In this document: positions 1-64,000 of the stretch, piece after piece | Position numbering within the stretch: the first letter of the stretch is position 1 | Layout of the letters: every line of letters starts with the position of its first letter | IMG/VR virus record: IMGVR_UViG_3300025534_000004 | Coordinates: 1 to 64,000 of that record | Length of the DNA: 64,000 nt | From: a virus | Direction: 5' to 3' (one strand) | Notes under the pieces: generated by a model | Database searches by the model: none | Told to the model about the DNA's origin: nothing | The model's input: only the letters and a program-made list of their open reading frames with translations | Translations under genes and position numbers: made by a program

Positions 1-126
1 CGGCTCACGGAGAGCACACGCCCGCCCCTCGCGGCATCCCCTGTGGGAGGTGAGACTGGGCACCGCGTCCCTCGCTTTCTGTTTCCTATGTGTCCGGTGC
101 GATGAACGCGGCGCGCTGGATGGGAT

Positions 127-474
127 TCAGCAGCCGATAAGCTGCCCGGTGCGCGTGATTGTGCAGCGGTTGCCCATTGAGTCGGTCGAGTGGCAGCCGG
201 TCGCATCGCACCACGACCGGACGGAGTAGCTGTTGCCCATACTGTCGGTAGAGGTGATCTCGTTGCCGCCGCCGGGTAAGCGCCGCGTCCGCGTGTCCAG
301 CGAGTAGGTGTTTCCGAGGGTATCGTAGGACCGGATGCTTATGTCGCCCGAGGGCGAGGTGTAGGTATCCGTGCAAACCCGGTAAGGGTACTCTCCGAAG
401 CATTCGGCGCGGGCGGGGACTGCATCCAGCACGCCCCAGATCACCACGGCCGCAAGGCCAGCAGCGCGCAGCAT
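127..474 (-). CDS. Secreted Cys-containing hypothetical protein
   Basis: 115-aa ORF, signal-peptide-like N-terminus, GGAGG RBS, repeated DSMGN motifs. Confidence 0.65.
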   Translation of the reverse strand: MLRAAGLAAVVIWGVLDAVPARAECFGEYPYRVCTDTYTSPSGDISIRSYDTLGNTYSLDTRTRRLPGGGNEITSTDSMGNSYSVRSWCDATGCHSTDSMGNRCTITRTGQLIGC

Positions 475-620
475 CGTATCCTCCTGCGGTGGTTTCCGAG
501 AGCAACCTACATCGTTGCATAGCTGAAGTGAAGTCCGGGCTGCGTCCGTGGTGAACTTGATAATTCCGGTTGACGAAACTGATTTGCGGCGTCTAGTGCC
601 TTCGTTCGAAACGGAAACGG

Positions 621-1151
621 ATGAATGTCGTGCGTAAGTTCCTCAAATATCTCGGTTTTCCGGTGGCAATCATCGCACTGGTACTCGGATTGAACTTCAT
701 TTCGGTCGGCCGTCAAGCTTTCGCCGTCACTGGCCGACCCAGTAACAAGGGAATCTCGGTACTTACTTACCACCATTATCTGGTAAAACCCGGTGCGCTT
801 GTGATCGACATCCGGAGCGTGGACGGCGACAAGGCGCCCCTCGATGTGATACGGGTGTTCTTCCAGATCGCCGAACAGTTTAAGGACTGCGAGTTCTCCG
901 AAGTTCGCCTTGCCTTTCGCGGTGAGACGCGTTTCCTGATCCGACCCGAGCGATTCCGGACCATCGGGCGCGAGTATGCCTTCCAGAACCCGCTCTATGT
1001 GATCCGCACCATGCCCGAGGACTTGCTGCTCCCCGACGGCCGCCCGGCCTATGGCCGGTGGACTGGCGGCTGGCTCGGCGTGATGGGCAAGCAGATGGAG
1101 GATTTCAGCGACTTTTATAAGCGGTGGTTCATGGCCGATCTGGTGCGGTAG
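621..1151 (+). CDS. Membrane-anchored hypothetical protein
   Basis: 176 aa, single N-terminal TM helix, TTGACG upstream at ~570. Confidence 0.7.
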   Translation: MNVVRKFLKYLGFPVAIIALVLGLNFISVGRQAFAVTGRPSNKGISVLTYHHYLVKPGALVIDIRSVDGDKAPLDVIRVFFQIAEQFKDCEFSEVRLAFRGETRFLIRPERFRTIGREYAFQNPLYVIRTMPEDLLLPDGRPAYGRWTGGWLGVMGKQMEDFSDFYKRWFMADLVR

Positions 1152-1419
1152 AGCACCGGACACACGGCAGAACTCCGGCGGGCGGCCTGATTTCTGGCCG
1201 TTCGTTGCACGGTACCGATGAATTCCGCCCGCCTTCTGAACCGGTGGGCGAAACCCACCATCTCCGGTACAGAAAGGTGCGGGGCGTCAACGCTCACGGG
1301 TTCTTGTGTTGCTACCGGCGCGTGCATACGCAGACTTTCCACGCCCATTGCTATTGATTTTCACGGGCACTTCCCTTGTTGCCTTTTGGGACGATCCCAT
1401 AACCTCCTTGGAGGTGGGC

Positions 1420-1596
1420 ATGGCTGTTGATGGACGCCACATTGAGCGACTTCTGTCCAAGCACCGCCAGCTTGAGGAGAGGATCAAGGGTGAGGAACGG
1501 CGCCTGACGCGAAATGAATCGCTGATCAGGCGCCTCAAGGTTGAAAAGCTACGCATCAAGGACGTAGTGGCCCGGATGCGCGGTGCATCGGTCTGA
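1420..1596 (+). CDS. DUF465/YdcH-family coiled-coil protein
   Basis: H..LE..I..EE.R......IRRLK.EKLRIKD signature; GGAGG RBS before ATG 1420. Confidence 0.8.
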   Translation: MAVDGRHIERLLSKHRQLEERIKGEERRLTRNESLIRRLKVEKLRIKDVVARMRGASV

Positions 1597-1718
1597 ACCT
1601 GCTGCTTCGGCAGCATCCGAGCGGTCTCCGGGATGTCCGGCCCTTTCCCGGAGAGCCGGGCCGGAGGGAAGTCGGTGTGGGGACCGACGAGAACCTCCTT
1701 CCGGCCTTAAACCGCAGA

Positions 1719-2294
1719 CTACTGCAATTTGCCAGCCCTGCGTAGCTGGGCGGCGTGTTCCATATGCGCGCGCATCGCCTCCTTGGCCTCGGGGAGGTTG
1801 CTCAGTTCGGCGCGCGCTCCGTCGATGTCCATGGCCTTGAGCCAGCCGGGCATGGTCCTGACATCGATGTTCCCGGTGCTGATGGCCTGACCGAGGTCAA
1901 GGCCGCGTCGCGCGCCGATCTCGGCCTTGACGTAGAAGAAGCGGTCGCCCGTGAGGCGATAGACCATCTGCCCGCACAGTCCGACGTGGTCGATGTCATG
2001 CCGCAGCGAGCAAGCCACCATGGTGGCGTAGATCGCCCCGAGAAGCGCCTGATCCTCCTCGGTGAGCTTCGGAGGCAGCTTGGCTCCGAGTAGCTCTCCG
2101 ATCATCCGCGCCTCATCACCGATATCCTCCCGCTTCTGGATCACGGCGGAGGGCGGCATGTAGCTGCCGGTGAGCTTTTGGCGAACGGCCGCGAGGTTCT
2201 GATCCGCGTTATCGAGGTTCGTGTCGATCAGGTAATAGCCCTGATAGAATGCCACCTGTGGGACGATCACCCCGAAATATCCGATCTTGGCCAT
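1719..2294 (-). CDS. Hypothetical protein
   Basis: 191-aa ORF with GAGG RBS. Confidence 0.7.
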   Translation of the reverse strand: MAKIGYFGVIVPQVAFYQGYYLIDTNLDNADQNLAAVRQKLTGSYMPPSAVIQKREDIGDEARMIGELLGAKLPPKLTEEDQALLGAIYATMVACSLRHDIDHVGLCGQMVYRLTGDRFFYVKAEIGARRGLDLGQAISTGNIDVRTMPGWLKAMDIDGARAELSNLPEAKEAMRAHMEHAAQLRRAGKLQ

Positions 2295-2405
2295 TATGAT
2301 ACCTCACCGCACAGGCGCACTATACAAACAAATCCGTTTCCGTCAACGCATTTTCTTAGTACTTTTCATGTCGAGGGTGGCGGAAACGAAGGGCCGAATG
2401 TCGTT

Positions 2406-3074
2406 TCAGCCCTCGGTCTTTTTCCGCCAGACCGACAAGTGGTCGTGGATGCCGCGCCACTGCGGAATTTCGACATAACCCGTCTCCTCGAAGTCCTTGT
2501 CAAGTGTCTCGAACAGGGAGTCGTCGCCGACCGCGCCGCCCTGTCCTTCGCTGACGAGGAACAGCATCCGCCCCGGCTGCATCCGCATGACCGCCTCGGT
2601 GGCCCACGTCTCGCCCAGCGAGGGCCAGACCAGCAGCAGGTTCCGGTCCGGGTGACGGGCCACGAATTCATCGGCCGAGCAGGTCTCGACAGGGAAATAT
2701 CGGCCGACAGGCTGGCTGTAATGCTGGCCGCCGATATCGCAGGCCAGCACATCGCCCCCATGTACCTCCACTAAGGCGGCCCAGAAGCCCGTCCCGGCTC
2801 CTCCCTCGATCACCGGCCCAGCCCCGGCGATCATGTTCAGGGCCTCGGAGCAAGGCACCGCGTAGGAGACCTCCCGGCAGAATGCCTCGCGCGCCTTGTA
2901 TTGCGCAATGAAGGTATCCGGGTGCTCCATGAGTTGCGTGATGTCCGCCGTGGGCTGGAACCGGAAATTCCAGAAAACGCCGTGGAGCCCATACCGGGTT
3001 TGAATGGTCAAACAATCAGGGCAGCCGGTGTCGAGCCAGCCCTCGGCAATCCTGCGGGTCAGCAGTTCCGTCAT
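2406..3074 (-). CDS. Class I SAM-dependent methyltransferase-like protein
   Basis: Motif I VIEGGAGTGFW, then LLLVWP; ATGA overlap with upstream gene. Confidence 0.7.
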   Translation of the reverse strand: MTELLTRRIAEGWLDTGCPDCLTIQTRYGLHGVFWNFRFQPTADITQLMEHPDTFIAQYKAREAFCREVSYAVPCSEALNMIAGAGPVIEGGAGTGFWAALVEVHGGDVLACDIGGQHYSQPVGRYFPVETCSADEFVARHPDRNLLLVWPSLGETWATEAVMRMQPGRMLFLVSEGQGGAVGDDSLFETLDKDFEETGYVEIPQWRGIHDHLSVWRKKTEG

Positions 3075-3331
3075 GAATAGAACACCTCGGCGGCGCGCTT
3101 GATGCGCTCGATCTCGGCGCGTTGCGCCTTGGTCAGCTTCGGGTTGATGCGATAATGCGCGGGCCGCGTCTCCGAGCGTTCCAGAAGCCCCTCCATCGTC
3201 ATCTGTGCAAGACGGTAGTGCAGCGTGGCACGGGAGGCCCCGGTCATGCGCGCGAGGTCTGGGGAGGCGATCCATCCCTTACCGTCGAGCGCATGGATCA
3301 GGTCCACGGCCAGCTTGGTGATGCGCTCCAT
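3071..3331 (-). CDS. Winged HTH DNA-binding protein (IclR-type HTH)
   Basis: DLARMTGASRATLHYRLAQMTMEGLLER. Confidence 0.75.
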   Translation of the reverse strand: MERITKLAVDLIHALDGKGWIASPDLARMTGASRATLHYRLAQMTMEGLLERSETRPAHYRINPKLTKAQRAEIERIKRAAEVFYS

Positions 3332-3333
3332 CG

Positions 3334-3729
3334 TCAGTCCAGCACCTCGACGGTGACGCGGATGCGCTTGCCGATCAGGCTTTCGATCACCGGATGCTGA
3401 CTGCGCTCGGACCAGCTTCGCAGTTGGACGTGGAAGCCCTCCTCCGAGTTCGGGTCATCCGGAACGTCCATATCCGCAATCACCGCCTTTCCTGCATCCT
3501 CGCGGCTGACGTATTTCTCGGGCAGGCTGCCCTCGATGACGATGCGGGCCGGACCATCATGTGAAATTTCGGCGCATTCATCACAGATCACCATGGCATC
3601 CGTCTCGGTCTCGACCGCGATGCGCGTGCCGTCCGAAAACAGGAAACGCCAGATGTTTGCCGCCGACACATCGGCCTTTGCGATGGTCTTTCCTTCAAAA
3701 TCCGAAGGCGTGGCATCCCTGTGGCTCAT
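3334..3729 (-). CDS. Hypothetical protein
   Basis: 131-aa ORF coupled to neighbours. Confidence 0.7.
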   Translation of the reverse strand: MSHRDATPSDFEGKTIAKADVSAANIWRFLFSDGTRIAVETETDAMVICDECAEISHDGPARIVIEGSLPEKYVSREDAGKAVIADMDVPDDPNSEEGFHVQLRSWSERSQHPVIESLIGKRIRVTVEVLD

Positions 3730-4376
3730 GTCCGCCCCTCCAATCCCATGATCAGATCACGGAAGCCATCCATCACCGTCAGCACGGCAGGCCGCATCAC
3801 GAGATCATTGGCGGCCGTTTCCTCGCCCCGGTCCCGCACGCCCATCACCGAACACCTGAGATACAGGACCACGAATTCAGCCGGAAAATTGCCTCCCACG
3901 AAAGCAGTCACCCGCTCGCAACCCGACTGCCATTCCCGGTAGGCGTCGGTGTTGCGGTAGATCGAGCCCCAATCGCGCATGATCTTCCGCAGGCGCTCGA
4001 CGACCTCGTGGGCGAGGTGGATGACCACCCCATAGCCCGCCTTCGCCGGATTGATCCTCGGGTCGAGCGTCGTGACCCGGCCGGAGGCAATGTCATCGAA
4101 GCTCGGCAGCACATCCACCAGTTCATGGTATTGCATGAACTGGGACGCACCGTCCTCCCCGAGGGCATCCACGACCGTGGCCCGGACCTCGGCCTCGCTC
4201 AGTTTCTCGTCCCCGAGGGCATCGGACACTCGCTGCCAGCCCTCCTCGCCCGCAAAAGCCCAGCCGGTGGGATGCAGTGGCCCGAAGGCCGTCAGGAAGC
4301 CCAGCACCGAGGGATGGATGTCGTTCTGAACCGCCCAGTCGAGGAGTTCGGCGGGGGTGATCAGTTGCTTGCGCAC
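3726..4376 (-). CDS. Protein resembling the C-terminal half of phage MoxR-like AAA ATPases (no P-loop)
   Basis: LLDWAVQNDIHPSVLGFL...W..VS resembles the lid region of these ATPases; no Walker A/B. Confidence 0.5.
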   Translation of the reverse strand: MRKQLITPAELLDWAVQNDIHPSVLGFLTAFGPLHPTGWAFAGEEGWQRVSDALGDEKLSEAEVRATVVDALGEDGASQFMQYHELVDVLPSFDDIASGRVTTLDPRINPAKAGYGVVIHLAHEVVERLRKIMRDWGSIYRNTDAYREWQSGCERVTAFVGGNFPAEFVVLYLRCSVMGVRDRGEETAANDLVMRPAVLTVMDGFRDLIMGLEGRT

Positions 4377-4394
4377 GGGCTTCTCCGTACCGGC

Positions 4395-4811
4395 TCAGAG
4401 GGTGGCGTAGAAGGCTTCGCGGGTCGCCTTGAGGGCGGCGTCCAGCCGAGCCTTCTGCTCGGGAGTCAGGCGCTTGCGCTTGAGCCGCTCGCCACGCTGG
4501 ACCTTGTGCTCGCTGTAGCCCCACTTCATCTTCATGTAGAGCAGGTCGGCGTCGTTCACCGTCTCCATGAGGATGTAGTCCACGTACCGGTTGCCGTTCT
4601 GGTGCGCATAGCAGACCACCCGATACCGGTGACCGCGCGGCTTGTCCACATACCTCTTGCGCAGCCATGCCACGACCTCCTCGGCCGGGACCGTGGCCTT
4701 CTCGACGAAGATTTTGTGCTTGAACACGAGGTAATAGGGCTCGTCCCTGACGGTGCGCCCGAAGTCCCGCAGCACCGTCGGGTTGCCGTTGTAGTTCAGC
4801 GAAACCGTCAT
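4395..4811 (-). CDS. Hypothetical basic protein
   Basis: ORF with GGAGG RBS; TTGACT-17-TACAAG promoter at 4867-4895. Confidence 0.7.
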   Translation of the reverse strand: MTVSLNYNGNPTVLRDFGRTVRDEPYYLVFKHKIFVEKATVPAEEVVAWLRKRYVDKPRGHRYRVVCYAHQNGNRYVDYILMETVNDADLLYMKMKWGYSEHKVQRGERLKRKRLTPEQKARLDAALKATREAFYATL

Positions 4812-4905
4812 TCGAGCCCTCCTCTCCTTCCGGCGCCAGAATATCGCGGTTGCCGATCTGGTTGGTCTTGTATGGGCAGGTTGGAATAAAGTCAAGTGGC
4901 GTCGG

Positions 4906-4942
4906 AAAAAAAAGGACGGCGCCGGGGTTCCGGCGCCGTCCT
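4906..4942 (-). terminator. Intrinsic terminator
   Basis: AGGACGGCGCCGG/CCGGCGCCGTCCT stem followed by 8 U on the minus strand. Confidence 0.85.
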
Positions 4943-4966
4943 GTCCATCCCTGCCCTTCTCGCCGG

Positions 4967-5452
4967 TCAGGCTTTCACGGGGGCCTCGCCACCCTGCCCG
5001 AAGGCGGCCCGGAGCCGGGCCACCGTGTCCTCGTACTCTGCGCGGGTCTCGTAGGGAGTGAACTCGACCCGACCGTCCTTCTGGGGCACCACGATTACCC
5101 CATGGATGCCCCGCAGCGACCCCGTTGGCAGCTTGCCAAGCAGGTAGAGCAGGTTCTCGATGAGGGCGTTCTGCATCTCGGCGTCAGAGAACCGCGTGCT
5201 GCCGCTCTCAAGCTCCTTCATCAGGGCAATGGTGCTGCTCACCACGTATTTCTTCCGGGCCTCGTCATCAAATTTGGCGCCGCCCTTCTTCCGCTGCGCC
5301 ATGTCGATCAGGCGGTCCTTGGTTTTGGTCACCTGCGCGATGGCATCCAGCCGCTCCCGGCCCTCGAACACCATGTTCTCAAGGAGCACGGTGATGGCAA
5401 GTTTCCGACCGGAGTAATTCGTGGCCGTCCGTTGGATGGCGGGTTCAGCCAT
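4967..5452 (-). CDS. Hypothetical protein
   Basis: ORF from MAEPAIQR, last gene of the uvsX-uvsY run. Confidence 0.7.
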   Translation of the reverse strand: MAEPAIQRTATNYSGRKLAITVLLENMVFEGRERLDAIAQVTKTKDRLIDMAQRKKGGAKFDDEARKKYVVSSTIALMKELESGSTRFSDAEMQNALIENLLYLLGKLPTGSLRGIHGVIVVPQKDGRVEFTPYETRAEYEDTVARLRAAFGQGGEAPVKA

Positions 5453-5627
5453 GATCTTCTTCCAGTCGGTCGAGAGCGTCCGGTCCCGCTGCCTTGATGA
5501 GTGCCTGCTCCAACTCGGCGATGTAGGACAGCACCGCCCCAACGGCACTGGCGCTGTCCTTCCACCGGTAAGGCACGCTACTCCGCAGCACGCGATCCAT
5601 CTCCACAAGCCGTTCCTCGGCGGTCAT
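5445..5627 (-). CDS. Small hypothetical protein
   Basis: 60 aa, ATGA-coupled to uvsY. Confidence 0.6.
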   Translation of the reverse strand: MTAEERLVEMDRVLRSSVPYRWKDSASAVGAVLSYIAELEQALIKAAGPDALDRLEEDHG

Positions 5628-6097
5628 GTCAGTATCGCATCCTCCATCCCGGCCGCCCGCAGCTTGGTGATGTTTCCAAGCTGGTAGTGCAGCGATTCAA
5701 GCCCCTTGGTGAAGGCGAGGAACTTGTTCCTCACGAGGGAAATCTGATTGCGCAACAGCGCGAGCGCCACGACCTCGTCGTCCGCCGCCGCGAACTTCTC
5801 GGCCATCCGGTCCGAGAGGTCGCGGTTGTAGTGCTCGATGTAGTGCCTGCGGCGCTCGCCGAGCTTCTGGTTCTCGCGGATTTCGAGGTAATTCATGATC
5901 GCCTCGATCTCCTGCAACTGCGCGAACCGGTGGGCCATGATGCTCGGGATGCGCATCTGCACCGTTTCGAGCCGCTGTCCCCGGATGTCGAGGTCCTTCT
6001 GCGCTTCCTCGTACTCCGCCTCGAAATACTCATAGGCGTCGAGCACGGGCGTCAGGTCATTCGGATCACGCGTGACCTTGCTGTACCATCGGGACAT
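5624..6097 (-). CDS. uvsY: UvsY-like recombination mediator
   Basis: 157-aa helical protein ending KGLE......LGNITKLRAAG, two genes downstream of uvsX. Confidence 0.7.
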   Translation of the reverse strand: MSRWYSKVTRDPNDLTPVLDAYEYFEAEYEEAQKDLDIRGQRLETVQMRIPSIMAHRFAQLQEIEAIMNYLEIRENQKLGERRRHYIEHYNRDLSDRMAEKFAAADDEVVALALLRNQISLVRNKFLAFTKGLESLHYQLGNITKLRAAGMEDAILT

Positions 6098-6100
6098 ACG

Positions 6101-6349
6101 TCAGTCCTCGAAGTCCTCGAAGTCCTCGTAGCCGCCGTCATCGTCGTCACGGCCATCGGAGAACACAGCGTCAAGCGCCTCGGCGAGGGTTTCATCCTCG
6201 TCGGCGGCATCCGCCATGTCCTTATGGTCCATGCCGAACTCGGCGAAGGCCCGGACGATGCCCTCCGCCACCTCGGCGCGGTAGGCGGCCGGGAGGCGGT
6301 CGCGGACCGCCTCCCACGTCTCGATCAGGAGGCGAGCCTCAGCCTGCAT
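6101..6349 (-). CDS. Acidic hypothetical protein
   Basis: Between uvsX and uvsY, D/E-rich tail. Confidence 0.65.
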   Translation of the reverse strand: MQAEARLLIETWEAVRDRLPAAYRAEVAEGIVRAFAEFGMDHKDMADAADEDETLAEALDAVFSDGRDDDDGGYEDFEDFED

Positions 6350-7448
6350 CGTTGCCATCCACCCCTTCGATGGCCGCGAGGGTGTCATCGACACCGACCG
6401 GCTTGTCGTCTGCTTTCTCCCAGTGCTCCCACTCCTCCATGATCTGGTCGAGGATGCCGGTGGACTTGAAGTTCTTGCGCCAATCCTTGCGGGTTTCGCC
6501 GGTCACCGGGGAGGTATAAATCCACCGCTGACCGTCCTTTTTGATCACGCCCTTCTTCTCGAACAGATCGAACAGCCCACTGTAGGGGTCCATGCCCGTG
6601 TCATAGGGAATGTTGATGTAGAGCTTCTCGAACGGCTTCGCGTAGCGCGATTTGCGCACCACCACGGAGGAGCGGATACCCGCGACCTCGCCGCCGACCA
6701 GCTTGTTGCCCTCCTCGTCCTCCTTGAGGAGCAGCTTGTTCATCTGAACGATGATCGAGGAGGCGTACTCCAGCATCTTGCCGCCGGAGATGGTATCCGG
6801 CTTGTACTGGTCCTGAGAGGCGTAGACGTGATTGGTGCAGACCATGCCGATGGGCTGGCTGGCGATCTTCGCGAGCGCCACGCGGACCATGTTGGTGATT
6901 TGCTTCGCCTTGAGGCCAAGGTCGCCTTTCTGATCGCCCTCCTCGAACTGCTTCTCCTGATTCGGCGTGATGAGCATACCGACGCTGTCGATGATGATCA
7001 GCATCCGGGCGCGCTGTTCGTACGGGAGCGGGTCGTTCTCCGCGCGGTAGTTGTCGATCACCATGCCGATGAACTTGGCCGTGTCATCGACCGTCGCCAC
7101 CTTCGCCATCCAGAGATTTTCGATGTCGGTGGCGATGTCGAACTTCTTAAGCCACGACTCGTCGAGACCACCTTCGGTGTCGATGACGATGGGGTAGATG
7201 CCCTTCTTCTGGCAGTCGCGGACGAGATTCGCCGTGGCGATGTAGCTCTTGCCCGAGCCGGAATCGCCCGCGAACATGGTGAACTTGCCCTCAAGCGGAA
7301 TGCCACCGTCGAAGCGACCGCTGATGAGGTAATTAAGCGCGTAGCAGCCGGTATCAAGCCACGTGGTGGGATCGTTGAAGCCGGTTGAAATTCCGGGGAT
7401 GGACTTGTCAACCTGCTTGCGGAGCTTGGAAAGGTCGAATGGCTTCAT
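6339..7448 (-). CDS. uvsX: UvsX/RecA-like recombinase
   Basis: TGCYALNYLISG, Walker A GDSGSGKS, IDTE, Walker B IIIDSVG, TNH, SGG motifs. Confidence 0.95.
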   Translation of the reverse strand: MKPFDLSKLRKQVDKSIPGISTGFNDPTTWLDTGCYALNYLISGRFDGGIPLEGKFTMFAGDSGSGKSYIATANLVRDCQKKGIYPIVIDTEGGLDESWLKKFDIATDIENLWMAKVATVDDTAKFIGMVIDNYRAENDPLPYEQRARMLIIIDSVGMLITPNQEKQFEEGDQKGDLGLKAKQITNMVRVALAKIASQPIGMVCTNHVYASQDQYKPDTISGGKMLEYASSIIVQMNKLLLKEDEEGNKLVGGEVAGIRSSVVVRKSRYAKPFEKLYINIPYDTGMDPYSGLFDLFEKKGVIKKDGQRWIYTSPVTGETRKDWRKNFKSTGILDQIMEEWEHWEKADDKPVGVDDTLAAIEGVDGNDAG

Positions 7449-7534
7449 GAACGTGCTTTCTGGAAAATCGGATAGAAAGGCGTCGTGATCTCATGACCTA
7501 CGGCGCCTTTCTTCACTCGGAAGCTGCGCGGCTG

Positions 7535-8590
7535 TTAGCCGTTGCGGCCCATCGTCTTTTCGCGGATTTTCGCGAGAATGTCGGCGGCCTGCGGCTTGCC
7601 ACCTGCGGTGGCCGTGGAGGTAGCCGGTGCGGCGGCCGGAGCCGCAGCCGTGGGTGCAGCCGCAGATGCAGCCGGGGCGGCACGTTCCTCGTTCATCACC
7701 GAGCGGGCCTGCACCGTCGTGGTGGTGCGGGCCGGTGGCAGCGCGTCCTCGTCGCCGGACCGCTTGCCGTCACGCCCACCGCCATAGGCGCGGTACCACT
7801 TGCCATAGCTGGCGTGGTCGAACGGCTTGCCCGCGAGCGAGTCGTGGAACATCTGCTTGATGGCCTCGATCTCGTCGGCATCGGGCACGCGGCCGAGATA
7901 GTCCTTGAGGTTCCAGAGCCCGTGCTGATCGATGGCGATCAACTCGTTCTCGCTCAGCGGGCGGGTACGGAACGACCACTGCGAGGTGCCGTAGTTCGCC
8001 CACTCGCCCTTGCGGGTCTTGGAGATTTTGAAGTCACGCCCGCCATGGTAGTCGGTCGGCAGGTCCTCGAACTCGGGGTTTGACAGGGACTTGTAGATGA
8101 TGTCGTACAGCGACGGGCCGATGACGAAGCGGCGGATCGGGTTCTCCGGCGCATTCTCCTCGACGAACGGGCTGCTCACGACGAAGCCCTGAAAGATGTA
8201 GGACTTCTTCTTGTAGTAGGTGCGCGCCAGTTCCTTCTTCGAGTCATCCTTCCACCACGGCCGCGTCTCCGCGATCACCGGGCAGGTCATGCCGAACATG
8301 TCGATGCAGGGCACGGTGACGGTCACCGGACGGTCGGTCGGATAGTCGCCGCCGACGACGCCCGCGAAGGGGAACTTGAGGACCTGACGCTCACGCCAGA
8401 AGAACAGGTTGTCCGGGTCGCCGTCCGGCAGGAAGCGCACGACGGCCGAAGAATCCTCGGGGATGTTCCAGAAGGGGTAGGAGGCGTTGTCGCCGTTGTT
8501 GGAAGTGGAGCGGTTCAGGCCGCCCTTCTTTTTCTCCTGCTCCTCGCGCAAACGCTGGGCGAGAAGCTGCATCGGGGTAAGCTGAGTCAT
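7535..8590 (-). CDS. Single-stranded DNA-binding protein (T4 gp32-like)
   Basis: VRFLPDGD, C....CP, GRDFKISKT.KGEWANY.TS motifs; directly upstream of uvsX. Confidence 0.9.
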   Translation of the reverse strand: MTQLTPMQLLAQRLREEQEKKKGGLNRSTSNNGDNASYPFWNIPEDSSAVVRFLPDGDPDNLFFWRERQVLKFPFAGVVGGDYPTDRPVTVTVPCIDMFGMTCPVIAETRPWWKDDSKKELARTYYKKKSYIFQGFVVSSPFVEENAPENPIRRFVIGPSLYDIIYKSLSNPEFEDLPTDYHGGRDFKISKTRKGEWANYGTSQWSFRTRPLSENELIAIDQHGLWNLKDYLGRVPDADEIEAIKQMFHDSLAGKPFDHASYGKWYRAYGGGRDGKRSGDEDALPPARTTTTVQARSVMNEERAAPAASAAAPTAAAPAAAPATSTATAGGKPQAADILAKIREKTMGRNG

Positions 8591-8876
8591 TCTGAAATTT
8601 GCCTTCGTAAAATGCCAATCAAATGTGTTGCTTTGAGTTTGCCTTGATCCGTGGGTCCGGCTCGGGAGAGCTTTTCCCAACGGAACGTCCCTATTTAGCC
8701 TGCACGCCTAATTTCGTGCTTCGCTCGGGATGGGTTCTTTCTAACGTATCGCGGTTCTCCGCGTCAATGATAATCGGTGGCACCCCGTTCATTCAGTTCG
8801 CATCCTGCCGACCAGTGCAGACGCAAGGCGGGCGGCATGATCGCATCGCGGGCACCGTGTCCGGTTTCATCCGGCT

Positions 8877-9446
8877 TCACTTGCAGCTTTTTATGATGTG
8901 CATGACCCGTGCTAGGCGGGTATCAAACGGTCCGTCGATGCGATACAGCCGATCCGTCTTGAACAGATTGCAGAACACGAGGTCCATATGTGCTTCGAGC
9001 GTGCGCAGTTCTTCGGCGGTCTGGAAGCGCGTGCCGTCGTCGATGTTGGTGCCCGACTGCGATGGTAGGTAGAAGATGAGATCGTAGCGACGCAGGAAAA
9101 GATCGTCGAGCAGGAAGCGGTACATGTCATGCAGGACTAACCGCTGACGGCTGTCGCTCATGTCGGCGTACAGCGCCGCGTAGAAGTACGGTGTCAGAGT
9201 GCCGCTATCGACGATGACGTAGTCCACGCTGGCCGGGACCGCATCCTCAAGCTCCATCTGGTGCTGGCGGGTGCGGTACTGCTCCCAAATCGACTTCATC
9301 GGCCCGTGCCGGTGAATATCGTGGCGTACCCACTCGTGGATCGCTTCGGTATTGACGCCTTGCTGCTTGAGCGTGGTGTACACATCCGCCGCGAGCGTGG
9401 ACTTCCCCGAGCCGGGCGGACCGATGAACGCAATTTTTTGGGACAA
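8877..9446 (-). CDS. P-loop NTPase/nucleoside kinase (NadR/AAA_28-like)
   Basis: IAFIGPPGSGKSTLA, VIVDS, YDLIFYLP, DDGTR. Confidence 0.8.
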   Translation of the reverse strand: MSQKIAFIGPPGSGKSTLAADVYTTLKQQGVNTEAIHEWVRHDIHRHGPMKSIWEQYRTRQHQMELEDAVPASVDYVIVDSGTLTPYFYAALYADMSDSRQRLVLHDMYRFLLDDLFLRRYDLIFYLPSQSGTNIDDGTRFQTAEELRTLEAHMDLVFCNLFKTDRLYRIDGPFDTRLARVMHIIKSCK

Positions 9447-9778
9447 GCAATGACCTCCTGAAATCGCCGGGACGATAACAGAAGGCGGTTTCCGCCGTCC
9501 ATATTTCCCTGCGGGGCGAAGACGCGTCAGGCGGCGCGGCCGGTCACGCCGCGCGACAACTCGCCGAAGCGGAAGGCAGGGCAGCAGCGATGCGGGACAG
9601 GTCCTTCGCTTCCAGCCAAACGCAGGTCTCGAACTGCGTGACGAAATTAAACATGCGCGGTCGTCCCGGCCGTCGGCGGCTATCCGCCCGACGTGCCGGT
9701 CCGATACCTTGATGTTGTCGAAGTGGCTACGCCGGGCGGCTGGCCCGTGGAAATATCTTGCTGGAAAACCTCTGCCTA

Positions 9779-11659
9779 TTATGCGGTGCGGTTCCGGAGT
9801 CCGGCAAGGGTTCGCAGACGGGAAATGTATCCCTCGTCCGGCAGCACCTCCTCGCCGTCGGTCGGCTCGGTCACCGTCGGCTTGGTCACCTCGCGGGCAA
9901 GGTTGTCACCCTGATTCGGGCGGGGGAGCAGGACATCCTCGCGGGAAAGCTCCATGCCTTCCTCCATGGCGTTGGTCCCGGCCTCGGCGTCATCGAGCGC
10001 CTCCTCGGTGTCATCAAGGTCATCGGCGGTGTCCAGCGGCTCCTGCGGATCGGCGCCAACCGCCGCCTCGGTGGTCAGGCCGCGCAGCCACGAGGAGAAC
10101 TCGCGGATCACATGGTTCTTCTCCGCAATGCCTTCGGAGAGGCTCAGACCGGCGATCCGGATGGCCTGCATAGCAACGGCACGCATCCGGCGGACCATCG
10201 CTGGGTCGCGCTCCTCGGACATGCGGTCGGCGACGAAGGACAGCAGGTTCAGCATCGTATCGTCCTTGACCTGCGGGACGATGGCGCCGAGCTTGTACAG
10301 AAGCTCGCTGGTCTTGTCCGTGAACTGCACGCCCTCCTTCGGATGCGGCGGCTCGTACAGGTCGAGATGGCCGTTCTTGAAGGCTTCCCACGCATCGGCA
10401 TTCACCTTGCGCCCCAACACCGATACGGTCGGCGTGGAGAGGTCCTCACGCGCCTCCTCCACCTCCGCCGGACCCGGCTCAACCTGCTTACGCCCGAACG
10501 GCTTCTGCGGCGCATCCGGACGCGCGAACAGTCGCCCATTGGCGGTCTTGCCGGGCGTGGCTTCGGCCTCGACCTCCTCCGGCGCCTTGTCGGGATGCGC
10601 CGGGCGACGGGGAACGACCTTTAGAAAATCCTCCTCGATGGCGTTGGCCTCGGCTTCCTTCGCCAAGCGACGAACCGCCTTGCACGCGGCCTCGATCACG
10701 GCGTCCGCCAACTCGCGGCCCTCGACGGCGATGATCTCGCGCATCTCGGCCAGATGCTCGGGGGACACGGCATCATCCTGCTCCTGCCCCTCGATCAGGG
10801 TATTGGCGCGCTCGGCAATGGCATCCGCCTCGGCCTGATAGGCGGTCGGGCGGCACAGCCGCTCGAACGTCTTGCGCAGCTTGCGCATCTCGCAGCGGCA
10901 CGCCTCGCGCACCGTCATGGCGCGGTCGCACTCGGTGATGGCGGCGGCGTTCTGGTAGATGTACTGGGAGCAGTTGGCGAGATTGGCGTAGTCGGTCGCC
11001 ATGCGCTGAATCTGCTGCCCGACCACATCGGCGAAGGTGCCGCCCATATTGACGTGCTGCGTCATGGCACGCGCCGGGGCAATGTTGGTCGTCGGGAACA
11101 GGAAACGCTCACCGACCGCGTTCTCGACGAAAATCTGGTCGATATGACGGCCACGGGCACCGATCTTGGTCTCGTCGATCTTGGCGGAGTGCCGCACGAT
11201 CATGCGGGCGTTCTCAAGGCGGAGGTAGCTGGATCGCGAGGTCCCGTAGAGACCGCTTTCGAAGATATTCATGGAAGTGTCCTTCTGAAATGACTCGGCT
11301 ACGGCGGACCCGGAGGCAAAATCCTTCGGAGAAATCTCCTTCCCGTATTGCCTGACGTTGAACAGCAAATTGAATTTGGTTGCGCAGTTGCGCAGCGCCG
11401 TGACCAGCCCGAGGATGTCGGTGATCTTCGTGCTCTTGCCGACCATCAGACGCACGGAGGAATCCTCCCCGGCGTCAATGATGGAGACGAGCAGGTTTTC
11501 CGGCCGCGCGAACATGCGGCGGGCATCGGCCGGGTCATCGACCCGGTTGCTCTCCTCGTCGTAGAGGAGAACCTCATAGTCATATGACCGAAGGATTTGA
11601 AACACTTCGGTCGCGGGTGCGGAGAAATCGACCACGGAATCCTCGGAAGTCGGTTTCAT
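9779..11659 (-). CDS. Large acidic putative virion/prohead-core protein
   Basis: 626-aa ORF with TAAATA box at 11661-11666; true start may be the downstream GTG. Confidence 0.55.
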   Translation of the reverse strand: MKPTSEDSVVDFSAPATEVFQILRSYDYEVLLYDEESNRVDDPADARRMFARPENLLVSIIDAGEDSSVRLMVGKSTKITDILGLVTALRNCATKFNLLFNVRQYGKEISPKDFASGSAVAESFQKDTSMNIFESGLYGTSRSSYLRLENARMIVRHSAKIDETKIGARGRHIDQIFVENAVGERFLFPTTNIAPARAMTQHVNMGGTFADVVGQQIQRMATDYANLANCSQYIYQNAAAITECDRAMTVREACRCEMRKLRKTFERLCRPTAYQAEADAIAERANTLIEGQEQDDAVSPEHLAEMREIIAVEGRELADAVIEAACKAVRRLAKEAEANAIEEDFLKVVPRRPAHPDKAPEEVEAEATPGKTANGRLFARPDAPQKPFGRKQVEPGPAEVEEAREDLSTPTVSVLGRKVNADAWEAFKNGHLDLYEPPHPKEGVQFTDKTSELLYKLGAIVPQVKDDTMLNLLSFVADRMSEERDPAMVRRMRAVAMQAIRIAGLSLSEGIAEKNHVIREFSSWLRGLTTEAAVGADPQEPLDTADDLDDTEEALDDAEAGTNAMEEGMELSREDVLLPRPNQGDNLAREVTKPTVTEPTDGEEVLPDEGYISRLRTLAGLRNRTA

Positions 11660-11744
11660 CTATTTATCGGCTGGTGTCCGGACAGAATCCGGTTGACTTC
11701 CTCAGATTTGTTGGTACGGAATTTCGATGGATGGAGAGGGCACT

Positions 11745-12320
11745 ATGAACCGAGCCGAGCGCCGCCGCGCCGCCAAGGAACAACAGAAGCAGCAGCGAAA
11801 AACGACGCTCTACGCCGAGATGCCCCTCGATGAGGTGCCCCCTCACCTGCACAGATTCATCCCGTGGACGCCCTTCGAGCGGGCGGAGCTTCCGCCGACA
11901 GCCGAGGCCGAGGTGCGGGAAATCGCGGAGAAGTTCGGCCTGTCTGAGGAAGCGGCCCGGCGCCAGATGGAGCGGGTGCTGCGCAATGAGGTCTGGATCA
12001 ATTCCCGCTACCAAGTGAACATCGACCGGAGCCCGGAGATCGGTGAGGGCTGGCCGAAAATGATCCACCTCAGCATCAAGCGCCGAGACAAGGAGGTCAT
12101 CCATGACTGGCGTGACCTGCAACGCATCAAAAATGAACTGATCGGCCCCGAGCACGAAGCGGTGGAACTCTACCCGGCGGAATCGCGCCTCGTTGACGCC
12201 GCCAACCAGTATCATTTGTGGGTGCTGGCCGAGCCGGGGGTGCGCTTCCCTTTCGGCTGGACGGAGCGTGGGAATCGAACCCACGGCACGCGGATTAAAA
12301 GTCCGCCGTTCTTCCTCTGA
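11745..12320 (+). CDS. Conserved phage hypothetical protein
   Basis: HLSIKR.D....HDWRDLQRIKNELIGPE.EAVELYPAESRLVD.ANQYHLW block; 3' end runs antisense into a tRNA. Confidence 0.8.
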   Translation: MNRAERRRAAKEQQKQQRKTTLYAEMPLDEVPPHLHRFIPWTPFERAELPPTAEAEVREIAEKFGLSEEAARRQMERVLRNEVWINSRYQVNIDRSPEIGEGWPKMIHLSIKRRDKEVIHDWRDLQRIKNELIGPEHEAVELYPAESRLVDAANQYHLWVLAEPGVRFPFGWTERGNRTHGTRIKSPPFFL

Positions 12321-12331
12321 ACTACCGGCCC
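12258..12331 (-). pseudogene. tRNA-Lys(UUU) with unpaired acceptor stem
   Basis: D arm, anticodon arm (GCGGA-CTTTTAA-TCCGC) and T arm intact; 5' GGGCCGG cannot pair with 3' GCTCCGT. Confidence 0.75.
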
Positions 12332-12355
12332 ACGCAAAGCCTGTATGGATGGGAT

Positions 12356-12431
12356 TGGAGGGCCGGGTGGGGTTCGAACCCACGACCTTGGGATTAAGAG
12401 TCCCCTGCTCAACCAACTGAGCTTCCGGCCC
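12356..12431 (-). tRNA. tRNA-Lys(CUU)
   Basis: Full cloverleaf, GGGCCGG/CCGGCCC acceptor stem, loop CTCTTAA, encoded CCA. Confidence 0.95.
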
Positions 12432-12441
12432 ATAGACGCGC

Positions 12442-12468
12442 AAAACCCCGCAGCCATCGGCTGCGGGG
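12442..12468 (-). terminator. Attenuator terminator of the tRNA-Lys operon
   Basis: CCCCGCAGCC-GAT-GGCTGCGGGG-TTTT just upstream of tRNA-Lys. Confidence 0.85.
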
Positions 12469-12495
12469 CCGCGAAGGACCGGCAGGGGATGGCTG

Positions 12496-12540
12496 TCAGA
12501 TCAGGCGCGTCAGGCGCTTTCGTTTCGACGTGCTGCTCAT
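12496..12540 (-). CDS. Putative Lys-sensing leader peptide MSSTSKRKRLTRLI
   Basis: 14-aa uORF with AAA and AAG codons between promoter and terminator. Confidence 0.75.
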   Translation of the reverse strand: MSSTSKRKRLTRLI

Positions 12541-12545
12541 GTCCG

Positions 12546-12576
12546 TATTTATAGCCGAACCGGAAATAAAGGTCAA
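12546..12576 (-). promoter_or_regulatory. Sigma70-type promoter overlapping a TAAATA box
   Basis: TTGACC-17 bp-TATAAA(TA). Confidence 0.8.
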
Positions 12577-12594
12577 TAACCGTGTTTTTCTGGT

Positions 12595-13710
12595 TCAGAC
12601 CGGGAAGCGGACCTCGCACAGCGTCCCACCGGATGGGTTGGGCACGATGCGCAGGTTGCCCTCGATCTGGTTGACGAAGCCACGGACAATACGGAGCCCA
12701 AGACCCGTTCCAGTGGGCGGCGCGGTCGTCTTGATGCCAACTCCATCATCAGCGATGCCGAGAACATACTCGTCCCCGTCCCGCCGGAAGGTGATGCGCA
12801 CCGTGCCTGCTCGATCCTCGGGAAAGGCGTATTTGAGGCTGTTCGTAACCATTTCGTTGACAATGAGGCCAATGGGAGCGGCACGCTTGAGCGGGATGAG
12901 ATGGCTCTCGACTTCTGCAATGGCCGTAACCGGGCGCACGCCAATGGTCGCCGTCAGGTCCTCGGCGAGCCCCCGCAGGAATTCTTCGCTGTTGATGACG
13001 CTCCCGAGGGAGGTCCCCTCGACCTTGGTACCATCGAGACGGCCTTGGACGGCCGCCATGGCCGCAACCCGCGCTTCGACGCTCGTCAGGGCATCCCGTA
13101 CTTCGGGATTGCTCGCCATTGCCGCCTGCCATCCGATTGTGGCCGCGAGGCGCTGCAAGTCATTGCGGAACCGGTGCGCCGTATCGCGGAGGAGAAGTAC
13201 CTTTTCAGCTTCCGACTTCTGCGCCCGTGTCATATTCGCGCGCAGTTCGCCCATGATCTTATGCAGGCTTTCAACCAGAAAAACGCCGAAGCAGTTGGTG
13301 GCGATGAATACAGAAACCCCGATCCAATGACTCTTGTCCACGGGATACAAAGAGCCATACGGCGGAACAAGCAGCCAGAAATACAAAAAAGTAGCCAAAA
13401 AAGTCGCCCAATATCCCGTCTGCTGGGCAAGGAAGAATGCCGATATGATTACCGCCGGGGCAAACATCGTCAGCGCATAGCCGTTGAAGTCCCCGACCAT
13501 GAAGTGTCGCACAACTGCTGCTGTGACAACGAGGATGGTCGAAATCCCATAGCGGAGTGCAGTAGGAAGTCGCCGGGTACTCTCCAAAAACTTCGACAAT
13601 CGCAGAATCATCAGCGTCCCTGAGGCGGCCCGTGCCGTGAGCGTCCCTGAGGCGGCCCGTGCCGTGAGCGTCCCTAAGGCGGCCCGTGCTATGCTATCAC
13701 GGAATCGCAA
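12595..13710 (-). CDS. Membrane sensor histidine kinase (HisKA_2/HWE-like, DUF4118-like TM input)
   Basis: H-box AHRFRNDLQ, N-box NEMVTNSLKYAF, G1 DDGVG, G2 GTGLGL; 4 TM helices; start uncertain. Confidence 0.9.
   Translation of the reverse strand: MRFRDSIARAALGTLTARAASGTLTARAASGTLMILRLSKFLESTRRLPTALRYGISTILVVTAAVVRHFMVGDFNGYALTMFAPAVIISAFFLAQQTGYWATFLATFLYFWLLVPPYGSLYPVDKSHWIGVSVFIATNCFGVFLVESLHKIMGELRANMTRAQKSEAEKVLLLRDTAHRFRNDLQRLAATIGWQAAMASNPEVRDALTSVEARVAAMAAVQGRLDGTKVEGTSLGSVINSEEFLRGLAEDLTATIGVRPVTAIAEVESHLIPLKRAAPIGLIVNEMVTNSLKYAFPEDRAGTVRITFRRDGDEYVLGIADDGVGIKTTAPPTGTGLGLRIVRGFVNQIEGNLRIVPNPSGGTLCEVRFPV
13613..13689. repeat. 27-bp tandem repeat, ~2.9 copies
   Basis: AGCGTCCCTGAGGCGGCCCGTGCCGTG x2 plus a partial third copy. 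Confidence 0.9.
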
Positions 13711-13753
13711 GGTATCCCACCCCTTTTGATCACCGTTTCGTTACATAAAGCGG

Positions 13754-13784
13754 TTGACGCCATGCGGAGTTCCTATGCTAAATA
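13754..13784 (+). promoter_or_regulatory. Promoter of the GluRS-tRNA operon
   Basis: TTGACG-19 bp-TAAATA, same spacing as the tRNA-Lys promoter. Confidence 0.7.
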
Positions 13785-13793
13785 GGTACGATC

Positions 13794-13859
13794 ATGTGCC
13801 AGTTTGCTTTCATCATTATCGCCCGACCGGAACCGCAGGAACCCACCCCCTCGCGGTGA
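13794..13859 (+). CDS. Putative Pro/Glu-sensing leader peptide MCQFAFIIIARPEPQEPTPSR
   Basis: 21-aa uORF containing CCG GAA CCG CAG GAA CCC ACC CCC. Confidence 0.75.
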   Translation: MCQFAFIIIARPEPQEPTPSR

Positions 13860-13932
13860 CGCGCTCGTGCGCGGTCGCCGCAAGACGGCGACCGACGGTT
13901 CTCTAGGCCAATCCCGGCCTTCGATATGACCC

Positions 13933-13958
13933 AAGGCCCGCCGTCCAGCGGGCCTTTT
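13933..13958 (+). terminator. Attenuator terminator upstream of the GluRS-like gene
   Basis: AAGGCCCGC-CGTCCA-GCGGGCCTT-TT. Confidence 0.85.
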
Positions 13959-13984
13959 GCATTTCAACCCAGAGAACCAGACCC

Positions 13985-14881
13985 ATGACCACCGCCCACA
14001 CCACCCGCATCGCTCCCTCCCCGACCGGCCTGTTCCATATCGGCAGTGCCCGGACGGCCCTGTTCAACTGGCTGATCGCCCGCGCGACGGGCGGCCGGTT
14101 CCTGCTGCGGATCGACGACACCGACAATGCCCGGAACGACGAGAGGGCCGTACAGGTGATCGACGACGCGCTGGCTTGGCTCGGCCTCGACCACGACATG
14201 CGCGTGCGCCAGTCCGACCGCCTCGACCTCTACCGCAACTTGGCAGCCGATCTTGTCCGCGCCGGTCTTGCACGGATGGACGGCACGGCCGTGCGGTTCG
14301 CGCCGAAGGTCATTGCGGAGGGTTGGTACGACACCATCGCAGGCAGGATCGCGATCACGGACAATGATCGCAAGGCCATTGACGGCCTTGTGCTGCTGCG
14401 GTCGGACGGAATGCCGACCTACCATCTCGCCTCGACCGTGGACGACATGGACCTTGGTGTAACTTGGATTGTCCGGGGCACCGATCACCTGTCGAACACC
14501 GCCAAGCATGTCGTGCTCTGGGAGGCGCTGGCCTCGCTGGACTGGTCCGGCCATGGACGCGGCCTGCCGCTGTTCACCCATGTCGGCCTCATCACGCAGA
14601 ACGGCAAGAAAGTCTCGAAGCGGGATGGCTCCGCGTCGCTGCTCAGCTACCGCGACGACGGCATCTGTGCCGACGCGATGTTCAACTGGCTGCTGCGCCT
14701 CGGCTGGGGTCCGACGGTGGACGACAGGACGACGCGGACCATTACGCGGGACCGGGCGCTCGCCTTGTTCCTCGACGGCGGCAAGATGCGCTCGTCGCCC
14801 GCGAATATGGACATGGCGCTGCTGGCCTCGCTGGATCGCAAATACAAGGGCGCCATCGAGAGGGCCGCACGGGCCGCATAG
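13985..14881 (+). CDS. Glutamyl-tRNA synthetase, catalytic domain only (GluRS/Glu-Q-RS-like)
   Basis: RIAPSPTG..HIGSARTALFNW, LLRIDDTD, PTYHLA..VDD, RG.DH..NT, KKVSKRDG; 298 aa. Confidence 0.92.
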   Translation: MTTAHTTRIAPSPTGLFHIGSARTALFNWLIARATGGRFLLRIDDTDNARNDERAVQVIDDALAWLGLDHDMRVRQSDRLDLYRNLAADLVRAGLARMDGTAVRFAPKVIAEGWYDTIAGRIAITDNDRKAIDGLVLLRSDGMPTYHLASTVDDMDLGVTWIVRGTDHLSNTAKHVVLWEALASLDWSGHGRGLPLFTHVGLITQNGKKVSKRDGSASLLSYRDDGICADAMFNWLLRLGWGPTVDDRTTRTITRDRALALFLDGGKMRSSPANMDMALLASLDRKYKGAIERAARAA

Positions 14882-14890
14882 GTTTCCTGT

Positions 14891-14965
14891 CTGGACGTAG
14901 CGCAGCGGTAGCGTGCTCGCCTCGGATGCGAGAGGTCGCGGGTTCGATCCCCGCCGTCCAGACCA
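14891..14965 (+). tRNA. tRNA-Pro(CGG)
   Basis: Cloverleaf, C1-G72, loop CTCGGAT, CCA. Confidence 0.9.
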
Positions 14966-14968
14966 TTC

Positions 14969-15044
14969 GCCTCATTCGTCTAGTGGTTCAGGACACTGCG
15001 CTTTCAATGCGGAAACACCGGTTCGAATCCGGTATGGGGCACCA
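14969..15044 (+). tRNA. tRNA-Glu(UUC)
   Basis: Cloverleaf, loop CTTTCAA, short variable loop, CCA. Confidence 0.9.
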
Positions 15045-15061
15045 AGTTCATTGCCGCTTAA

Positions 15062-15133
15062 CAGAGCGTGGCCCAGCGGTAGGGCGCCTCCTCGGGAAGG
15101 AGGAAGTCGGTGGTTCGATCCCACCCGCTCTGA
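15062..15133 (+). tRNA. tRNA-Pro(GGG)
   Basis: Cloverleaf, loop TCGGGAA, no encoded CCA, abuts the next tRNA. Confidence 0.85.
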
Positions 15134-15208
15134 CGGGGTGTGGCCGAGTGGCAAGGCGCCTGCTTTGGGAGCAGGAGATCGAAGGTTCGATTCCTTCCAC
15201 CCCGACCA
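15134..15208 (+). tRNA. tRNA-Pro(UGG)
   Basis: Cloverleaf, loop TTTGGGA, CCA. Confidence 0.95.
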
Positions 15209-15299
15209 TATCTCCATTGTGTCGGGAGAACGACCACACTGCGCACGGCTAAATATCGCCATCCATGCTCAACGAACCAGTAATTTGGAGCGTCGCGCC

Positions 15300-18200
15300 G
15301 TGATCCTCGTCAAATCCATTGCATTCCGTGGTGCCATCAACGTCAAGTACAGGATTGCGGACACCTCCCCGCCTGTTTGGGTGACGCCCGAGGGCCTGCT
15401 CGGCACGGCGCACAGCGGTGATACCGTCGGCTTCCAACTCGTCGCCGACAGCGCGAACCTCATCACCGACTACCGGGTGATCTCCGGCGAGCTTCCGGCC
15501 TACCTCACCCTTACATCGACCGGACTGCTCACCGGGACCGTGCCGGAGGAGATTGAGAGCGAGACCACCTTCGAGATCACGGTGCGCGTCACCGACAACT
15601 ATGGGCAGTATGCCGACCGCAGCTTCTCGGTCGTGGTGGCTCCGCCGTTGCCGCTGGCACCCATCTGGCAAACGCCGTCTAACCTCGGCAGCGTGCCCGC
15701 GCTCACGCCGATCAACATTGGCCTGCTGGCCGAAGCCGATCCGAGCGCCACAATCGTGTCCTATACCATCGCACCCTATTCCGGCGCTCTCCCGGTCGGA
15801 CTGACGCTCGACCCGGTCACGGGCGCCCTGTCCGGCACTCCGAATTATGTCGGCACCAATACCACCTACTTCTTCGTGCTGCGGGTCACCGATTCGAATG
15901 GCCGCTTCACGGACCGCTCCTTCCGCCTCGCGGTGACCTATGTCAACACACCGCCGAAGTTCATCACGCCAACCGGGCTGATCACCGATCTCGAAGGCGG
16001 GGAAAGCGCCAACGTCCTCCTGAACGCCACGGACGACAAGGGCATCAAGCACTGGCGCGTCCTCACCGGAGCACTGCCGGACGGACTGACCCTGTCGAAT
16101 GCTGGGTTCATCATGGGTACCGTCGCTTCGGTAACGGAAACCACCGTTTACGACTTCACCGTGGAGATCGAGGACGCCGAAGGTCTGACCGCGCAGCGGG
16201 ACTTCTCGATCAAGGTATGGGCGCCGAACCAGCCTCCGGTGTTTCTGACGCCGGAGGGCAGCCTCGGGACCTTCGATGAAGAATCGAAGATCAATATCAG
16301 CCTGTCCGTGGCGGATGATCGCAACCAAATCGCCAAAGTCGAGGTGGTCGGTGGGGATTTCCCTGCCGAATTGAACATGAGACCGGAAGGCACCATCGTT
16401 GGCACGCTCCCAGCGGTCGAGGAGGACACCACATACACCTTCACGCTTCGCGTTACCGACCTCGGCAACCGCGAGAACAAGAACAAGCTCTACAGTGACC
16501 GGACCTTCTCCCTGACGGTCCGCAATGTCGAGAACATGGCTCCGGTCATCACGACTCCGGCCGGAAGCCTAGGAACATTTGCGGAAAACTCCACCATCCT
16601 TGTGCATCTGGAAGCGACGGATGACCGCGATGGCACCTATGTCACATGGAGCATCGCGCCGGGATCGAGCCTGCCGGACGGGCTCACGCTCACCAGCGAC
16701 GGCACCCTGAAAGGTACCGCGCCGGAGGTCATGGAGGACACGACCTACGAGTTCACCCTGCGGGTGTCCGACCATGGTGATGGCATCAACGATCCTCTGT
16801 TCACGGATCGCACCTTCTCCATCACGGTGACGGACGTGAACACTCCACCGGTTCTGGAAGGCCCGAGCAACCTTGGGAAATACTGGACCGGGGACGTTGT
16901 CGAGGTGCAGCTTTCGGCGCAGGATGACAAGGCCATCACCGAATGGGAGGTCATCGGCGGGGAACTCCCGCCGGGCTTCGTCCTGACCACCAGCGGCGTG
17001 ATCAGCGGCACGGTGCCGCCACTGGACGAGATCACCGACTACAGCTTCGAAATCCGCGTGAGCGACGCCGAGGGGCTGACGGCATCGGCCACCTATACGA
17101 TGCGCCTGATGTCGGAGGAAGCCACACTCACCAACGCAGCGCCCGTCATCACCACTCCCGCCGGTTCGCTGGGAATCTTCGACGAGCGTACCGCCATCTC
17201 GTACACTTTGGCTGCCACTGACGATTATGATGAGCCGGTCTGGGAGGTCACGGGCGGTGACCTGCCGGAGGGCCTCAATCTGTCCCCCGAGGGCGTGATT
17301 TCCGGCACGACGCCGGACGTGATGGAGGACACGACCTATGAGTTCACCGTCCGGGCAAGCGATTCGCGCGGCCTCTACACGGAGCGCAGCTTCTCGATGA
17401 TCGTAGCGGATGTGAATACGCCGCCGGAAATCACCACCACCGAACTGCCGCCGGTCGTCGAAGGCAATTCCGTGTCGTTCCAGCTTGAAGGCACCGACGA
17501 CAAGGCCATCACGGAGTGGAGCATCGTCTCCGGCGCCCTGCCGAGTGGCTTGTCCATCTCCGCCTCCGGCCTGATCTCGGGTACGGCGCCAGAGGTCGAT
17601 GAGGATACGAGCTACGCCTTCACGGTGCAAGCCAGCGATGCGGGCGGCCTGACCGCAACCATGGAACTGAGCCTGACCGTGCGGAGCCGCGAGCCGTACT
17701 TCGTCACGCCGTCGGGTCTGCTCGGGACCTTTGAGAAGCGCGAGGAAATCGCCGTCGCCGTCGAGGCAAGGGATGATGTCGGGATCACGCTTTGGGAAGC
17801 CGTCGATCTGCCCGACTTCCTCACCCTACAGCCGAACGGTGTCCTTACCGGCATCGCTCCGGATGTTCTCACGGATACGGTCTACCCGATTACCCTGTAC
17901 ATTGAGGACGCGGACGGCCACTCGGCGACGCGTGAGTTCAGCATCGCAATCAAGTATGTGAACACGCCGCCCGTTATCACCTCGTCTGCCGACCTCGGTG
18001 CCTATGTGCAGAACGCTCCGGTCAGCATTCAACTGGAAGGCACGGACGATATCGGCATCGACGAATGGGCCTTGGAGGACAGTGACCTGCCGGAGGGCCT
18101 CAGCCTGACCCCGACCGGGCTCATCAGCGGCACCACGCCCAGCGTAACCGAGGATACGCGTTTCTATTTCACGGTACGCGCGACCGACACCGGAGGGCTC

Positions 18201-19226
18201 GCCAGCTATAAGCTGCTCTCGATCAGGATCACCGTCGAGGAGCCGCAATCCGGTGGTGAGACGCCCGATCCGACACCGGCCTTCATCACCCCGGCCGGTC
18301 TGCTCGCTACCATCGACGAAAGGGTCCCATATGCCACTGCGCTCAAGGCCAGTGACGATGTCGGCATCACGCAGTGGAGCATTGTGGACGGGGCGCTTCC
18401 GGACGGGATGACCTTGGATGCACGCACTGGCGTGATTTCCGGGACCCCGGCCGATGTCACCGAGGACCAGACCTCCACCTTCACCGTCAAGATCGAGGAC
18501 GCCGATGGTCTGTCGGCGACGCGCACATTCAGTCTTGCGGTGCGCAAGACCGAGCCGTTCTGGGCACCCGGCACGCCATTCGATCTTGGGACCCTGCAAG
18601 CGAATATGCCGATGACGCCGCTCACGCTCACGGCGCTCAATGGCATCGACCTTACCCATTCGGTGGTGGCTGGAGAACTGCCGCCGGGTCTCACCCTGTC
18701 CCCCAACGGCGTCCTGTCCGGCACTCCGGGCTTTGGAGGCGGAAGGGTCACGCGGTACTTCTTCGTCATCGAGGCGCTGTCGGCCGACGGCCTTTCCGCC
18801 GAGCGCAGCTTCTCGATCTCCATTTCCGACAATCCGCCGGTCTGGGTGACCAAGGAGGGTCTTGTGGGCACGGTCGATGAAGGGGAGGAAATCAACATCC
18901 CGCTCATTGCGACCGACCCGGACAACAACATCAGCCAGTATATCGTCGTGAGCGGGAAACTGCCGAGCGGCGTGGCCGTCAACGAGTACTCCGGCGTTCT
19001 CACCGGTACCGTGCCGACCGACCTCTCGCAATCGACCACCTACAGCTTCACGGTGCGCGTGATCGACGAGGATGGCGGCTATGCCGACCGGACCTTCCGG
19101 CTTGCCGTCAATCACTATGGGAATGTCGTCTACTGGCGGACCACGAGCAGCCAACTGCCGGTGGGCAAGACGGGTGCCGAATATGGGTACACTCTGGATG
19201 CCTATTCGGTGAAGGTCATTAGGTGA
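15300..19226 (+). CDS. Ig/cadherin-like (He_PIG-type) repeat virion fibre protein, 13 full repeats plus a C-terminal partial repeat
   Basis: ~95-aa repeats PP.W.TP.G.LG...LP.GL.L...G.ISGT.P...Y.FTVR.TD..G.Y.DR.FSI.V; GGAG RBS before GTG 15300; TAAATA at 15250. Confidence 0.9.
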   Translation: MILVKSIAFRGAINVKYRIADTSPPVWVTPEGLLGTAHSGDTVGFQLVADSANLITDYRVISGELPAYLTLTSTGLLTGTVPEEIESETTFEITVRVTDNYGQYADRSFSVVVAPPLPLAPIWQTPSNLGSVPALTPINIGLLAEADPSATIVSYTIAPYSGALPVGLTLDPVTGALSGTPNYVGTNTTYFFVLRVTDSNGRFTDRSFRLAVTYVNTPPKFITPTGLITDLEGGESANVLLNATDDKGIKHWRVLTGALPDGLTLSNAGFIMGTVASVTETTVYDFTVEIEDAEGLTAQRDFSIKVWAPNQPPVFLTPEGSLGTFDEESKINISLSVADDRNQIAKVEVVGGDFPAELNMRPEGTIVGTLPAVEEDTTYTFTLRVTDLGNRENKNKLYSDRTFSLTVRNVENMAPVITTPAGSLGTFAENSTILVHLEATDDRDGTYVTWSIAPGSSLPDGLTLTSDGTLKGTAPEVMEDTTYEFTLRVSDHGDGINDPLFTDRTFSITVTDVNTPPVLEGPSNLGKYWTGDVVEVQLSAQDDKAITEWEVIGGELPPGFVLTTSGVISGTVPPLDEITDYSFEIRVSDAEGLTASATYTMRLMSEEATLTNAAPVITTPAGSLGIFDERTAISYTLAATDDYDEPVWEVTGGDLPEGLNLSPEGVISGTTPDVMEDTTYEFTVRASDSRGLYTERSFSMIVADVNTPPEITTTELPPVVEGNSVSFQLEGTDDKAITEWSIVSGALPSGLSISASGLISGTAPEVDEDTSYAFTVQASDAGGLTATMELSLTVRSREPYFVTPSGLLGTFEKREEIAVAVEARDDVGITLWEAVDLPDFLTLQPNGVLTGIAPDVLTDTVYPITLYIEDADGHSATREFSIAIKYVNTPPVITSSADLGAYVQNAPVSIQLEGTDDIGIDEWALEDSDLPEGLSLTPTGLISGTTPSVTEDTRFYFTVRATDTGGLASYKLLSIRITVEEPQSGGETPDPTPAFITPAGLLATIDERVPYATALKASDDVGITQWSIVDGALPDGMTLDARTGVISGTPADVTEDQTSTFTVKIEDADGLSATRTFSLAVRKTEPFWAPGTPFDLGTLQANMPMTPLTLTALNGIDLTHSVVAGELPPGLTLSPNGVLSGTPGFGGGRVTRYFFVIEALSADGLSAERSFSISISDNPPVWVTKEGLVGTVDEGEEINIPLIATDPDNNISQYIVVSGKLPSGVAVNEYSGVLTGTVPTDLSQSTTYSFTVRVIDEDGGYADRTFRLAVNHYGNVVYWRTTSSQLPVGKTGAEYGYTLDAYSVKVIR

Positions 19227-19269
19227 GCTTGAACGCGCAGAATGCCATTTCAACAGAAAGCCATTTGAG

Positions 19270-20310
19270 ATGCCCAGCTACATAGTGCGCATCCGCGCAA
19301 CCGATGAAACCGGTGCCTACGCGGACCGGAACTTCACCTTCAATGTGACCAGTTCGGTGGCGAACCAGATCATGGCCGTTGACGGTATCGGCGGCTATGC
19401 CTCGCCGGACGGCGTCGCATGGACCAAGCGAATCACCGTCGGTGGGCGCCGCGTCACGCATGGAAACGGCCTCTGGATCATTTCCGGTGCGGTGACTGGT
19501 CGGACCGCGAACCAATTCCACTGGTCCAACGACGCCGTGTCATGGGACATGCGGACCATCCCCGCCCTTCTGGTGGACGGCACGCCCAGCGATCCGTTCT
19601 GGGCCTATCTGCATGATCAGTGGTGGGTCCACGGGGCGGTTGCCGCCAACCAGACGGGCTGGATCACCTCCATCAACCCGCAGTCCAAGATATGGACCGC
19701 CAAGGCGGTGACGGGCGGCCTCGGGCTGCGTGCGACGACCCTTGCGAGCGACGGCTCGAATATCATCACCGCGTATGAAGGCAGTACCACCCTCCATGTC
19801 TCGACGGACGGCGGAATGACCTTCGAGCCGCTGCTGGGAAGCCCGGTGCTGCCCGAAGCAAGCGGCGCCACCGTGACCTATCTGAACGGGACGTGGCTCT
19901 GTGTCACGCCGACCGAAGTTCACATCTCCCGCGACCTGCTCACATGGACTATCGGTGCCCTCCCCACCCTTCCGGCCAACACGGTTCTCACGCAGATCAC
20001 CTACGGGAATGGACGCATGGTCCTGCCCCTGTCGAAGGTCAGTGCCGAGGTCGGAACCGTCGGCGCCTGCCTCACCAGCGACAATGGCGGCTATAGCTGG
20101 TCATTGCGGAGCTTCGAGCCGTTCATCGAGGACAGCGTTTCGACCTGCCGGACCAGCGTCGCCTTCGCGTGCGGCTGGTGGCTGCTCGCCGGGTCCTCCG
20201 CAACCAGCCCCGGCCTGCGTGTCTCCCGCAATGCCATCGACTGGTCGGTGGCCGCAGTTGAGGGCAGCGGTGGCTCCTTCAACTCCATCGCACGCACCTC
20301 GATGGGGTGA
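19270..20310 (+). CDS. Putative receptor-binding beta-propeller (Asp-box repeats) with N-terminal Ig fragment
   Basis: S.DG..W repeats; begins MPSYIVRIRATDETGAYADRNFTFNV. Confidence 0.8.
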   Translation: MPSYIVRIRATDETGAYADRNFTFNVTSSVANQIMAVDGIGGYASPDGVAWTKRITVGGRRVTHGNGLWIISGAVTGRTANQFHWSNDAVSWDMRTIPALLVDGTPSDPFWAYLHDQWWVHGAVAANQTGWITSINPQSKIWTAKAVTGGLGLRATTLASDGSNIITAYEGSTTLHVSTDGGMTFEPLLGSPVLPEASGATVTYLNGTWLCVTPTEVHISRDLLTWTIGALPTLPANTVLTQITYGNGRMVLPLSKVSAEVGTVGACLTSDNGGYSWSLRSFEPFIEDSVSTCRTSVAFACGWWLLAGSSATSPGLRVSRNAIDWSVAAVEGSGGSFNSIARTSMG

Positions 20311-20355
20311 CGGTCACACAGCCTGATAAATGCACTTTGAGAAAGCCATCAGACG

Positions 20356-21423
20356 ATGACCATCAAATTCTCTATCGTTCAGGGTTCGCTGCCGCCCGGC
20401 CTGACATTGGCCGAGAACGGGCGGATCAGCGGCGTTATCCCGGACATCGAAATGCCCGAATGGCAGACCCCGGAGGGGCGCCTGCCCGATCTGGTGAGCG
20501 ACGAACCCGTCAATTTCACCTTCGTCGCCAGCGCGGCGGCGTCCCGCACCATCGTGGCCTACCAGACGGTCGGCGTCGGTCAGGCCGCCTATGACGGGCT
20601 GCCGACCGGGGTCATCCTCGATACCGAAACCGGGGTCCTGTCAGGCAGCGCGCGCCGTGATCCGACGGAAGGCGACTTCGCCTCCGACGAGGCGCCGGTC
20701 TGGGAAACCCCGGCCGGAGAGCTTCCTGAGACCGATGAGCACGCCACCTACAGCTTCACCTTCGCGGCCAGCGCGGTGCGCGGCACCAGCATCCGCTACA
20801 TCGTCCTACCGGGGCGCGGGAGCATCCCGTTCGGTCTGGTCCTCGATTCCGCGACCGGCGTGTTGTCCGGCGTCTGTGGCGAGGAATTCGGGCCGCCCGA
20901 CCCCCGCCCCGGCGCCGTGACATGGACGACCCTTCCCGGCGTGCTCGGCACCGTCAATGAGTTCGCTACCTTCACCGCGACGGTGGCGGCCACCAGCGAG
21001 CATCCGATCCGCTATGTGCTTCTCCCCGAGTATGGCGGCCTTCCTTTCGGCCTGACGCTGGATTCCGTGACCGGGACCATCAGCGGCACGCTCGCCGAAC
21101 TGACCGACCACACGGAACCTTATGTCCGGCCAGCGAGCCCGCCAGTATGGGTAACCGCCTCGGCATTGGGGGCGGTGAACAGCGGCGCCGGGGTCAACAT
21201 TTTCCTCTCCGCAACCGCCATCGAGGGACGGACCATGCGCCGCTACTATCTGGCGGACGGTTCGCATCTCCCGCATGGCCTGATCCTCAACAGCGACACG
21301 GGCATCATCGCCGGTACCGCGCAGACCGTGTCCGAGGACACCAATTTCGCCTTCTCGGTCTATGCCGAGGATTCGGCGGGTGCTCGGGCACGGCGAGATT
21401 TCACCCTGACCATCAAGATTTAA
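20356..21423 (+). CDS. Ig-repeat adaptor made mostly of incomplete repeats
   Basis: LP.GL.LD..TG.LSG repeats lacking the terminal strand pair except in the last repeat. Confidence 0.8.
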   Translation: MTIKFSIVQGSLPPGLTLAENGRISGVIPDIEMPEWQTPEGRLPDLVSDEPVNFTFVASAAASRTIVAYQTVGVGQAAYDGLPTGVILDTETGVLSGSARRDPTEGDFASDEAPVWETPAGELPETDEHATYSFTFAASAVRGTSIRYIVLPGRGSIPFGLVLDSATGVLSGVCGEEFGPPDPRPGAVTWTTLPGVLGTVNEFATFTATVAATSEHPIRYVLLPEYGGLPFGLTLDSVTGTISGTLAELTDHTEPYVRPASPPVWVTASALGAVNSGAGVNIFLSATAIEGRTMRRYYLADGSHLPHGLILNSDTGIIAGTAQTVSEDTNFAFSVYAEDSAGARARRDFTLTIKI

Positions 21424-21436
21424 GAAGGCTTTTCCA

Positions 21437-22555
21437 ATGGGTACCTATAATTTCCGAATTCGCGCCTTGGACAACACGGGCGCTTTCGCCGACCGCAACT
21501 TCTCGATCAATGTCCGCAACACCGCCGTGGATCGAATCGTGCTGGTGGACGCCAAGCACGCCTATTCCTCGCCGGACGGCGAAAACTGGTCACTGCGGTC
21601 GAACGCAGGAGGCACCTACGTCACCTACGGCAATGGCATGTGGATTGTTGCTGGGCCATCAACGGGCACAGGACGAACCACTGGGAGCTACATGTATTCC
21701 TACGATGCCGTGAGCTGGTATCAGCAGACTTTTCCCCAATTCAATAGCTCCGGCAACAATAGCAAAGTGGTGGCACCGATCTTCTGCAATGGGCGCTGGT
21801 TCGTCGCATACAACTATGGCTCCGGTACCAACGTCGCCATTTTTTCTACAACGACACCGGAAGATGGGTCCTCTTGGCAGAAAGCCACAACCGATTTGCC
21901 ATCCGGAGCACAGATGACGAACATGATTCATGATGGGCAACGCTTTATTGCCGTCGCGAGCAACACCTCATCGACAACAACTCCGGTGTTTTATATTTCG
22001 ACTAATGGAACAAGCTGGGCACAGGGCACCACTCCGATCAATTCGAACGGTACATTCAATATCACCGACTTGGTGTACGTGAATGGGACATATATACTGA
22101 GCGAATCGTCCAATGCTAGGGTTTGGACCTCACGCGACCTATCAAACTGGGTCCTATCCATACTACCGGCGATTCCAACGTCAAATTTCTTGCACAGGTT
22201 GTATTACGGTAACGGCCGCATTGTTGCTCCCCTCCAAAAAAAAAGCAACGGGGATATCGGGAATTTTCTGACGAGCGATGACGGCGGCATCACATGGGTC
22301 CTGCGCAGCCTCGACAATAAGTTTTCAAGGGCCACGTCTGTTTCAGGATACATGTCGGCGGTTTTCACGCTCGGTGGCTGGATCATGTGTTCCAGTGCCA
22401 TCACCGAGAGTACGACCGAAGGGCGGTATCTCCGGACCTCGACCGACGGCATCACCTTCGAGTCCAGCGCCCCGGATTCCCTGATCGCCGCCGCGACCGC
22501 TGGCGGAAACACCACTGGCGCATTCAACTGGATCGCCGCCATGCCGCTGACCTGA
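21437..22555 (+). CDS. Second Asp-box beta-propeller with N-terminal Ig fragment (paralogue of 19270-20310)
   Basis: Begins MGTYNFRIRALDNTGAFADRNFSINV; SPDGENW, SDDGGITW; AT-richer core. Confidence 0.8.
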   Translation: MGTYNFRIRALDNTGAFADRNFSINVRNTAVDRIVLVDAKHAYSSPDGENWSLRSNAGGTYVTYGNGMWIVAGPSTGTGRTTGSYMYSYDAVSWYQQTFPQFNSSGNNSKVVAPIFCNGRWFVAYNYGSGTNVAIFSTTTPEDGSSWQKATTDLPSGAQMTNMIHDGQRFIAVASNTSSTTTPVFYISTNGTSWAQGTTPINSNGTFNITDLVYVNGTYILSESSNARVWTSRDLSNWVLSILPAIPTSNFLHRLYYGNGRIVAPLQKKSNGDIGNFLTSDDGGITWVLRSLDNKFSRATSVSGYMSAVFTLGGWIMCSSAITESTTEGRYLRTSTDGITFESSAPDSLIAAATAGGNTTGAFNWIAAMPLT

Positions 22556-22680
22556 CGCCCGGCCTTCGCCGGGGCCTGCCCCTTGGGGTGGTCCCGGCGA
22601 CGGCTGCCGCGCCACCAAATAAATAGCTTGCCAGACCGCATTTCCGTGGTATGGTGGCAAGCCATCCGAGAGGACCCGCC

Positions 22681-22875
22681 ATGACCAAACGCGATGCCCC
22701 CGAGCGCCCCGCCAGCCGTCGGTGCAAGATCACCGAGGCGGATATCCTCGCGGACAGGGAATTGGTCGAGAAGATCAGGCGGACGGCGAATATCGTCGTC
22801 GGCGAGCCGATGACCTCGGAACAATTTCACGCTTGGCTGGACGAGATGGCTCGGAAGGCCCGCAAGGGCGCCTGA
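22681..22875 (+). CDS. Small protein, possible antitoxin
   Basis: 64 aa directly upstream of the YafQ-like gene; AGAGGA RBS. Confidence 0.55.
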   Translation: MTKRDAPERPASRRCKITEADILADRELVEKIRRTANIVVGEPMTSEQFHAWLDEMARKARKGA

Positions 22876-22895
22876 GCCCGCAGGATGATTTCAGA

Positions 22896-23369
22896 ATGAC
22901 CATCAATGACGCGATCCGACTGCTAGAGGCCAAGCCGAACAAGCGATCTCCCTCCGCTGCCGCGCAGAATGCCCGAAATTCGAATGGCGAGGGCTGGCGC
23001 ATCACCCAAGGCCCGCTGTTCGCGGCCAGCCTGCTCGACAAGCTGGCGGTATTCCCCGACCTCGCCGAGAAGCTGAAAAAGTTCGAGGAGGTGAAGAAGC
23101 ACAATCCTCTGAGCAGCAAGTACGGCAAGCACGACCGTCCAATGACGGCCGATCTGGTCGGTCTATGGCACTGCCACTTGCGCGACGATGCGGTTCTGAT
23201 CTACCGGCTCAAGGACCGGGCCGTCCATCTGATCTACATCGCCTCCCATGCCGAGCTTGAGGGCAAGCGCCTCAAGCAGACCACGACCCGTCTCCGCAAT
23301 GCCGGGGAGCTACCGGAGGGCACCACCGGCCTCGCTGAGAGCATCATCCGCGCCCTCGGTTTTGCCTGA
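22896..23369 (+). CDS. YafQ/RelE-family mRNA interferase-like protein
   Basis: HDRPMTADLVGLWHCHLRDDAVLIY......HL..IASHAEL matches the YafQ pattern. Confidence 0.8.
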   Translation: MTINDAIRLLEAKPNKRSPSAAAQNARNSNGEGWRITQGPLFAASLLDKLAVFPDLAEKLKKFEEVKKHNPLSSKYGKHDRPMTADLVGLWHCHLRDDAVLIYRLKDRAVHLIYIASHAELEGKRLKQTTTRLRNAGELPEGTTGLAESIIRALGFA

Positions 23370-23380
23370 GGGCGCCCGTC

Positions 23381-23839
23381 TCAGCCGCGCTCCTCCCAGA
23401 AGCAGGTGGGCGTGGCGGGCCGGATCAGCGCAATCAGGCGATCATTCTCCTCCTTCCCGACGCCGAGAGCGATCTCGATGGATCGAATCCATCGCTCGAC
23501 GGTAGGATACTCCTGATCGAAATTCGGTTCTGCCATCTCAGTATCGCCCTCATCCTTGATCCGGGCGCTCGGGTCGAGTGCGCGGATCAGGCGAGCCAAG
23601 ATCGTGGACTGCGCCCACCACGCCACTGGTTTGTAGTGGTACTTCCATGAGAGAGTGCGCGGCGAGGCGAACCACACCGAGAACTGAACTACATCCAGTA
23701 GCTTGACCTCGAAGCCCTCCGGGAAGTGCGTGATCTCGAACACACCGTCGAAGCGCGCGACATTGATCTCTTGCAGTTTTTCCTGCATCGCTGCCCGGTC
23801 GATCTTGCGCCGGAAACGCACTTGCTGGATGTTCGCCAT
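23381..23839 (-). CDS. Hypothetical protein
   Basis: 152-aa ORF in a co-oriented run. Confidence 0.65.
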   Translation of the reverse strand: MANIQQVRFRRKIDRAAMQEKLQEINVARFDGVFEITHFPEGFEVKLLDVVQFSVWFASPRTLSWKYHYKPVAWWAQSTILARLIRALDPSARIKDEGDTEMAEPNFDQEYPTVERWIRSIEIALGVGKEENDRLIALIRPATPTCFWEERG

Positions 23840-23857
23840 CGGTTGCTACCGAACCAC

Positions 23858-24091
23858 TCAGAGGCGCAGGCCACGGACATCGACGCCCGTGCGCTTGTAC
23901 AGAATGGCTTCGGTGATCCGGTCGAGGCGCGGATAGTCGGAGGCGATCATGCCGACGAACTTGAAGGTGGAAATCTTCTCGATGCGGCGGATGTGGTTCT
24001 TGTCCTTGCCGTTCGGGGCGAAGAACACCGCCACCTGATCCTCCATGCCCTCGGTCGTGTTGCGGACCACCATGTAGCTCTCGCTGGGCAT
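23858..24091 (-). CDS. Hypothetical protein
   Basis: 77-aa ORF. Confidence 0.6.
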   Translation of the reverse strand: MPSESYMVVRNTTEGMEDQVAVFFAPNGKDKNHIRRIEKISTFKFVGMIASDYPRLDRITEAILYKRTGVDVRGLRL

Positions 24092-24178
24092 GATCGAAAT
24101 CTCTTTCGCCCCGATATCTAACCCGGAACGAAGGAGCGTGCAAGCATAATCCGGTCGGGTTTCACCGGATTCTTTGGT

Positions 24179-24686
24179 TCAAGCTTGGGGCTTTCCTCCC
24201 GGCCGCATGGCGCTGCGCAGCCGGGCCAGCGCCGCCTCGTCCCGCTTCGGGCGCAGGTGCTTCGGCGGCAAGGGCGGCTGCTTGTTTCCGGGCTTCCTGC
24301 GGGGCGGCTGCGGGGCGGCGGGGAGCAGCCCGCGCCCCGCCCGCTTGGCCTTGGTCCTGCCGTTGCGGAGGGGAGCCGGTGACGGCTGCTTGCGGCGGCG
24401 CAACGCCTCCTCCACCAGACCATCGAACCGGCCGCCCCACCATGGCAAGGCAGTCACGACGAAGCCGTTTGAACTCGACAGTCAGCGCCCCGTCCTTCTC
24501 GGTGACCACCGCGCGCAGGAAGGGCGCCCCCTTGGCACCGAACACCCGGATCACGGGCTCGTCCTTCCTGCCAGTCTTGGAGCGGCGTTTCCAGACGAGA
24601 CGCTGGCTGGTCAGCGTCGCAACCGGCGATGCCGGAAACAGCCGTTCGATCTCGGCGACGCAGACTGTGGTTGTAATCTTGCTCAT
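24179..24686 (-). CDS. Basic hypothetical protein, apparently frameshifted near 24440
   Basis: GGAGG RBS; protein-like C-terminus continues in another frame (ORF 24179-24457). Confidence 0.45.
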
Positions 24687-24973
24687 GCCTTCCTCCTGAT
24701 CACAGGAGGACGCCGCAGCAAGTGCGAGACCCTCCAAGCGATGTCGTCTCGCAGTTCGATCAGGGTGCTCGGCGACCAGCGGGCATAGACGCGTCCAATG
24801 CCAATGCCGACAGCAATCCCTACCAGATAGCCGAATTCGCCGAGCGCGACAGGAAACCGCACAAAGAACGCCCCGTCGCTCAGGAGATGCAACACGGGAA
24901 TTCCTGCCGCGAGAGCCAGCACGATCAGGACATTGGTCACGAGGTCCCGCACTGCCCTCTGGCCGAAATTCAT
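24683..24973 (-). CDS. Membrane protein
   Basis: Two TM helices, ATGA-coupled. Confidence 0.6.
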   Translation of the reverse strand: MNFGQRAVRDLVTNVLIVLALAAGIPVLHLLSDGAFFVRFPVALGEFGYLVGIAVGIGIGRVYARWSPSTLIELRDDIAWRVSHLLRRPPVIRRKA

Positions 24974-25315
24974 GCGTTCCCCGGCTTTCTGGAACTCGTC
25001 GTTCGGACGATGCTCAGGTATTGGATTGTCGGGTATTGCCACGAGGATTACCCTTCTCAACTGCGCTTCAAGTAAGGAAGGGTGTACTATCGAAATAAGG
25101 TTTCTACAACCACTATTTTTGGTTCCACCCGCCTGACGCAGGATGGTCGCGGCTGCCTATCAGCAGCGGAGACAGTCGGCCGGAAAGGTCCCGCCCCCTA
25201 TGGCTACCCGCTCGGTGATTGCCACCACCCTCTCCGGCAGCATGGGCATAGAGAGGAGGGTCTCGGCGAAAATCTCGTACCAGATCGGATCACCGAACGG
25301 TACGCGTATGCTGGC

Positions 25316-25960
25316 TTAACTGATCGATACCATGATGAAGGAGAAGAAGAACAGCGTCGCAGCAATAATCGAGATGCAGGCCGCCCAACTCATGAAACCG
25401 AATACGAAGTTGCATATCACCAGCACGGCAATAAGAAACCCGAGGGCCATTGACATCACTTCACTGAGCTTCACGAACCACCTCGCACGCTCCTCTGCCC
25501 TGATCCGCTCCTCCGCTTTTTCCTGTGCGGCGTGCAGATTTTCATTGGCGGCCCAGCGTGCCTGCCTAGGCGCCGCGTTCTTGGTCGCGGCCTCCCGGAT
25601 GGCACGAAGCCGCTCCTCCGCCATCTGGCGCTCCCTTATCCGCCGAGTATTCTCACTGAATGCCTCTGCCGTCCGCAGAAGATCGTCCACACGCCGCAGC
25701 AGGTCATCGGTCTGCGCTTCGATGTCGCGCAGCCGCGCGTGATAATCCGGTTGGCAGAGATACCGGTCATAGGCCGCCCGCTTGGCCGGGTCCCGGAGCA
25801 CGTCATAGGCCGCCGTGATGGCCCTGAACTTGGCTTCGGCGCCCTTGTCACCCGGATTGCGATCCGGGTGGTACTGCATGGCGAGCCGACGGTATGCCTT
25901 CTTGATGTCGTCTGCGCTGGTACCCCGAGGGACGCCGAGCGTGTCATAGTGGCTCGCCAT
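25316..25960 (-). CDS. J-domain (DnaJ-like) protein with C-terminal TM helices
   Basis: YDTLGV...[21 protein letters not shown]...AYDVL.DP..RAAYD. Confidence 0.92.
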
Positions 25961-26027
25961 GGTATCGCCTTCTGAGATCGCGTTTCCGACGGCGCTACCA
26001 CATTAATTCGGTTCAGTCAACTGAGAT

Positions 26028-28249
<2,222 letters not shown>

Positions 28250-28271
28250 TAAATCGCCTTGATGCTGGCCC

Positions 28272-28541
28272 TCAGACCGGAACGATGATGCCGTTCTGCC
28301 ATTTGGCCGGGCTGAGGCGGTCGCCGTTGCAGATGGTGACCTCCTTGATCCGCCCTTCGATCTCGCGCTCCCAGAATGTCAGGAACCGCGTAACACGCGG
28401 GTAGTTCGGGACGAGATCGAGGGTCTGCCAACTGAACTCGTTCAGGAGATGCTCGTGGTCCGGCATGAAATACAGGACGTTGACCGTCACCAGCACGTAG
28501 CCTTCCACGATCATCTTCTGTAACTCGGCATTTCTCGCCAT
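28272..28541 (-). CDS. usg: Usg-family protein
   Basis: GY.L.T...LY.MPDH..LL..F.WQ..DL.P.YP....FL.FW.REIEG. Confidence 0.85.
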   Translation of the reverse strand: MARNAELQKMIVEGYVLVTVNVLYFMPDHEHLLNEFSWQTLDLVPNYPRVTRFLTFWEREIEGRIKEVTICNGDRLSPAKWQNGIIVPV

Positions 28542-28892
28542 CGCTGGGTCCTCGGGACTTTTCTGTCCGGCTATTTAGCGAGCTACCCTGCATTGACCCG
28601 GCGGTTCGGACCTGATAATATGGTTTATCTGGACCGCGTTAAAGCGGTCAATAAGGGGATTTCAAGAATGACCTTTTACGTGGACTTGCTTGCCATGCGC
28701 GCCATCGCGCTCCTCTCCCGGTATATGCCCGTCCGGATCGCCCGCGCCGTCGTCAATGGCGGCTTGCTCATGGCCCTGTTCGGAGGCGGCCTCCTCATCC
28801 GGGCGCTATTCACCCCCTGAACCAAGAAAAACGGTTGCAAATACCGCTTTAATTCGGTAGAACCGTCCCGAAAGCGATTTCAGGAGGCGACA

Positions 28893-29162
28893 ATGTCCCT
28901 AGCCGTCCCGACCGGATACATCTACGAGCCGCAGGTGGACGACTATGACGTGCGCAAGATCGAGCATTGGCTTGTGACCCCCGATGGGAAGCGCATTAAC
29001 ATGGACTTCGACCCCTATCGCTACATGACGGACGAGGACGTGGCCCGCTTCATCGCTCTCGGAATGCCCACCCGCTCGCGGCTCGGCATTGACAGCCCAA
29101 TCTACAGCGAGGACCTCGTCCGGCTGGCTGGACAGGTCGCCCCGGCAGAGGTCGCTTTGTAA
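28893..29162 (+). CDS. Hypothetical protein
   Basis: AGGAGG RBS, TTGCAA-17-TAGAAC promoter. Confidence 0.7.
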   Translation: MSLAVPTGYIYEPQVDDYDVRKIEHWLVTPDGKRINMDFDPYRYMTDEDVARFIALGMPTRSRLGIDSPIYSEDLVRLAGQVAPAEVAL

Positions 29163-29629
29163 TGCGGTTGGCCGACCTCGACCGCTTCTCGGGCATCGGA
29201 TGGGATGTGGACGGAACCTTGGTCGGGCATCCGGCCAACCGGCTGTTCTTCTCCTTTATCCGCCTGCGCCGGTCGGTTCGGCATGTTATCGTCAGCTTCC
29301 GCAGCCATGGGGCCGAGGCGACGATCTTCCGCGACATCGAACGCGAAGGCGGGCCGGGGCCGGAGTTCTTCGAAGGCGTCCACACGGTGGATGATGCCCT
29401 CTGGGAAGCGCAGGAGCGTGCCCGCCTGCTGCGCCTCGCGGGAGCCCTTACCGGGCCTCCCACCGAGGAGGAGATCGCCTATCGTGAGTTCAAGGCGCGG
29501 ACCTGCTTCGATCTGGGCATACCCTGTCTGATCGATGACGACATTTCGAACTGCAAACCGGGCTGTGATGCATACGGGATCATGCTGATCCATCCGGATG
29601 CATTCCTACGCCAGAGAAAGCGTTTCTGA
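29162..29629 (+). CDS. HAD-superfamily phosphatase
   Basis: DVDGTL motif I, S motif II, K...LIDD motifs III/IV. Confidence 0.75.
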   Translation: MRLADLDRFSGIGWDVDGTLVGHPANRLFFSFIRLRRSVRHVIVSFRSHGAEATIFRDIEREGGPGPEFFEGVHTVDDALWEAQERARLLRLAGALTGPPTEEEIAYREFKARTCFDLGIPCLIDDDISNCKPGCDAYGIMLIHPDAFLRQRKRF

Positions 29630-29839
29630 ATGAGCTTCGCCACATTTCTTTTGATGTTCGGCGTCCTGCTGCTGCTCAGCCCCGGACTGATCATGGGCGC
29701 CAAGGCCAAGGACGACCCGCAGGAAGTCATCATCCGCTACATCCAGAACACAGACCTACAGCGGTTCATGACGCTGCAAGGCTTAACCCTGTCCGGGTTC
29801 TGCTTCCTGCTGATCGGGCTGGCGCTGCTGTTCGTCTGA
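29630..29839 (+). CDS. Small membrane protein
   Basis: Two hydrophobic helices. Confidence 0.6.
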   Translation: MSFATFLLMFGVLLLLSPGLIMGAKAKDDPQEVIIRYIQNTDLQRFMTLQGLTLSGFCFLLIGLALLFV

Positions 29840-30111
29840 TGACGCCCGCCGAGATCATCCGGAAGGCCATCCCCGATGCTCCGAATGAGGTCTGCGAGAG
29901 CATCCTGTGGGGACGCACGCCCTTTCCGCTGAGCCCCATCACCCCTCGCCTGCTCTATCGCGCCGCCGACCGCTGGCGGCGCGCCGAGGCCGCCGGACGG
30001 CAACTCTGCGATCATTGCGACAACATCGTGATTCCGGGCCGGTATCTCTGCAAGCGGTGCGCCCGCGTGCTCGACCTTGGCTCCGCCCGTTCGCGTCTCG
30101 GGCGCCGCTGA
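29839..30111 (+). CDS. Small zinc-finger protein
   Basis: CDHC...CKRC; TGATG coupling. Confidence 0.6.
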   Translation: MTPAEIIRKAIPDAPNEVCESILWGRTPFPLSPITPRLLYRAADRWRRAEAAGRQLCDHCDNIVIPGRYLCKRCARVLDLGSARSRLGRR

Positions 30112-30489
30112 TCCGGCGCCGCGCCGCGACGACTTGCTGACGGGGCGTCAGGAGTTGGTCAGGCGTTTCCAGACATCGCCCTGATCCCGCGCTTCCTTCC
30201 AGCGCACGATAATGGTGTTTTCGACGTAGCTCAGATTGATGGCGTGCTTCTCGAACTCCGACCCCAATCGCTCGCGCGCCTTCTTGAGGTGGTGCTCGTA
30301 CCACCACCGCATCACGATGTCACGGGTGCCCTTGCCGGGCGTCTTTGACGAGATCGCCGAGACCCTCCCGATAGCTCTGGATGAACTTCACGACGCTGCT
30401 CGCCAGCTTCGGCGAGCCGCGTTCGTTCAGCATCTCCACCAGACGGTGACAGGCCGGTGTCCCACCAAAAGTGCCGGGATCGAGCGCCA

Positions 30490-30891
30490 TTACCGGTCGC
30501 GTCCCTTGCTTTGGCCGTGGAATTTCTTGGCAAGCCGCTGGCGATACCGCCTGCCCTGTTCCCTGCGCCAGACATGCGGCCGGGTGGCGAGCACCTTCTT
30601 GAGCGCCCAGTATTCCGGCGAGCCAGCCATGCGCCAGCGGACGGAGCGGTACAGCGCCAGAAGCTCGCGCGTGGACTTCTTGGCGTATTCCTGCTCCAAT
30701 TCGGCCTGCCGTCGCCCCATGGCCCGCCGGGCCTGCTTCCTCTCCCGCAGCCGCACGAGGTCCTCGACCGTCAGGTCCCCGCTCATGATCCGGGCGATCT
30801 GCTCGACGGTGGCCGGATTGCTCATGGCCCGGCAACGCTCGGCCTTCCGGGCGGCCCGAGCCTTGTTGGGATCAAGGTCCATACGGCACAC
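30490..30891 (-). CDS. Basic hypothetical protein
   Basis: LKKVLATRPHV motif. Confidence 0.6.
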   Translation of the reverse strand: MCRMDLDPNKARAARKAERCRAMSNPATVEQIARIMSGDLTVEDLVRLRERKQARRAMGRRQAELEQEYAKKSTRELLALYRSVRWRMAGSPEYWALKKVLATRPHVWRREQGRRYRQRLAKKFHGQSKGRDR

Positions 30892-31333
30892 CGTTCGGCT
30901 TGGTTCTGGTGAAATCGCGGAAGCCGAGCCGCAGCAAGGTTTCGACCACCTGCTCCGGCGTCACGCATGGATGCCAGTCATCCGTGAGCAGCGGTTTGCC
31001 CCATTCCGCGAGCGCGACCAGCAACTCCGGCATACAGACCAGCGCGTGCCACGCATGATCATAGGCTTCTAGGCGCACAGACGGCCTGAAGTCCACGGCC
31101 TCCCAAGCGAGGCTGAATTCGCCAGTGGTGCCGTTGAGCATGTCACCATACTGGCCCGGCTCATAGAAACCGATCACAATCTCCTCTCGCAGGTCCTTGC
31201 GAAGGAGTTTCTCGTAACCAAACTCGGACCGGCTGACCTGCACGAAGCCCGGCACGCAACCACTGTGCTCGTCGGCTGAGATTCCGTGGAGACCGGCGAG
31301 GACGCTCAGCTTCTCCGGGTCGATGTCGCTCAT
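30872..31333 (-). CDS. Hypothetical protein
   Basis: GTTGEF...W......RLEAYD.AW.AL block. Confidence 0.65.
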   Translation of the reverse strand: MSDIDPEKLSVLAGLHGISADEHSGCVPGFVQVSRSEFGYEKLLRKDLREEIVIGFYEPGQYGDMLNGTTGEFSLAWEAVDFRPSVRLEAYDHAWHALVCMPELLVALAEWGKPLLTDDWHPCVTPEQVVETLLRLGFRDFTRTKPNGVPYGP

Positions 31334-32517
31334 CTCAGCGGCTCCCATCGGACGCTACGATACGGACTGGCTTCTTGCCTTCGATGAAGCGCCACAGACC
31401 GGTATTCGCTTCGAGGATGCGCGCCACCGCCGCGCGGGCCTCCTGTTTGGCATTCGGCTTCGGGCGGTCGGCGAGGCCGTCCAGAAGGGCCTGCGCCTCC
31501 CGGCGGATCAGGTGGATCAGTTGCTCGGCCCGGTCCACCGCCTCGGCATGATGCTATACAGGCAGCGTCGTCAATGTTCCCACTACCCTCTCGCTTGGCG
31601 GCCATGTACCCGGCACTGGCCGCGTACAGCTTCTCCACCAGTTCGAAATTGCTGTCCTGCGATCCCTTACCGGCCTGCGGCATGTAGGTCTTGCGGAGTG
31701 CCCTGAATGCCGCGTTGAACAGGTAGAACCGCGCCAACTGGCCGATGATGTCCTCTACCTTGGGATCGGTTACCGGCAGACCCTCCGCCACGCAGGCGTC
31801 CAGAAGGTACCTGTAATCCCAAATGCCACGGCGGCTGTTGCAGTGATCCAGCACATCGCCGCCTCGGTCCAAGAAGTGGAAGATGTTGCCACGGGGGAGG
31901 TCGAGCGGATAGAGACGCTTCCGCAGTTGCGCAGCCCCGTCCTCGCCGGTATCCGCTGTCTCGCGGTCCAGCAGCAAATTGTAATAGACCTTGCCGTCCT
32001 CAATGGCATCGTTCAGGGTCAGATGCTTCTCCCAGCCGCGTCCGTGCTCGATCTGCTCCGATGACAGCAGGTCATAGGCGAAGCGGTGGACCATCATGAA
32101 CCCCACCGGCTGTCTGCCATCGATGGTCTTGGTGCCGCCATTTTCGTCCGCTACCGTAATGCCCGGCGCGTGAACCAAGACGCGGCTCTCGTGGATGAGG
32201 TCCAGCAGTTTCTCGATGCTCAGGTCGGCTTTCGATACCGCAAGATCATGAAGTTCGTTCTCGACGAGGTCCTCGCGGAAACCCGCGATGATGAAATCGG
32301 TGTTCCAGTCCTCCGACCATCCCTCGATGCCGCCATAGTCGTTGTAGCGGCCGAAGATTGGCAGGGCGCGCGGCGACCAGACCGCATTCGGGCGGCAGTG
32401 GCCCGCATGATTTTCGTGCTGACTGTTGGCGACGTGGGTAATCAGGATCAGCGCAACCGGATCATCGTAGTGGATCGGCAATTGCGTGACGCCGCAGGTC
32501 TCGTTCCAGCTACCCAT
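31330..32517 (-). CDS. Hypothetical phage protein (MGSWNETC...LPI family); 3' end uncertain
   Basis: LPIFGRYNDYG and P....GSQ motifs; tail overlaps the 31335-31538 ORF. Confidence 0.7.
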   Translation of the reverse strand: MGSWNETCGVTQLPIHYDDPVALILITHVANSQHENHAGHCRPNAVWSPRALPIFGRYNDYGGIEGWSEDWNTDFIIAGFREDLVENELHDLAVSKADLSIEKLLDLIHESRVLVHAPGITVADENGGTKTIDGRQPVGFMMVHRFAYDLLSSEQIEHGRGWEKHLTLNDAIEDGKVYYNLLLDRETADTGEDGAAQLRKRLYPLDLPRGNIFHFLDRGGDVLDHCNSRRGIWDYRYLLDACVAEGLPVTDPKVEDIIGQLARFYLFNAAFRALRKTYMPQAGKGSQDSNFELVEKLYAASAGYMAAKREGSGNIDDAACIASCRGGGPGRATDPPDPPGGAGPSGRPRRPPEAECQTGGPRGGGAHPRSEYRSVALHRRQEASPYRSVRWEPLR

Positions 32518-32584
32518 GGGGTGGGCTCCTCCAAATCCGTTCATGGAAAGGGCTTTGTGCAGGGCGTTCTATGCCCTTCGCGGT

Positions 32585-33094
32585 TCAACCGCAACGCCGG
32601 ATCGGGCGGATGACCTTGCACTCGAAATTGGTGCAACCCATGAAGGGGCCATACTTGCCCTTGCGCTCGACCAGCAGGGCGCGGCAACCGGGGCAGTGGT
32701 GGTGGGCATCCAGCACATATTCGCGGGCGGCCCTGATCCGGGCCTCAAGGTTCAGCAGGGCATTCTCGGTGCGAAGGACGCGCGGGAACCCCATCACCAC
32801 CCGCGCCCGGCCATCTCGGTCGAGCATCTGGGTGTCGATCAGTTCGACGCGGATCGCGTCGGCGCCGCGCTCACGGGTGACGCCGTCCCGCTTGTCCACC
32901 GACGAGAACACCACCGCCGCGAAGCGGCCGGGGTTCGGCCCGGCCTTGATCCGGCGGCCATAGACATGCTCCTCGAAATTGTTCTTGGTCAGAGCCTTGA
33001 AGCCCATCTCGGCCATGGCAGCGGCGAAGGTGTCGAAGCTGATGGGGCGGTAGCGGCTACCGGTGGTCTCGGCTTGCTTCCTGATCGCGCTCAT
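32585..33094 (-). CDS. Protein with topoisomerase-type C4 zinc ribbon
   Basis: CPGC..LLVERKGKYGPFMGCTNFEC. Confidence 0.8.
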   Translation of the reverse strand: MSAIRKQAETTGSRYRPISFDTFAAAMAEMGFKALTKNNFEEHVYGRRIKAGPNPGRFAAVVFSSVDKRDGVTRERGADAIRVELIDTQMLDRDGRARVVMGFPRVLRTENALLNLEARIRAAREYVLDAHHHCPGCRALLVERKGKYGPFMGCTNFECKVIRPIRRCG

Positions 33095-33264
33095 GAAATG
33101 GCCTCCAATCTCCGACCAGCTTAGCTATTTTTCGGTTTGGTGCAACCTATTTTTTTGGTTACATCATCCTCTAACCAACAAAACGTCCAACCAAAACGAC
33201 GTTTTTTTGGTTGACGGGTGCCGGGATCGCCGTCAGATTGGCCTCACAGCGCAAGGAGCGGCCT

Positions 33265-33705
33265 ATGGACCTGATTGCCAGAATCGTTCGTCTCCACGCT
33301 TCCGTGGTCGATGCCGCCGCTCGCTACCACGCCATCTCCCCCACCGAGGGTGTCCCCGGCCACCTTGCTGCCAAGAATGCGATCAAGAACGAGGCGAACG
33401 TCATCGCGAGCAGGCTGTTCGGCCTGATGCTCGACGATAACCACGGCCTGCCGACCATCGTCGAAGCCAAGCCCCACGCCGTCGGCCCGATGGAAAACCG
33501 TCCGGCGACGCTCAGGGACAAAGCCGCCTCTGCGGCGGATGTCGAGGCGGCGTTACGGTCCATGCGGTTGCAGTTGGTGCCGCTTGCCATCTTCGCCAAC
33601 CTGCTCTCCGTCCACAAGGTGCCGCTCGACCATGGGCACCCCGCCTTCGCCCCTAAGTGGGACCGTTTCCGCGATACGTACAGGGAGGTCGTGCTTGCCT
33701 GCTGA
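33265..33705 (+). CDS. Hypothetical protein
   Basis: AAGGAG RBS, TTGACG-17-CAGATT. Confidence 0.65.
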   Translation: MDLIARIVRLHASVVDAAARYHAISPTEGVPGHLAAKNAIKNEANVIASRLFGLMLDDNHGLPTIVEAKPHAVGPMENRPATLRDKAASAADVEAALRSMRLQLVPLAIFANLLSVHKVPLDHGHPAFAPKWDRFRDTYREVVLAC

Positions 33706-33780
33706 CACCGGCCGCACCGGCTTGCGAAGGGCGTTCGGCTAAATAGGCCGAACGCCTTTTCTCTTTGAGACTGCAAGCCG

Positions 33781-35322
33781 ATGAATGACATTCGCCGATT
33801 TCTGGACATCGTCAATGCGCCCCTGACCGAGGGTGTCGCCATTCACAATGTCCATCATCTTGCTGCCTTCGCGGTCGCCGTGGCCGAAGCCTATGACGCC
33901 GCGCCGCGCTTCGTCGAGAGCGACCGCAAGCCGTGGGACATCCTGAACCAGCACAACAACGAGGTACTATTCAAGCGCATCGAGGGCAGCGGCGTGCATG
34001 TCGCCTTTACGCCGAATGACCCATACGACGATGGCTCAGGCGATGTCGGCATGATGGTGCGCCGGATGCTCTGGGACATGGTGATGAACAACCGGCTGCT
34101 GATCTACAGCGGCCATTCCGACGATCATCCGGTGTTCTCGCCCAAGGACAACGTGATCTTCCGCACGGTGCATGACTACTACACCCATGGCAAGCTGCGC
34201 GCCGTGGTGAAGAAGCAGGCGCAAATGCTCGGCCTCCGTGCGGGCGCGCAGCCCAGCGATGAGGACCTCAAGCGCATTCTGCCGCATATCAATCTCACCA
34301 AGCACGGCAATGTCGGGCACGCCTTCACGATCCGTGGCGAACTGAACTCCTACAACACGCACCGCAAGCTGGCGCCTCCGGCCGCCGCCCCAGCCCTCTT
34401 TACCGAGATCGTCGGGCAGGTCTGCTACAACGTCTGCGTTGGAGACTTCCCGCAGCAGAAAGTCGTGATCCTGCGCGATTTCGATTTCGAGAATGTCGGC
34501 CTTGCCCATGACGGCACTCGCGGCGCCAAGCGCATGGACGAGGTGATGAAGCTCCTGAGCGAGGGCGCCGAAACCATCAAGAGCAGCATCAAGGCGAAGC
34601 CGGTCATCGTGGTAGCCGAGCTTCTCAGGACCGTTTCGCGCAACAACAACACCTTCAACACCATGGAGGGCACTGACCGGCCGCTCGGCCTGCTTCGCCA
34701 GCTTCATGAAATGGTGTCGCTGCCTGTCGAACTCGACGAGGCCAGCATGGCGCGCATCATCGGGCACCTTGAGAAGGGCACCCCCTTCATCCAGCTAAGC
34801 GCCGCCCGCGCGGGACTGTCGCAGCGCCAGATTCACGCCCGCAACAAGCAGGTGATCGCCGCGCTGCGCGCCTTCCATCTTGGTCCCATCGACACCTTCG
34901 GCGGCTGGGACGAGTACGATCCGGAGACCGGAAAGCGCAACCGTGTCCGCGAGGAAAGCCTGTTTGTGCCGCTGAGCCACAAGTCGGACCTGTCCGGCGA
35001 CGAGTTGTTGGAACTCGGCGAGTTCCTCGGCCGCCGCTTCAATCAGGATGCCATCATCTATGGCGACGGGGAGAACGTGTTTGTGGTCGATTACGTACAC
35101 AACAAGATCGACCACATCGGCACTTACGACACTGTGGACATGCACGAGATGCCGTTTGGCTGGACTGCCGTGAAGCAGGACAGGAAGTCCGATGGCAACA
35201 TGTGGGCTTGGACATTCCCCGACGAGGATCACGCCAAGAGGAAGGCAGCGCGCAAGGGCTCCTTTGCGGACCTCGACCGCAAGGCCAGCCGCCTGCCGCC
35301 CGATATGCCGGGCGCGCTTTGA
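33781..35322 (+). CDS. Two-domain putative internal head protein
   Basis: TAAATA at 33740; leader MNDIRRFLDIV...LTE; FRTVHD..H domain and DUF3293-like EES.FV...FNQDAI domain. Confidence 0.65.
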   Translation: MNDIRRFLDIVNAPLTEGVAIHNVHHLAAFAVAVAEAYDAAPRFVESDRKPWDILNQHNNEVLFKRIEGSGVHVAFTPNDPYDDGSGDVGMMVRRMLWDMVMNNRLLIYSGHSDDHPVFSPKDNVIFRTVHDYYTHGKLRAVVKKQAQMLGLRAGAQPSDEDLKRILPHINLTKHGNVGHAFTIRGELNSYNTHRKLAPPAAAPALFTEIVGQVCYNVCVGDFPQQKVVILRDFDFENVGLAHDGTRGAKRMDEVMKLLSEGAETIKSSIKAKPVIVVAELLRTVSRNNNTFNTMEGTDRPLGLLRQLHEMVSLPVELDEASMARIIGHLEKGTPFIQLSAARAGLSQRQIHARNKQVIAALRAFHLGPIDTFGGWDEYDPETGKRNRVREESLFVPLSHKSDLSGDELLELGEFLGRRFNQDAIIYGDGENVFVVDYVHNKIDHIGTYDTVDMHEMPFGWTAVKQDRKSDGNMWAWTFPDEDHAKRKAARKGSFADLDRKASRLPPDMPGAL

Positions 35323-35495
35323 TTTCTTGATCTTCCGGATGGCACCACGTTATGGTGGTGCCATTCGAGAAGGTCATTTCAGCCCATGGGCAAGTTTGAA
35401 TTGTCGGAGAACGCCTGCGCGGACATCGCGAGTGTCACGGGAATTGTGCCATCCGCCCACCATGCGTGCCTGATGCGTATCGAGAAGGCCGCCGC

Positions 35496-36041
35496 ATGAC
35501 GCCCCGGATTATCATCGAGAACCCCGGCTCGGATGCGGTCGAGATCGATTTCTGCGGCCGGTTGGTCTGCAAGGCCCTTGGGAACAGCATGGTGCTGGCG
35601 GGGGATTATGATCCCGCCCAGCTTTGGCTCCCCTTCATCAACGCACTGGTCATCGACACCCGCCCGCCACCGTCGCCGAAGCCCAAGCACAATCCTGAGG
35701 AGGTCGCCAAGCTGGCGACCAAAACATGGGCCACGGTAGCGGATGAGGATCGGGTGCTGTTCCGGCCGGAGCGAGGGGTGCCGCAGTATACGCTCCCCTT
35801 CCTCGACCATCAGCGCCTCACCAAAAGCGAGTTCAAGCGCATCAAGCAACATGGCTGCCCGGCATGGGACACCATGGCCGATGGCAGGCCAATCGAGGTC
35901 GCGTTCAAACCGACGCAGAGGTCGGAACTGGAAGAATGGTGCCGGAAGAACTGCACCGGCAAATACCACCTTCGCTCCACGAGGGCCTATTTCGAACGGT
36001 CGCGTGACGCCGCTCTGGTCAAGGTTACATTCGGCTGCTGA
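35496..36041 (+). CDS. Hypothetical protein
   Basis: C-terminal EWC...C.G.Y.....YFE..RDA.L motif. Confidence 0.65.
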   Translation: MTPRIIIENPGSDAVEIDFCGRLVCKALGNSMVLAGDYDPAQLWLPFINALVIDTRPPPSPKPKHNPEEVAKLATKTWATVADEDRVLFRPERGVPQYTLPFLDHQRLTKSEFKRIKQHGCPAWDTMADGRPIEVAFKPTQRSELEEWCRKNCTGKYHLRSTRAYFERSRDAALVKVTFGC

Positions 36042-36053
36042 GGCTGTGGCGGA

Positions 36054-36656
36054 CTAGCCGCCACATGCCGCACGAGCACGCGCCATCTCCGCAGCGTTGT
36101 TCCGGTCCACGGTGGCGCACCAATCCGGGCGGAGGAACACGTTGGAGTCGGGCGTGACCACGACCGTATTGGCCGCATGACGTGGCACGGCAGGGCGTGC
36201 AGCAGGTGGCACCTCGGGGAGCATCCCGTCGGGCAGGTCGGCCGCGCAGGGCTGGCGGATGCGCCGAAAGGCGGCTCGCACCTCCTCATTCGCACACAGA
36301 ACCTCCTTCGCAGCGGCAACCATGCCCATCGTGTAGAGCGCCCCGGCCAAGTTTCGGCGTTCGCAACCGCTGTCCGTGTAAGTCATCCCGCCAGCAAGCC
36401 CGAAACCGGGGAGCCCGACCCCGGCCGAGACGCCGACAGCGCAAGGATTGGTGCCCGCGAAAATACCCGGAGCCCCCGCGTCCGGGGTATTGCGGAGCGT
36501 CTGCGTGGAGTGGGCGGGCGCGGTGGTGTTGAAATTCAGCATCGGCGCCGAGATCGCCTGCGCAGCCGACTGGGTATCGTTGGTGCTGGAAACCTGCGCG
36601 CGGGCGGTCCCACCAAACACAACCAGCAGCGCAGCGACGGCGAGAAATTTGTTCAT
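36054..36656 (-). CDS. Secreted Cys-containing protein
   Basis: Signal peptide; NPCAVGVSAG....GFGLAGG....D..CERR...LC. Confidence 0.75.
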   Translation of the reverse strand: MNKFLAVAALLVVFGGTARAQVSSTNDTQSAAQAISAPMLNFNTTAPAHSTQTLRNTPDAGAPGIFAGTNPCAVGVSAGVGLPGFGLAGGMTYTDSGCERRNLAGALYTMGMVAAAKEVLCANEEVRAAFRRIRQPCAADLPDGMLPEVPPAARPAVPRHAANTVVVTPDSNVFLRPDWCATVDRNNAAEMARARAACGG

Positions 36657-36720
36657 GACGAGCGTGGCCTTTGCCGGAGACAGGAAGAAATGGGCGACGG
36701 TTTCCCGTCGCCCGCTCGGA

Positions 36721-37176
36721 TCATCGGCCAAAGATGTTGTTGCCGAAGCTGCCGAAGGCAGTCCCGGTGAGGCCACCGACCAAGTGACCGGAGAAGCCGG
36801 TGGCCCCGGCGCTGAACGAGGCAGCGCCGTCCGACCAGCCGGTGGCGCCGAACCGGCTCTCGGTGGTCACGCCCGCATTGCCGGTCTGGAAGCGGGAGTT
36901 GGTGCTCCCGGTGATCCCGTCCACGGTACCGGCCTGCTGGGTGCGGCCCCACTCATTGCTGGCGCCGAAGGTCGTGGAGACGCCGCCGAAGGACTGGCTC
37001 TCCGCACTGCCCCAGCCGGAGCCGGACGCGAAGGCGCCGCCCTGCTGGATACCACCGGAGATGAAGCCTGCGGCCCCACCACCGAAATTCGCACCGAAAT
37101 CGGCGGCGGAAGCGGCGCCCACAACACCCATGGTCAGGACGGCAGCGGTGAACAGGTTCAAGCTGAGTTTGCGCAT
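36721..37176 (-). CDS. Secreted Gly/Ser/Phe-rich protein
   Basis: Signal peptide ending ASA; low-complexity mature part. Confidence 0.75.
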   Translation of the reverse strand: MRKLSLNLFTAAVLTMGVVGAASAADFGANFGGGAAGFISGGIQQGGAFASGSGWGSAESQSFGGVSTTFGASNEWGRTQQAGTVDGITGSTNSRFQTGNAGVTTESRFGATGWSDGAASFSAGATGFSGHLVGGLTGTAFGSFGNNIFGR

Positions 37177-37463
37177 CGTCAAATCACTTTCAGAATGGCG
37201 TTGAAGCCGGGTCGTCCCCAGCGCCCGTCGCTTCTTGCAGCGGGCCGGGCTTACATAGCGCATTTCTGAGATCGGTCAACCAAATTAATTCGGTTCCGCG
37301 TGCCTACATCATGCCATGCCTGCAACACCTTCGCTCGGCGGGATGGCAAAACCCGCTTGTTTGAACCGCGGAAATGCGGTATAGTACCACATAGCACACG
37401 TCTGATCTCAGGCCCTTCTCTGGACGCGCGTTGGAACGCTTACCAGCCAGAAGGAGAAACGAG

Positions 37464-37838
37464 ATGTACTATGGTGCGTTTGCCTCGAAGGAGGACGTGT
37501 GCAAGGAGTTCGAGATCGATGGCATTGAGGGCACTGTCCTCTTTGCCGCCTACGATCTCGACGGGTACGAGGGCTCCGCCGTCGTACTGTTCGTTCGGGA
37601 TGGGAAGTTCTACTTCGTCTCGGGCAGCCATTGCTCGTGCTACGACCTTGAAGGTCAGTGGTCGCCCGAGGAGATGGAGCTTGAGGCATTGCTGCACATC
37701 ACCCGCAAGGGTGGTTATGTGCCCGATGCCTATAAGCCTCAGTTGGAGGCTACCCTCCGGGTGGTCGAAGAACTGATGCTCGAAGGGGCTCCCGAACTTC
37801 ATATCGAGATCGCGGTGCGCCTTGCGTTCACCGGATGA
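37464..37838 (+). CDS. Hypothetical phage protein
   Basis: YEGSA.VLF..DGK.Y.V.GSHCSCY.LEGQW.PEE; AAGGAG RBS. Confidence 0.75.
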   Translation: MYYGAFASKEDVCKEFEIDGIEGTVLFAAYDLDGYEGSAVVLFVRDGKFYFVSGSHCSCYDLEGQWSPEEMELEALLHITRKGGYVPDAYKPQLEATLRVVEELMLEGAPELHIEIAVRLAFTG

Positions 37839-37840
37839 AT

Positions 37841-37878
37841 GAAACCCGCCGAGGTCACCTCGGCGGGTTTCGTCTTTT
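37841..37878. terminator. Bidirectional terminator
   Basis: GAAACCCGCCGAGG/CCTCGGCGGGTTTC between convergent genes. Confidence 0.8.
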
Positions 37879-38169
37879 CTCGGAAAGGCGCCCGTTTCAG
37901 CATCCCGGCCCGAAGCGCGATTTCTGGACAGACGCGCCGCTCGCTACCGCTTGCCCTTCCCCAAGCGGTTGCCGAACAGGTCGGTACTGAACGGAGCGGA
38001 CGTTTTCGGCTCCCTCGCCTGTTGCTGGTCGGCCTCCATCCAGCCTTCCCGAATGAAGGGATCGAATTTCGGTTTGCCGTGAGGACCGTCTTGAGTGCGG
38101 TTCCATGCTTACGGGCATGACGGCCGATGGACCGCCAGATATCCTCGCTGGTCAGGGCATTCACCTCGC

Positions 38170-38439
38170 TCATACCCGCTCCACGATGCGGTCACCCCAG
38201 AGCGCCATGAACAGCGCCATGGCCGGGCTGTCTTTCGGAATCCAGATCACGTCGCAAAAACCACGCGTCACCGGATCGTAAAGCACCTGTTTGGTGCAGT
38301 CCTTGGTGAGGCTGTCAAGGAGGAGTTCGCGCACCTCCTCGTCCTCGGGGGTGACGCAAATAAGCTTGAACCCGGCGTATGTCGGGTTTCCGATCACGCG
38401 GCCGGACAAATCCCGGCGGAAGTACGACACGATCCGCAT
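38170..38439 (-). CDS. Hypothetical protein
   Basis: ORF ending ALFMALWG; ATGA coupling. Confidence 0.6.
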   Translation of the reverse strand: MRIVSYFRRDLSGRVIGNPTYAGFKLICVTPEDEEVRELLLDSLTKDCTKQVLYDPVTRGFCDVIWIPKDSPAMALFMALWGDRIVERV

Positions 38440-38501
38440 GAACAGCCTTCTGCAACAGGGTAGAAGTCCCATACCATGAAATTCGGGATACGCAACGGCA
38501 A

Positions 38502-38798
38502 TTAATCGGTATCAGGGCTCGCCTCGTTCAGGTCCGGATTGGCAAGCTCCCGCAACACCATGGCATGACACAATTTCGGGGCGCAGAAACAGACAAGGTC
38601 CTTGCCGCGAAGCTCATGGATGCGGGCCATGAGATCGGGCTGCTCAAGCACCCATTCGCAGTACAGGCGCACCACGGTCTCGCGGTCGCCGTCCCGCCCG
38701 ACGCGGAAGGGATTGCCCCATGGCGAACCCCGGCCGACATAGACAGCACCGGACGGGATGCCATGAATGTGCTTGTTGAGCACCCGAGGATAAGACAA
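38502..38798 (-). CDS. DUF4326-family protein
   Basis: VYVGRGSPWGNPF...ELRGKDLVCFCAP..CH. Confidence 0.85.
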   Translation of the reverse strand: MSYPRVLNKHIHGIPSGAVYVGRGSPWGNPFRVGRDGDRETVVRLYCEWVLEQPDLMARIHELRGKDLVCFCAPKLCHAMVLRELANPDLNEASPDTD

Positions 38799-38937
38799 TC
38801 TGAAATGCTTTTCCGTGAAATGCGGTCAATCTTACCAGATTGTTCCAGTTCATCTCAACCGCATTTTCGCGCCGGATCGCCGTTCCGAAATGACGGCGGC
38901 GGTTTCTCACATACGCCAATTCAGTTCAGCCGCAGGG

Positions 38938-39726
38938 TCAGACCGGTTCGCCGCTGCGGATGTGGGCGATGGCCTCCTCGGCGGTCTTGAAATCGGTGGG
39001 ATACACCGACCCGTCAGGACGGGTGATCTCCCAGATCTCGCGGAACTTCGCGCCCACCCACGGGGCCGTCGGGAGGCCCATCTTGACCTGAACCTCATAG
39101 ATGCCGTCCGGCGTGATCACTCTGATCCGTTGTGAACCGATGCGCTGAATGCGCTCGATAGTGCGCGGCTGCGGCTTCTTCCGGAGGAAGGGGATGTTGA
39201 ATTCATCTACCCGCTCGCCATTCCGCTGCGCCTCCGCAGCGGCAGCCTGCATCTTGCGCGCGCTCTCCGCATCGTTGAGCAGCGCCTTAAAGCCGAAGTG
39301 CAGCGGCGACGGCCAGTCGCCCCATGCGCACCAGCGGTAGCCCTGCGTCTCCCAGTCGAGCTTGGGCGTGAACTCCTCGTCCACAAGGACGAGGAAATTG
39401 CTGTATCGGAAACTGCCCCGCTTGAACACGTAGAGCGGAATGACCTCGAAATCGCCGTCGTATCCGGTTTCCTCTCGCGCCTCGCGCTGCGCCGCCTCGG
39501 CCGGGTCCTCGCCCCGGTCAATCGCCCCTCCCCAAGTGCCCCATGATCCGGGCTCCTGAACGTGCTCCGAGCGATGGGCGATCAGGAACCGACCGGTGCT
39601 GCGGGCCATGAATACACAGCCAGCCCCCTGCGCACCCCAGAAGCCGGTGTCGCGGAGTGCCTGAGCGTGCAGATGGTCGTCCATGCCTTCGCGCAGCCCG
39701 TCGGCGAACAATTCGTCAAGACGCAT
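38938..39726 (-). CDS. NUDIX hydrolase
   Basis: GGAIDRGEDPAEAAQREAREETG NUDIX box. Confidence 0.9.
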   Translation of the reverse strand: MRLDELFADGLREGMDDHLHAQALRDTGFWGAQGAGCVFMARSTGRFLIAHRSEHVQEPGSWGTWGGAIDRGEDPAEAAQREAREETGYDGDFEVIPLYVFKRGSFRYSNFLVLVDEEFTPKLDWETQGYRWCAWGDWPSPLHFGFKALLNDAESARKMQAAAAEAQRNGERVDEFNIPFLRKKPQPRTIERIQRIGSQRIRVITPDGIYEVQVKMGLPTAPWVGAKFREIWEITRPDGSVYPTDFKTAEEAIAHIRSGEPV

Positions 39727-39732
39727 AGCAGA

Positions 39733-40398
39733 TTACTCCTCACCGATAAAGTCGCGGGCCTGCCGGACAAGCTCGGCGCGAAGGTCCTGATCCACCTCCA
39801 TCGGTTCGCCATCGGCATCCCTCACGTCCACCAGCTTGATCACAAGGCCATTACCCCGGCCGCGATAGCTGGCCGTGGCGGTGCCGTGCTGGCCGTCCGC
39901 ACGCCACGGAAAATTGTAGGTACCAAAATTGGAGCGAATCTCCTCGTCGTAGCTGTCGGCCTCATCCACCCCATCGAGGTCGTCCTCCATGAGGTAGGCG
40001 AACCGCGCGAGCGCCGCCTGCTCATCCGGGGTCGTCCGCAGCAATTCGCGGAGCTTGGCCGCCTCGCTGCCTTGCAGAAAGACCTCGCGGCCGGTTTCGG
40101 CATCGCGCACGGTCACATTGCCAAGGATATCCCCTTCGTAGGAAAACCGCTTGCCCTCGACCACCGCCTTGTAGCTCTCGCCGAGGTCACGCTGTTCGCG
40201 GCGCAGCTTGGAGACGAGGCTGTTGATCAGCATCGGCACCTCATCGGCGGCGATGCCGAAGCGAGCAGCGACTTTCTGCATACCCGCCTGCGTCAGACGG
40301 ATGCCGGTCATGATCTCCTCATCGGAAATCCCGGCCTTGGTCAGCATCGCGTGCAGGCGGTCGAGGATGGACAGATCGGTGCCGCTCATCTCATTCAC
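39733..40398 (-). CDS. Acidic putative virion protein
   Basis: In the TAAATA-driven operon starting at 41192. Confidence 0.6.
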   Translation of the reverse strand: MNEMSGTDLSILDRLHAMLTKAGISDEEIMTGIRLTQAGMQKVAARFGIAADEVPMLINSLVSKLRREQRDLGESYKAVVEGKRFSYEGDILGNVTVRDAETGREVFLQGSEAAKLRELLRTTPDEQAALARFAYLMEDDLDGVDEADSYDEEIRSNFGTYNFPWRADGQHGTATASYRGRGNGLVIKLVDVRDADGEPMEVDQDLRAELVRQARDFIGEE

Positions 40399-41192
40399 TC
40401 CCCGCGCAGGCCCTTGATGGACCGCGTGAGCACGACCTGCTTGCCGTCCTCGTCCGTGTAGACGCGCTTCACCGTGGCGGTATCGCCATCAAGATTGCCC
40501 TGCTTGCTCACGCCCTTCGGAAGCCTGCCGATCACGCTCGGCTTGTCCTCGATATCCTTATTGAAATCGGTGGTATCCTGCGTCGGCTGTTCCTGCCCAC
40601 CGGTCTCGGCCTTCTCGGGAAGGTTGAGCCACGAGAAGGCGGGAATACGGCTCACCGTCTTGGCGAGGTCCTTTTCCTTCTCCTGCCGGACCTGATCCAG
40701 ATAGGCGAGGAAGGCGCTGTTGGCGGCATTACCATAGAGTTCGGAACCGTCGCGCGCCTCGACCTCGGGATACTCGCCCGTGGTCAGGATCGCGGCGGCA
40801 GGCTTGAGACCACGCTTCGCGGCCTCGGCATCCATCTCGGCCACGGCCGCAAGGCGCTCGTTCTCAAGTTCGGTCGGATCGTTCTCGCCGCGCGCAATGA
40901 CGAAGCTTTCCGGCGCGCCGAGCACATGCGCGATCTCACGGGCCAGCACATAAGGGCTGGCCGGGAGCGCGAAGGTCATGTCCACGATGTAGACCTCGGC
41001 ATTCTCGACCTGACGGAAATCCAGAGGATGGCTCTGGAACATCGTTTTTTTCGGGCGCGAGATCGAGAGCGGATGATACTTGGCGACGGTGCGCTCAATC
41101 AGGTCCATCGCCTCGTCATCGAGGAGCACAACGGTCTTGAGCCGGACATTGTAACGCTTCTCGGCTGCGGAAAGGTAAGTCTTGATGTCCAT
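40395..41192 (-). CDS. Putative virion/head protein
   Basis: 265 aa; TAAATA at 41218-41223. Confidence 0.65.
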   Translation of the reverse strand: MDIKTYLSAAEKRYNVRLKTVVLLDDEAMDLIERTVAKYHPLSISRPKKTMFQSHPLDFRQVENAEVYIVDMTFALPASPYVLAREIAHVLGAPESFVIARGENDPTELENERLAAVAEMDAEAAKRGLKPAAAILTTGEYPEVEARDGSELYGNAANSAFLAYLDQVRQEKEKDLAKTVSRIPAFSWLNLPEKAETGGQEQPTQDTTDFNKDIEDKPSVIGRLPKGVSKQGNLDGDTATVKRVYTDEDGKQVVLTRSIKGLRGE

Positions 41193-41271
41193 GGCGGGCC
41201 TCGAAAATCTCGTCGGCTATTTATCGAATGTCGCCGCCCGATGGACGCCACGGATGGTCCACCGGACTGCT

Positions 41272-41664
41272 CTATTCGGAGAGCGTCATCATTCGCATGA
41301 GGAAGATGTCGTTGTCCGAGAAGCGCAACACCGTCCTCCGCATCGGCATGGCACCGTATGCGTTCATGCGGCGCTCGATGTAATCCGGCACCCTGATCTT
41401 CTCATTGTACAGCCGCTCAACACTCGGAAAGACCTCTTGCAGGATGAGAAAGTCGCTTTTGAGCAAAGGAACGTGACACGCGCTCCGTGCGCCGTTCGGA
41501 TGGAAATCGCCCAGTTCGACGGAATAGGAACTGAACAGTCGATCCTCCTTATGGGTCAGGATGATACACCAGTGACCACGTGGACGGATATCGGCACCAC
41601 CGTTGTTGCTCGGGAAACAAATAAGGATGTCCCGCTCACCATTTACAAAGCCTGCATAGCTCAT
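41272..41664 (-). CDS. Hypothetical protein
   Basis: 130 aa, ends LRFSDNDIFLMRM. Confidence 0.55.
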   Translation of the reverse strand: MSYAGFVNGERDILICFPSNNGGADIRPRGHWCIILTHKEDRLFSSYSVELGDFHPNGARSACHVPLLKSDFLILQEVFPSVERLYNEKIRVPDYIERRMNAYGAMPMRRTVLRFSDNDIFLMRMMTLSE

Positions 41665-42561
41665 TCTTGGCGCTCCAACACTTCAAGGACGGAATAGGCG
41701 AGTGGCGTTGGTTGCCATGTCCATCGGCCCGATGGTGGCTTGCCGGTGTCATGGACTCGCGCAAGACCCATGTCGCGGAGTTGCTTCATCCCTTGATGCA
41801 GGTGCCATATCGGGCACCTCCGCGTCCGAGAAGTCGGAGTGCCCGCTTTTGCAAGCGGGTGAGTTGGGCAGCTATGGCTTCGGGCGTCATCACAATGGAC
41901 TCCTCAAATCACGTTTTCGGGCCAGATTACCGGTCTTTTCGGCCTCGGCAACCGGTTCCGGACGATTTTCCGGCCTTCATTTTTCCTCATCCTCACCATG
42001 CAACGCTTTTCCTCCCCCGCGCCGCGCGCATAGCCCCATGGACGGGATTGGCGCACGGCGCAGGGGAGGATGAACAACAACGACCATGCGTTGCCCACAA
42101 AGCCACGTTGCCGGTGTTACCCGGCGCTGGCGGTTTCCCGATGACCAGCTTGAGCAGCCTCATCCCGGTCCAGTCCCACCTACGGGCGGAGCTTTGGGGC
42201 GTGCCGACGTGTGCGCCTTCCAGCAAGCTGGGGGTTCGCCCTTTTCACGCCGGAGCCTTGCGCTCCCGGTGGACCGCAGGACCAAACGGTTATGGCGCGC
42301 GTGGCGCGCCAAGCTCGCGCGCTCGGCTTGTGAGCAACCGGCGCGCGCGGACAGTTACCAAATCGTTCAAGGCATAGCTGTCCTCTTGTGAGTGCCTTTC
42401 GCCATGCCGCGAGGCATGGACGGGCAGCCGTCACCACCTTTCTTTCGTGCGCTACCGCTCGATGGCGGGCCGTCCACGGGTGGCAACCGTCCCTTCGGGC
42501 GCGCTCCCTAGCTGCCGGTCTGCGGCGGCCTCTCGACCTGCCTTGTAGAGTCCCGGCGATT

Positions 42562-43347
42562 TCAGGCTGTTTGAGGCGGGGCCACCCCAACTTGACTGCC
42601 CCTGCGCGGTATATTGGTGTCGTGGCACCGAATTAATCCAGTCGCGGGCGCGGTGTCAAGCATCGGCTGCGGCCCCATGAGGCGTCGGAACAGCCCTTCG
42701 ACATCGAAGGCGAGCGGACGGGAAAGGACGGTTGCGCGCTCCTCTGGCGGCAGCCCGATGATCTGGGCTTCATACTCGGCCAGCGCCGCATTGAACGCCC
42801 GGACCGCCGCAATCTCGTCCGGCGCGGCATAGGTGTGCGGCTGGTACGCAAGGCGGCCCCTGAACAGGAAACGGCGTTGCAGCGCGATCATGGCCTCCTT
42901 GACCATGCCCGCCGTCGCGCACCGCATCCCCTCCCGGTCGAAGTCGAGGGACGCCAAGCCATCCCGCACAAAGAGCTTGATGGCGAGCGGCATATGCCCG
43001 GCATGGTGATTGAAGCACCGTGAGCAGGGCATGAGGTTCCACGGCCGCTTGACCTCCTCACCGCCGTGGCGGATCGCCACGAGATGTTCCCTCGTCATCG
43101 CCCATGGGAGAGAATACAGGGAGCGTCCCTTGAGCAGGTTCGGCGGCGCCCAATAGAGGCGCGCCCCGGTCAGGAAGCACCGGAACTCGTGGATGCGCCC
43201 GGCCGCCAGCATCCTCCCGAAGTGATGCCGCTTCAAGCTGCGCGGGAACTCCACCCACCTCAGCCATTCGATGATGGGCTGGCCGTCCGGCGCGATCCTG
43301 CGGACGACAGGAAAGACGCGCAGGTCCGACGCCATGGCGAACGTCAT
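42562..43347 (-). CDS. HNH-like nuclease-fold protein
   Basis: C..TG...TREHLV....GG.....NL.PC..C.N. Confidence 0.6.
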   Translation of the reverse strand: MTFAMASDLRVFPVVRRIAPDGQPIIEWLRWVEFPRSLKRHHFGRMLAAGRIHEFRCFLTGARLYWAPPNLLKGRSLYSLPWAMTREHLVAIRHGGEEVKRPWNLMPCSRCFNHHAGHMPLAIKLFVRDGLASLDFDREGMRCATAGMVKEAMIALQRRFLFRGRLAYQPHTYAAPDEIAAVRAFNAALAEYEAQIIGLPPEERATVLSRPLAFDVEGLFRRLMGPQPMLDTAPATGLIRCHDTNIPRRGSQVGVAPPQTA

Positions 43348-43348
43348 T

Positions 43349-43690
43349 TCAGGCTTTCACCCCGACCCAGCCCTGCGGCGTCCGGACCATCAACTCCTCG
43401 CCGCAGCGCGCGGCCTCGATCCCGGCGCGGTGCAGCATGTCCTCGGCAGCGGCGAAGGCGGCATCCGAACCGTCCGCCAGCTTGCGCTTCGTGGCGGCGA
43501 CCCACTTCGCCCAGAAATCGACTTGGCTGGTGTTCTTGGCCGACTTGCGGCCATAGAGGGCGGCTCCAGCGCAGTTCCGGCCGAAATGGACGGTCTCGCC
43601 GTCCCGGCCCAGCACCACGGTGCATTTCAGGCCCTTCTTGCCGCAGCAGTCACAGACCGTGATCTCGTCGGTGATGCCAAGGACCTTCAT
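43349..43690 (-). CDS. Zinc-binding hypothetical protein
   Basis: CDCCGK.GLK.TV.......HFG..CA; TTGACC-17-TATAAG promoter. Confidence 0.75.
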   Translation of the reverse strand: MKVLGITDEITVCDCCGKKGLKCTVVLGRDGETVHFGRNCAGAALYGRKSAKNTSQVDFWAKWVAATKRKLADGSDAAFAAAEDMLHRAGIEAARCGEELMVRTPQGWVGVKA

Positions 43691-43759
43691 GGAAACCGCT
43701 CCGTCCGATGGCGCCCTTATAGGAGCATAACGAAATGCGGTCAACCGAATTAATTTGGT

Positions 43760-44779
43760 TCAGCGATCCTCGTCATCCCACTCGTCCTCGTCCGCCTCCG
43801 GCTCGTAGTCCGGGTCGTAGAAGCCGAAGTCCTCGTACATGTCGAGGGCGGCGAGGAAGTCACGGGCGTTCGTGAAGATGAAGCACTCGCCCTCCTTCCC
43901 GATCTTCTCCTCGTCGCTCAGGGTGGTTTCGAAGGAGACGAAGAAGCTGGGCGGGATGCGCCCGCTGTATGAGAAGATGCCGGTTGCCTTGGTCCAGTCG
44001 GTCTTGCCGCTGTAGCGGCGGATGGCGTCGATGCGCTCTCGCTCATAAGAAGCATCGAAGTGACGCGTTGCCGCCGCCGTGTAGCCTTCGCGGTCGGTTT
44101 CCGCGCCGGGACCATGGAAGCTGACTGCCACGTCGTAATCGAGGCCGATCCGGCTGCGGTCAGGCAGGCGCGTGGCGATAATCACGGGCGCGGCATAGTG
44201 CTTTTCGGCCTGCCGGTTCGCATGGAAGGCAGCCGTGGCGCGGTCAACGGTCAGAAACACCTTACCATGGAATTTGCCGATTTCTGCCCAATTGGCATTG
44301 CTGGTCGGCATGATGCCTTTGCGCAGGATGGCACGGATGTATTTGGTGCTCGTGCCATGATAGACCACCTGCGGGATGTCGCCGATGAGCTTGTCGCGCG
44401 TGTAATCGACCTCGTAGGTATCGCCGTCGTGGCGATTGCGCTCCAAGGCGATACCGTCGAGGCCGAGCGCCTGCACCAGCTTGCGGACCAGCGGGCTGGA
44501 AGCCGGGTGGTACCGCATGTTGTCGGAATTGAGTAAGAGACGTTTGTTGTGGATGAGCCCGACGAGGATGTCAGGGCGACCGTCCCACACGGCATCCGCG
44601 ATATCGCCGATGGTTTTTCCCTCGACGCCAGTGGCCTTTGCGATATCGGCGAGCATGTCGGCGTCGTCATCGTCATAATCGCTGATCCAGATATAGCCCG
44701 CATGTGCGATCACGTACGCCCCGTCCCGTGGGGTGCCCGCGCGCACGATCATCTCATTGAGGATTTCCCAAGCCCGCAT
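43760..44779 (-). CDS. NAD-dependent ADP-ribosyltransferase/Tpt1-like protein
   Basis: YHGTS.....IL.KGI.P...VFLT...A..HA...Y.GRIPP; TAAATA at 44820. Confidence 0.65.
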   Translation of the reverse strand: MRAWEILNEMIVRAGTPRDGAYVIAHAGYIWISDYDDDDADMLADIAKATGVEGKTIGDIADAVWDGRPDILVGLIHNKRLLLNSDNMRYHPASSPLVRKLVQALGLDGIALERNRHDGDTYEVDYTRDKLIGDIPQVVYHGTSTKYIRAILRKGIMPTSNANWAEIGKFHGKVFLTVDRATAAFHANRQAEKHYAAPVIIATRLPDRSRIGLDYDVAVSFHGPGAETDREGYTAAATRHFDASYERERIDAIRRYSGKTDWTKATGIFSYSGRIPPSFFVSFETTLSDEEKIGKEGECFIFTNARDFLAALDMYEDFGFYDPDYEPEADEDEWDDEDR

Positions 44780-44822
44780 AGCCGTTGCATTCCACACGCC
44801 GGAAGTGGCGTTATCCGGCTAT

Positions 44823-45215
44823 TTAGACCGGGCGCAGCCTCCCCTCGCGGTCGAATGCCGCGACCAGCTTCGGCCACGTCCCCACGTCGCCCTGATCGGC
44901 AGGATCGAGGTTGAATTCCGAGACCACGTAGTAGTGGTCCGGATGCTCGATGAACTTTGCGAACTCACCCGCTGCGATGCGGGAACAGAGTTCATCGAAA
45001 TCGGTGAACAGATGCACGGCGCGGTCCACGCTCTGCGCCTCTCCGTCAGCCATCACCGCGTCGCGGCGGATGCACAGGCTGTATACCTTGGTCGGGGAGA
45101 AAAAGGTCGCCCAGACCTTCGGGAAGATCAGCTTCGCACCAAACACGAACGCGACTACGGAGACTGCCAGCTTGAGCAGCGCCAAGATGGCAACCACTGC
45201 GAACACCTCTCCCAT
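44823..45215 (-). CDS. Membrane-anchored hypothetical protein
   Basis: N-terminal TM; TGATG coupling. Confidence 0.6.
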   Translation of the reverse strand: MGEVFAVVAILALLKLAVSVVAFVFGAKLIFPKVWATFFSPTKVYSLCIRRDAVMADGEAQSVDRAVHLFTDFDELCSRIAAGEFAKFIEHPDHYYVVSEFNLDPADQGDVGTWPKLVAAFDREGRLRPV

Positions 45216-45844
45216 CAGGCATCTTCCTTGGGAGATGGAACGCACGTGACGTGATCTGCGAAGGCGCGTTCCGAGACCCGCTGCAAGACGCGCGCGCTGT
45301 GTCCACAAACGAAGCGGCAGAAGCCGCTGAGCAGGGTCGATGTGGCGTTCAACGGCCAGCACGTCACCCAGAGCAGCAGTTGGCTCTTATGATCGCCAAT
45401 CTTGAGCGGGATATTCTTGACGCGGAGTTTCAGGCACGCCTCGTCGATGATCCGCTCCATGCCCTTTGTGGTGAGTCCCCCGGCCTCGGTGAGCAGGTGA
45501 TTGGAGACGGAAAACTCCATGTCGCTCAGGTAGTATTCGAGCCGCTTCACCTTGAAGGCGAGGAATTTGTCGTGGACCTCATACACGTGGCTCATCCACT
45601 TGAGCGCGCCCCAGACCACGCCGATGCCGAAATAGAGACCGAGCAGCACCAGCGTGGCGGTCGGATTGGCGAAGGCCGGCGTGAAGGGATGGAAATCCGT
45701 GAACAACTGCAAGAGGCACGTGAAGGCGAGAACGATCAGGATGGCGACGGCCGGGACGTTGTTCTCGACCACTACGAACAGGAGGAGGAGCACCGTTGCG
45801 GTGACGATCCAGAACAGGAGGTCGCCGACCAAGAGGATTTCCAT
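45215..45844 (-). CDS. Multi-pass membrane protein
   Basis: 3 TM helices, YFGIGVVW...KW and W...WP motifs. Confidence 0.7.
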   Translation of the reverse strand: MEILLVGDLLFWIVTATVLLLLFVVVENNVPAVAILIVLAFTCLLQLFTDFHPFTPAFANPTATLVLLGLYFGIGVVWGALKWMSHVYEVHDKFLAFKVKRLEYYLSDMEFSVSNHLLTEAGGLTTKGMERIIDEACLKLRVKNIPLKIGDHKSQLLLWVTCWPLNATSTLLSGFCRFVCGHSARVLQRVSERAFADHVTCVPSPKEDA

Positions 45845-45920
45845 GGAATGGCTCTCTGAAATGAGCTTGAGGATGTGGAGGAGACAGTCGTGTCGGCCGC
45901 GCTTCACGGCTCAGGGCGGG

Positions 45921-46154
45921 CTATGAGGAGACCAGCGCCTCCCGTCGGAGCGCCTGCACGGCCGAGTTCAGGGCCGCGAATGCCTGTATGGCCTCTGGGC
46001 TGGCGTGTTCGAGGAGATCGTCGAAAGCCGCCTCATAGGCTTCGACAAGCTCCTGAGCGCGTTCCTCGAAGGCAGGATGCTTCCCGATCATGCGGAGCGT
46101 CTTGATCGCGTTCCGCCGGATGTCGTCGAAACGGTCGATGTCGATGTACGCCAT
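45921..46154 (-). CDS. Hypothetical protein downstream of tRNA-Cys
   Basis: 77 aa, AAGGTGG RBS. Confidence 0.6.
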   Translation of the reverse strand: MAYIDIDRFDDIRRNAIKTLRMIGKHPAFEERAQELVEAYEAAFDDLLEHASPEAIQAFAALNSAVQALRREALVSS

Positions 46155-46172
46155 GCATCCACCTTTGCGGAA

Positions 46173-46246
46173 TGGAGATGTGGGCTGGAATCGAACCAGC
46201 GTGGACGCTTTTGCAGAGCGTCACCTAACCACTCGGCCACCACATC
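46173..46246 (-). tRNA. tRNA-Cys(GCA)
   Basis: Cloverleaf, loop CTGCAAA, U73, CCA. Confidence 0.95.
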
Positions 46247-46330
46247 GCCGGGCGAGAGGACGGTCGTTCGAGGGGGACGTAGGGAGGCCCGCCCTCTCGC
46301 GAGGTCGCCGATCTCTCGGCGACGGAATGA

Positions 46331-46359
46331 ACTCTACACCACTTAAACATGGAAGTCAA
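46331..46359 (-). promoter_or_regulatory. Sigma70-type promoter for tRNA-Cys
   Basis: TTGACT-17 bp-TAGAGT. Confidence 0.75.
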
Positions 46360-46381
46360 TACCGATATTTCGTGGTGCGCA

Positions 46382-46774
46382 TCAGGACGGAACGGTGTTC
46401 CTTTGCTTCACCATCAAACGCCTGATGGTGCGGTCGAACCAATCCCGGCGCATGGGCGGCCCATCCTCCAACCATCTGTAGAAGGCGGTTATCGCCTCCG
46501 CCTCGCTGACGCGCCTGTTCGACGCGCAGAAGCGGAGCGCCCGGCTCGGCGTCGCCTTATCGCCATTCCATCCCTGCCAGCCCAGCAAAAAGGTGGGCCG
46601 ATAGTCGGCAGTCTCCGGTCAGCCATGCCATGCCGCGCCACGCAACCGCACCAGCATCAGCGTTGCGAGGCTCGGCAGGTGTGGGGCGGACAGGATGATC
46701 TCATCCCCTTCCCTGACCCGCCTCACGGTCCCGAAGGGCGTCGAGCGGCTGCTTTGCTCGGTCCGAGACCACAT
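46382..46774 (-). pseudogene. Paralogue of 46774-47253 interrupted by an in-frame TGA (46619-46621)
   Basis: GDEI.LSAPHLP..ATL before the stop and LGWQGW.G after it, in the same frame. Confidence 0.65.
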
Positions 46775-47253
46775 CACCGGGCGTCCGTCCGAAGGAGGCG
46801 AATCGGCCCCTGTTCCATCTCGCGCCAAAAGGCTTCGGTCGCCTGCGCCTCCTCCCGGAAATGCAAGCACCAGCGCAACCGCCCGTCCGTGGTCGCCGCC
46901 CTGCCATCCCAACCCTGCCAGCCCAGCACGATTTTCGGGCGGGCCTGCCTCCTGTGGGACCGGACGGGACGCCGCCGCTGGGCCAGCACCAAGGTGGCGA
47001 AGGTCGGCAGGTGCGGGGCGGAGAGCATGATCTCGTCGCCACGGCGGATACCCACGACCGTGGGCCGCCTTGCCCGTGGGTCGTGCGCTGGCCGAACCGT
47101 CCGAATCGGAGGGATCATGCTTGCGCGGTTGATGGGACTTCCGGTGATGAAGCGGGGCATCGTACCGTGCGGGTTGCCGTTCGACAGATCAGGGGGCAGT
47201 GGGATGATCCCGCCGCCGATGGTACCGAACTTCTCGCTCATTGCGTTTCTCAT
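46774..47253 (-). CDS. Hypothetical protein
   Basis: 159 aa, ATGA-coupled to metG. Confidence 0.6.
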   Translation of the reverse strand: MRNAMSEKFGTIGGGIIPLPPDLSNGNPHGTMPRFITGSPINRASMIPPIRTVRPAHDPRARRPTVVGIRRGDEIMLSAPHLPTFATLVLAQRRRPVRSHRRQARPKIVLGWQGWDGRAATTDGRLRWCLHFREEAQATEAFWREMEQGPIRLLRTDAR

Positions 47254-48758
47254 GCCGCCACCCTCGGGAAGATCGGGCTCGGGGCAGGCAACGGAGCGCC
47301 ATCAACCGCCCCCCGCAGCGCATGGACGGTCCGCTGGTCAGCGGGCACCCCCAATTGGTCCAGCAGACGGGCCATGGCCCCCGGCATGAAGGGCTGCAAC
47401 ACCACCGCGACCGCGCGCAGGGCATCCAGCAGGATGCGCAGGACCGTATCCGCCCGCTCGGGATCGGTCTTGCGAAGCGCCCACGGGGCTTGGCGGGCGA
47501 TGTAGGCATTCGCCTCCCGCACCACATTCCAGACGATGTCCAGCGCCTCGTGGAGGGCATGACGGCGCATCGCCCGATCCACCCCCTCGGGCAGGTCCGT
47601 CGTTGCATGGGCGAAGGCATCGCACAGCGCCCATTCCCGGTCATGGATGCGCGGGACCGTTCCGCCCGCCTTCTGGATCAGGCTGAGTGTCCGCTGAGCC
47701 AGATTACCAAGATCGTTCGCCAACTCATTGTTAATGCGGGAGATCAGGCTGGTGCGGGAGAAGTCGCCATCATTGCCGAAGGGCATTTCACGGAGCAGGA
47801 AGTAGCGCACCGGATCGAGGCCGAACTCCTCGACCAAATCCTTCGGATTCAGGACGTTGCCGAGCGACTTTGACATCTTCTCGCCCTCGACCGTCCACCA
47901 GCCATGGGCGAATACCCGCTCCGGCAAGGGCAGGTCGGCCGCCATCAGGATGGCGGGCCAGATGATGGCGTGGAAGCGCACGATCTCCTTGCCGACGAGG
48001 TGGAGCGACGCGGGCCAGAAGCCTGATCTTTCAGCATTCTGCACGGCCGAGAGATAGTTGGTCAGGGCATCCAGCCAGACATACATCACATGCCCCTCGG
48101 CGCCGGGCACCGGGATGCCCCATGTGAAGGAGGTGCGGCTGATCGAGAGGTCCGGCAGGTCGCGCCGAAGCATCGCCAGCACTTCATTGCGAGCCGACAA
48201 CGGCGCGAGGAAATCCGGATGCCCCTCGATATGGGCGATCAGGCGCTCCCGGAATTTCGAGAGCCGGAAGAAGTAGCTGGGCTCCCGCACCCGCTCCACG
48301 GTCGCACCCGTCGGGGCGGTCCGGCGGCCGTCCGGGTGCAGGGTCACCTCGTCGTCGCCGTAGAAGCACTCGTCACGGGTCGCGTACCAGCCCTCATACT
48401 CGCCGAGGTAGATGTGTCCGGCGGCTGCGAGCTTCTCCCAGAGCGCCCGGCAGGTGGCCTTGTGCCGGTCCTCGGTGGTCCGGATGAAATCGTCGTAGGA
48501 GACGCCCATCAAGTCGGCCATGGCGCGGAACTCGGCCGACACCCGGTCGGCGAACGCCTGCGGGCTTTCGCCTGCGGCAGCCGCCGCCTGCTCGACCTTC
48601 TGGCCGTGCTCGTCGGTCCCGGTCAGGAAGAACACCTCCCGCCCCATCAGCCGGTGCCAGCGGGCCAGAACATCGGCCGCCACCGAGGTGTAGGCGTGTC
48701 CGATATGGGGGCTGCCGTTCACGTAATAGATCGGCGTGGTGATGTATATGCGCTGCAT
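47250..48758 (-). CDS. metG: Methionyl-tRNA synthetase
   Basis: YITTPIYYVN..PHIGH, TGTDEHGQK, YVWLDAL, KMSKSLGN, LANDLGNL. Confidence 0.97.
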   Translation of the reverse strand: MQRIYITTPIYYVNGSPHIGHAYTSVAADVLARWHRLMGREVFFLTGTDEHGQKVEQAAAAAGESPQAFADRVSAEFRAMADLMGVSYDDFIRTTEDRHKATCRALWEKLAAAGHIYLGEYEGWYATRDECFYGDDEVTLHPDGRRTAPTGATVERVREPSYFFRLSKFRERLIAHIEGHPDFLAPLSARNEVLAMLRRDLPDLSISRTSFTWGIPVPGAEGHVMYVWLDALTNYLSAVQNAERSGFWPASLHLVGKEIVRFHAIIWPAILMAADLPLPERVFAHGWWTVEGEKMSKSLGNVLNPKDLVEEFGLDPVRYFLLREMPFGNDGDFSRTSLISRINNELANDLGNLAQRTLSLIQKAGGTVPRIHDREWALCDAFAHATTDLPEGVDRAMRRHALHEALDIVWNVVREANAYIARQAPWALRKTDPERADTVLRILLDALRAVAVVLQPFMPGAMARLLDQLGVPADQRTVHALRGAVDGAPLPAPSPIFPRVAA

Positions 48759-48898
48759 GGAAATGGCCTTCGGACGAAGGCGGGCACCTTAGCACCACCT
48801 TTTTTCCGTGCAACCGCTTTCCTTCGGTACACGCCATAAGGAAGTAGACCGGCTCGGATTTCCGTCGCTATGATGGGGCGAACGCATTTGAGAGCGCA

Positions 48899-49342
48899 AT
48901 GTTCGAACCGGACACTACTTGCGTGGCGGCCCTGCGGAGCCTGACCACCTTCGACAGCGTGGCGCATTTCGTCCTCCGGCATCAGGACCGGCTTTTCCCG
49001 GTCGGGATGCCCGCGCTCACCGACCTCAGCATCGTCGAGATGACGTGGAACGACCGCTGCCCCACCTATTACTGCGCCCCCGCCGGGCACATATCGGCAC
49101 GGAACCTCCCTGCCCGTGGCTATCCCGGCTGGGTCGGGAGGATGAACCTCCACTACGCAGGCCACGAACGCGATCTCCGCCACGAATTCAACGCCCTCGG
49201 CCTGTACCTGACAGCAGGTTTCACGGGCTCCCGCACCGGCCTCGCCGTGTTCTGGTCGGCCACCCTGACGATGTTCGCGGAGGAATGGGTCAGCCTTGCC
49301 GCCATGCAGCGGCTCGGCGGCGAGACCGGCGCGCTGGCATGA
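48899..49342 (+). CDS. Hypothetical protein
   Basis: 147 aa, RGYPGW.GR motif. Confidence 0.6.
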   Translation: MFEPDTTCVAALRSLTTFDSVAHFVLRHQDRLFPVGMPALTDLSIVEMTWNDRCPTYYCAPAGHISARNLPARGYPGWVGRMNLHYAGHERDLRHEFNALGLYLTAGFTGSRTGLAVFWSATLTMFAEEWVSLAAMQRLGGETGALA

Positions 49343-49449
49343 CCGGTTCGATGGGGAGACGCCCGCGCGCACGGAAGAACGCCGTTTACAACAACGGCCT
49401 TTCTTGGTAACGTGTATCGGCACGTCTCATTTTCAGAAGGCCACTTTCG

Positions 49450-50058
49450 ATGAACGACCTGATTGCGTTGGTGCGGGACGCCAATCCCGGTCGCCACCAC
49501 TCCAACATCTTCCGGCGCGCGGTCAAGCTGATGGAGGAGGCCGGTGAGGTCTCCGAGGCTTGGCTGAACGTCACTTCGGCCGCCAACAGCAAGGGCAAGA
49601 CGTGGGATGATGTCCGCGAGGAGATCGCGGATGTGCTCATCGTGGCCCTCGACGTGGCCCTGACGCCCCTGCCCCATGAGACGAACGCGACGGGCCTCGT
49701 CGAGGCGGTCCGGGGGCGCACGGAGGCGGCGCTGAGCGGCGTGTTCCTGTCCCGCGACCCCGCGCAGTTCGGTCGCGTCTTTGCCCATGTCGGCAAGCTG
49801 ATCGGCAAGATTATGTCCGCCATCACCGAGGCCGAGTCGTCCGAGGATGCCGACGGGCAATGGATGATGGTCCGCTACGAAACCCTATCCCTCGCGCAGG
49901 CTGCCGCCGAACTCGCCATGGTATGCCTGCCCGACCGCGTGGAGGATGACTTCACGACCCGGCGCACGGGGCTGGACAAGGAAGTCCTTCGCAAGCTGGC
50001 GAAATGGACCACGAACCGCGCCCGCCGCGTCGATGCCATAACGGAGGATGCGGTGTGA
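49450..50058 (+). CDS. MazG-like nucleotide pyrophosphohydrolase
   Basis: KLMEEAGEVSEA...EEIADVL. Confidence 0.8.
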   Translation: MNDLIALVRDANPGRHHSNIFRRAVKLMEEAGEVSEAWLNVTSAANSKGKTWDDVREEIADVLIVALDVALTPLPHETNATGLVEAVRGRTEAALSGVFLSRDPAQFGRVFAHVGKLIGKIMSAITEAESSEDADGQWMMVRYETLSLAQAAAELAMVCLPDRVEDDFTTRRTGLDKEVLRKLAKWTTNRARRVDAITEDAV

Positions 50059-50078
50059 TCAGGTGAGGGCGAAAGCCC

Positions 50079-50612
50079 TCACTCGCCGCCCTTCATCTGC
50101 GCACGGAGCCGCTTGATCAGGTCGTTCCTGTCCTCGACGATCACGGCATCCGCCTGCATCGCCTCCGGCTGCTCGCCCATCTCATGCTTGAGCTTGCGCT
50201 CCTCAAGGTCAAGCTTGCGCTTGTCGAGCGCCAGCTTCATCGCCTCAAGCTGGCGCTTGCGCTTGGTGTCCTTCGCCTCTATCGCCCGACTGTACATTGT
50301 GGCCGCCACCTCGAACATTCGGGCCGCCCGTGCGTGGTCGATGTTGAAGCCGAGGTCCACGATGTTCCGCGCGTGCTCCAAGGTCTCCTTGAACACCATG
50401 TCCATGGCGTCGGCGTGATCCTTGCCCTCCACGGTGGCAAGCTGCGTCTCGGCGGCCTGCGCCACCTCCAAGATACGCGCCAGTTCGGGGTCTGGCGTCT
50501 CCTCCCCGTCATCTCCGAGGCCCGGATCGGGGTCCTCGGGCAGCAACCCGCGCTCCCGGAGAGCTTCCTCAAGCGGCGGGAGGTTCAGCATCGTCTCAAT
50601 GCCTTGAGTCAT
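50079..50612 (-). CDS. Possible terminase small subunit-like helical protein
   Basis: DLGFN....ARMFEVA helical hairpin; coupled to the gp4-like gene. Confidence 0.45.
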   Translation of the reverse strand: MTQGIETMLNLPPLEEALRERGLLPEDPDPGLGDDGEETPDPELARILEVAQAAETQLATVEGKDHADAMDMVFKETLEHARNIVDLGFNIDHARAARMFEVAATMYSRAIEAKDTKRKRQLEAMKLALDKRKLDLEERKLKHEMGEQPEAMQADAVIVEDRNDLIKRLRAQMKGGE

Positions 50613-51049
50613 GACTTTCTCTTATATGCAAACATCTCTTGCTCATTCGCCACCCGGAATTTCCAGCCGCGTTTGGCGCAGTAGGCGATGGCCGCCTGAA
50701 ATTTCGCGGCATTGATCGCCTGCACCAGCGCGGTTTGCTTCGAGACTTTTCCGGTATACTGCGGGCACTCCTTGAGCGGTTTCACTTCAATCATTTCGCA
50801 GTGTTTTGCACCAGACCGATCAACGTAGATGACCAAGAAGTCCGGTACATACATCGACCATTGCCCCGTCAGCGGATTCTTGTAAGGAATCGAGATGGTT
50901 TCGGAACTCCACCCCAAGACCGACGGATGGGTGTCGAATAGTCTCATCATGGGAAGCTCCCATGACGAACGGTAAATGATGGGATACTTCCCGAGGTATT
51001 TCTGGGGATTTTTCGGGGTGAACTCCCCCTTCGCGGTTTTCTTCGCCAT
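50609..51049 (-). CDS. Head completion nuclease (T4 gp4-like)
   Basis: PKNPQKY.G...IIYRSSWE...W.SE...IPY...Y.PDF...EVKP. Confidence 0.92.
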   Translation of the reverse strand: MAKKTAKGEFTPKNPQKYLGKYPIIYRSSWELPMMRLFDTHPSVLGWSSETISIPYKNPLTGQWSMYVPDFLVIYVDRSGAKHCEMIEVKPLKECPQYTGKVSKQTALVQAINAAKFQAAIAYCAKRGWKFRVANEQEMFAYKRKS

Positions 51050-51058
51050 GACGCGATC

Positions 51059-52585
51059 TCACAGATAGCGTGTCGGATCGCTCGCCACCGGGTCGTAATA
51101 GACCTCATCCTCCTCCATCGGCGGCAAAGGGGTGGGCCGCTGCGACGGAATGCTCGGCGGCAGGGGCGGAAGCTCCTCCCGCGTGATCGGCGACCCGATG
51201 GAGCCCGGCACCGTCTCGACGGACGGAGGCGGCGGGGGCGCGGCCGGGAGGCTCTGCGGCGGCGCGCTGGGGGACGGGCCGGTGATCCCGAGCAGGCCAC
51301 TGTAGCCGTAGGCGGAGCCGTCCGCGCCGACCTGCGAATTGTAGCCGTACTGGGCCATGCCGGGCCGCTGCGCGTTGATCGCGCCATAAGCTTGCGGCGA
51401 AAGGGTCACACCGGAGGCGCCGGAGTACAGGCCGGTCGCGCCCATCACGGCGGAGGTCATGACGCCCTGCATGAGCGTCGCGCCGATGGTGCCGAAGCTC
51501 GTCCTGAGGCCGCCGGAGACGCTGGCGAGCGCGCCGTTTACCAAGGTGGCGCTGATGCCGCCGCGCGAGCCGCCAACCGAGATGTTGACCACCGAACCGA
51601 GCGCGGGGTTGCTGCCGACGGGATAGTAGGACGCATCCCCGAAGGTGTAATTGCCGAACAGGCCGAGCGCACCTCCGGCGGACGGACTCTGATAGCGGTA
51701 ATTGAAATCCGCTGCGGTTGCCGCCTCGCTCATCATGGCGAGGGCGCTGTTCGGGTCAAAGGCGCCTTCCAGACTGCTGCCGGAGGAAGTCACTCCACCG
51801 ACCTGAAAGAAGCTGTTCGTGGCGGCATCGACCCCGGCGGGCGTCCGGACACTCGTTGCATCATAATCGCCAATGTCGGGGGTGTTGCCGTTCAGTTTCT
51901 CGCCTTCCTGCATCTCGGCCACGCTTGCCGCATCCCCGGCGGCAATTTCGACCGTCATCGCCTCGAACACGAAGGTGGCGTTGATGGTCGAAACCTCGCC
52001 GTTGCCGTAATCCAACTCGTCCGGATCGAAGGCACTGATCCGGGGATTGACGAGCGTGTAGAGATCGTAGGTCTTGTTGTAGAAATGCAGGATTTCGATG
52101 GTCCGGAAGAAATACATCGCATCGAGCATCTCCGTCCCATCCGTCGCGGCACCGCCGCCGTTATGCGCGGTGAAGCCGTAGGCGCGAGGCCGCATCTCCG
52201 GCGTGGTCACGTCGTACGCCCAGTTCGATTCGAGCGTGCCCGGCGTGAAGTCGCCGAAATAGTGCTGCGTATAGGCCGACCACATGCGCATGGCTGCGCC
52301 ATCCGCAGTGTCGTAGAATGCCATCTTGAGCGGACCGGTCTTGTAGCCGGTATAGATGAAGCGTCGCTTGTTGTACTGGTTCAGTTCCTCGACATGCGGC
52401 TGGATCGTCGGGCGGTCGATGGAGCGCACCGCGAAGGTGAGCAGGCGGGTTTCATCCTGCATCTGCCCGGTGTTGGTGTGGAAGCGCACCAGAAACGCGT
52501 GGCGCGACTTGGGGAAGCCGCCCGAGTAGACGAACAGCTTCCCCGCCTGATCCGGGCTCTTGAACAAGGTCAAGAGATTAGCCAT
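51059..52585 (-). CDS. Tail tube-fold baseplate/tail protein
   Basis: NQYNKRR...FYD..D...W..Y...L.NP.I..F..DELDY; follows the tail tube gene. Confidence 0.7.
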   Translation of the reverse strand: MANLLTLFKSPDQAGKLFVYSGGFPKSRHAFLVRFHTNTGQMQDETRLLTFAVRSIDRPTIQPHVEELNQYNKRRFIYTGYKTGPLKMAFYDTADGAAMRMWSAYTQHYFGDFTPGTLESNWAYDVTTPEMRPRAYGFTAHNGGGAATDGTEMLDAMYFFRTIEILHFYNKTYDLYTLVNPRISAFDPDELDYGNGEVSTINATFVFEAMTVEIAAGDAASVAEMQEGEKLNGNTPDIGDYDATSVRTPAGVDAATNSFFQVGGVTSSGSSLEGAFDPNSALAMMSEAATAADFNYRYQSPSAGGALGLFGNYTFGDASYYPVGSNPALGSVVNISVGGSRGGISATLVNGALASVSGGLRTSFGTIGATLMQGVMTSAVMGATGLYSGASGVTLSPQAYGAINAQRPGMAQYGYNSQVGADGSAYGYSGLLGITGPSPSAPPQSLPAAPPPPPSVETVPGSIGSPITREELPPLPPSIPSQRPTPLPPMEEDEVYYDPVASDPTRYL

Positions 52586-52604
52586 GCCAGCCGCACCCAG
52601 CCTA

Positions 52605-53192
52605 TCAGGTGGCGAACGGTCCGATGGTCGAAGGCTGCGGCACCAGCGGCATCAGCCCGCCGGACTGCGTCGCGTTGTCGTAGCGGATGCCCATCTCGAT
52701 GGTCATCGGCTCGCCGGACGAATAGTCGAAGCTCTCGTAGTTGACCGATTCCAACATGCAGCCTTCGAGGAACCACTCCTCAAGGATGCCGTCGTCGCCG
52801 CCGTCCATGGTGTGGAGAAGCATCTGGAACTTGTAGTTCGAAGCAGCCAACATGGTGGTCTGCTGGAAGAAGTTCATCTGCTTCTGGATTTGCGCGCCGA
52901 CGAGACGGCTGACCGAGTTGGTCACGTCGTCGCGGACGGTCAGGCTGATCGACTGCCACTCCGGCTTGCCGCCGATATAGGCGGTGGAGTTGTAGGCGTG
53001 CAGGGTTACCGGGTTGAAGTTGACGTTCGGGCGGCTGACCGTCATCACCTGCTGGGTCAGAGCGATGGAGCCAGCGGCAATACCGAAATTCGTGACGATG
53101 ACGCGGAACTTGTGCTTCTGCTTGGGCTGCAAGATGCCGCCGCGACCTTCACCGCCACCCAGCGGAACGCCGAAATTCTGCAAAGTGGTCAT
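52605..53192 (-). CDS. Tail tube protein (gp19-like)
   Basis: QPK.K.KFRV, GK.EW..I.LT.RDD, E.W.LEGC....VNY...DY; TAAATA at 53224. Confidence 0.88.
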   Translation of the reverse strand: MTTLQNFGVPLGGGEGRGGILQPKQKHKFRVIVTNFGIAAGSIALTQQVMTVSRPNVNFNPVTLHAYNSTAYIGGKPEWQSISLTVRDDVTNSVSRLVGAQIQKQMNFFQQTTMLAASNYKFQMLLHTMDGGDDGILEEWFLEGCMLESVNYESFDYSSGEPMTIEMGIRYDNATQSGGLMPLVPQPSTIGPFAT

Positions 53193-53358
53193 GAAAATAG
53201 TCTCCTGAAAGGACCTCTCCCCGTATTTAGATTTTCGTGAAAAGCTCGCTGTTAATGGCGGCGATAAATACGCGCCTTGCGGCGCCGTCGGCCGCCCCGC
53301 AATCGGACCGTGCGTCGTGAGGTAAATAGGGGCGACTACGCAATCATGAGCGCCGCCC

Positions 53359-54372
53359 ATGTCCCTCCGCCGTTACCTCGACATCGTCTCCAAGCTCAAT
53401 GAAGCCCCGGACCTTGATCGGTCCCATGCGGCGCGGATGCAGCGCGCCCGCGATCTCGGCTTCGATGTGGATGATCCGCATTACCACGGCACGCCGGGCG
53501 GGGACTTCGACGAGTTCGACCCTGAGCGCACGGCGGACGAGGACCTCGCCTACGGCAAGGGCATTTACGCGACGCGCGATCCGGAGGCGGCGAGCGGCTA
53601 CTCGCGGCCCGGCTCGTCATGGGGCAATGATGGGGATGCCGATGATGCCCGGCCGACCGTGTACAAGGTCTACCTGCGGGTGCGGAATCCCTTCGACCTC
53701 GACAAGGTCTATCCCTATGCCGAGATCAAGCGCATCTTCACACACTGCTTCGACGAGCAGGAGCTTGAGGGGATCGAATTCTGGCAGGAAATCCAGCAGG
53801 AGGCGCACGACTACCCCGACCACCACGAGGAACTGTACGAGTTGCAGGAGCGCCTGCACCAGCTTGAGAATGCGGACGAGCACGAGGATGTTGATCCGGA
53901 CGACTACGAGGAAGGCACTCGCGATCCCGAGTATATCGAGGACGTGCAGCGCGCCCTTGAATATGAGAAGCAGAGCGTCCGGCGGCAGATCGAGTTCTTG
54001 GAACGGATGGATGCGAGGGAGTTGGAGGAGCACAAGCGGGCGGTCGAGACCGGCCGCAAGGCATCCGCCTACGGCCGCGACATCTACAAGGCGCTCTGGC
54101 AGAACACCCCCGACTATCACGACTGGCGGGCCGAGAGTAAGCTGTTCGGCGGCGAGACCGACACCTTCGAGTTCAAGTCTCAGGCCAATCAATGGCTTGA
54201 GGAACTCGGCTATGACGGCATCCGCCACATTGACAAGTACAATCCCGGCCGGAAAGGCAAACCACACGTGGTGACGATTGCCTTCCACCCACATCAGGTG
54301 CGGTCCGTCCACGCCAATTTCGACCCCGACAAGGCCGACAGCCCGAAGATGCACGAGGACGCCCCGCGCTGA
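53359..54372 (+). CDS. ADP-ribosyltransferase-like (ART-PolyVal-type) putative internal head protein
   Basis: YHGT...FDEFD, G.GIY.T..PE.AS.Y, VYLR..NP, GYDGI, F.P.QVRSV.A.FDP. Confidence 0.75.
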   Translation: MSLRRYLDIVSKLNEAPDLDRSHAARMQRARDLGFDVDDPHYHGTPGGDFDEFDPERTADEDLAYGKGIYATRDPEAASGYSRPGSSWGNDGDADDARPTVYKVYLRVRNPFDLDKVYPYAEIKRIFTHCFDEQELEGIEFWQEIQQEAHDYPDHHEELYELQERLHQLENADEHEDVDPDDYEEGTRDPEYIEDVQRALEYEKQSVRRQIEFLERMDARELEEHKRAVETGRKASAYGRDIYKALWQNTPDYHDWRAESKLFGGETDTFEFKSQANQWLEELGYDGIRHIDKYNPGRKGKPHVVTIAFHPHQVRSVHANFDPDKADSPKMHEDAPR

Positions 54373-54379
54373 GGGCGTC

Positions 54380-54730
54380 CTAGCGCAGGAGGAGGTCGCG
54401 GGTGACAACCTCGTCGCGCACCACCTCGAACCCCCGGCGCAGGAGCGCGTCACCGAACTCCCGGTTCTGGACGCTCTCCATATAGATCGGCCGGTTCGTC
54501 GCGGCCCGGATGCGCTTGAGCATGTCCGTGAACATGCCCTTGCGCTGCGCGTGCTCGTTGCTGATGCTGACCGACGCGATCTGCACGCAGGAAACGTAGT
54601 CATCCCCGACCAGCTTTGGCCCGATGCGGATGTAGGCGTCTAGCTCGCCGTGACTGAGCCAGCGGCGTGCCATGCCGAGGCGGTTGCCCTCGGCCTCGGT
54701 CAGCAGATCGCGGAACTTAGCATCGAACAC
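54380..54730 (-). CDS. GNAT-fold acetyltransferase-like protein
   Basis: IASVSI...AQRKG.F...ESVQN..F...L.RRGF. Confidence 0.55.
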   Translation of the reverse strand: MFDAKFRDLLTEAEGNRLGMARRWLSHGELDAYIRIGPKLVGDDYVSCVQIASVSISNEHAQRKGMFTDMLKRIRAATNRPIYMESVQNREFGDALLRRGFEVVRDEVVTRDLLLR

Positions 54731-54739
54731 GCATCCCTC

Positions 54740-55063
54740 CTACCCGAAACTCACCGTCATCGCCGCGAGGTCCTTGGCGGAAACGGTCACGATTCCGCCG
54801 TATCCGGTGCTGCGCTGATAGCGCAGCGACGGAAAGGTCGCACGCAGGTCGTCCACGAAGGGCAGTTTCTCGAAATCGGGCTCGGTTGCCTTGACCACGG
54901 CGAGACGGTCGCCGCCAATTTGCTCAAGCACGAGGTCGGCCTTCTGGATGCGTGGCGTGGACAGGTCGATTTGCGTCGCCTCGGACGGCCATTCGATCCA
55001 TGGGAGCACGACGACCCGTTCGCGCAGGTCCGCGATGGTCAGGGGTGCAGGGGTGTTCTTCAT
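54740..55063 (-). CDS. Hypothetical protein
   Basis: 107-aa ORF with AGGA RBS. Confidence 0.6.
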   Translation of the reverse strand: MKNTPAPLTIADLRERVVVLPWIEWPSEATQIDLSTPRIQKADLVLEQIGGDRLAVVKATEPDFEKLPFVDDLRATFPSLRYQRSTGYGGIVTVSAKDLAAMTVSFG

Positions 55064-55571
55064 AATCCGGTCCTGAAATGTGTTGCGGGCTCGCGGCCCA
55101 CCAAGCTATCGCGCCAAACCCGGTCCTCGTCAACCGGCTTTTGCCGAAACCGGGCAGGAAAAGAACAGGCGCAGGACCACCTCGTCGCGGTCATCCGCCG
55201 CGACGCGTTCGCGCCGTTGGAATGAGCCCTCTACGTACCCGAGGGATCGCAGCGATGGCAGCATCTCCCGCAGGGAGGGCGGTCTAGTAGGGGTCGGTGG
55301 TGATGCTCCCCGTGCAGCGCGGTTCTTCACGGCGCGGAAGATGCCCTGCGCCTCTTGGCACAGGATCAGATCGGCCATGCAAGCCTGCCGATAGGGCAGA
55401 CGGTCGAACCACCACCGGTCAGGTTGGTCGCTTCCGGGCTCGCTTCGGGGAATATTGCCCAGACGCGCCCGGAAAGCTCGACGGCATTGAGCGTCGAAAC
55501 ACCCTGCTGAAATGCGGAACGCGGCACCGTATATCACGGTGCCGCGCATCGATCCATCCGGAATGTTCCAG

Positions 55572-56198
55572 TCAGGTACGCCGAAGGCCGAGCGGTCGCC
55601 GCTCCACCTGCACGGCACTACTCCGCTCCTGCGCCCCGCCCTGCGGCACCGGAGTGATCTCCTTGCGCAGGATGAGGTCCTTGACATCGGCCAGATCGAC
55701 GAAGCGGTCCGCCGCCCGGCGGAGATCGTCGGAAATGGCCGGGGGATCGACTTTCAGCGAGGAGACTACGGTCACCTTCGCGCCCTTCCGCTGCGCCGCA
55801 TCCACCGCGTAGGACAGGTCGCCCTCGCCGGAGAACAGAAGGATGTGCTCAGCGTGCTCGGCCGCGTTCACGAGTTCCGTGGCGATCTCGACGGCCATGT
55901 TGCCCTTGGTGCGGCGGCGGCCACCGGGATCGATGAACTCACGCAGCGGCTTGGTTATCGTTCTGAAACCGTTATAGCCAAGCCAGTCCACCAGCGGCTT
56001 GACCGGCGAATGATCGTCAGGGTTGTCGGTGATGGCGGTAAAATAATAGATGCGATGCAGATCGCATACCTCATCGAAATGATCGCGGAATTTCTTGTAG
56101 TCCACCTCGTAGCCCAGCGACCGTGTCGTCGCATAGAAGCTCGGCCCATCGATCAGCACATCAACGCGCTGACCCGGATTGACGCCGAAATCCTTCAT
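55572..56198 (-). CDS. NYN-domain (LabA/DUF88, PIN-fold) protein
   Basis: LIDG, DYK, YYFTA, PLVDWL.YNG, TKP.REF, KGNM, LFSG.GD, LRR.AD.FVDL. Confidence 0.9.
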   Translation of the reverse strand: MKDFGVNPGQRVDVLIDGPSFYATTRSLGYEVDYKKFRDHFDEVCDLHRIYYFTAITDNPDDHSPVKPLVDWLGYNGFRTITKPLREFIDPGGRRRTKGNMAVEIATELVNAAEHAEHILLFSGEGDLSYAVDAAQRKGAKVTVVSSLKVDPPAISDDLRRAADRFVDLADVKDLILRKEITPVPQGGAQERSSAVQVERRPLGLRRT

Positions 56199-56374
56199 CG
56201 GAAACCCTTTCTGAGGTAGCTTCGTTACCGACCTTTAAGCCCGGCAAGGCAGGCTTAGCCCCCGAAGTGGTTCCGGTCAATGAAAAACTATTGCAATCCG
56301 ATTTTGTTTGTGCTTGCCGCCACTATTTCGGGAATGCGGGCCTCCGGCAGCCCTGATCGGGCAGGCCGAAAAGG

Positions 56375-56402
56375 AAAGGGCCGCACCGGGTGCGGCCCTT
56401 TT
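56375..56402 (-). terminator. Terminator after the tail sheath gene
   Basis: AAAGGGCCGCACC/GGTGCGGCCCTTT inverted repeat. Confidence 0.75.
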
Positions 56403-56410
56403 CCATCGGA

Positions 56411-59305
56411 TCAGCCCTCCTGCGTCAGCAGCGGGGCGCTGGTGTTCATGATTCGGACCGGGATGTAAATGAACTCCACGGCCTTGAGCGGCTTGATGAG
56501 AACATCGATCCACAACTCGTTCCGGTCGATGCGATCCGGCGTGTTGTTGGTCTCGTCGCACAGAACCGCGTAGTCGCTGAGCGCGCGGAGGCCGACCAGC
56601 GTGTTGAAGAACCGCTCGACGGTGTTCTGCGCCGTCTTGCGGGTCTGCTGGTCGTTCGGCTCGAACAGGAACGGCTTGACCGCAATATCGAGGTTGTACT
56701 TGACATAGTTGGCAAGCCGGGCGACATTGATCCGGTCAAGCGCGCTGTCGAGCGGGGCCAGCGTTTTCTGGCCGTACACGACCAGACCCTTGCCGGGGAT
56801 GTAAGCAATCGGGTTGATCTTGTTCTCATATAGCGTGTCGCGCTGACCCTGATTCAGGATCACCGGCTGGAACTCGCCCTCGTCCGTCAGGTAGCCGACG
56901 CTGGTGACGTTCGTCACGAGACCGCGCTGGAAGCCCGCCGGGGCGAACCACGGGTACGAGACGCTGTCGTTGTAGGCCATCGTGCGGAGCGCGATGGTCG
57001 AGGGCGGCACCATGATCTCGGAGCCGTCCACATTGGTGCCGAGACCCCACGGGTAGTAGATGCCCGTGTAGACGTTGGAGGAGGTCAGGCCGTCCTCGCC
57101 GTTCGACGCCGCCATCTTGGCGTTTTTCGCCCAGTTCTGGATATCGGTCGCGTTCGGCTTGAGGCGGATCGGCGTGTCACCGATGACGAAGGACACCTCC
57201 TTCTGGTCGGTGTTCAGCGTCACCATCTCGTCGATAAGCTCCGGATAGCCCGGCGCGGCAATCAGGTTGAAGTGGACCAGTTCCGAGCGGATATCCTCGT
57301 TCGAGGACAGCGCGGCAGCCATCGAGCGGACCACCATGGCGCGCTGCGCCTTGCGGCCCATGTACGGCGAGCCGTCCGCCTTGTTGCCGGAAGCCGTCAC
57401 CCAGCGCCCGCCACGCGGCGAGCCGTCCGCAGCCGCCAGCGGCGGGAACTGATAGCCCGGATCGCCGACCGTGTAGCCCTCAAGGGTGAAATCGGTCTCC
57501 GGATCGAAGCCGCCGTGCTCGAAGTAATGCGGGCGCCACTCCTTGACGTTCTGCGTCGAGTACCGGGTGTTGAACAGGAGCATCCCGGCCGGGTACATGC
57601 GGGCGTCCGGAGCGTCGGGATCGACGAAATCCGACAGGGCCATGTCGGCGCCAGCCGTCGAGTTGTAGGTGTACTCGCCCGGATTCGGCTGGCCTTCGAA
57701 CGGCACACCGGAATCCTGACGCGCATCGGCGAACACGATACCGAACGGGGTGGTCTGGTCCGTGTTGTCCACGCGGCGCCAGCGACGCGCCGCCGCATCG
57801 AAGCGGTAGATCGCCGGATAGTTCTCCATGTCGGAGGAATCAATCCAGAGGTCGTCGTCAACCAGCGCCTTGCCGTCGCTTTGCGTCGTCGGGGCGGACG
57901 CGGCGATCTGCGGGCCGTTCACGTCGGTCATCGGGTAGGCGCGGCGGTAGGCGATCCAGTTCTTGCCGTCGCTCACCATGATGTCGGCGCGGAAGTCCGC
58001 ATTGTACCAAAGGGTGCCTTCGGCCGGATCGGTCGTCGGCGCCAGCATCTCCGCCTCGTAGGTCAGAAGCTCCCAATGGCTGCCGTTGAAGCGGCGAAGC
58101 TCCTGCACGCCCGTGTCCGCGTCGTAGCCGACATAGACCGTGCCCGTGGCCGGAACGCCGAGGCCGTGCAGCGCAGCCTCATCCTTGCCGGAGGCGCCGT
58201 CGTCGAGCAGGCTGTTGAACGGGAAGAACGGAGCCGTCAGGCTGATCCAACGGCTGCCATCCCAGTACCGGACCGCCCAGTTCGCGCCCTTGTTCGCGGG
58301 CGTGCCCTTCACCCACACGTCGCCCTGAACCGAGCCGGACGGATACTGCGCGTCGGAGGTGCGGAACACGCGGTTGCCCCGCACGACGCCGCCGCTGACG
58401 TTCAGGCCGAGGGTCTTGAGCGGCTCGCCGTTGCCATTGGCAATGGTGAGATCGTGGCCGGTGACTTCCTTGATCACCAGCGCGTCGTTGCCGATCTCGG
58501 CAATGACGTTCGGAATCCCGGCGCCATTGATGGTCGCTACGACATTTTCGAGCGTACCCGCGTTGAAGGTCACCGGTACGCCATTGATGACAATGATGTC
58601 GCCGTCGGTGAGCGAGGGCGGGTTGACCGCGCCACGAATGGTGGTCGGACGCTTGGCGAGCCATTCGGCGCTGCCGATCCGATACCACCGCCCGCTGATC
58701 TTCTCGTAGATGAAGTTGCTGGCGGTCATCGGGACGACGGCGAAGTCACCATCGGTGCCGAAGCTGTCGAGCGGCACGTAGTCGGTGTCGATGTCGGCCA
58801 GCATCGCAACCTTGACCGGCTGCGAGACCCACGCCGAGCCGGGATTCTGCTGGCCGTTCGACTGGAAAACACCCCACTGCGTGGTGTGCAGGTCAAGCCA
58901 GTAGGTGCCGGAGATGGGCTGGCCGCGCGGCGGCTCGACCGACGCCTCAAGCTGCGCGAGGTCGATGTCAGCGCGCAGAACGTAGCAGCGGTTCTGGATG
59001 CCGAGGAAGGAGTATGCGGCGTGGAGGCCGTACTCGTTCAACTCGTGCCCGTGAATCGGGGTGCCCTGAAAGCTGTAGAACTTCGGATTGCCGTAGCTCT
59101 GGACAAGCTCGCGCTGGCTGGTGGCGAGGAGCAGCTTTCCCGACATCGCGGACGTGGTGAAGGCCGCGACGCCGGTACCAGAGGGATTGGCCTTGTTAGC
59201 GGCAGTGGCGATAACGATGAGAGGCACGGTGCCCTGAGCGGCACCCGTGTAGAAACTCTCGTCGATGATCTGCACGTCCACGCCCGGAGAGACGAGTGTG
59301 CTCAT
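56411..59305 (-). CDS. Tail sheath protein (gp18-like)
   Basis: LVSPGV..Q.IDES, YPWFAPAG..RG, RDTLY..KINPI, GQKT, DRINVARL, FEPND, CDETNNTP.RIDRNE. Confidence 0.97.
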   Translation of the reverse strand: MSTLVSPGVDVQIIDESFYTGAAQGTVPLIVIATAANKANPSGTGVAAFTTSAMSGKLLLATSQRELVQSYGNPKFYSFQGTPIHGHELNEYGLHAAYSFLGIQNRCYVLRADIDLAQLEASVEPPRGQPISGTYWLDLHTTQWGVFQSNGQQNPGSAWVSQPVKVAMLADIDTDYVPLDSFGTDGDFAVVPMTASNFIYEKISGRWYRIGSAEWLAKRPTTIRGAVNPPSLTDGDIIVINGVPVTFNAGTLENVVATINGAGIPNVIAEIGNDALVIKEVTGHDLTIANGNGEPLKTLGLNVSGGVVRGNRVFRTSDAQYPSGSVQGDVWVKGTPANKGANWAVRYWDGSRWISLTAPFFPFNSLLDDGASGKDEAALHGLGVPATGTVYVGYDADTGVQELRRFNGSHWELLTYEAEMLAPTTDPAEGTLWYNADFRADIMVSDGKNWIAYRRAYPMTDVNGPQIAASAPTTQSDGKALVDDDLWIDSSDMENYPAIYRFDAAARRWRRVDNTDQTTPFGIVFADARQDSGVPFEGQPNPGEYTYNSTAGADMALSDFVDPDAPDARMYPAGMLLFNTRYSTQNVKEWRPHYFEHGGFDPETDFTLEGYTVGDPGYQFPPLAAADGSPRGGRWVTASGNKADGSPYMGRKAQRAMVVRSMAAALSSNEDIRSELVHFNLIAAPGYPELIDEMVTLNTDQKEVSFVIGDTPIRLKPNATDIQNWAKNAKMAASNGEDGLTSSNVYTGIYYPWGLGTNVDGSEIMVPPSTIALRTMAYNDSVSYPWFAPAGFQRGLVTNVTSVGYLTDEGEFQPVILNQGQRDTLYENKINPIAYIPGKGLVVYGQKTLAPLDSALDRINVARLANYVKYNLDIAVKPFLFEPNDQQTRKTAQNTVERFFNTLVGLRALSDYAVLCDETNNTPDRIDRNELWIDVLIKPLKAVEFIYIPVRIMNTSAPLLTQEG

Positions 59306-59490
59306 TCTGAAATAGCCTCCGAGAAAAATAGCTTTGTTCGGCTATTTAGTCGGAGGCACCTCGCGGACTGCCTGTACGTAACTCCGCGCTTGGCTTTCCA
59401 ATGCGTACGAAAAAGCGCGGCACCAATCGGTGCCGCGCTTCGCTTTGTGCCGGGCAGCCTTCTTGTGAAGGCCGCGAGAAGCGGCGATGT

Positions 59491-60531
59491 TCAGGTGATC
59501 CGGTAGCCGAACTCCACCGCGTTGACCGCCTCGGCCGTCCAGCCCGAACCTGTCGCGGGATCGGTCGTGTACAGGTCCTCAAGCGTCTGGTAGGTCTGGG
59601 TCGCGAGGCGGGGATTGCCCGGCGATTCCGTATCACCGGATTTCAGGATGGTTTGTGCCGAACGGTCGGCGGTGTCGTCCTTTCTGACCACCGCCTTGAC
59701 ATTCAACCCAAGCACGACGCTGCCACTCGGCACCATGTTGCTCGTGCTCGTGAAAGTATCGGTCGCACCGATAGCGGACGCCGTGTTGTAGCTGGTGTCC
59801 CCATCGTTGGAGAACGCCATCTCCCAATTCTGCTTGCCTGCGGTATTAGGCGTGAAATCGTGGTAATCGCCATTGGCCGACGGCGTGCGGACGCGCACCG
59901 AGCAGATACCAAGAAAATCATTGTATGGTGCCGGGCCGCTTCCGTCGCAGATGTACAGGTCGTCGATGAGCGACTGCCCTGAAACGATGGACGACGTGAA
60001 ACGGACGCGGTCAATCATGCTGGCCCCGCTGCCCTGTGTGTTCACGCCGACGAGCGCAATCTGGTTGATGCCATCGACGCGTACGGTCACGGCGCCATCG
60101 GTGATCCCGATCTTGATCTGCACCTCCACATACTGCCACGTATCCCTTGGATACGGATCGGCCACGGCCAACGTGGTGTATTCCGAGGATGTCAAGCCGA
60201 CACCGGCTATGATCCCAGAGTCGCTGAACTTGATAAAAGGTCCTTGCGGGGTATAGGGATCATCGACGTTCACGTTCGGAAACATCATGTTGAGAACGTC
60301 GTAGGCTCCGTTGACAGGATCGCGCTGGCGTTTATGGGCGAACCCAACAGTCACGAAGTTGGTCGGCGGAATGGGGCGGGCGATTCTGTTCCTGACCCAG
60401 AGCGTCTTTGCGCCATACCCATACCTTCCGGTATCGGACAGCAATCCGATTAGATTGGTGCCGGTGATATATAACGACAGGTCCGTCTCAGACCTGTATG
60501 CATCAAACCCGTCAAAACAGATCAGCGCCAT
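59491..60531 (-). CDS. Putative virion protein with LamG/lectin-like domain
   Basis: MAL...DGFD, WQYVEV...G.V.VRVDG, IDDLYI.D, NDFLG, DPATG..WT; TAAATA at 60565. Confidence 0.7.
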   Translation of the reverse strand: MALICFDGFDAYRSETDLSLYITGTNLIGLLSDTGRYGYGAKTLWVRNRIARPIPPTNFVTVGFAHKRQRDPVNGAYDVLNMMFPNVNVDDPYTPQGPFIKFSDSGIIAGVGLTSSEYTTLAVADPYPRDTWQYVEVQIKIGITDGAVTVRVDGINQIALVGVNTQGSGASMIDRVRFTSSIVSGQSLIDDLYICDGSGPAPYNDFLGICSVRVRTPSANGDYHDFTPNTAGKQNWEMAFSNDGDTSYNTASAIGATDTFTSTSNMVPSGSVVLGLNVKAVVRKDDTADRSAQTILKSGDTESPGNPRLATQTYQTLEDLYTTDPATGSGWTAEAVNAVEFGYRIT

Positions 60532-60582
60532 GATGCCGTACTAGCCCCGAATATAATTCGCCCGTATTTATGTGGCAGTATG

Positions 60583-60972
60583 TCAGTTCACGCAGAGGCC
60601 GAACGGCCGACGGCGGGGCGGCACCTCGCGTACCAATACCTCGACCACTGCATGTGTCGCTCGGAAATGCGGGTCTGGGTCGTCCGGATCGCTGCCGCCA
60701 TCGCTGCCACCCGGTGGTGGGACTTCGCGCACCAGTACCTCGACCACTGCATGTGTCGCTCGGAAATGCGGGTCTGGGTCGTCCGGATCGCTGCCGCCAT
60801 CGCTGCCACCCGGTGGTGGGACTTCGCGCACCAGTACCTCGACCGCAGCGTGCGTGGCGCGGAGATGCGGATCAGGATCGTCCGGACCGCTGCCACCATC
60901 GCTGCCACCCAGTGGTGGGACTTCGCGCACCAACACCTCAGTTGCGACAGAAGTTACCCGTAGCTCTGGCAT
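60583..60972 (-). CDS. Repeat protein: four R.T....EVLVRE strands joined by Gly/Asp/Pro linkers
   Basis: 33-aa repeat; TAAATA at 61004. Confidence 0.75.
   Translation of the reverse strand: MPELRVTSVATEVLVREVPPLGGSDGGSGPDDPDPHLRATHAAVEVLVREVPPPGGSDGGSDPDDPDPHFRATHAVVEVLVREVPPPGGSDGGSDPDDPDPHFRATHAVVEVLVREVPPRRRPFGLCVN
60620..60945. repeat. 99-bp tandem repeat, ~3.3 copies
   Basis: TCGACC(A/G)C unit recurs at 60641, 60740, 60839. Confidence 0.9.
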
Positions 60973-61119
60973 AACCGCGTTTCCACATTTGGATTTCGCT
61001 GGCTATTTACCGTGCGCGCGCAATCCGTCGTCGGTTGCCGGGCACATTGGCATTCTGTGCCACGGCACCATGCGTCCCCGAAAACTAAATACCGGGCATT
61101 TTATTCTCAGGTGTGTCCG

Positions 61120-63786
61120 ATGCCCGCTTCCTCGACCTATGCCACGCCGTTTGACATCATCGGCGGTGTCGCGGACCGCCCGATGCCGGGCGAGTTGCTT
61201 CTCCGTGTTGTCCTCGCCCGAGACTCCATGCTTCTGCCAGCCGGTCTCGGTGACAGCCGTGCCTATTGCACCGTGGCACCGACAGCGCCGACGGTGATGC
61301 CGATCTTCGTCAATGGAACCAAGGTCGCGCAAATCGATTTCGCACCCGGCCAGCACCGGGGCACCTTCACCTCCTCCTACGATGTCCTGCTCGAAAAGGG
61401 TGACATCATGGAGGTGTACGGACCGACCGTCAGCGATGCAACGTTCTCCGGTCCTGCCTTCACGATCTCCGGCCGCGTGGAAGGGCTTGCTTCGGCGGCT
61501 CGTCTCGCCGTGGCCCGCACCATCTCTCTGGCCGGGGATGCGAGCGGCTCGACCACCTTTGACGGTTCCGCAAACAGGACCATCTACGTCACCCTGACCA
61601 ATTCCGGCGTCGTGCCCGGCACCTACAGCCGTGTCGTCGTTGACGCCAAGGGACGTGTGGTGGCTGGCGCCGAAAGCGCGCCGGTCAGTCCGGAGGTGAT
61701 TCGGGATGCGCTTGGCTACACGCCTGCGAACCGCGCTGGCGACACCTTCACCGGCCCGGTGACCTTCGGTACGGCGACCGCCACCTTGATTACCGCCGAT
61801 CTGTTCACCGGTACCCTCAACGGTACGGCGACGCGCGCCAATACTGCGAATATCGCCACGCTGGCGAACCGTCTCGCGGTCAGCCGGTACATCAATCTGC
61901 TGGGCGAGGCGCAGGGCTCCGCCCTATTCGACGGCACCGCCAATGCGAATATCACCGTCTCGCTGGCTCCGACCGGCGTCACGCCGGGCACCTATAATCA
62001 GGTCGTGGTCGATGCCAAGGGCCGCGTCGTCGCGGCTTCCGTCGTGACCACGCCGCCGCCCACCATTACCCTGAACGGTGATGCCACTGGCTCCGGGACT
62101 TCGACGATTGCCCTCACCCTCGTTCCTACCGGCGTCTTGCCGGGCACCTACAACACCGTCACGGTGGATGCGAAGGGCCGGGTGGTCTCCGGTGCCTATG
62201 TCACCCCGACGCCGCAGGTGATCACTCTCACGGGTGACGCTTCGGGCTCGGGCAGCAGCACCATCGCCCTCACCCTCGCACCGACCGGCGTCACGCCGGG
62301 TACCTACAATCAGGTCGTGGTCGATGCCAAGGGGCGCGTGGTGGCCGCCTCCTCGGTGCCGGTGACACCGCCGTCGATCACCCTGACCGGCGATGCCTCC
62401 GGTTCCGGCACCTCGACGATTGAGCTTACCTTGGCGAATACCGGAGTGGCGCCGGGTGTCTACAATACGGTCACGGTCGATGCGAAGGGCCGGGTGATCG
62501 CGGGTACCTTCACGCCCCCGGCGGCGCCAACCATCACCCTGACGGGCGACGCCACCGGTTCCGGGACGGGCACCATTCCACTGACCCTTACGACCACGGG
62601 CGTTGCGCCCGGCACCTATGACAAGGTGGTGGTGGACGCCAAGGGCCGCGTGGTCGCGGGCTCGAACCCTCCCCCTGCTCCGGCACCGATCACCTTGACC
62701 GGCGATGCCACCGGTTCCGGCACCTCAACGATTGCCCTCACCCTCGCCCCTACCGGCGTCACGCCGGGCACCTACAACACCGTCACGGTGGATGCGAAGG
62801 GCCGGGTGATTGCGGCCAGCAACACACCGACCATCGTGTCGGTGGCGCTCACGGGCGACGTAACCGGCATCAGCAACAGCGGTGGAACCATCAGCGCCAC
62901 GCTGGCCGCCACGGGCGTGTCTCCGGGGACCTACAACACGGTCGTGGTCGATGCCAAGGGCCGGGTCGTCTACGGGTCGAATGCCGATATCGGTGGCGGC
63001 GATGACACCCTCGCCACCGTGACGGCGCGCGGCGCGACAACCAGTACGGCGATTTCGATCACCAATGCCACCGCGTCCACATCCAAGAATACCGGCGCGC
63101 TGGTCGTGTCGGGCGGTGTCGGTATCGGCAAGGAACTCACGGTCGGCGGCGATATCCGCGCCACCGGACGGCTACAGATCGACTACGGTGGCAGCGGCAG
63201 CACTTCGGATTTCGTCAATTTCGGCAGCAGGCGCGGCTTCTGTTTCTATATGGATGCCAATGCTGCGAACGCTCCGACGACCGACAGCTTCCGGATTTAC
63301 AACAATGTTGCCATGGGGACCAATACCGACAGCGGCCTGCTGTTCGAGATCGCGGACAATGGCCGCACCCGCATTCTGACCACGCTGGATTCGACCGGCT
63401 CGGACTCCGGCGCGCTCGTGGTCTCCGGCGGCCTCGGCGTCGGGAGGAATTTCAACGTCAAGGGCGCGGTCGGTGTCGGGCGGCAGGATTTGGGCAATGT
63501 CGTCGGTTCCCGGTCGATCAACATCGCGAATGGCAACTACGTCACCGCGACGATCATGGGCGCGACGATTTTCAGCTTCACGGGCGCGCCGAACGCCAAC
63601 GCGACCTCGCTGATCCTGCGTCTCACCAACGGCGGCTCCGCGACCATCTCTTGGCCGAGTACGGTCAAATGGCCGGGCGGCTTCCCGCCGAACCTCACGG
63701 CATCCGGCACCGATGTGCTGCTGTTCCTGAGCGATGACGGCGGCGCCACGTGGCGCGGCATGGTCGGTATGAAGGACGTGCGCTGA
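61120..63786 (+). CDS. Tail fibre protein with repeated shaft units
   Basis: 8 copies of GV.PG.Y..V.VDAKGRV, GALVVSGG.G.G units, C-terminal WP..VKW.GG..P.LT.SG.D module; TAAATA at 61086. Confidence 0.88.
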   Translation: MPASSTYATPFDIIGGVADRPMPGELLLRVVLARDSMLLPAGLGDSRAYCTVAPTAPTVMPIFVNGTKVAQIDFAPGQHRGTFTSSYDVLLEKGDIMEVYGPTVSDATFSGPAFTISGRVEGLASAARLAVARTISLAGDASGSTTFDGSANRTIYVTLTNSGVVPGTYSRVVVDAKGRVVAGAESAPVSPEVIRDALGYTPANRAGDTFTGPVTFGTATATLITADLFTGTLNGTATRANTANIATLANRLAVSRYINLLGEAQGSALFDGTANANITVSLAPTGVTPGTYNQVVVDAKGRVVAASVVTTPPPTITLNGDATGSGTSTIALTLVPTGVLPGTYNTVTVDAKGRVVSGAYVTPTPQVITLTGDASGSGSSTIALTLAPTGVTPGTYNQVVVDAKGRVVAASSVPVTPPSITLTGDASGSGTSTIELTLANTGVAPGVYNTVTVDAKGRVIAGTFTPPAAPTITLTGDATGSGTGTIPLTLTTTGVAPGTYDKVVVDAKGRVVAGSNPPPAPAPITLTGDATGSGTSTIALTLAPTGVTPGTYNTVTVDAKGRVIAASNTPTIVSVALTGDVTGISNSGGTISATLAATGVSPGTYNTVVVDAKGRVVYGSNADIGGGDDTLATVTARGATTSTAISITNATASTSKNTGALVVSGGVGIGKELTVGGDIRATGRLQIDYGGSGSTSDFVNFGSRRGFCFYMDANAANAPTTDSFRIYNNVAMGTNTDSGLLFEIADNGRTRILTTLDSTGSDSGALVVSGGLGVGRNFNVKGAVGVGRQDLGNVVGSRSINIANGNYVTATIMGATIFSFTGAPNANATSLILRLTNGGSATISWPSTVKWPGGFPPNLTASGTDVLLFLSDDGGATWRGMVGMKDVR

Positions 63787-64000
63787 TGCTGCCCGACCTC
63801 AACCTTCTCTTGGGGGGCCTTGGATCGCGCCCCTCAAAGCTGGTGCCGACCATCGTGCCGCTGCGTGGCCCGGCAGGCATGACGCGCCACATCTTCGACA
63901 ACACGTCCTTCGGCACCGCCAACAACGAGGACGACTGGTATCTCCGCGTCCCGTTGGCCGATACCTTCTACTACGATGGCGTCGGCTACAACGCCGTATA
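63786..64000 (+). CDS. Partial gene, probable fibre-associated protein
   Basis: TGATG-coupled to the fibre gene; open to the window end. Confidence 0.55.
   Translation, partial: MLPDLNLLLGGLGSRPSKLVPTIVPLRGPAGMTRHIFDNTSFGTANNEDDWYLRVPLADTFYYDGVGYNAV

Follow-up and report, generated by a model that had tools for sequence, protein, structure and literature searches.

A putative leader-peptide attenuator ahead of two tRNA-Lys genes in a jumbo phage

For 50 years it has been asked what tRNA genes do for the phages that have them. The explanations offered are codon compensation, the substitution of host tRNAs that have been degraded, and evasion of defences that cleave tRNAs (PMC10264068, PMC11464382, PMC11555353), and they say little on how the expression of the tRNAs is controlled. 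The locus described here raises that second question, as a promoter, a short upstream open reading frame (uORF) and a predicted intrinsic terminator stand directly before its two tRNA-Lys genes. What could such a leader be for? A sequence-only reading had compared the arrangement with the ribosome-mediated attenuators of amino-acid operons, and that comparison is followed up below. Positions are those of the window, i.e., the 64,000 nt analysed, which are the first 64 kb of the 147.7 kb IMG/VR record IMGVR_UViG_3300025534_000004. A summary of the features, including the uORFs of three other loci, is shown in Table 1.

Table 1. Features of the tRNA-Lys locus and of three codon-matched uORFs in other phage loci
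Feature	Position	Strand	Remarks
-35 box TTGACC	12571..12576	-	sigma-70-type promoter, read from sequence
-10 box TATAAA, extended to TATAAATA	12546..12553	-	TATAAATA is the T4 late-promoter consensus
uORF, 14 codons and stop	12496..12540	-	ATG on the predicted +1, thus putatively leaderless
AAA CGA AAG (Lys-Arg-Lys)	12517..12525	-	candidate stalling stretch; the downstream tRNAs read AAA and AAG
GACGCGC, 5' half of basal stem	12505..12511	-	antiterminator hairpin; within uORF codons 10-12
Antiterminator 5' strand CAGCCATC	12488..12495	-	begins right after the uORF stop
Antiterminator inner hairpin	12461..12485	-	sequesters part of the terminator 5' arm
Intrinsic terminator (predicted)	12442..12468	-	10-bp G+C stem, 3-nt loop, U4; ends 10 nt 5' of the tRNA
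GCGCGTC, 3' half of basal stem	12435..12441	-	between U-tract and tRNA
tRNA-Lys(CUU), encoded CCA	12356..12431	-	ARAGORN; Rfam tRNA model, 64 bits
tRNA-Lys(UUU)	12258..12332	-	ARAGORN; Rfam, 46.8 bits, local match, confined to model positions 8-63
Thr uORF	L275:7768-7860		30 codons, 13 Thr of 29; before tRNA-Thr UGU, CGU, GGU
Asn uORF	L258:7379-7426, phage G002		15 codons, 5 Asn of 14; followed by terminator and two tRNA-Asn
Multivalent uORF	L111:717-824, phage G002		35 codons; rich in Phe, Leu, Trp, Arg, Lys

The phage, its tRNA genes and the promoter

A fuller assembly of the same phage has a length of 484.6 kb (ENA ERZ795072 NODE_2), and the G+C content of the phage is about 62%. For its large terminase (TerL), identity is 56% to the enzymes of Agrobacterium phage Atu_ph07 and Sinorhizobium phage Phosso and 62-69% to those of several uncultured phages of 290-608 kb. 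On the basis of these matches to large phages and of its G+C content the phage is therefore taken to be a high-G+C jumbo phage, from soil or a bioreactor. The host is probably an alphaproteobacterium, because Agrobacterium and Sinorhizobium are the hosts of the closest isolates and because the nearest relatives of an HWE-type histidine kinase of the phage are from Falsiroseomonas and Sphingomonas. In a walk of 17 kb in the 484-kb assembly, no further tRNA genes left of the window were found in the part scanned (318,355-325,949). At the next locus, from 308,697 of that assembly, gene calls continue without a large gap.

Both tRNA genes named in the sequence-only reading are supported by ARAGORN and Rfam. 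In the gene for tRNA-Lys(UUU) the acceptor stem is weak, with two G-U pairs besides a single C-C mismatch, and the T stem has 4 bp. A permissive search with cmscan (11500-15800, E up to 1) returned tRNA matches only, with no Rfam family in the leader; the T-box riboswitch was dismissed as a candidate on this result. A YrlA match over the tRNAs was also dismissed as weak, since it reached 28.7 bits where the cut-off is 69. The gene upstream of the promoter, coding for a histidine kinase, lies on the same strand and ends at 12595; the only terminator that follows it is the hairpin with U4 in the tRNA-Lys leader.

The promoter had been described as TTGACC-17-TATAAA with an ATG 7 nt later, and it is present in this form. 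The spacer between TTGACC (12576-12571) and TATAAA (12553-12548) is 17 nt long, and the ATG of the uORF at 12540 lies 7 nt past TATAAA. Promoters of the type TTGAC-N16-18-TAnAnW were found eight times in 147 kb, where about 1.5 are expected from composition (our own arithmetic), and one of them stands before tRNA-Cys. The hexamer TAAATA was counted at 41 sites in the 147 kb, mostly 20-38 nt 5' of long ORFs; other A/T hexamers have 2-16 sites each. The promoter carries both early-type and late-type boxes.

The T4 late box spans -13 to -6 (PMC1524935). With the TATAAATA box at T4 spacing, +1 is predicted on the A of the uORF ATG, and the transcription start is accordingly placed, provisionally, at 12540. 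A distance of 5 nt between TAAATA and ATG is also seen at two long ORFs, the 601-aa terminase and an ORF of 474 aa, which brings the number of such sites to 3 of 41 against about 0.46 expected (our own arithmetic). Because two long genes have this spacing, leaderless starts seem to be used by the phage. In alphaproteobacteria leaderless mRNAs are frequent and efficiently translated (PMC4117421). No match to the Sigma70_r2 domain was obtained in the 147-kb record, a weak test for a gp55-like late factor, as such a factor is very divergent.

The uORF and the predicted folds of the leader

The 14-codon uORF with one AAA and one AAG, as claimed earlier, is present on the minus strand. Its stop codon is located at 12498-12496, and the Lys codons at 12525-12523 (AAA) and 12519-12517 (AAG). 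The uORF is without a Shine-Dalgarno sequence, so that its putative translation hinges on the predicted start site. Lys accounts for 2 of the 13 sense codons, Ser and Arg for three each. Codon usage of the phage is 3.3% for Lys, 0.49% for AAA and 0.38% for CGA. At the Lys usage of the phage, two or more Lys in 13 codons have P=0.067, and the combination of one AAA and one AAG has P of about 0.02. Taken alone, the Lys codon signal at this locus is weak.

The uORF is followed by the G+C terminator with U4, again as read earlier. Its stem pairs 12468-12459 with 12455-12446, and the TTTT is located at 12445-12442. Hairpins of such strength, rich in G+C and followed by T4 or longer, were counted at nine sites in 147 kb on both strands. 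The first T-run is exactly four in seven of these nine, and a U4 tract is thus normal for this phage. The U-tract of the tRNA-Lys leader is short, with four U and few U beyond; termination would take place there. Another of the nine sites is found in the leader of the neighbouring operon with the GluRS-like gene and tRNA-Pro-Glu-Pro-Pro, a sister unit. In this Pro/Glu leader 6 of 20 codons are cognate (P of about 0.02, our own arithmetic), and this codon enrichment is real. The terminator of the Pro/Glu leader is not displaced in masked minimum free energy (MFE) folds. A third unit, that of tRNA-Cys, has a similar promoter, a hairpin and an 85-nt leader, without any ORF. Hairpins of the form GTCGCC...GGCGAC were noted near promoters in five cases, about one being expected (our own arithmetic), and were rejected as a recurrent element, five occurrences being judged too few.

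The 8 nt right after the uORF stop had been reported to complement the loop and 3' arm of the terminator. This complementarity is exact: CAGCCATC (12495-12488) is the perfect complement of GATGGCTG (12458-12451). The MFE structure of the full 109-nt leader is a long antiterminator hairpin instead of the terminator. It comprises this pairing, the inner hairpin and, as an element absent from the sequence-only reading, a basal stem of 7 bp (12511-05 with 12441-35), and it ends 3 nt before the tRNA. Both events were compared with shuffles of the upstream 72 nt in which the dinucleotide content was kept. Within these 72 nt a perfect complement of at least 8 nt to the terminator arose in 4% of the shuffles, and the terminator was lost from the full-leader MFE in 1.2% only. 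In folds of growing transcripts the inner hairpin is present by 80 nt and longer by 90 nt, by which length the antiterminator is built, ahead of the 3' arm of the terminator. As modelled, the basal stem can form only after readthrough and would then lock the leader in the antiterminator fold.

The effect of a translating ribosome was modelled by masking a 30-nt footprint in equilibrium folds at a decision length of 99 nt. With the A site in any of the last five codons or at the stop, the terminator forms with a probability near 1, and a ribosome at the stop masks the CAGCCATC strand. The earlier proposal that a ribosome at the stop hides the antiterminator strand and leads to termination is in line with these folds. 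The companion proposal, that stalling on the Lys codons frees that strand, holds in part. With the ribosome on AAG or on the next codon the antiterminator forms with a probability of 0.83-0.90, whereas with the ribosome on AAA the terminator forms. The ribosome-free fold at 99 nt has the terminator at 0.68 and the antiterminator at 0.32, with a gap of about 1 kcal/mol. In these models the geometry of the leader fits the rule that translation to the stop causes termination, and the equilibrium folds are too finely balanced to single out the effective stall site.

Codon-matched uORFs ahead of tRNA genes in other phages

Orthologous leaders were searched for by several routes. A blastn search against INPHARED phages gave nothing beyond the tRNA bodies, and the same was true of the leader DNA against nine jumbo-phage records related by TerL. 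No related leader was returned by the exact terminator pattern in IMG/VR, by a 42-mer of tRNA-Lys(CUU) in JGI metagenome contigs, or by searches anchored on proteins (the flanking kinase, the GluRS-like, the DUF7694 and the 618-aa proteins). Lys(CUU) and Lys(UUU) are adjacent inside large mixed tRNA arrays in relatives, both known and uncultured; in Atu_ph07 and Phosso the Lys tRNAs are located within dense arrays, without a similar leader. The DNA contigs of four sequencing runs contained near-identical copies of the locus only. The leader of a near-identical strain, which comes from another bioreactor sample, differs at just two positions, neither informative: Thr4 of the uORF is replaced by Met, and a G->A change just 5' of the terminator stem would, in the model, add an A-U pair to the terminator and break one pair of the antiterminator. 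In none of these searches was an orthologous leader found that could show covariation in the helices.

Because homology searches failed, IMG/VR was scanned by promoter geometry. Two patterns were used, TTGAC-N17-19-TATAAATA-N5-ATG, and TATAAATA-N5-ATG with a tRNA T-loop motif 145-175 nt later. Loci were kept if the uORF had 5-40 codons and ended before a tRNA on the same strand that starts within 250 nt. After removal of duplicates, 13 independent pairs of uORF and tRNA array remained. Cognate amino acids make up 72 of their 211 sense codons, against 30.9 +/- 7.5 on random re-pairing, and none of 100,000 re-pairings reached 72. At the codon level, with wobble rules, the numbers are 63 against 21.8 +/- 6.9. 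Compared with the long ORFs of the same loci, a background that controls for the codon usage of each phage, the combined P (Fisher) comes to 8e-17 for amino acids and to 6e-18 for codons. The scan for uORF codons matching downstream anticodons, which had been suggested with the sequence-only reading, thus gave a positive result, relatives of the phage included.

The members of this class, among them the IMG/VR loci L111, L182, L242, L258, L273 and L275, have a box of the TATAAATA type, an ATG about 5 nt on, a uORF of 5-40 codons and a leader of 100-180 nt. Many of the leaders have a strong T6-T7 terminator a few nt 5' of the first tRNA. The tRNA-Lys locus has the same geometry, with the box at 12553-46, the ATG at 12540, 14 codons and a 109-nt leader. 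It differs from the class in having the weakest codon signal (2/13; P of 0.02-0.07 for the locus alone, about 1e-16 for the class) and the clearest predicted antiterminator, and its two tRNAs are isoacceptors for one and the same amino acid. The Pro/Glu leader and several analogues keep the terminator in all masked MFE folds, and a thermodynamic switch is thus not predicted class-wide.

Three loci are of particular relevance (Table 1). The Thr uORF of L275 stands behind a promoter TTGACA-17-TATAAATA-N5-ATG, and the L275/L269 block is syntenic with the window, with RecA 74%, a gp32-like protein 61% and a 626-aa protein 38% identical. The Asn and the multivalent uORF belong to the 608-kb phage G002, whose TerL is 68% identical. 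In the multivalent uORF 9 of 11 codons in one run are for Leu, Phe, Lys, Arg and Trp, and the uORF is followed by two terminators and then by tRNAs for Phe, Leu, Trp, Arg, Arg, Lys(CUU) and Lys(UUU). Judged from its sequence, at least one relative appears to have the Lys pair gated by a codon-matched leader, and in the present phage the pair forms a small unit of its own. The analogues are the decisive evidence for the attenuator reading.

Proposed attenuation, its alternatives and its meaning for phage tRNA supply

The best-supported explanation for the locus is an attenuator: its parts fit together, the rival fold is statistically unusual and the codon-matched layout recurs. We consider it somewhat probable that the locus is a ribosome-mediated (leader-peptide) transcription attenuator that gates tRNA-Lys(CUU) and tRNA-Lys(UUU) of the phage. 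Of what had been proposed before, the attenuator layout is upheld by the anatomy, by the fold seen in 1.2% of shuffles and by the analogues; a part that may not hold is Lys as the sensed quantity. That Lys decoding is the signal is suggested here only tentatively.

The proposed course of events is as follows. A promoter that would suit both host sigma-70 and T4-type late geometry would start the RNA within 2 nt of the uORF AUG. The nascent leader would fold first into the antiterminator (12495-12488 with 12458-51, around the inner hairpin), which would compete with the terminator, whose end lies 10 nt 5' of the first tRNA. On reaching the uORF stop, a ribosome would cover the antiterminator 5' strand, the terminator would form and no tRNAs would be made. 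If the ribosome is absent, or delayed earlier in the uORF, the antiterminator would be kept and the tRNA genes transcribed. The likeliest site of delay would be the rare-codon stretch AAA-CGA-AAG. The supply of tRNA-Lys would in this way feed back negatively on its own synthesis, and the phage would probably make tRNA-Lys only under slow decoding by ribosomes. As a matter of speculation, the trigger could be starvation or anticodon nucleases of the PrrC/PARIS type.

Of the other ways to read the locus, one retains the switch and gives up its specificity: any slowing or loss of translation, e.g., by few ribosomes, general tRNA damage or host shut-off, would open the gate, and the Lys codons would be incidental. 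Lys is indeed not the commonest residue of the uORF, its codon match is only marginal for the locus alone, and the masked folds turn on the ribosome reaching about the last five codons, with no antitermination from a stall on AAA. We nevertheless hold this to be improbable, since the uORF codons of the analogues track their specific downstream tRNAs, the homogeneous units of relatives bear Thr-rich or Asn-rich uORFs, and the sole Lys codons here, one AAA and one AAG, match both anticodons. A constitutive leader would find the promoter hard to explain, as it stands between the kinase gene and the terminator, 75 nt 5' of the latter. In such a leader the uORF would be untranslated and the rival fold without regulatory role; the hairpin with U4 would be a leaky terminator or an insulator for the kinase gene that sets a fixed tRNA level, or a hairpin for stabilisation or processing by the RNase P site. 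This agrees with the kinase gene on the same strand having no other terminator, with the short U-tract, with the full-length MFE as one long hairpin stopping 3 nt before the tRNA, and with the tRNA-Cys leader, which consists of promoter and hairpin without an ORF. It is nonetheless regarded as unlikely, if not negligibly so, as a fold that destroys the terminator is rare among shuffles, the ATG lies at the predicted +1, the stop abuts the antiterminator, and relatives show this layout with uORFs that are codon-matched.

At lambda PR'-tR' a promoter is followed by a terminator within about 100 nt, and then by genes. The tRNA-Lys locus shares this order, and with early-type and late-type boxes in one promoter timing could matter. 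Antitermination might thus depend on a factor, in a temporal control like that of lambda Q/N or put, or the terminated transcript of about 100 nt might be a small RNA. In an unsystematic look, however, a promoter-proximal terminator is the only element of such a system that was seen, with neither an antiterminator gene nor a recognition site coming to notice, and neither the codon matching in the analogous leaders nor the stop codon abutting the antiterminator strand is explained by it; we rate it as very improbable.

The attenuator reading places the locus near well-described systems. The trpL leader has 14 codons, of which only two are regulatory. Like trpL, hisL, pheL, thrL and ilvL of enterobacteria, the locus has a promoter-adjacent short ORF and mutually exclusive antiterminator and terminator hairpins, and in the proposed mechanism a ribosome at the stop codon would favour the terminator and a stall upstream would favour readthrough, as in the attenuators of amino-acid operons. 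Unlike in those, the output consists of tRNA genes and not of enzymes for biosynthesis, the quantity sensed would be usable tRNA-Lys rather than amino-acid synthesis, the transcript is predicted to be leaderless and has no Shine-Dalgarno sequence, and the regulatory codons are non-adjacent. Since the output is two tRNA-Lys genes instead of genes for biosynthesis, transport or aminoacyl-tRNA synthetases, the locus is filed as a variant and not as an ordinary member. The leader has two structures in place of the 1:2 / 2:3 / 3:4 scheme, so that the ribosome-free default would lean to readthrough.

A T-box has a length of about 200 nt or more, carries a specifier loop and a T-box bulge, and binds the uncharged tRNA itself, no ribosome being involved. 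In the mechanism proposed here, as in T-box riboswitches, the state of a specific tRNA would gate transcription by the choice between terminator and antiterminator; the tRNA-Lys leader, unlike these, has only 109 nt and gave no match to RF00230 even at E up to 1. Closer in form are the leader peptides on leaderless transcripts in Actinobacteria, among them those of alaS, thrS and trpS, a group in which some have very few regulatory codons (PMC8079986), the leaderless polycysteine uORF attenuators of mycobacteria (bioRxiv 10.1101/834739) and the trpS leader peptide of Caulobacter (PMC4117421). With these the locus shares a uORF at the (here predicted) 5' end of the transcript and the service of genes of the translation apparatus; some members of the leaderless group are without a U-rich terminator. 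They serve cellular protein-coding genes, whereas the tRNA-Lys locus serves phage tRNA genes. It had been stated earlier that no described attenuator with a cognate phage tRNA as its output was known, and full-text literature searches likewise turned up no paper in which tRNA genes, phage or cellular, are controlled by leader-peptide attenuation. The proposed mechanism is classical; what would be new, relative to the literature, is the output and the quantity sensed, the phage's own tRNAs.

Whether large phages, including the Atu_ph07-like jumbo lineage, control their own tRNA genes by codon-matched leader-peptide attenuators appears to us evenly balanced. In the case that they do, each tRNA block would be transcribed in proportion to the slowness with which its codons are read, and the tRNA-Lys locus would be the version for a single amino acid. 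The codon content of a uORF would be a signature that predicts which tRNAs a block backs up. The phage would gain tRNA homeostasis and a sensor for the loss of host tRNAs, e.g., to anticodon nucleases. Leader-peptide attenuation would then extend from the supply of amino acids to the supply of tRNAs, which would be self-regulating, with each tRNA block a demand-driven module.

tRNA units of the phage with the lysine leader

The neighbouring operon on the opposite strand of the same phage carries its own uORF, in which four Pro and two Glu codons fall within eight consecutive codons (enrichment P of about 0.02). Downstream of its terminator lie a gene for a 298-aa GluRS-like protein (Pfam tRNA-synt_1c) and then tRNA-Pro(CGG), tRNA-Glu(UUC), tRNA-Pro(GGG) and tRNA-Pro(UGG), in this order. 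Displacement of the terminator was not seen in this leader; it was retained in minimum-free-energy folds with a ribosome footprint imposed. The phage that carries the tRNA-Lys leader also has a tRNA unit with no uORF, that of tRNA-Cys, whose 85-nt leader contains a GTCGCC/GGCGAC hairpin and lacks a start codon. In tRNA-Lys(UUU) the acceptor stem pairs poorly (one C-C mismatch, two G-U pairs), the T stem has 4 bp, and the Rfam alignment covers model positions 8-63 only; this tRNA is possibly weakened or specialised in function.

Features in the window's phage and in other uncultured phages
Feature	Location	Strand	Details
tRNA-Lys(UUU)	window 12258-12332	-	ARAGORN, Rfam
Membrane histidine kinase	window 12595-13710	-	DUF4118, HisKA_2, HATPase_c
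Sister Pro/Glu tRNA unit	window 13754-15208	+	promoter TTGACG-19-TAAATA
Sister-unit uORF	window 13794-13859	+	21 codons
Sister-unit terminator	window 13935-13958	+	after uORF and several hairpins
TAAATA example sites	window 27844, 33740, 53229, 59348		
tRNA-Cys unit	window 46246-46359	-	promoter TTGACT-17-TAGAGT
Release-factor-like gene	G000 73738-74298 = L120:1739-2299	-	186 aa; PCRF and RF-1 domains
TNB-domain ORF	G000 86289-87854 = L121:2290-3855	-	521 aa; Cas12f1-like TNB domain
Tandem CUA-anticodon tRNA pair	L106:1404-1569 (G002)		ARAGORN label Pyl
Tandem CUA-anticodon tRNA pair	L109:1409-1565 (G003)		ARAGORN label Pyl
tRNA with four-base anticodon (cuua)	L242:3255-3330		ARAGORN call
Three tRNA blocks	L182:2513, 5479, 6556	+	168-kb uncultured phage

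Neighbouring protein genes

The histidine kinase is most similar (36-41% identity) to proteins from Sphingomonas and from Acetobacteraceae, namely Falsiroseomonas and its relatives; the protein searches turned up no homologue in phages. The tRNA-Thr(CGU)/Thr(UGU) pair begins 12 nt after the end of the release-factor-like gene, with a TAAATA box between them. On the basis of its TNB domain, the 521-aa ORF is TnpB/Cas12f-like; about 540 nt downstream of it lies tRNA-Met, with a TAAATA box 4-5 nt ahead of the tRNA 5' end.

tRNAs and promoter-uORF modules of other phages

The tandem tRNAs of the two related jumbo phages, G002 (608 kb) and G003, have an amber-reading anticodon, a possible sign that they act as suppressors or that a stop codon has been reassigned. 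The four-base-anticodon tRNA called in another uncultured phage is embedded in an Arg/Ile/Arg/His/Phe/Lys array. Each of the three tRNA blocks in L182 is preceded by TTGACA-17-TATAAATA and a short uORF, and these modules look duplicated, as two of the three uORFs open with the same three codons.

TAAATA motif and possible leaderless starts

The motif TAAATA, frequently (T/C)TAAATA, is T4-late-promoter-like and occurs 41 times in the whole 147-kb record, where most copies sit 20-38 nt upstream of long ORFs. At three sites, 12551, 27844 (terminase) and 103856 (a 474-aa ORF), the ATG follows after a gap of exactly 5 nt, and this spacing suggests that the phage makes late mRNAs without a leader.

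Follow-up and report, generated by a model that had tools for sequence, protein, structure and literature searches.

The locus described here raises the question of how a phage expresses a truncated GluRS-family gene and four tRNA genes when an intrinsic terminator separates this operon from the sole promoter-like site. The window (a stretch of 64,000 nucleotides at the start of a 147.7-kb viral record) comes from a jumbo myovirus related to Agrobacterium phage Atu_ph07, and the large terminases of the two phages are 56% identical. The gene 5' of the leader is divergent and the gap from terminator to GluRS start codon is 28 nt; it is thus supported that the terminator-bearing leader is the sole visible expression route for the GluRS-like gene and the tRNAs. 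A preliminary description of the DNA had proposed that the leader is an attenuator matched by its Pro and Glu codons to the operon, and the elements it named (promoter-like site, 21-codon uORF, helices A and B, antiterminator, terminator and four tRNAs) were all recovered in place (Table 1). Attenuation by leader peptides is, in bacteria, textbook knowledge. In our literature search it was not found reported in phages or with tRNA genes as cargo, and no Glu-specific attenuator was found. We argue, with a probability of about 0.55, that the leader may be a ribosome-mediated, Glu-sensing transcription attenuator gating the truncated GluRS-family gene and the four tRNAs; the whole case is one of computational evidence.

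Table 1. Features of the candidate attenuator, its operon and the sister leader, in window positions.
Feature	Position	Strand	Remarks
Promoter-like site	13754..13784	+	TTGACG 13754-13759, 19 nt, TAAATA 13779-13784; read directly
Leader uORF	13794..13859	+	21 codons, MCQFAFIIIARPEPQEPTPSR then stop; starts 9 nt past TAAATA
Helix P0	13832..13857	+	13832-13839 with 13849-13851 and 13853-13857; -9.6 kcal/mol alone
Helix A (segment 1/segment 2)	13853-13864/13869-13881	+	12 bp, one bulge; -21.9 kcal/mol
Helix B (segment 2/segment 3)	13872-13880/13886-13894	+	9-bp hairpin; -17.2 kcal/mol
Antiterminator	13884..13945	+	GACGGCG 13884-13890 with CGCCGUC 13939-13945; duplex -15.4 kcal/mol
Intrinsic terminator	13933..13966	+	9-bp stem 13933-13941/13948-13956, 6-nt loop, then UUUUGCAUUU; terminator scan
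Truncated GluRS-family gene	13985..14881	+	298 aa; PF00749 at 2.5e-56
tRNA-Pro(CGG)	14891-14965	+	ARAGORN; begins 9 nt past GluRS stop
tRNA-Glu(UUC)	14969-15044	+	ARAGORN
tRNA-Pro(GGG)	15062-15134	+	ARAGORN
tRNA-Pro(UGG)	15134-15208	+	ARAGORN
Sister leader 5' of tRNA-Lys(CUU) and tRNA-Lys(UUU)	12432..12576	-	TTGACC-N-TATAAATA

The leader and its reading frame

The sequence elements of the leader, the energies of its helices and their conservation are what the analysis shows. The promoter geometry that the preliminary description saw at two leaders proved peculiar to them: TTGAC-N20-TAAATA has two copies in the 147.7-kb record, one at the Glu leader and one at the tRNA-Lys leader. The TAAATA motif recurs 5' of genes throughout the record (41 copies), and the TGACGCC...ATGCTA portion of the promoter-like region is common to three of the four homologous leaders described below (L232, L234 and L238).

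The uORF has no Shine-Dalgarno sequence 5' of it and is nearly leaderless, because its start codon lies so close to TAAATA. Alphaproteobacteria have many leaderless mRNAs and translate them well (PMC4117421). The large-terminase ORF of the phage itself starts 5 nt past a TAAATA and aligns from its own residue 6 with the Atu_ph07 terminase, and by this example promoter-proximal start codons seem normal in this phage.

Codons 12-19 of the uORF read CCG GAA CCG CAG GAA CCC ACC CCC, of which six are Pro or Glu, a run with p ~7e-4 given the codon usage of the phage. There are just two Glu codons (13830-13832 and 13839-13841), both of them GAA, the less used of the two Glu codons in this phage (32%); trpL likewise has just two sensing codons. 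The Pro codons begin at 13827, 13833, 13842 and 13848. As a specific signal they are unsupported: CC dinucleotides split 4:4:3 over the three frames of the uORF, so that the Pro codons are not frame-specific, and a C-rich stretch explains them. GAR triplets, counted over the uORFs of three lineages, are distributed 8:1:1 in favour of the reading frame (binomial p ~0.003).

Alternative folds and a proposed mechanism

Helix A includes the uORF stop (UGA 13857-13859), and its energy was matched by 15 of 5000 shuffles. It forms in masked folds with the ribosome placed at either GAA codon, and the antiterminator is seen in folds where A may form. Of 5000 randomised terminator hairpins, 122 matched the energy of the antiterminator, which has an optional second helix, GGCCUU 13916-13921 with AAGGCC 13933-13938. 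The stem of the terminator is GC-rich (-17.2 kcal/mol). Hairpin B is, in the model, an anti-antiterminator. A further helix, P0, which the preliminary description did not list, connects the stretch holding the Glu codons with that around the stop and belongs to the minimum-energy fold; it makes the untranslated state an 'off' state.

The relay of A, B, antiterminator and terminator set out in the preliminary description was reproduced when ribosome positions were masked in computed folds. With the ribosome stalled and RNA polymerase just before the 3' arm of the terminator, the predicted fold combines A and the antiterminator. In constrained folds the off state (-73.6) is favoured over the on state (-63.0) if no ribosome occupies the uORF, and the two are nearly equal (on -53.8, off -56.2) if one is stalled there. 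When a ribosome sits on the stop codon and the 3' arm of the terminator is still unmade, the antiterminator state (-34.0) has a slight advantage in stability over the B state (-31.5), and the model therefore needs B to form first and to stay trapped.

We infer where transcription starts, that the uORF is translated, that ribosomes stall on it and that the leader responds to charged tRNA-Glu; together these steps would act as follows. Transcription would begin a few bases 5' of the uORF AUG. If the uORF is untranslated, or if a ribosome reaches UGA 13857, segment 1 would be held in P0 or covered; with segment 1 unavailable, segments 2 and 3 would form B, the terminator would form and RNA polymerase would halt at about 13957-13966, leaving the operon off. 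A ribosome awaiting Glu-tRNA at GAA 13830 or 13839 would melt P0, its front edge lying just short of segment 1, which starts 14 nt past the second GAA. Helix A could then form and capture the 5' arm of B, and the freed 3' arm of B would pair with the 5' arm of the terminator, giving read-through to GluRS and the tRNAs and thus an operon that is on. The four Pro codons of the uORF might also act as sensors. In computation, the leader carries the marks of an attenuator: a short ORF between promoter and gene, cognate codons, a terminator and an antiterminator selected by the ribosome, the last as judged from masked and constrained folds, duplex energies calculated for all five leaders and shuffle controls.

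Classical attenuators are known before the synthetase genes pheST, trpS and leuS (PMC1262725), and Caulobacter trpS is preceded by a leader peptide (PMC4117421). The closest of the known systems are E. coli pheST with its pheM leader peptide, Streptomyces trpS and leuS, and Caulobacter trpS, all of which place a short leader ORF with codons cognate to the synthetase before alternative hairpins and an intrinsic terminator. The leader described here differs in being encoded by a phage, in serving a truncated GluRS-family protein, in having tRNA genes within the regulated transcript and in its nearly leaderless uORF; where those attenuators have four segments, the relay here would have five or six (P0, A, B, antiterminator and terminator). 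The proteobacterial trp, his, thr, leu and phe leaders share the proposed logic, in which stalling at cognate codons leads to the antiterminator, and arrival of the ribosome at the stop codon to the terminator, but their cargo is a biosynthetic pathway rather than translation machinery, and they lack the extra hairpin B that would invert one step of the relay. T-box riboswitches, found at synthetase genes of Firmicutes, also choose between terminator and antiterminator by tRNA charging; their direct ligand is uncharged tRNA, and both a specifier loop and the T-box sequence are required, whereas sensing here is proposed to go through the ribosome. The T-box model (RF00230) had no match at E <= 10 over 12400-14050 and none at E <= 1 in the four homologous loci. 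Searches of the window and these loci with Rfam, at gathering and at permissive thresholds, returned tRNAs only, and all known Rfam leader families were rejected for want of a match in sequence or structure.

Homologous leaders and alternative explanations

Five distinct leaders were recovered: that of the window and four on other metagenome contigs (L231, L232, L234 and L238), the latter with GluRS-like homologues at 66-70% amino acid identity; seven further loci had no leader or too little upstream DNA. As the five leaders represent only three independent lineages, covariation statistics are thin. A whole-leader MAFFT alignment misplaced L231, so pair counts were taken from the block between stop codon and B only. 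Wider searches added nothing to this set. IMG/VR relatives found by protein and alignment searches were at best 54% identical and none had the leader, which was also absent from more distant phages having the same GluRS gene. Two IMG/VR DNA-pattern scans for the stop region plus hairpin B gave chance matches in coding regions with no GluRS gene nearby, and a regex search of all fetched loci and the whole phage record gave no further copy. Genome and metagenome scans returned, among the matches listed, canonical GluRS or distant relatives only, and 401 sampled alphaproteobacterial genomes had no match at E <= 1e-70.

A short uORF with two to four Glu codons is kept in all five leaders, and each has a Glu codon 14 nt (15 nt for L232) 5' of the conserved segment GCGGUGAC; the uORF stop falls inside this segment in four of the five. 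There are few Pro codons in the uORFs of the four homologous leaders, and no tRNA genes lie near any of these loci. Because the homologous loci are free of tRNA genes, Pro codons are few and GAR is in frame, it is the GluRS gene and Glu that the leader matches. Of the earlier proposal of a Pro/Glu leader matched to the whole operon, the Glu part is supported, its codons being conserved in the reading frame with a constant spacing to helix A; a match to the entire tRNA set is unsupported, and one to the tRNA-Pro genes is not demonstrable.

The preliminary description had looked to conservation and covariation of A, B and the antiterminator as a check on the relay. Hairpin B pairs fully (100%) in each of the five leaders, two of its pairs showing compensatory changes. 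The 8-bp core of helix A (GCGGUGAC/GUCGCCGC) recurs unchanged in L231 and is weaker in L232, L234 and L238, and A shows no compensatory change; for A, the expectation was borne out by conservation in one other lineage and not by covariation. The antiterminator principle is kept in L231, the sole other leader with a U-tract terminator of its own (UUUUUUGUUG): there B, through its 3' arm, engages the 5' arm of the terminator in a different register (GGCGACCU with AGGUCGCU), a pairing matched by 100 of 5000 randomised hairpins. The shuffle p is ~0.02 in each of these two lineages. Helix A of L231, followed by CUUUCCUU, is itself called terminator-like. In L232, L234 and L238 the hairpin CGCGAGC/GCUCGCG is an analogue of P0, and these leaders have no U-tract terminator, which implies either a different output there or a mechanism that is not uniform.

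These observations also bear on the strongest rival, in which the region is a structured 5' element whose terminator is controlled other than by translation of the uORF, the short ORF being incidental. Control might then lie with the GluRS-like protein acting on its own leader, with uncharged tRNA, with a phage or host antiterminator protein, or be nothing but a fixed low read-through. It would fit with hairpin B, rather than the peptide, being the most conserved element of the leader, with the want of a Shine-Dalgarno sequence, and with L232, L234 and L238, in which a stable fold encloses the entire uORF and the U-tract terminator is missing. We nevertheless think it unlikely, as it does not account for Glu codons kept in frame and at a constant spacing to segment 1, nor for the stop codon inside that segment; the Rfam results offer it no T-box or other known element, and the loop of B is not conserved among the leaders, so no tRNA mimic is apparent.

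A second rival, which we rate as improbable, is that promoter, ORF and terminator make up an independent small gene for a micropeptide or sRNA, with GluRS and the tRNAs reached by leaky read-through and nothing being sensed. The unit is indeed complete in itself, and a similar one stands 5' of the tRNA-Lys genes; yet between lineages the peptide varies in sequence and keeps its place with respect to the RNA helices, the leader unit accompanies the GluRS gene in unrelated genomic contexts, and the mutually exclusive pairings beat shuffled controls. That a GC-rich intergenic region holds ORF, hairpins and a terminator-like hairpin by chance is very improbable indeed: open frames and GC hairpins are common in DNA of 61% GC, a simple terminator scan returns 8 sites in 5 kb where 4.1 are expected and the Pro codons are a by-product of base composition, but three lineages conserve the leader 5' of homologous genes and show compensatory changes in it, its fold has z = -4.5 and the promoter geometry occurs at two leaders only.

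The GluRS-like protein and its tRNAs

The 298-aa product of the operon consists of the catalytic domain alone, without the anticodon-binding domain, and aligns up to about residue 316-337 of GluRS structures of 470-490 aa in the PDB. Its HIGH and KMSKS positions are invariant over 40 homologues. Beyond the loci examined for a leader, some 40 further homologues share at least 57% identity with it. Against TIGR00464 (gltX) it scores 247.4 bits, below the cut-off of 289.95, with the match stopping at profile position 315 of 470; against the GluQRS models TIGR03838 and NF004315 it scores 151-154 bits, below cut-offs of 250-277. The GluQRS-type structure YadB (1nzj) matches it at E = 7.7e-19, compared with 5e-51 for GluRS. 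By these comparisons the protein is like GluQRS in domain architecture and nearer to GluRS in sequence. The four tRNAs of the operon score 61-71 bits against the Rfam tRNA model.

The sister leader and other tRNA loci

The leader of the tRNA-Lys genes has an ATG 5 nt past TATAAATA, a uORF encoding MSSTSKRKRLTRLI that contains AAA and AAG, and a 10-bp terminator followed by UUUU. Its masked folds contain the terminator only with the ribosome at the stop codon, and in modelling it shows the same ribosome-dependent fold switch as the Glu leader. Atu_ph07, of the same phage lineage, shares the promoter type at its tRNA-Lys(CUU) gene (TTGACA-N17-TATAAATA), but there the tRNA directly follows the promoter without uORF or terminator, and Atu_ph07 has no GluRS-like gene. 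The preliminary description had extended its two leaders to a general phage system of tRNA surveillance and resupply. This generalisation is unsupported, because no uORF-plus-terminator leader stands at the tRNA-Cys, tRNA-Thr or tRNA-Met locus of the phage, and in Atu_ph07, its closest cultured relative, tRNA genes directly follow their promoters; the distant phages with the GluRS gene, as noted above, have no such leader either.

A narrower idea, which we hold as a tentative possibility, is that the Glu (perhaps Pro) and Lys leaders of this phage form a circuit that detects decoding failure and induces tRNAs together with a GluRS that is independent of the anticodon. Such failure could be triggered by starvation, by host kinases acting on GluRS, by anticodon nucleases or by other defences that target tRNA. 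If true, the circuit would be an inducible counter-measure rather than a constitutive supply of tRNA.

The analysis defines a conserved, previously undescribed leader RNA, and it outlines a widespread phage GluRS family that lacks the anticodon-binding domain and adjoins tRNA-Glu genes. If the attenuator reading is true, a jumbo phage would monitor the translation state of its host and tune its own supply of tRNAs and synthetase accordingly. This would bear on the reasons that large phages have for encoding tRNAs and synthetases, and on how they may answer host defences directed at tRNA.

A proposed Glu-sensing leader of the truncated GluRS gene

A leader-peptide attenuator that senses Glu is the best explanation for the region upstream of the truncated GluRS gene, and we would put its probability at only slightly better than even (about 0.55). 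The positions proposed in the preliminary description for the promoter, uORF, terminator, GluRS-family ORF and tRNAs all hold on re-inspection of the sequence, and folding and duplex energies reproduce the pairing of helix A (segments 1 and 2), hairpin B (segments 2 and 3, the anti-antiterminator), the antiterminator and the terminator. The arrangement TTGAC-N20-TAAATA has two copies only in the whole record, one in this leader and one in the sister leader before the tRNA-Lys genes, while TAAATA alone has 41, mostly 5' of genes, and behaves like a promoter element of the window phage.

Features of the Glu leader region and uORF peptides of homologous metagenome loci
Feature	Position	Strand	Description
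Promoter-like site	TTGACG 13754-13759, TAAATA 13779-13784	+	read in the sequence
uORF	13794-13859	+	21 codons, MCQFAFIIIARPEPQEPTPSR and stop, starts 9 nt after TAAATA
Helix P0	ACCGCAGG 13832-13839 with stop region 13849-13857	+	5' arm between/overlapping the two GAA codons
Terminator	13933-13966	+	9-bp hairpin, then UUUUGCAUUU
GluRS-family ORF	13985-14881	+	298 aa
tRNA-Pro(CGG), Glu(UUC), Pro(GGG), Pro(UGG)	from 14891	+	nine bases past the GluRS-family stop codon
Histidine kinase gene	12595-13500	-	exactly between Lys and Glu tRNA leaders
Repeat array	13613-13689		27-bp unit, 2.9 copies, 98% identical
TAAATA, 9 nt, 12-codon uORF	15250-15303	+	MLNEPVIWSVAP and stop
L231 uORF peptide			MKPTECEPREEARLR and stop
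L232 uORF peptide			MRMPSHDTQREREQT and stop
L234 uORF peptide			MRMPSRPVQQEREQTSSR and stop
L238 uORF peptide			MFMPSRTIIQEREQRSSR and stop

The phage sensor histidine kinase belongs to the HisKA_2/HWE type; it carries a DUF4118 domain and weakly resembles PhyK. The repeat array, in the 253-nt gap that separates the kinase start from the promoter of the Glu leader, might serve the divergent promoters as an operator array.

Codon content and conservation

Codons 12-19 of the uORF read CCG GAA CCG CAG GAA CCC ACC CCC, and Pro or Glu in six of eight has p of about 7e-4 against the phage's own codon use, position allowed for. The claim that the leader is matched to both amino acids survives for Glu and the GluRS gene but is not supported for Pro and tRNA-Pro. 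Counted over the uORFs of three lineages, GAR triplets are distributed 8:1:1 over frames 0, 1 and 2 (binomial p about 0.003), whereas CC dinucleotides are spread evenly (8:7:5 overall, 4:4:3 in the window uORF); Pro codons number only one or two in each homologous leader, and no tRNA gene is present within 3-4 kb at any of the four homologous loci. By the in-frame GAR triplets, the even CC and the tRNA-free loci, the leader is matched to the GluRS gene and to Glu. The match to three tRNA-Pro genes may merely reflect base composition, with a secondary role for Pro in the window phage still conceivable. Both Glu codons in the window are GAA, the phage's minor Glu codon (32%).

Judged by sequence comparison, the leader is conserved and recognisably homologous upstream of four closely homologous GluRS genes (protein identity 66-70%) located on other contigs: L231, L232 (with L233), L234 and L238. 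These and the window make five leaders from three independent lineages. Each of the four has an ATG-initiated short ORF whose peptide is not conserved between lineages, and every uORF has at least two Glu codons, one of them 14 nt (15 in L232) 5' of the segment GCGGUGAC. The stop lies inside this conserved segment in four of the five leaders; in L232 a TAG stands three codons before that position. Covariation, named as a check in the preliminary description, is seen in hairpin B, where all cells are paired and two pairs carry compensatory changes (U-A to A-U, C-G to G-U), but not in helix A across the five leaders. The core of helix A is identical in L231 and the window; in the L232 clade a shared U-to-A change weakens it, and no compensating change was found. 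Shuffles reached the helix A energy in 15/5000 (window) and 10/5000 (L231) cases.

U-tract terminators are present in the window and L231 only, L232, L234 and L238 having none. These two also share complementarity between B's 3' arm and the terminator's 5' arm, but via different sequences (GACGGCG with CGCCGUC in the window, GGCGACCU with AGGUCGCU in L231), and randomised hairpins reached the antiterminator energy in 122/5000 and 100/5000 cases, respectively. No Rfam family matches any of the five leaders.

Proposed mechanism

The Glu uORF is without a Shine-Dalgarno sequence and starts close behind TAAATA; we infer the position of the transcription start. The Lys uORF starts 5 nt past its TAAATA, as do the large-terminase ORF (motif and start region 27833-27844, minus strand; the Atu_ph07 terminase alignment begins at its residue 6) and a 474-codon ORF at genome position 103856, so that leaderless starts seem normal in this phage. 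Leaderless mRNAs are frequent in Caulobacter, where their translation equals that of leadered mRNAs and trpS is preceded by a leader peptide (PMC4117421). Downstream of the tRNAs, the TGA of the nearly leaderless 12-codon uORF overlaps the GTG start (15300) of a 1308-aa Ig-repeat (He_PIG) protein, an arrangement suggestive of translational coupling.

Left untranslated, the leader has a minimum-energy fold of P0 plus hairpin B plus terminator (-73.6 kcal/mol, against -63.0 for A plus antiterminator), which would be the off state. The effect of the ribosome was modelled by folding with its positions masked. With the ribosome at either GAA and RNA polymerase just before the 3' arm of the terminator, the best fold is A plus antiterminator; at full length the on state has -53.8 versus -56.2 for off. 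A ribosome footprint usually extends some 12-13 nt past the A-site codon, so with the 14-nt spacing a ribosome paused at the Glu codon would open P0 and halt just short of segment 1. At UGA the ribosome covers segment 1, and B (-17.2) can form once made, followed by the terminator. With the ribosome at UGA and the transcript at intermediate length, the antiterminator state (-34.0) has a slight energy advantage over the B state (-31.5), and the off decision thus needs B to form first and be trapped. The design would be a classical attenuator with one extra anti-antiterminator step. The earlier interpretation is partly supported, for the helix relay and the Glu codons, but not for a match to the whole tRNA set or a general system.

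The truncated GluRS and its phage

The 298-aa ORF has a single domain match, to the class I Glu/Gln catalytic domain, and its scores against the gltX and GluQRS models both fall short of the curated cut-offs. HIGH and KMSKS positions are invariant among 40 homologues. Alignments to bacterial GluRS structures end at about residue 316-337, and the anticodon-binding domain is therefore missing. Such truncated genes (about 290 aa) are widespread in large viral contigs (L087-L091, L006, L237), where two to four tRNA-Glu genes directly adjoin the nearest viral homologues; tRNA-Glu plus tRNA-Asp adjoin some closer metagenome homologues. The family has no match in 401 sampled alphaproteobacterial genomes (E <= 1e-70), and neither Atu_ph07 nor Phosso has a member.

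At three loci of close homologues (L006 3442-3945, L235 3-284, L237 2678-2959) the leader's place directly 5' of the GluRS gene is taken by a small ORF that faintly resembles EF-Ts. The L231 contig carries flagellar export genes (FliM/N, FlhB-like, FliR-like; 1-111, 7159-8936) and a class Ib aaRS adjoining the GluRS gene, a context that looks cellular, not viral. A "glutamate--tRNA ligase family protein" with 50% identity (L412), for which no leader was found, is encoded on Methylobacterium indicum plasmid pVL1_2, a 128-kb circular record with many small hypothetical genes plus RusA that may be a phage-plasmid.

The window, the first 64 kb of the 147.7-kb record, encodes large terminase, tail sheath, tail tube and tail fibres, and probably belongs to a jumbo myovirus infecting an alphaproteobacterium. 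The terminase is 56% identical to those of Agrobacterium phage Atu_ph07 (490 kb) and Sinorhizobium phage Phosso (469 kb), and an ENA metagenome contig of 484,642 bases (L001) has the identical GluRS-tRNA region at about 340 kb; given this contig and these cultured relatives, the record probably covers roughly one third of the genome.

Generality and known systems

The Lys leader does fit the pattern of the Glu leader: it shares the rare promoter geometry, its 14-codon uORF contains AAA and AAG, and in masked folds the terminator appears only with the ribosome at the stop codon. A general phage system for tRNA resupply, as first proposed, is not borne out. At the tRNA-Cys locus of the window phage there is a promoter-like site with a plain leader that contains neither uORF nor terminator; the phage's tRNA-Thr genes directly follow a gene and its tRNA-Met a TAAATA. 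None of eleven tRNA loci in Atu_ph07 (one without a tRNA in an ARAGORN re-scan) has a cognate-codon uORF-plus-terminator leader; at several the promoter abuts the tRNA, including tRNA-Lys(CUU) (TTGACA-N17-TATAAATA). More distant phages carrying the GluRS gene are likewise without the leader.

Among classical attenuators on synthetase genes, that of pheST is established and those of trpS and leuS are reported (PMC1262725). Our literature search found no report of a Glu-specific, phage-borne or tRNA-gene-controlling attenuator. The leader described here would be of the same kind as the classical ones, differing in being Glu-specific and phage-borne, with tRNA genes as cargo.

Follow-up and report, generated by a model that had tools for sequence, protein, structure and literature searches.

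An Ig-like domain split across neighbouring genes suggests a branched fibre joined by fold completion in Atu_ph07-like giant phages

Genes of the locus

The locus lies in a window of 64,000 nucleotides, the whole stretch of viral DNA that was analysed, and comprises four genes, named A to D, whose features are collected in Table 1. Behind an N-terminal leader of about 22 amino acids, gene A encodes 13 complete He_PIG Ig-like domains and then a partial 14th. Gene C carries further, mostly truncated, repeats of this kind, and genes B and D each place a short hairpin in front of a beta-propeller. Genes B and C share a reading frame, in which two TGA codons separate them, and the 10-mer AGAAAGCCAT has two exact copies in the whole window, one before B and one before C. 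In keeping with the assembly proposed below, we call A the putative stalk, C the hub, B and D the heads, the N-terminal hairpin of the heads the plug, and an incomplete domain that could receive it a socket.

Table 1. Positions of the genes and of their sub-domain features in the window
Feature	Positions	Strand	Details
TAAATA box upstream of gene A	15250-15255		read from sequence
Upstream ORF, 12 codons	15266-15303	+	its TGA overlaps the GTG of gene A; read from sequence
Gene A, putative stalk	15300-19226	+	GTG start; 1308 aa; ORF confirmed
A tail, aa 1273-1308	19116-19223	+	strands A-B, profile about 8-32; stop codon directly after
AGAAAGCCAT 10-mer	19255-19264	+	5 nt upstream of the gene B start codon
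Gene B, head 1	19270-20310	+	346 aa; plug residues 1-28, propeller residues 28 to about 348
B plug, part (iii) at extreme N-terminus	19270-19353	+	profile 72-96
AGAAAGCCAT, second exact copy	20340-20349	+	6 nt upstream of the gene C start codon
Gene C, hub	20356-21423	+	355 aa; part (ii) head, three truncated repeats, one complete domain
C head, aa 1-32, part (ii) only	20356-20451	+	profile 39-67
C truncated repeat 1, aa 33-99	20452-20652	+	profile 6-63
C truncated repeat 2, aa 110-175	20683-20880	+	profile 3-64
C truncated repeat 3, aa 189-254	20920-21117	+	profile 8-71
C complete terminal He_PIG domain, aa 260-354	21133-21417	+	profile 4-95
Gene D, head 2	21437-22555	+	372 aa; plug residues 1-28, then propeller of DUF6242_C/BNR type
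D plug, part (iii) at extreme N-terminus	21437-21520	+	profile 71-96

The Pfam model of He_PIG (PF05345; cut-off 24) matches gene A in 13 stretches (429 bits, E 1.9e-131) and gene C in four (115.6 bits, E 1.4e-33). Neither NCBIfam nor PHROGs holds an informative family for the genes. The fold of the gene A array matches cadherin/Ig tandem arrays, and a sequence search of the PDB with one A domain returned no match. Likewise, a DNA search of a phage collection and a scan of viral contigs with the D protein singly returned none.

One domain encoded in three pieces

We built an HMM of 101 positions from the 13 intact repeats of gene A, on which the domain can be divided into part (i), with strands A-B, part (ii), with the middle strands, and part (iii), with strands F and G. 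Full-length repeats (about 96 positions) are limited to the 13 of A and the last one of C; the domain is not fully spanned in the A tail, the C head, the three middle repeats of C or the N-termini of B and D. Residues 4-32 of C correspond to profile positions 39-67, residues 4-28 of B to positions 72-96 and residues 3-28 of D to positions 71-96, and the last 36 residues of A, taken alone, score just 3.8 bits (positions 9-31). These coordinates bear out the preliminary description of four ORFs over which one domain is divided three ways, with A ending in part (i), C starting with part (ii), and B and D starting with part (iii).

The A tail, C and the plugs were also joined in silico, for scoring alone. 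The A tail, C head and D plug together form a single uninterrupted domain (positions 8-95) of 62 bits, for which the complete domain of C itself, with 72.6 bits, serves as a reference. Since the C head covers positions 39-67 after the A tail has covered about 8-32, and since the joined pieces score in this way, the C head continues the domain that the A tail starts; judged from their sequences, the two cannot each form a fold of their own. Appending a plug raised the score of each truncated repeat from 27-38 bits to 48-64 bits, and a shuffled plug gave no gain. The sockets thus lack positions of about 70-96, that is, strands F and G, which the plug contains.

A model of the hub alone (AF2) has about three long strands in each truncated repeat, so that the missing strands appear to have no replacement in cis. 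The Pro/acidic linkers between the truncated repeats have pLDDT below 50, and seven strands are modelled in the complete domain, with pLDDT 91-96. Many truncated-repeat blocks reach pLDDT 75-92 without a partner, and this fairly high local confidence would suit another explanation, namely that the truncated repeats fold stably on their own as a short variant of He_PIG, that the hairpin of the heads serves otherwise (in docking to another virion protein, as a chaperone or as an assembly tag), and that the gene boundaries reflect recombination at sub-domain junctions. We consider this unlikely. The hairpin is the canonical F-G pair, and exactly those positions are missing from the truncated repeats, while the A tail and C head, as noted, could not fold alone as short variants; the heads, described next, add two further arguments.

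The plug and propeller of the heads

Among the best 150 profile matches are about 58 plug-first propeller proteins (243-426 aa), each representing a cluster at 50% identity, and in all of them the hairpin begins at residue 1-4. An exact copy of D is also present on a contig of 484.6 kb. The plug is by far the best conserved part of the heads: the mean frequency of the top residue is 0.78 in the plug versus 0.33 in the propeller, and at ten plug positions conservation reaches 90% or more, while column identity averages 24%. A hairpin with one hydrophobic face that is conserved to this degree, next to a propeller that is not, needs a partner to bury it, which argues against the short-variant explanation.

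The natural read-through of B and C (TGA=W, P0167) was folded with AF2 as a single chain, using an alignment of 15 rows; with many rows aligned to the fusion, MAFFT misplaced hubs or heads. The fold is of moderate confidence (plug pLDDT 61-66, pTM 0.46) and is uninformative on docking. In it, the two strands of the hairpin occupy residues 3-12 and 17-27, and pLDDT then falls below 50 at residues 27-31. The propeller of B has a structural match over the model range 28-344 (VIA-align Z 22.6, rmsd 3.4, 298 aligned), and structural matches begin at residues 25-32. These starts, and the low-confidence residues after the hairpin in the model, set the plug apart from the propeller. When the model of the fusion was used in a wide structural search, the propeller was recovered and nothing else, and an unsplit ancestor with an internal plug and propeller was found in none of 96 long matches.

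The heads had been described as divergent Asp-box propellers, of which the propeller fold stands. The Asp-box assignment itself is weak: BNR_2 (PF13088) matches D with 33.0 bits at a cut-off of 31.4, the BNR repeat reaches 23.1 bits in B, below the threshold of 27, and profile matches to PDB sialidases are weak (E about 1e-5) and partial. The top PDB profile match is a DUF6242 chain (9his, E 1.1e-7), structural neighbours in the ESM Atlas carry PF25852 (TM 0.63-0.68), and protein P0004 has the precomputed Pfam label DUF6242_C (PF25852). By structure, the modelled propellers look seven-bladed and of DUF6242_C type.

Cut points shared among giant phages

Identical cut points are present in about 22 loci on phage contigs of 119-544 kb, at identities of about 27-40%, and include L001, Atu_ph07, two Phosso loci, L004, L006 and L009-L020. 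We define these here as a family, the split-He_PIG triad of Atu_ph07-like giant phages, in which the stalk ends with part (i), the hub starts with part (ii) and has at least three repeats lacking F-G and one full domain, and an adjacent head starts with part (iii); the locus described here has all of these features. Seven other A-type proteins and the A-type ORFs of L009-L020 have the same leader and tail as gene A, and the A-type relatives stop at the same place. Part (ii) opens every hub that was checked for its start. A single ORF of 1384 aa spans the A|C junction in L015, where the equivalent repeat is unsplit; this indicates that the A tail and C head amount to one truncated repeat. The large, divergently transcribed He_PIG proteins of relatives were considered as acceptors of the A leader that would lack part (i), and were rejected, as they have a normal part (i) at their start.

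Socket number varies, with 4, 5, 6, 8 or 11 incomplete repeats per hub, and each hub adjoins one or two heads. Hubs with 6, 8 and 11 sockets have two head genes each, and 17 of the 18 four-socket hubs have one. Heads with a plug at their start are found nowhere but next to hubs, in complete genomes too, a further point against the short-variant explanation, which could in turn draw on the lack of an obvious match between one head gene and four sockets. The preliminary description had expected four sockets to predict more heads, and this expectation failed: the remainder of the 147.7 kb of this phage's genome that was searched holds no other He_PIG pieces or plug-first genes, and the complete genome of Atu_ph07 holds no plug-first gene beyond the one head for its four-socket hub. 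With one head gene at 17 of 18 such hubs, it is more likely that each hub carries the same head in several copies, and the stoichiometry and the filling of every socket are guesses. Similarly, the description of A as a long stalk holds for this phage, with its 13 domains, and not for most relatives, which have 1-3.

The shared architecture also bears on two explanations in which the split would be only apparent. Arrays of repeats readily suffer misassembly and deletion, so that the pieces might come from an assembly error or be the remains of a single repeat gene that was rearranged and is decaying. The chance of this seems negligible, since about 22 independent loci share the architecture, among them those of two completely sequenced cultured phages (Atu_ph07 and Phosso), and since their ORFs are intact, the start positions are retained and the plug is strongly conserved. 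In addition, the homologues in Atu_ph07 have been detected in virions (PMC6102473; see below). Alternatively, the genes might be joined in translation, by frameshifting, read-through or hopping, into one long polypeptide with normal domains. In relatives, the stop of A and the start of C overlap (ATGA in Atu_ph07) or lie 2-11 nt apart, and the common frame of B and C, with its two TGA codons, could be read in the same way. However, no domain is restored when adjacent genes are fused in the order in which they lie, as A plus B would lack part (ii) and the last domain of C is already complete before D; in this phage, B is even placed between A and C. Frame relations vary between loci, no slippery site was seen at the L001 junction, and the proteins of Atu_ph07 each peak in a gel band of their own (PMC6102473). 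We therefore regard translational joining as very improbable. The conserved cut points, the conserved plug, the adjacency of hubs and heads and the presence of the proteins in virions together argue that the split is real and selected, and that it is neither an assembly artefact nor a single ORF.

Homologues in cultured phages

Atu_ph07 and Phosso encode direct homologues that are split in the same way, namely gp239/gp240/gp241 of Atu_ph07, of which gp240 is the hub and gp241 the head, and genes 679-681 and 350-353 of Phosso. Identity to these phages is 31-32% for the hub and 56% for TerL. Their stalk has one domain, compared with 13 here, and Atu_ph07 has one head gene, compared with two. The homologues are annotated merely as hypothetical or 'EF hand/PKD domain'. 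According to Supplementary Table S5 of the Atu_ph07 paper (PMC6102473), gp239, gp240 and gp241 are all present in virions, with 3, 2 and 6 unique peptides, and peak in gel bands 11, 5 and 6, respectively. The split is not mentioned in the passages of that paper that were searched, and a full-text literature search on the mechanism and the domain families found no description of it.

A proposed branched fibre

The complementary fragments, together with cut points shared by more than 20 loci, strongly suggest that the proteins join into a branched fibre by mutual completion of their folds. Of the fibre as it was first described, the cut points, the conservation of the plug, the adjacency of hub and head and the virion homologues stand, and the extra heads and a long stalk as a general feature do not.

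In the assembly that we propose, A, C and B/D would be subunits of one virion fibre in an Atu_ph07-like giant phage, held together by complementation of the He_PIG fold. The hub would be an array of Ig-like repeats without their last two strands, F and G, and each head a propeller whose N-terminus bears exactly this hairpin on a flexible linker. By inserting into a truncated repeat, the hairpin would complete the sandwich, so that the propeller projects sideways from the hub. At the joint between A and C, strands A-B from the end of the stalk and the middle strands from the start of the hub would form a shared extra socket, which the hairpin of a head would clamp shut. We think it likely that the plug completes the truncated hub repeats in trans and that the A tail and hub start make one more socket. 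The outcome would be a stalk, of 13 domains here, carrying a hub with about four lateral heads, drawn from both B and D in this phage and present as four copies of one head in most relatives. The propellers probably bind or cut a glycan of the host surface. We infer the docking itself, the stoichiometry, the virion position and the ligand of the fibre, as well as receptor binding by the propellers. In more general terms, it seems reasonably likely that giant phages use a naturally split Ig-like domain as a general connector, in which scaffolds of 4-11 sockets capture propeller heads via a hairpin of 26 residues and one joint is a domain of three polypeptides. The cultured phages Atu_ph07 and Phosso make this reading directly testable.

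Comparison with known systems

In chaperone-usher pili, and also in type V pili and TasA fibres, an incomplete Ig-like fold is completed by the N-terminal extension of another subunit, which holds the fibre together. The locus described here resembles chaperone-usher pili in that an Ig-like fold is encoded incomplete and the N-terminal extension of another subunit is the proposed completer. However, a single G strand is donated in those pili, whereas the predicted donor here is a two-stranded F-G hairpin; the donor would be a globular head rather than the next subunit, and the product branched rather than a linear polymer. Furthermore, one socket would be built from two chains, giving a three-chain domain, and the infected cell's cytoplasm would be the site of assembly, both unlike the chaperone-usher system. 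No chaperone or usher families emerged when the four genes, together with six ORFs next to them, were scanned with Pfam and PHROG. If the docking is real, donor-strand complementation extends from secreted bacterial pili to phage particles assembled in the cytoplasm, and a two-strand donor and a three-chain domain are added to its principle.

Branched receptor-binding protein complexes, such as those with T4 gp10-like adaptors in CBA120 and G7C and the anchor-branch systems of Klebsiella jumbo phages, carry several heads on one scaffold via short conserved N-terminal modules, and their heads can be exchanged or added. The present locus likewise has a short conserved N-terminal module through which multiple heads could share one scaffold, but those systems use complete trimeric adaptor domains, in place of which a split monomeric Ig-like domain would form the joint here; neither PHROG nor Pfam gave a match to T4 gp10-like or anchor-branch adaptors. 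Real docking would explain how giant phages hang variable numbers of heads on one scaffold and swap them, and a true connector would be a new way of building branched, multivalent phage fibres.

He_PIG arrays of bacterial and phage surface proteins belong to the same family, of which gene A is a textbook array with 13 domains. The Pfam model covers the whole domain (96 positions; matches 2-95), whereas here the family is cut into three pieces over three proteins. Domain-based annotation misses such pieces; dozens of 'hypothetical' clusters gain an architecture, and in at least one case the start codon given in GenBank seems to be wrong.

Finally, SpyTag/SpyCatcher (CnaB2) and split fibronectin-type domains rely on a short beta peptide that supplies, in trans, the missing part of a truncated Ig-like domain. 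Compared with these engineered systems, the split described here is natural, presumably non-covalent, based on a hairpin and arrayed 4-11 times per scaffold. If it does act as a connector, it would be a natural, modular and non-covalent counterpart of SpyTag-type connectors, and a compact, tandemly arrayed pair of tag and socket might serve as a tool for protein assembly.

Complementary pieces of one Ig-like domain in adjoining genes

The four open reading frames of the preliminary description, a stalk (A), a hub (C) and two heads (B and D), are present as stated there. Pfam He_PIG (PF05345), an Ig-like domain, matches 13 stretches of A (E 1.9e-131) and four of C (E 1.4e-33). We built a 101-position profile from the 13 repeats of A and placed all pieces on it (see table). 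Since the A tail (36 residues, 3.8 bits on the profile) is too short to score by itself, pieces were joined in silico, for scoring purposes only. A tail (part i of the domain), C head (part ii) and the N-terminal F-G hairpin of D (part iii, the 'plug') together form a single unbroken domain over positions 8-95 with 62 bits; C's own complete domain scores 72.6 bits. Appending a real plug adds about 21-30 bits to each truncated repeat (a 'socket', lacking the F-G pair), and a shuffled plug gives no gain. Profile positions and joined scores thus numerically confirm the earlier observation of an Ig domain split across genes, with pieces that complement each other without gap or overlap.

Features of the split-domain genes, their surroundings and related loci (window positions unless stated otherwise)
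Feature	Location	Profile positions
Stalk gene A	15300-19226 (+)	
Stalk leader	15300-15365	
Head gene B	19270-20310 (+)	
Hub gene C	20356-21423 (+)	
Head gene D	21437-22555 (+)	
C head	residues 4-32	39-67
C repeat 1	residues 33-99	6-63
C repeat 2	residues 110-175	3-64
C repeat 3	residues 189-254	8-71
C last domain	residues 260-354	4-95
B N-terminus	residues 4-28	72-96
D N-terminus	residues 3-28	71-96
tRNA array Pro-CGG, Glu-UUC, Pro-GGG, Pro-UGG, ending just upstream of A	14891-15208	
tRNA genes Lys-UUU, Lys-CUU, also flanking the region	12258-12431	
Large terminase	26028-27869 (-)	
gp240 start region	L002 7898-8060 (Atu_ph07, MF403008 about 187408)	
Plugless propeller	L003 403-1581 (Phosso record 448539-449717)	
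Hub, 11 truncated repeats	L015 2829-6980	
Hub, 8 truncated repeats	L020 4995-7001	
Hub, 6 truncated repeats	L022 6533-8104	

The source of the window is a large phage (contig of 147.7 kb, 62.7% GC), and an exact copy of D's protein is carried by a 484.6 kb contig. Its large terminase shares 56% identity with the counterparts in Agrobacterium phage Atu_ph07 (490 kb) and Sinorhizobium phage Phosso (469 kb). A longer 'ORF' at 14913-19226 was rejected as an artefact that reads through the tRNA array. Downstream of D, an ORF at 22722-23369 weakly matches a RelE-like toxin in PHROG (E 1.2e-6).

Heads, stalks and gene starts

We compared a head profile (B, D and the head of L001, a related metagenomic scaffold of 544 kb) with 1.84 billion representatives. 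The best 150 matches include about 58 proteins, 243-426 aa long, every one of which carries the same hairpin from residue 1-4. Across a 55-row alignment the heads are most strongly conserved in the plug, where 10 positions reach 90% or more, compared with 24% for mean column identity, and the mean top-residue frequency is 0.78 as against 0.33 elsewhere. In none of the 96 long matches were plug and propeller internal to a longer protein. In the two complete genomes, plug-first heads occur solely beside hubs (one in Atu_ph07, three in Phosso); some 7 kb away from a Phosso stalk-hub-head triad there is a paralogous propeller without a plug, its profile match beginning at position 34. B, located between the stalk and hub genes, is a second, more divergent head in which the near-invariant F6 is replaced by V.

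With 13 domains, stalk A is unusually long compared with the 1-3 of most relatives. Stalks share an N-terminal leader of about 20 aa (type M-G-I-R-F-x-G-R-Y-x-P-x-G-R-L-x-F), seen here and in the A-type genes of loci L001, L003, L004, L006 and L009-L018, which is a candidate virion-docking element; in some relatives an extra domain of 100-300 aa separates it from the Ig domain.

A TAAATA box and then a 12-codon upstream ORF (ATG 15266) occupy 15250-15303, and the stop of this ORF (TGA) shares bases with the GTG start of A (GTGA), an arrangement that may point to coupled or regulated initiation. Stalk stop and hub start overlap or nearly touch in relatives, which suggests coupled translation. 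The exact 10-mer AGAAAGCCAT has only two copies in the 64 kb (19255-19264 and 20340-20349), one ahead of B and one ahead of C at 5-6 nt from the ATG, and eight matches against 2.0 expected when up to one mismatch is allowed; it may mark a shared initiation region or be a relic of an insertion of B.

Conservation of the split in relatives

In L001, a stalk of three domains with part (i) at its end precedes a hub that opens with part (ii) and goes on with three truncated repeats and a full one; the head (35% identical to D) has the plug at its start. Among cultured phages, Atu_ph07 has one such triad (gp239-241) and Phosso two. For Atu_ph07 gp240 ('EF hand/PKD domain protein'), the annotated start probably lies too far downstream: initiation at an ATG that overlaps the stop of gp239 (ATGA) gives the protein the part (ii) head that all other hubs have. 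Protein look-ups (L004, L006) and a viral contig scan (L009-L020) added further triads. Nearly all of these are on contigs of 119-490 kb, and six of the loci carry two tandem triads. Part (ii) opens every hub whose start was checked, and members of the hub family score 247 bits or more, clearly apart from generic He_PIG proteins, which reach at most 147 bits. That the split is an assembly artefact or reflects gene decay is excluded by this conservation to the point of near certainty.

Seventeen hubs, found in most relatives, have four sockets and one head gene; the window, with two head genes, is the single four-socket case of its kind. One hub each has five sockets with one head gene (L016), and six (Phosso locus 2), eight (L020) or 11 (L015) with two. 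The expectation that four sockets predict more heads was therefore not borne out, and several copies of a single head are more likely. In L015, a single ORF of 1384 aa encodes both stalk and hub, with five full domains, eleven truncated repeats and a further full domain; the A/C junction being unsplit there, A tail and C head together correspond to one further truncated repeat.

Virion proteins and predicted structures

Supplementary Table S5 of Attai et al. 2018 (PMC6102473), which lists Atu_ph07 virion proteins by ESI-MS/MS, includes gp239 (15.8 kDa, 3 unique peptides, 40.6% coverage, peak in band 11), gp240 (36.3 kDa, 2, 13.9%, band 5) and gp241 (43.7 kDa, 6, 18.2%, band 6), so that, on this list, all three homologues are virion-associated. 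In the parts of that article used here, they are named just hypothetical or 'EF hand/PKD domain', and thin 'whiskers', mainly on the capsid, are described. After SDS and boiling, each of the three peaks in a separate gel band. These distinct bands, together with gene order and inconsistent frames, make it very improbable that the genes are expressed as a translational fusion, although B and C do share a frame with two intervening TGA codons.

We used that natural read-through (TGA=W, 717 aa, 15-row alignment) to fold B and C as a single chain (mean pLDDT 70, pTM 0.46). The model shows a hairpin at residues 3-12 and 17-27 (pLDDT about 61-66), a drop below 50 at residues 27-31, and a propeller at 70-89. 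A wide structural search with this model placed the propeller at residues 28-348, with 7-bladed propellers as best matches (Z 22.6, rmsd 3.4 A, 298 aligned). Asp-box families, proposed earlier for the propellers, matched them only weakly. ESM Atlas structural neighbours of D begin at residues 25-32 and carry DUF6242_C, a type of propeller that Sipho_Gp37-type phage tail proteins have as well, so the plug is an appendage rather than a propeller blade.

The hub modelled alone, with 22 homologues, has a mean pLDDT of 82 and resembles cadherin and Ig tandem arrays. Its complete last domain has seven strands (pLDDT 91-96) and each truncated repeat about three long ones, many blocks at 75-92, with Pro/acidic linkers (below 50) between repeats. 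This fair local confidence is compatible with the view that truncated repeats fold autonomously and the plug has another role, which we nevertheless consider unlikely; the hub-alone model contains no cis substitute for the missing F-G pair.

Proposed assembly and comparison with known systems

The most economical reading, and in our judgement a probable one, is that fold complementation in trans joins heads, hub and stalk. The F-G hairpin of a head would complete one truncated hub repeat, and one hairpin would close the joint repeat of stalk tail and hub head, tying all three together. In Ig-like arrays the G strand leaves toward the following domain; a docked propeller would therefore sit at a repeat junction and point sideways, and propellers along the hub would produce a bottle-brush. 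The complex may serve as an adhesin; this role, its ligand and its site on the virion are inferred.

Full-text literature searches on the mechanism and the domain families returned no description of a split He_PIG architecture. The comparative evidence is strong, and cultured phages make the proposal directly testable. Chaperone-usher, type V and TasA fibres share its principle: the N-terminal extension of a neighbour completes an Ig-like fold that is incomplete by itself. In contrast to these systems, the tandem array of 4-11 sockets and the phage setting are new here, as would be, if assembly is as proposed, the two-strand donor, the three-chain domain and the branched product.
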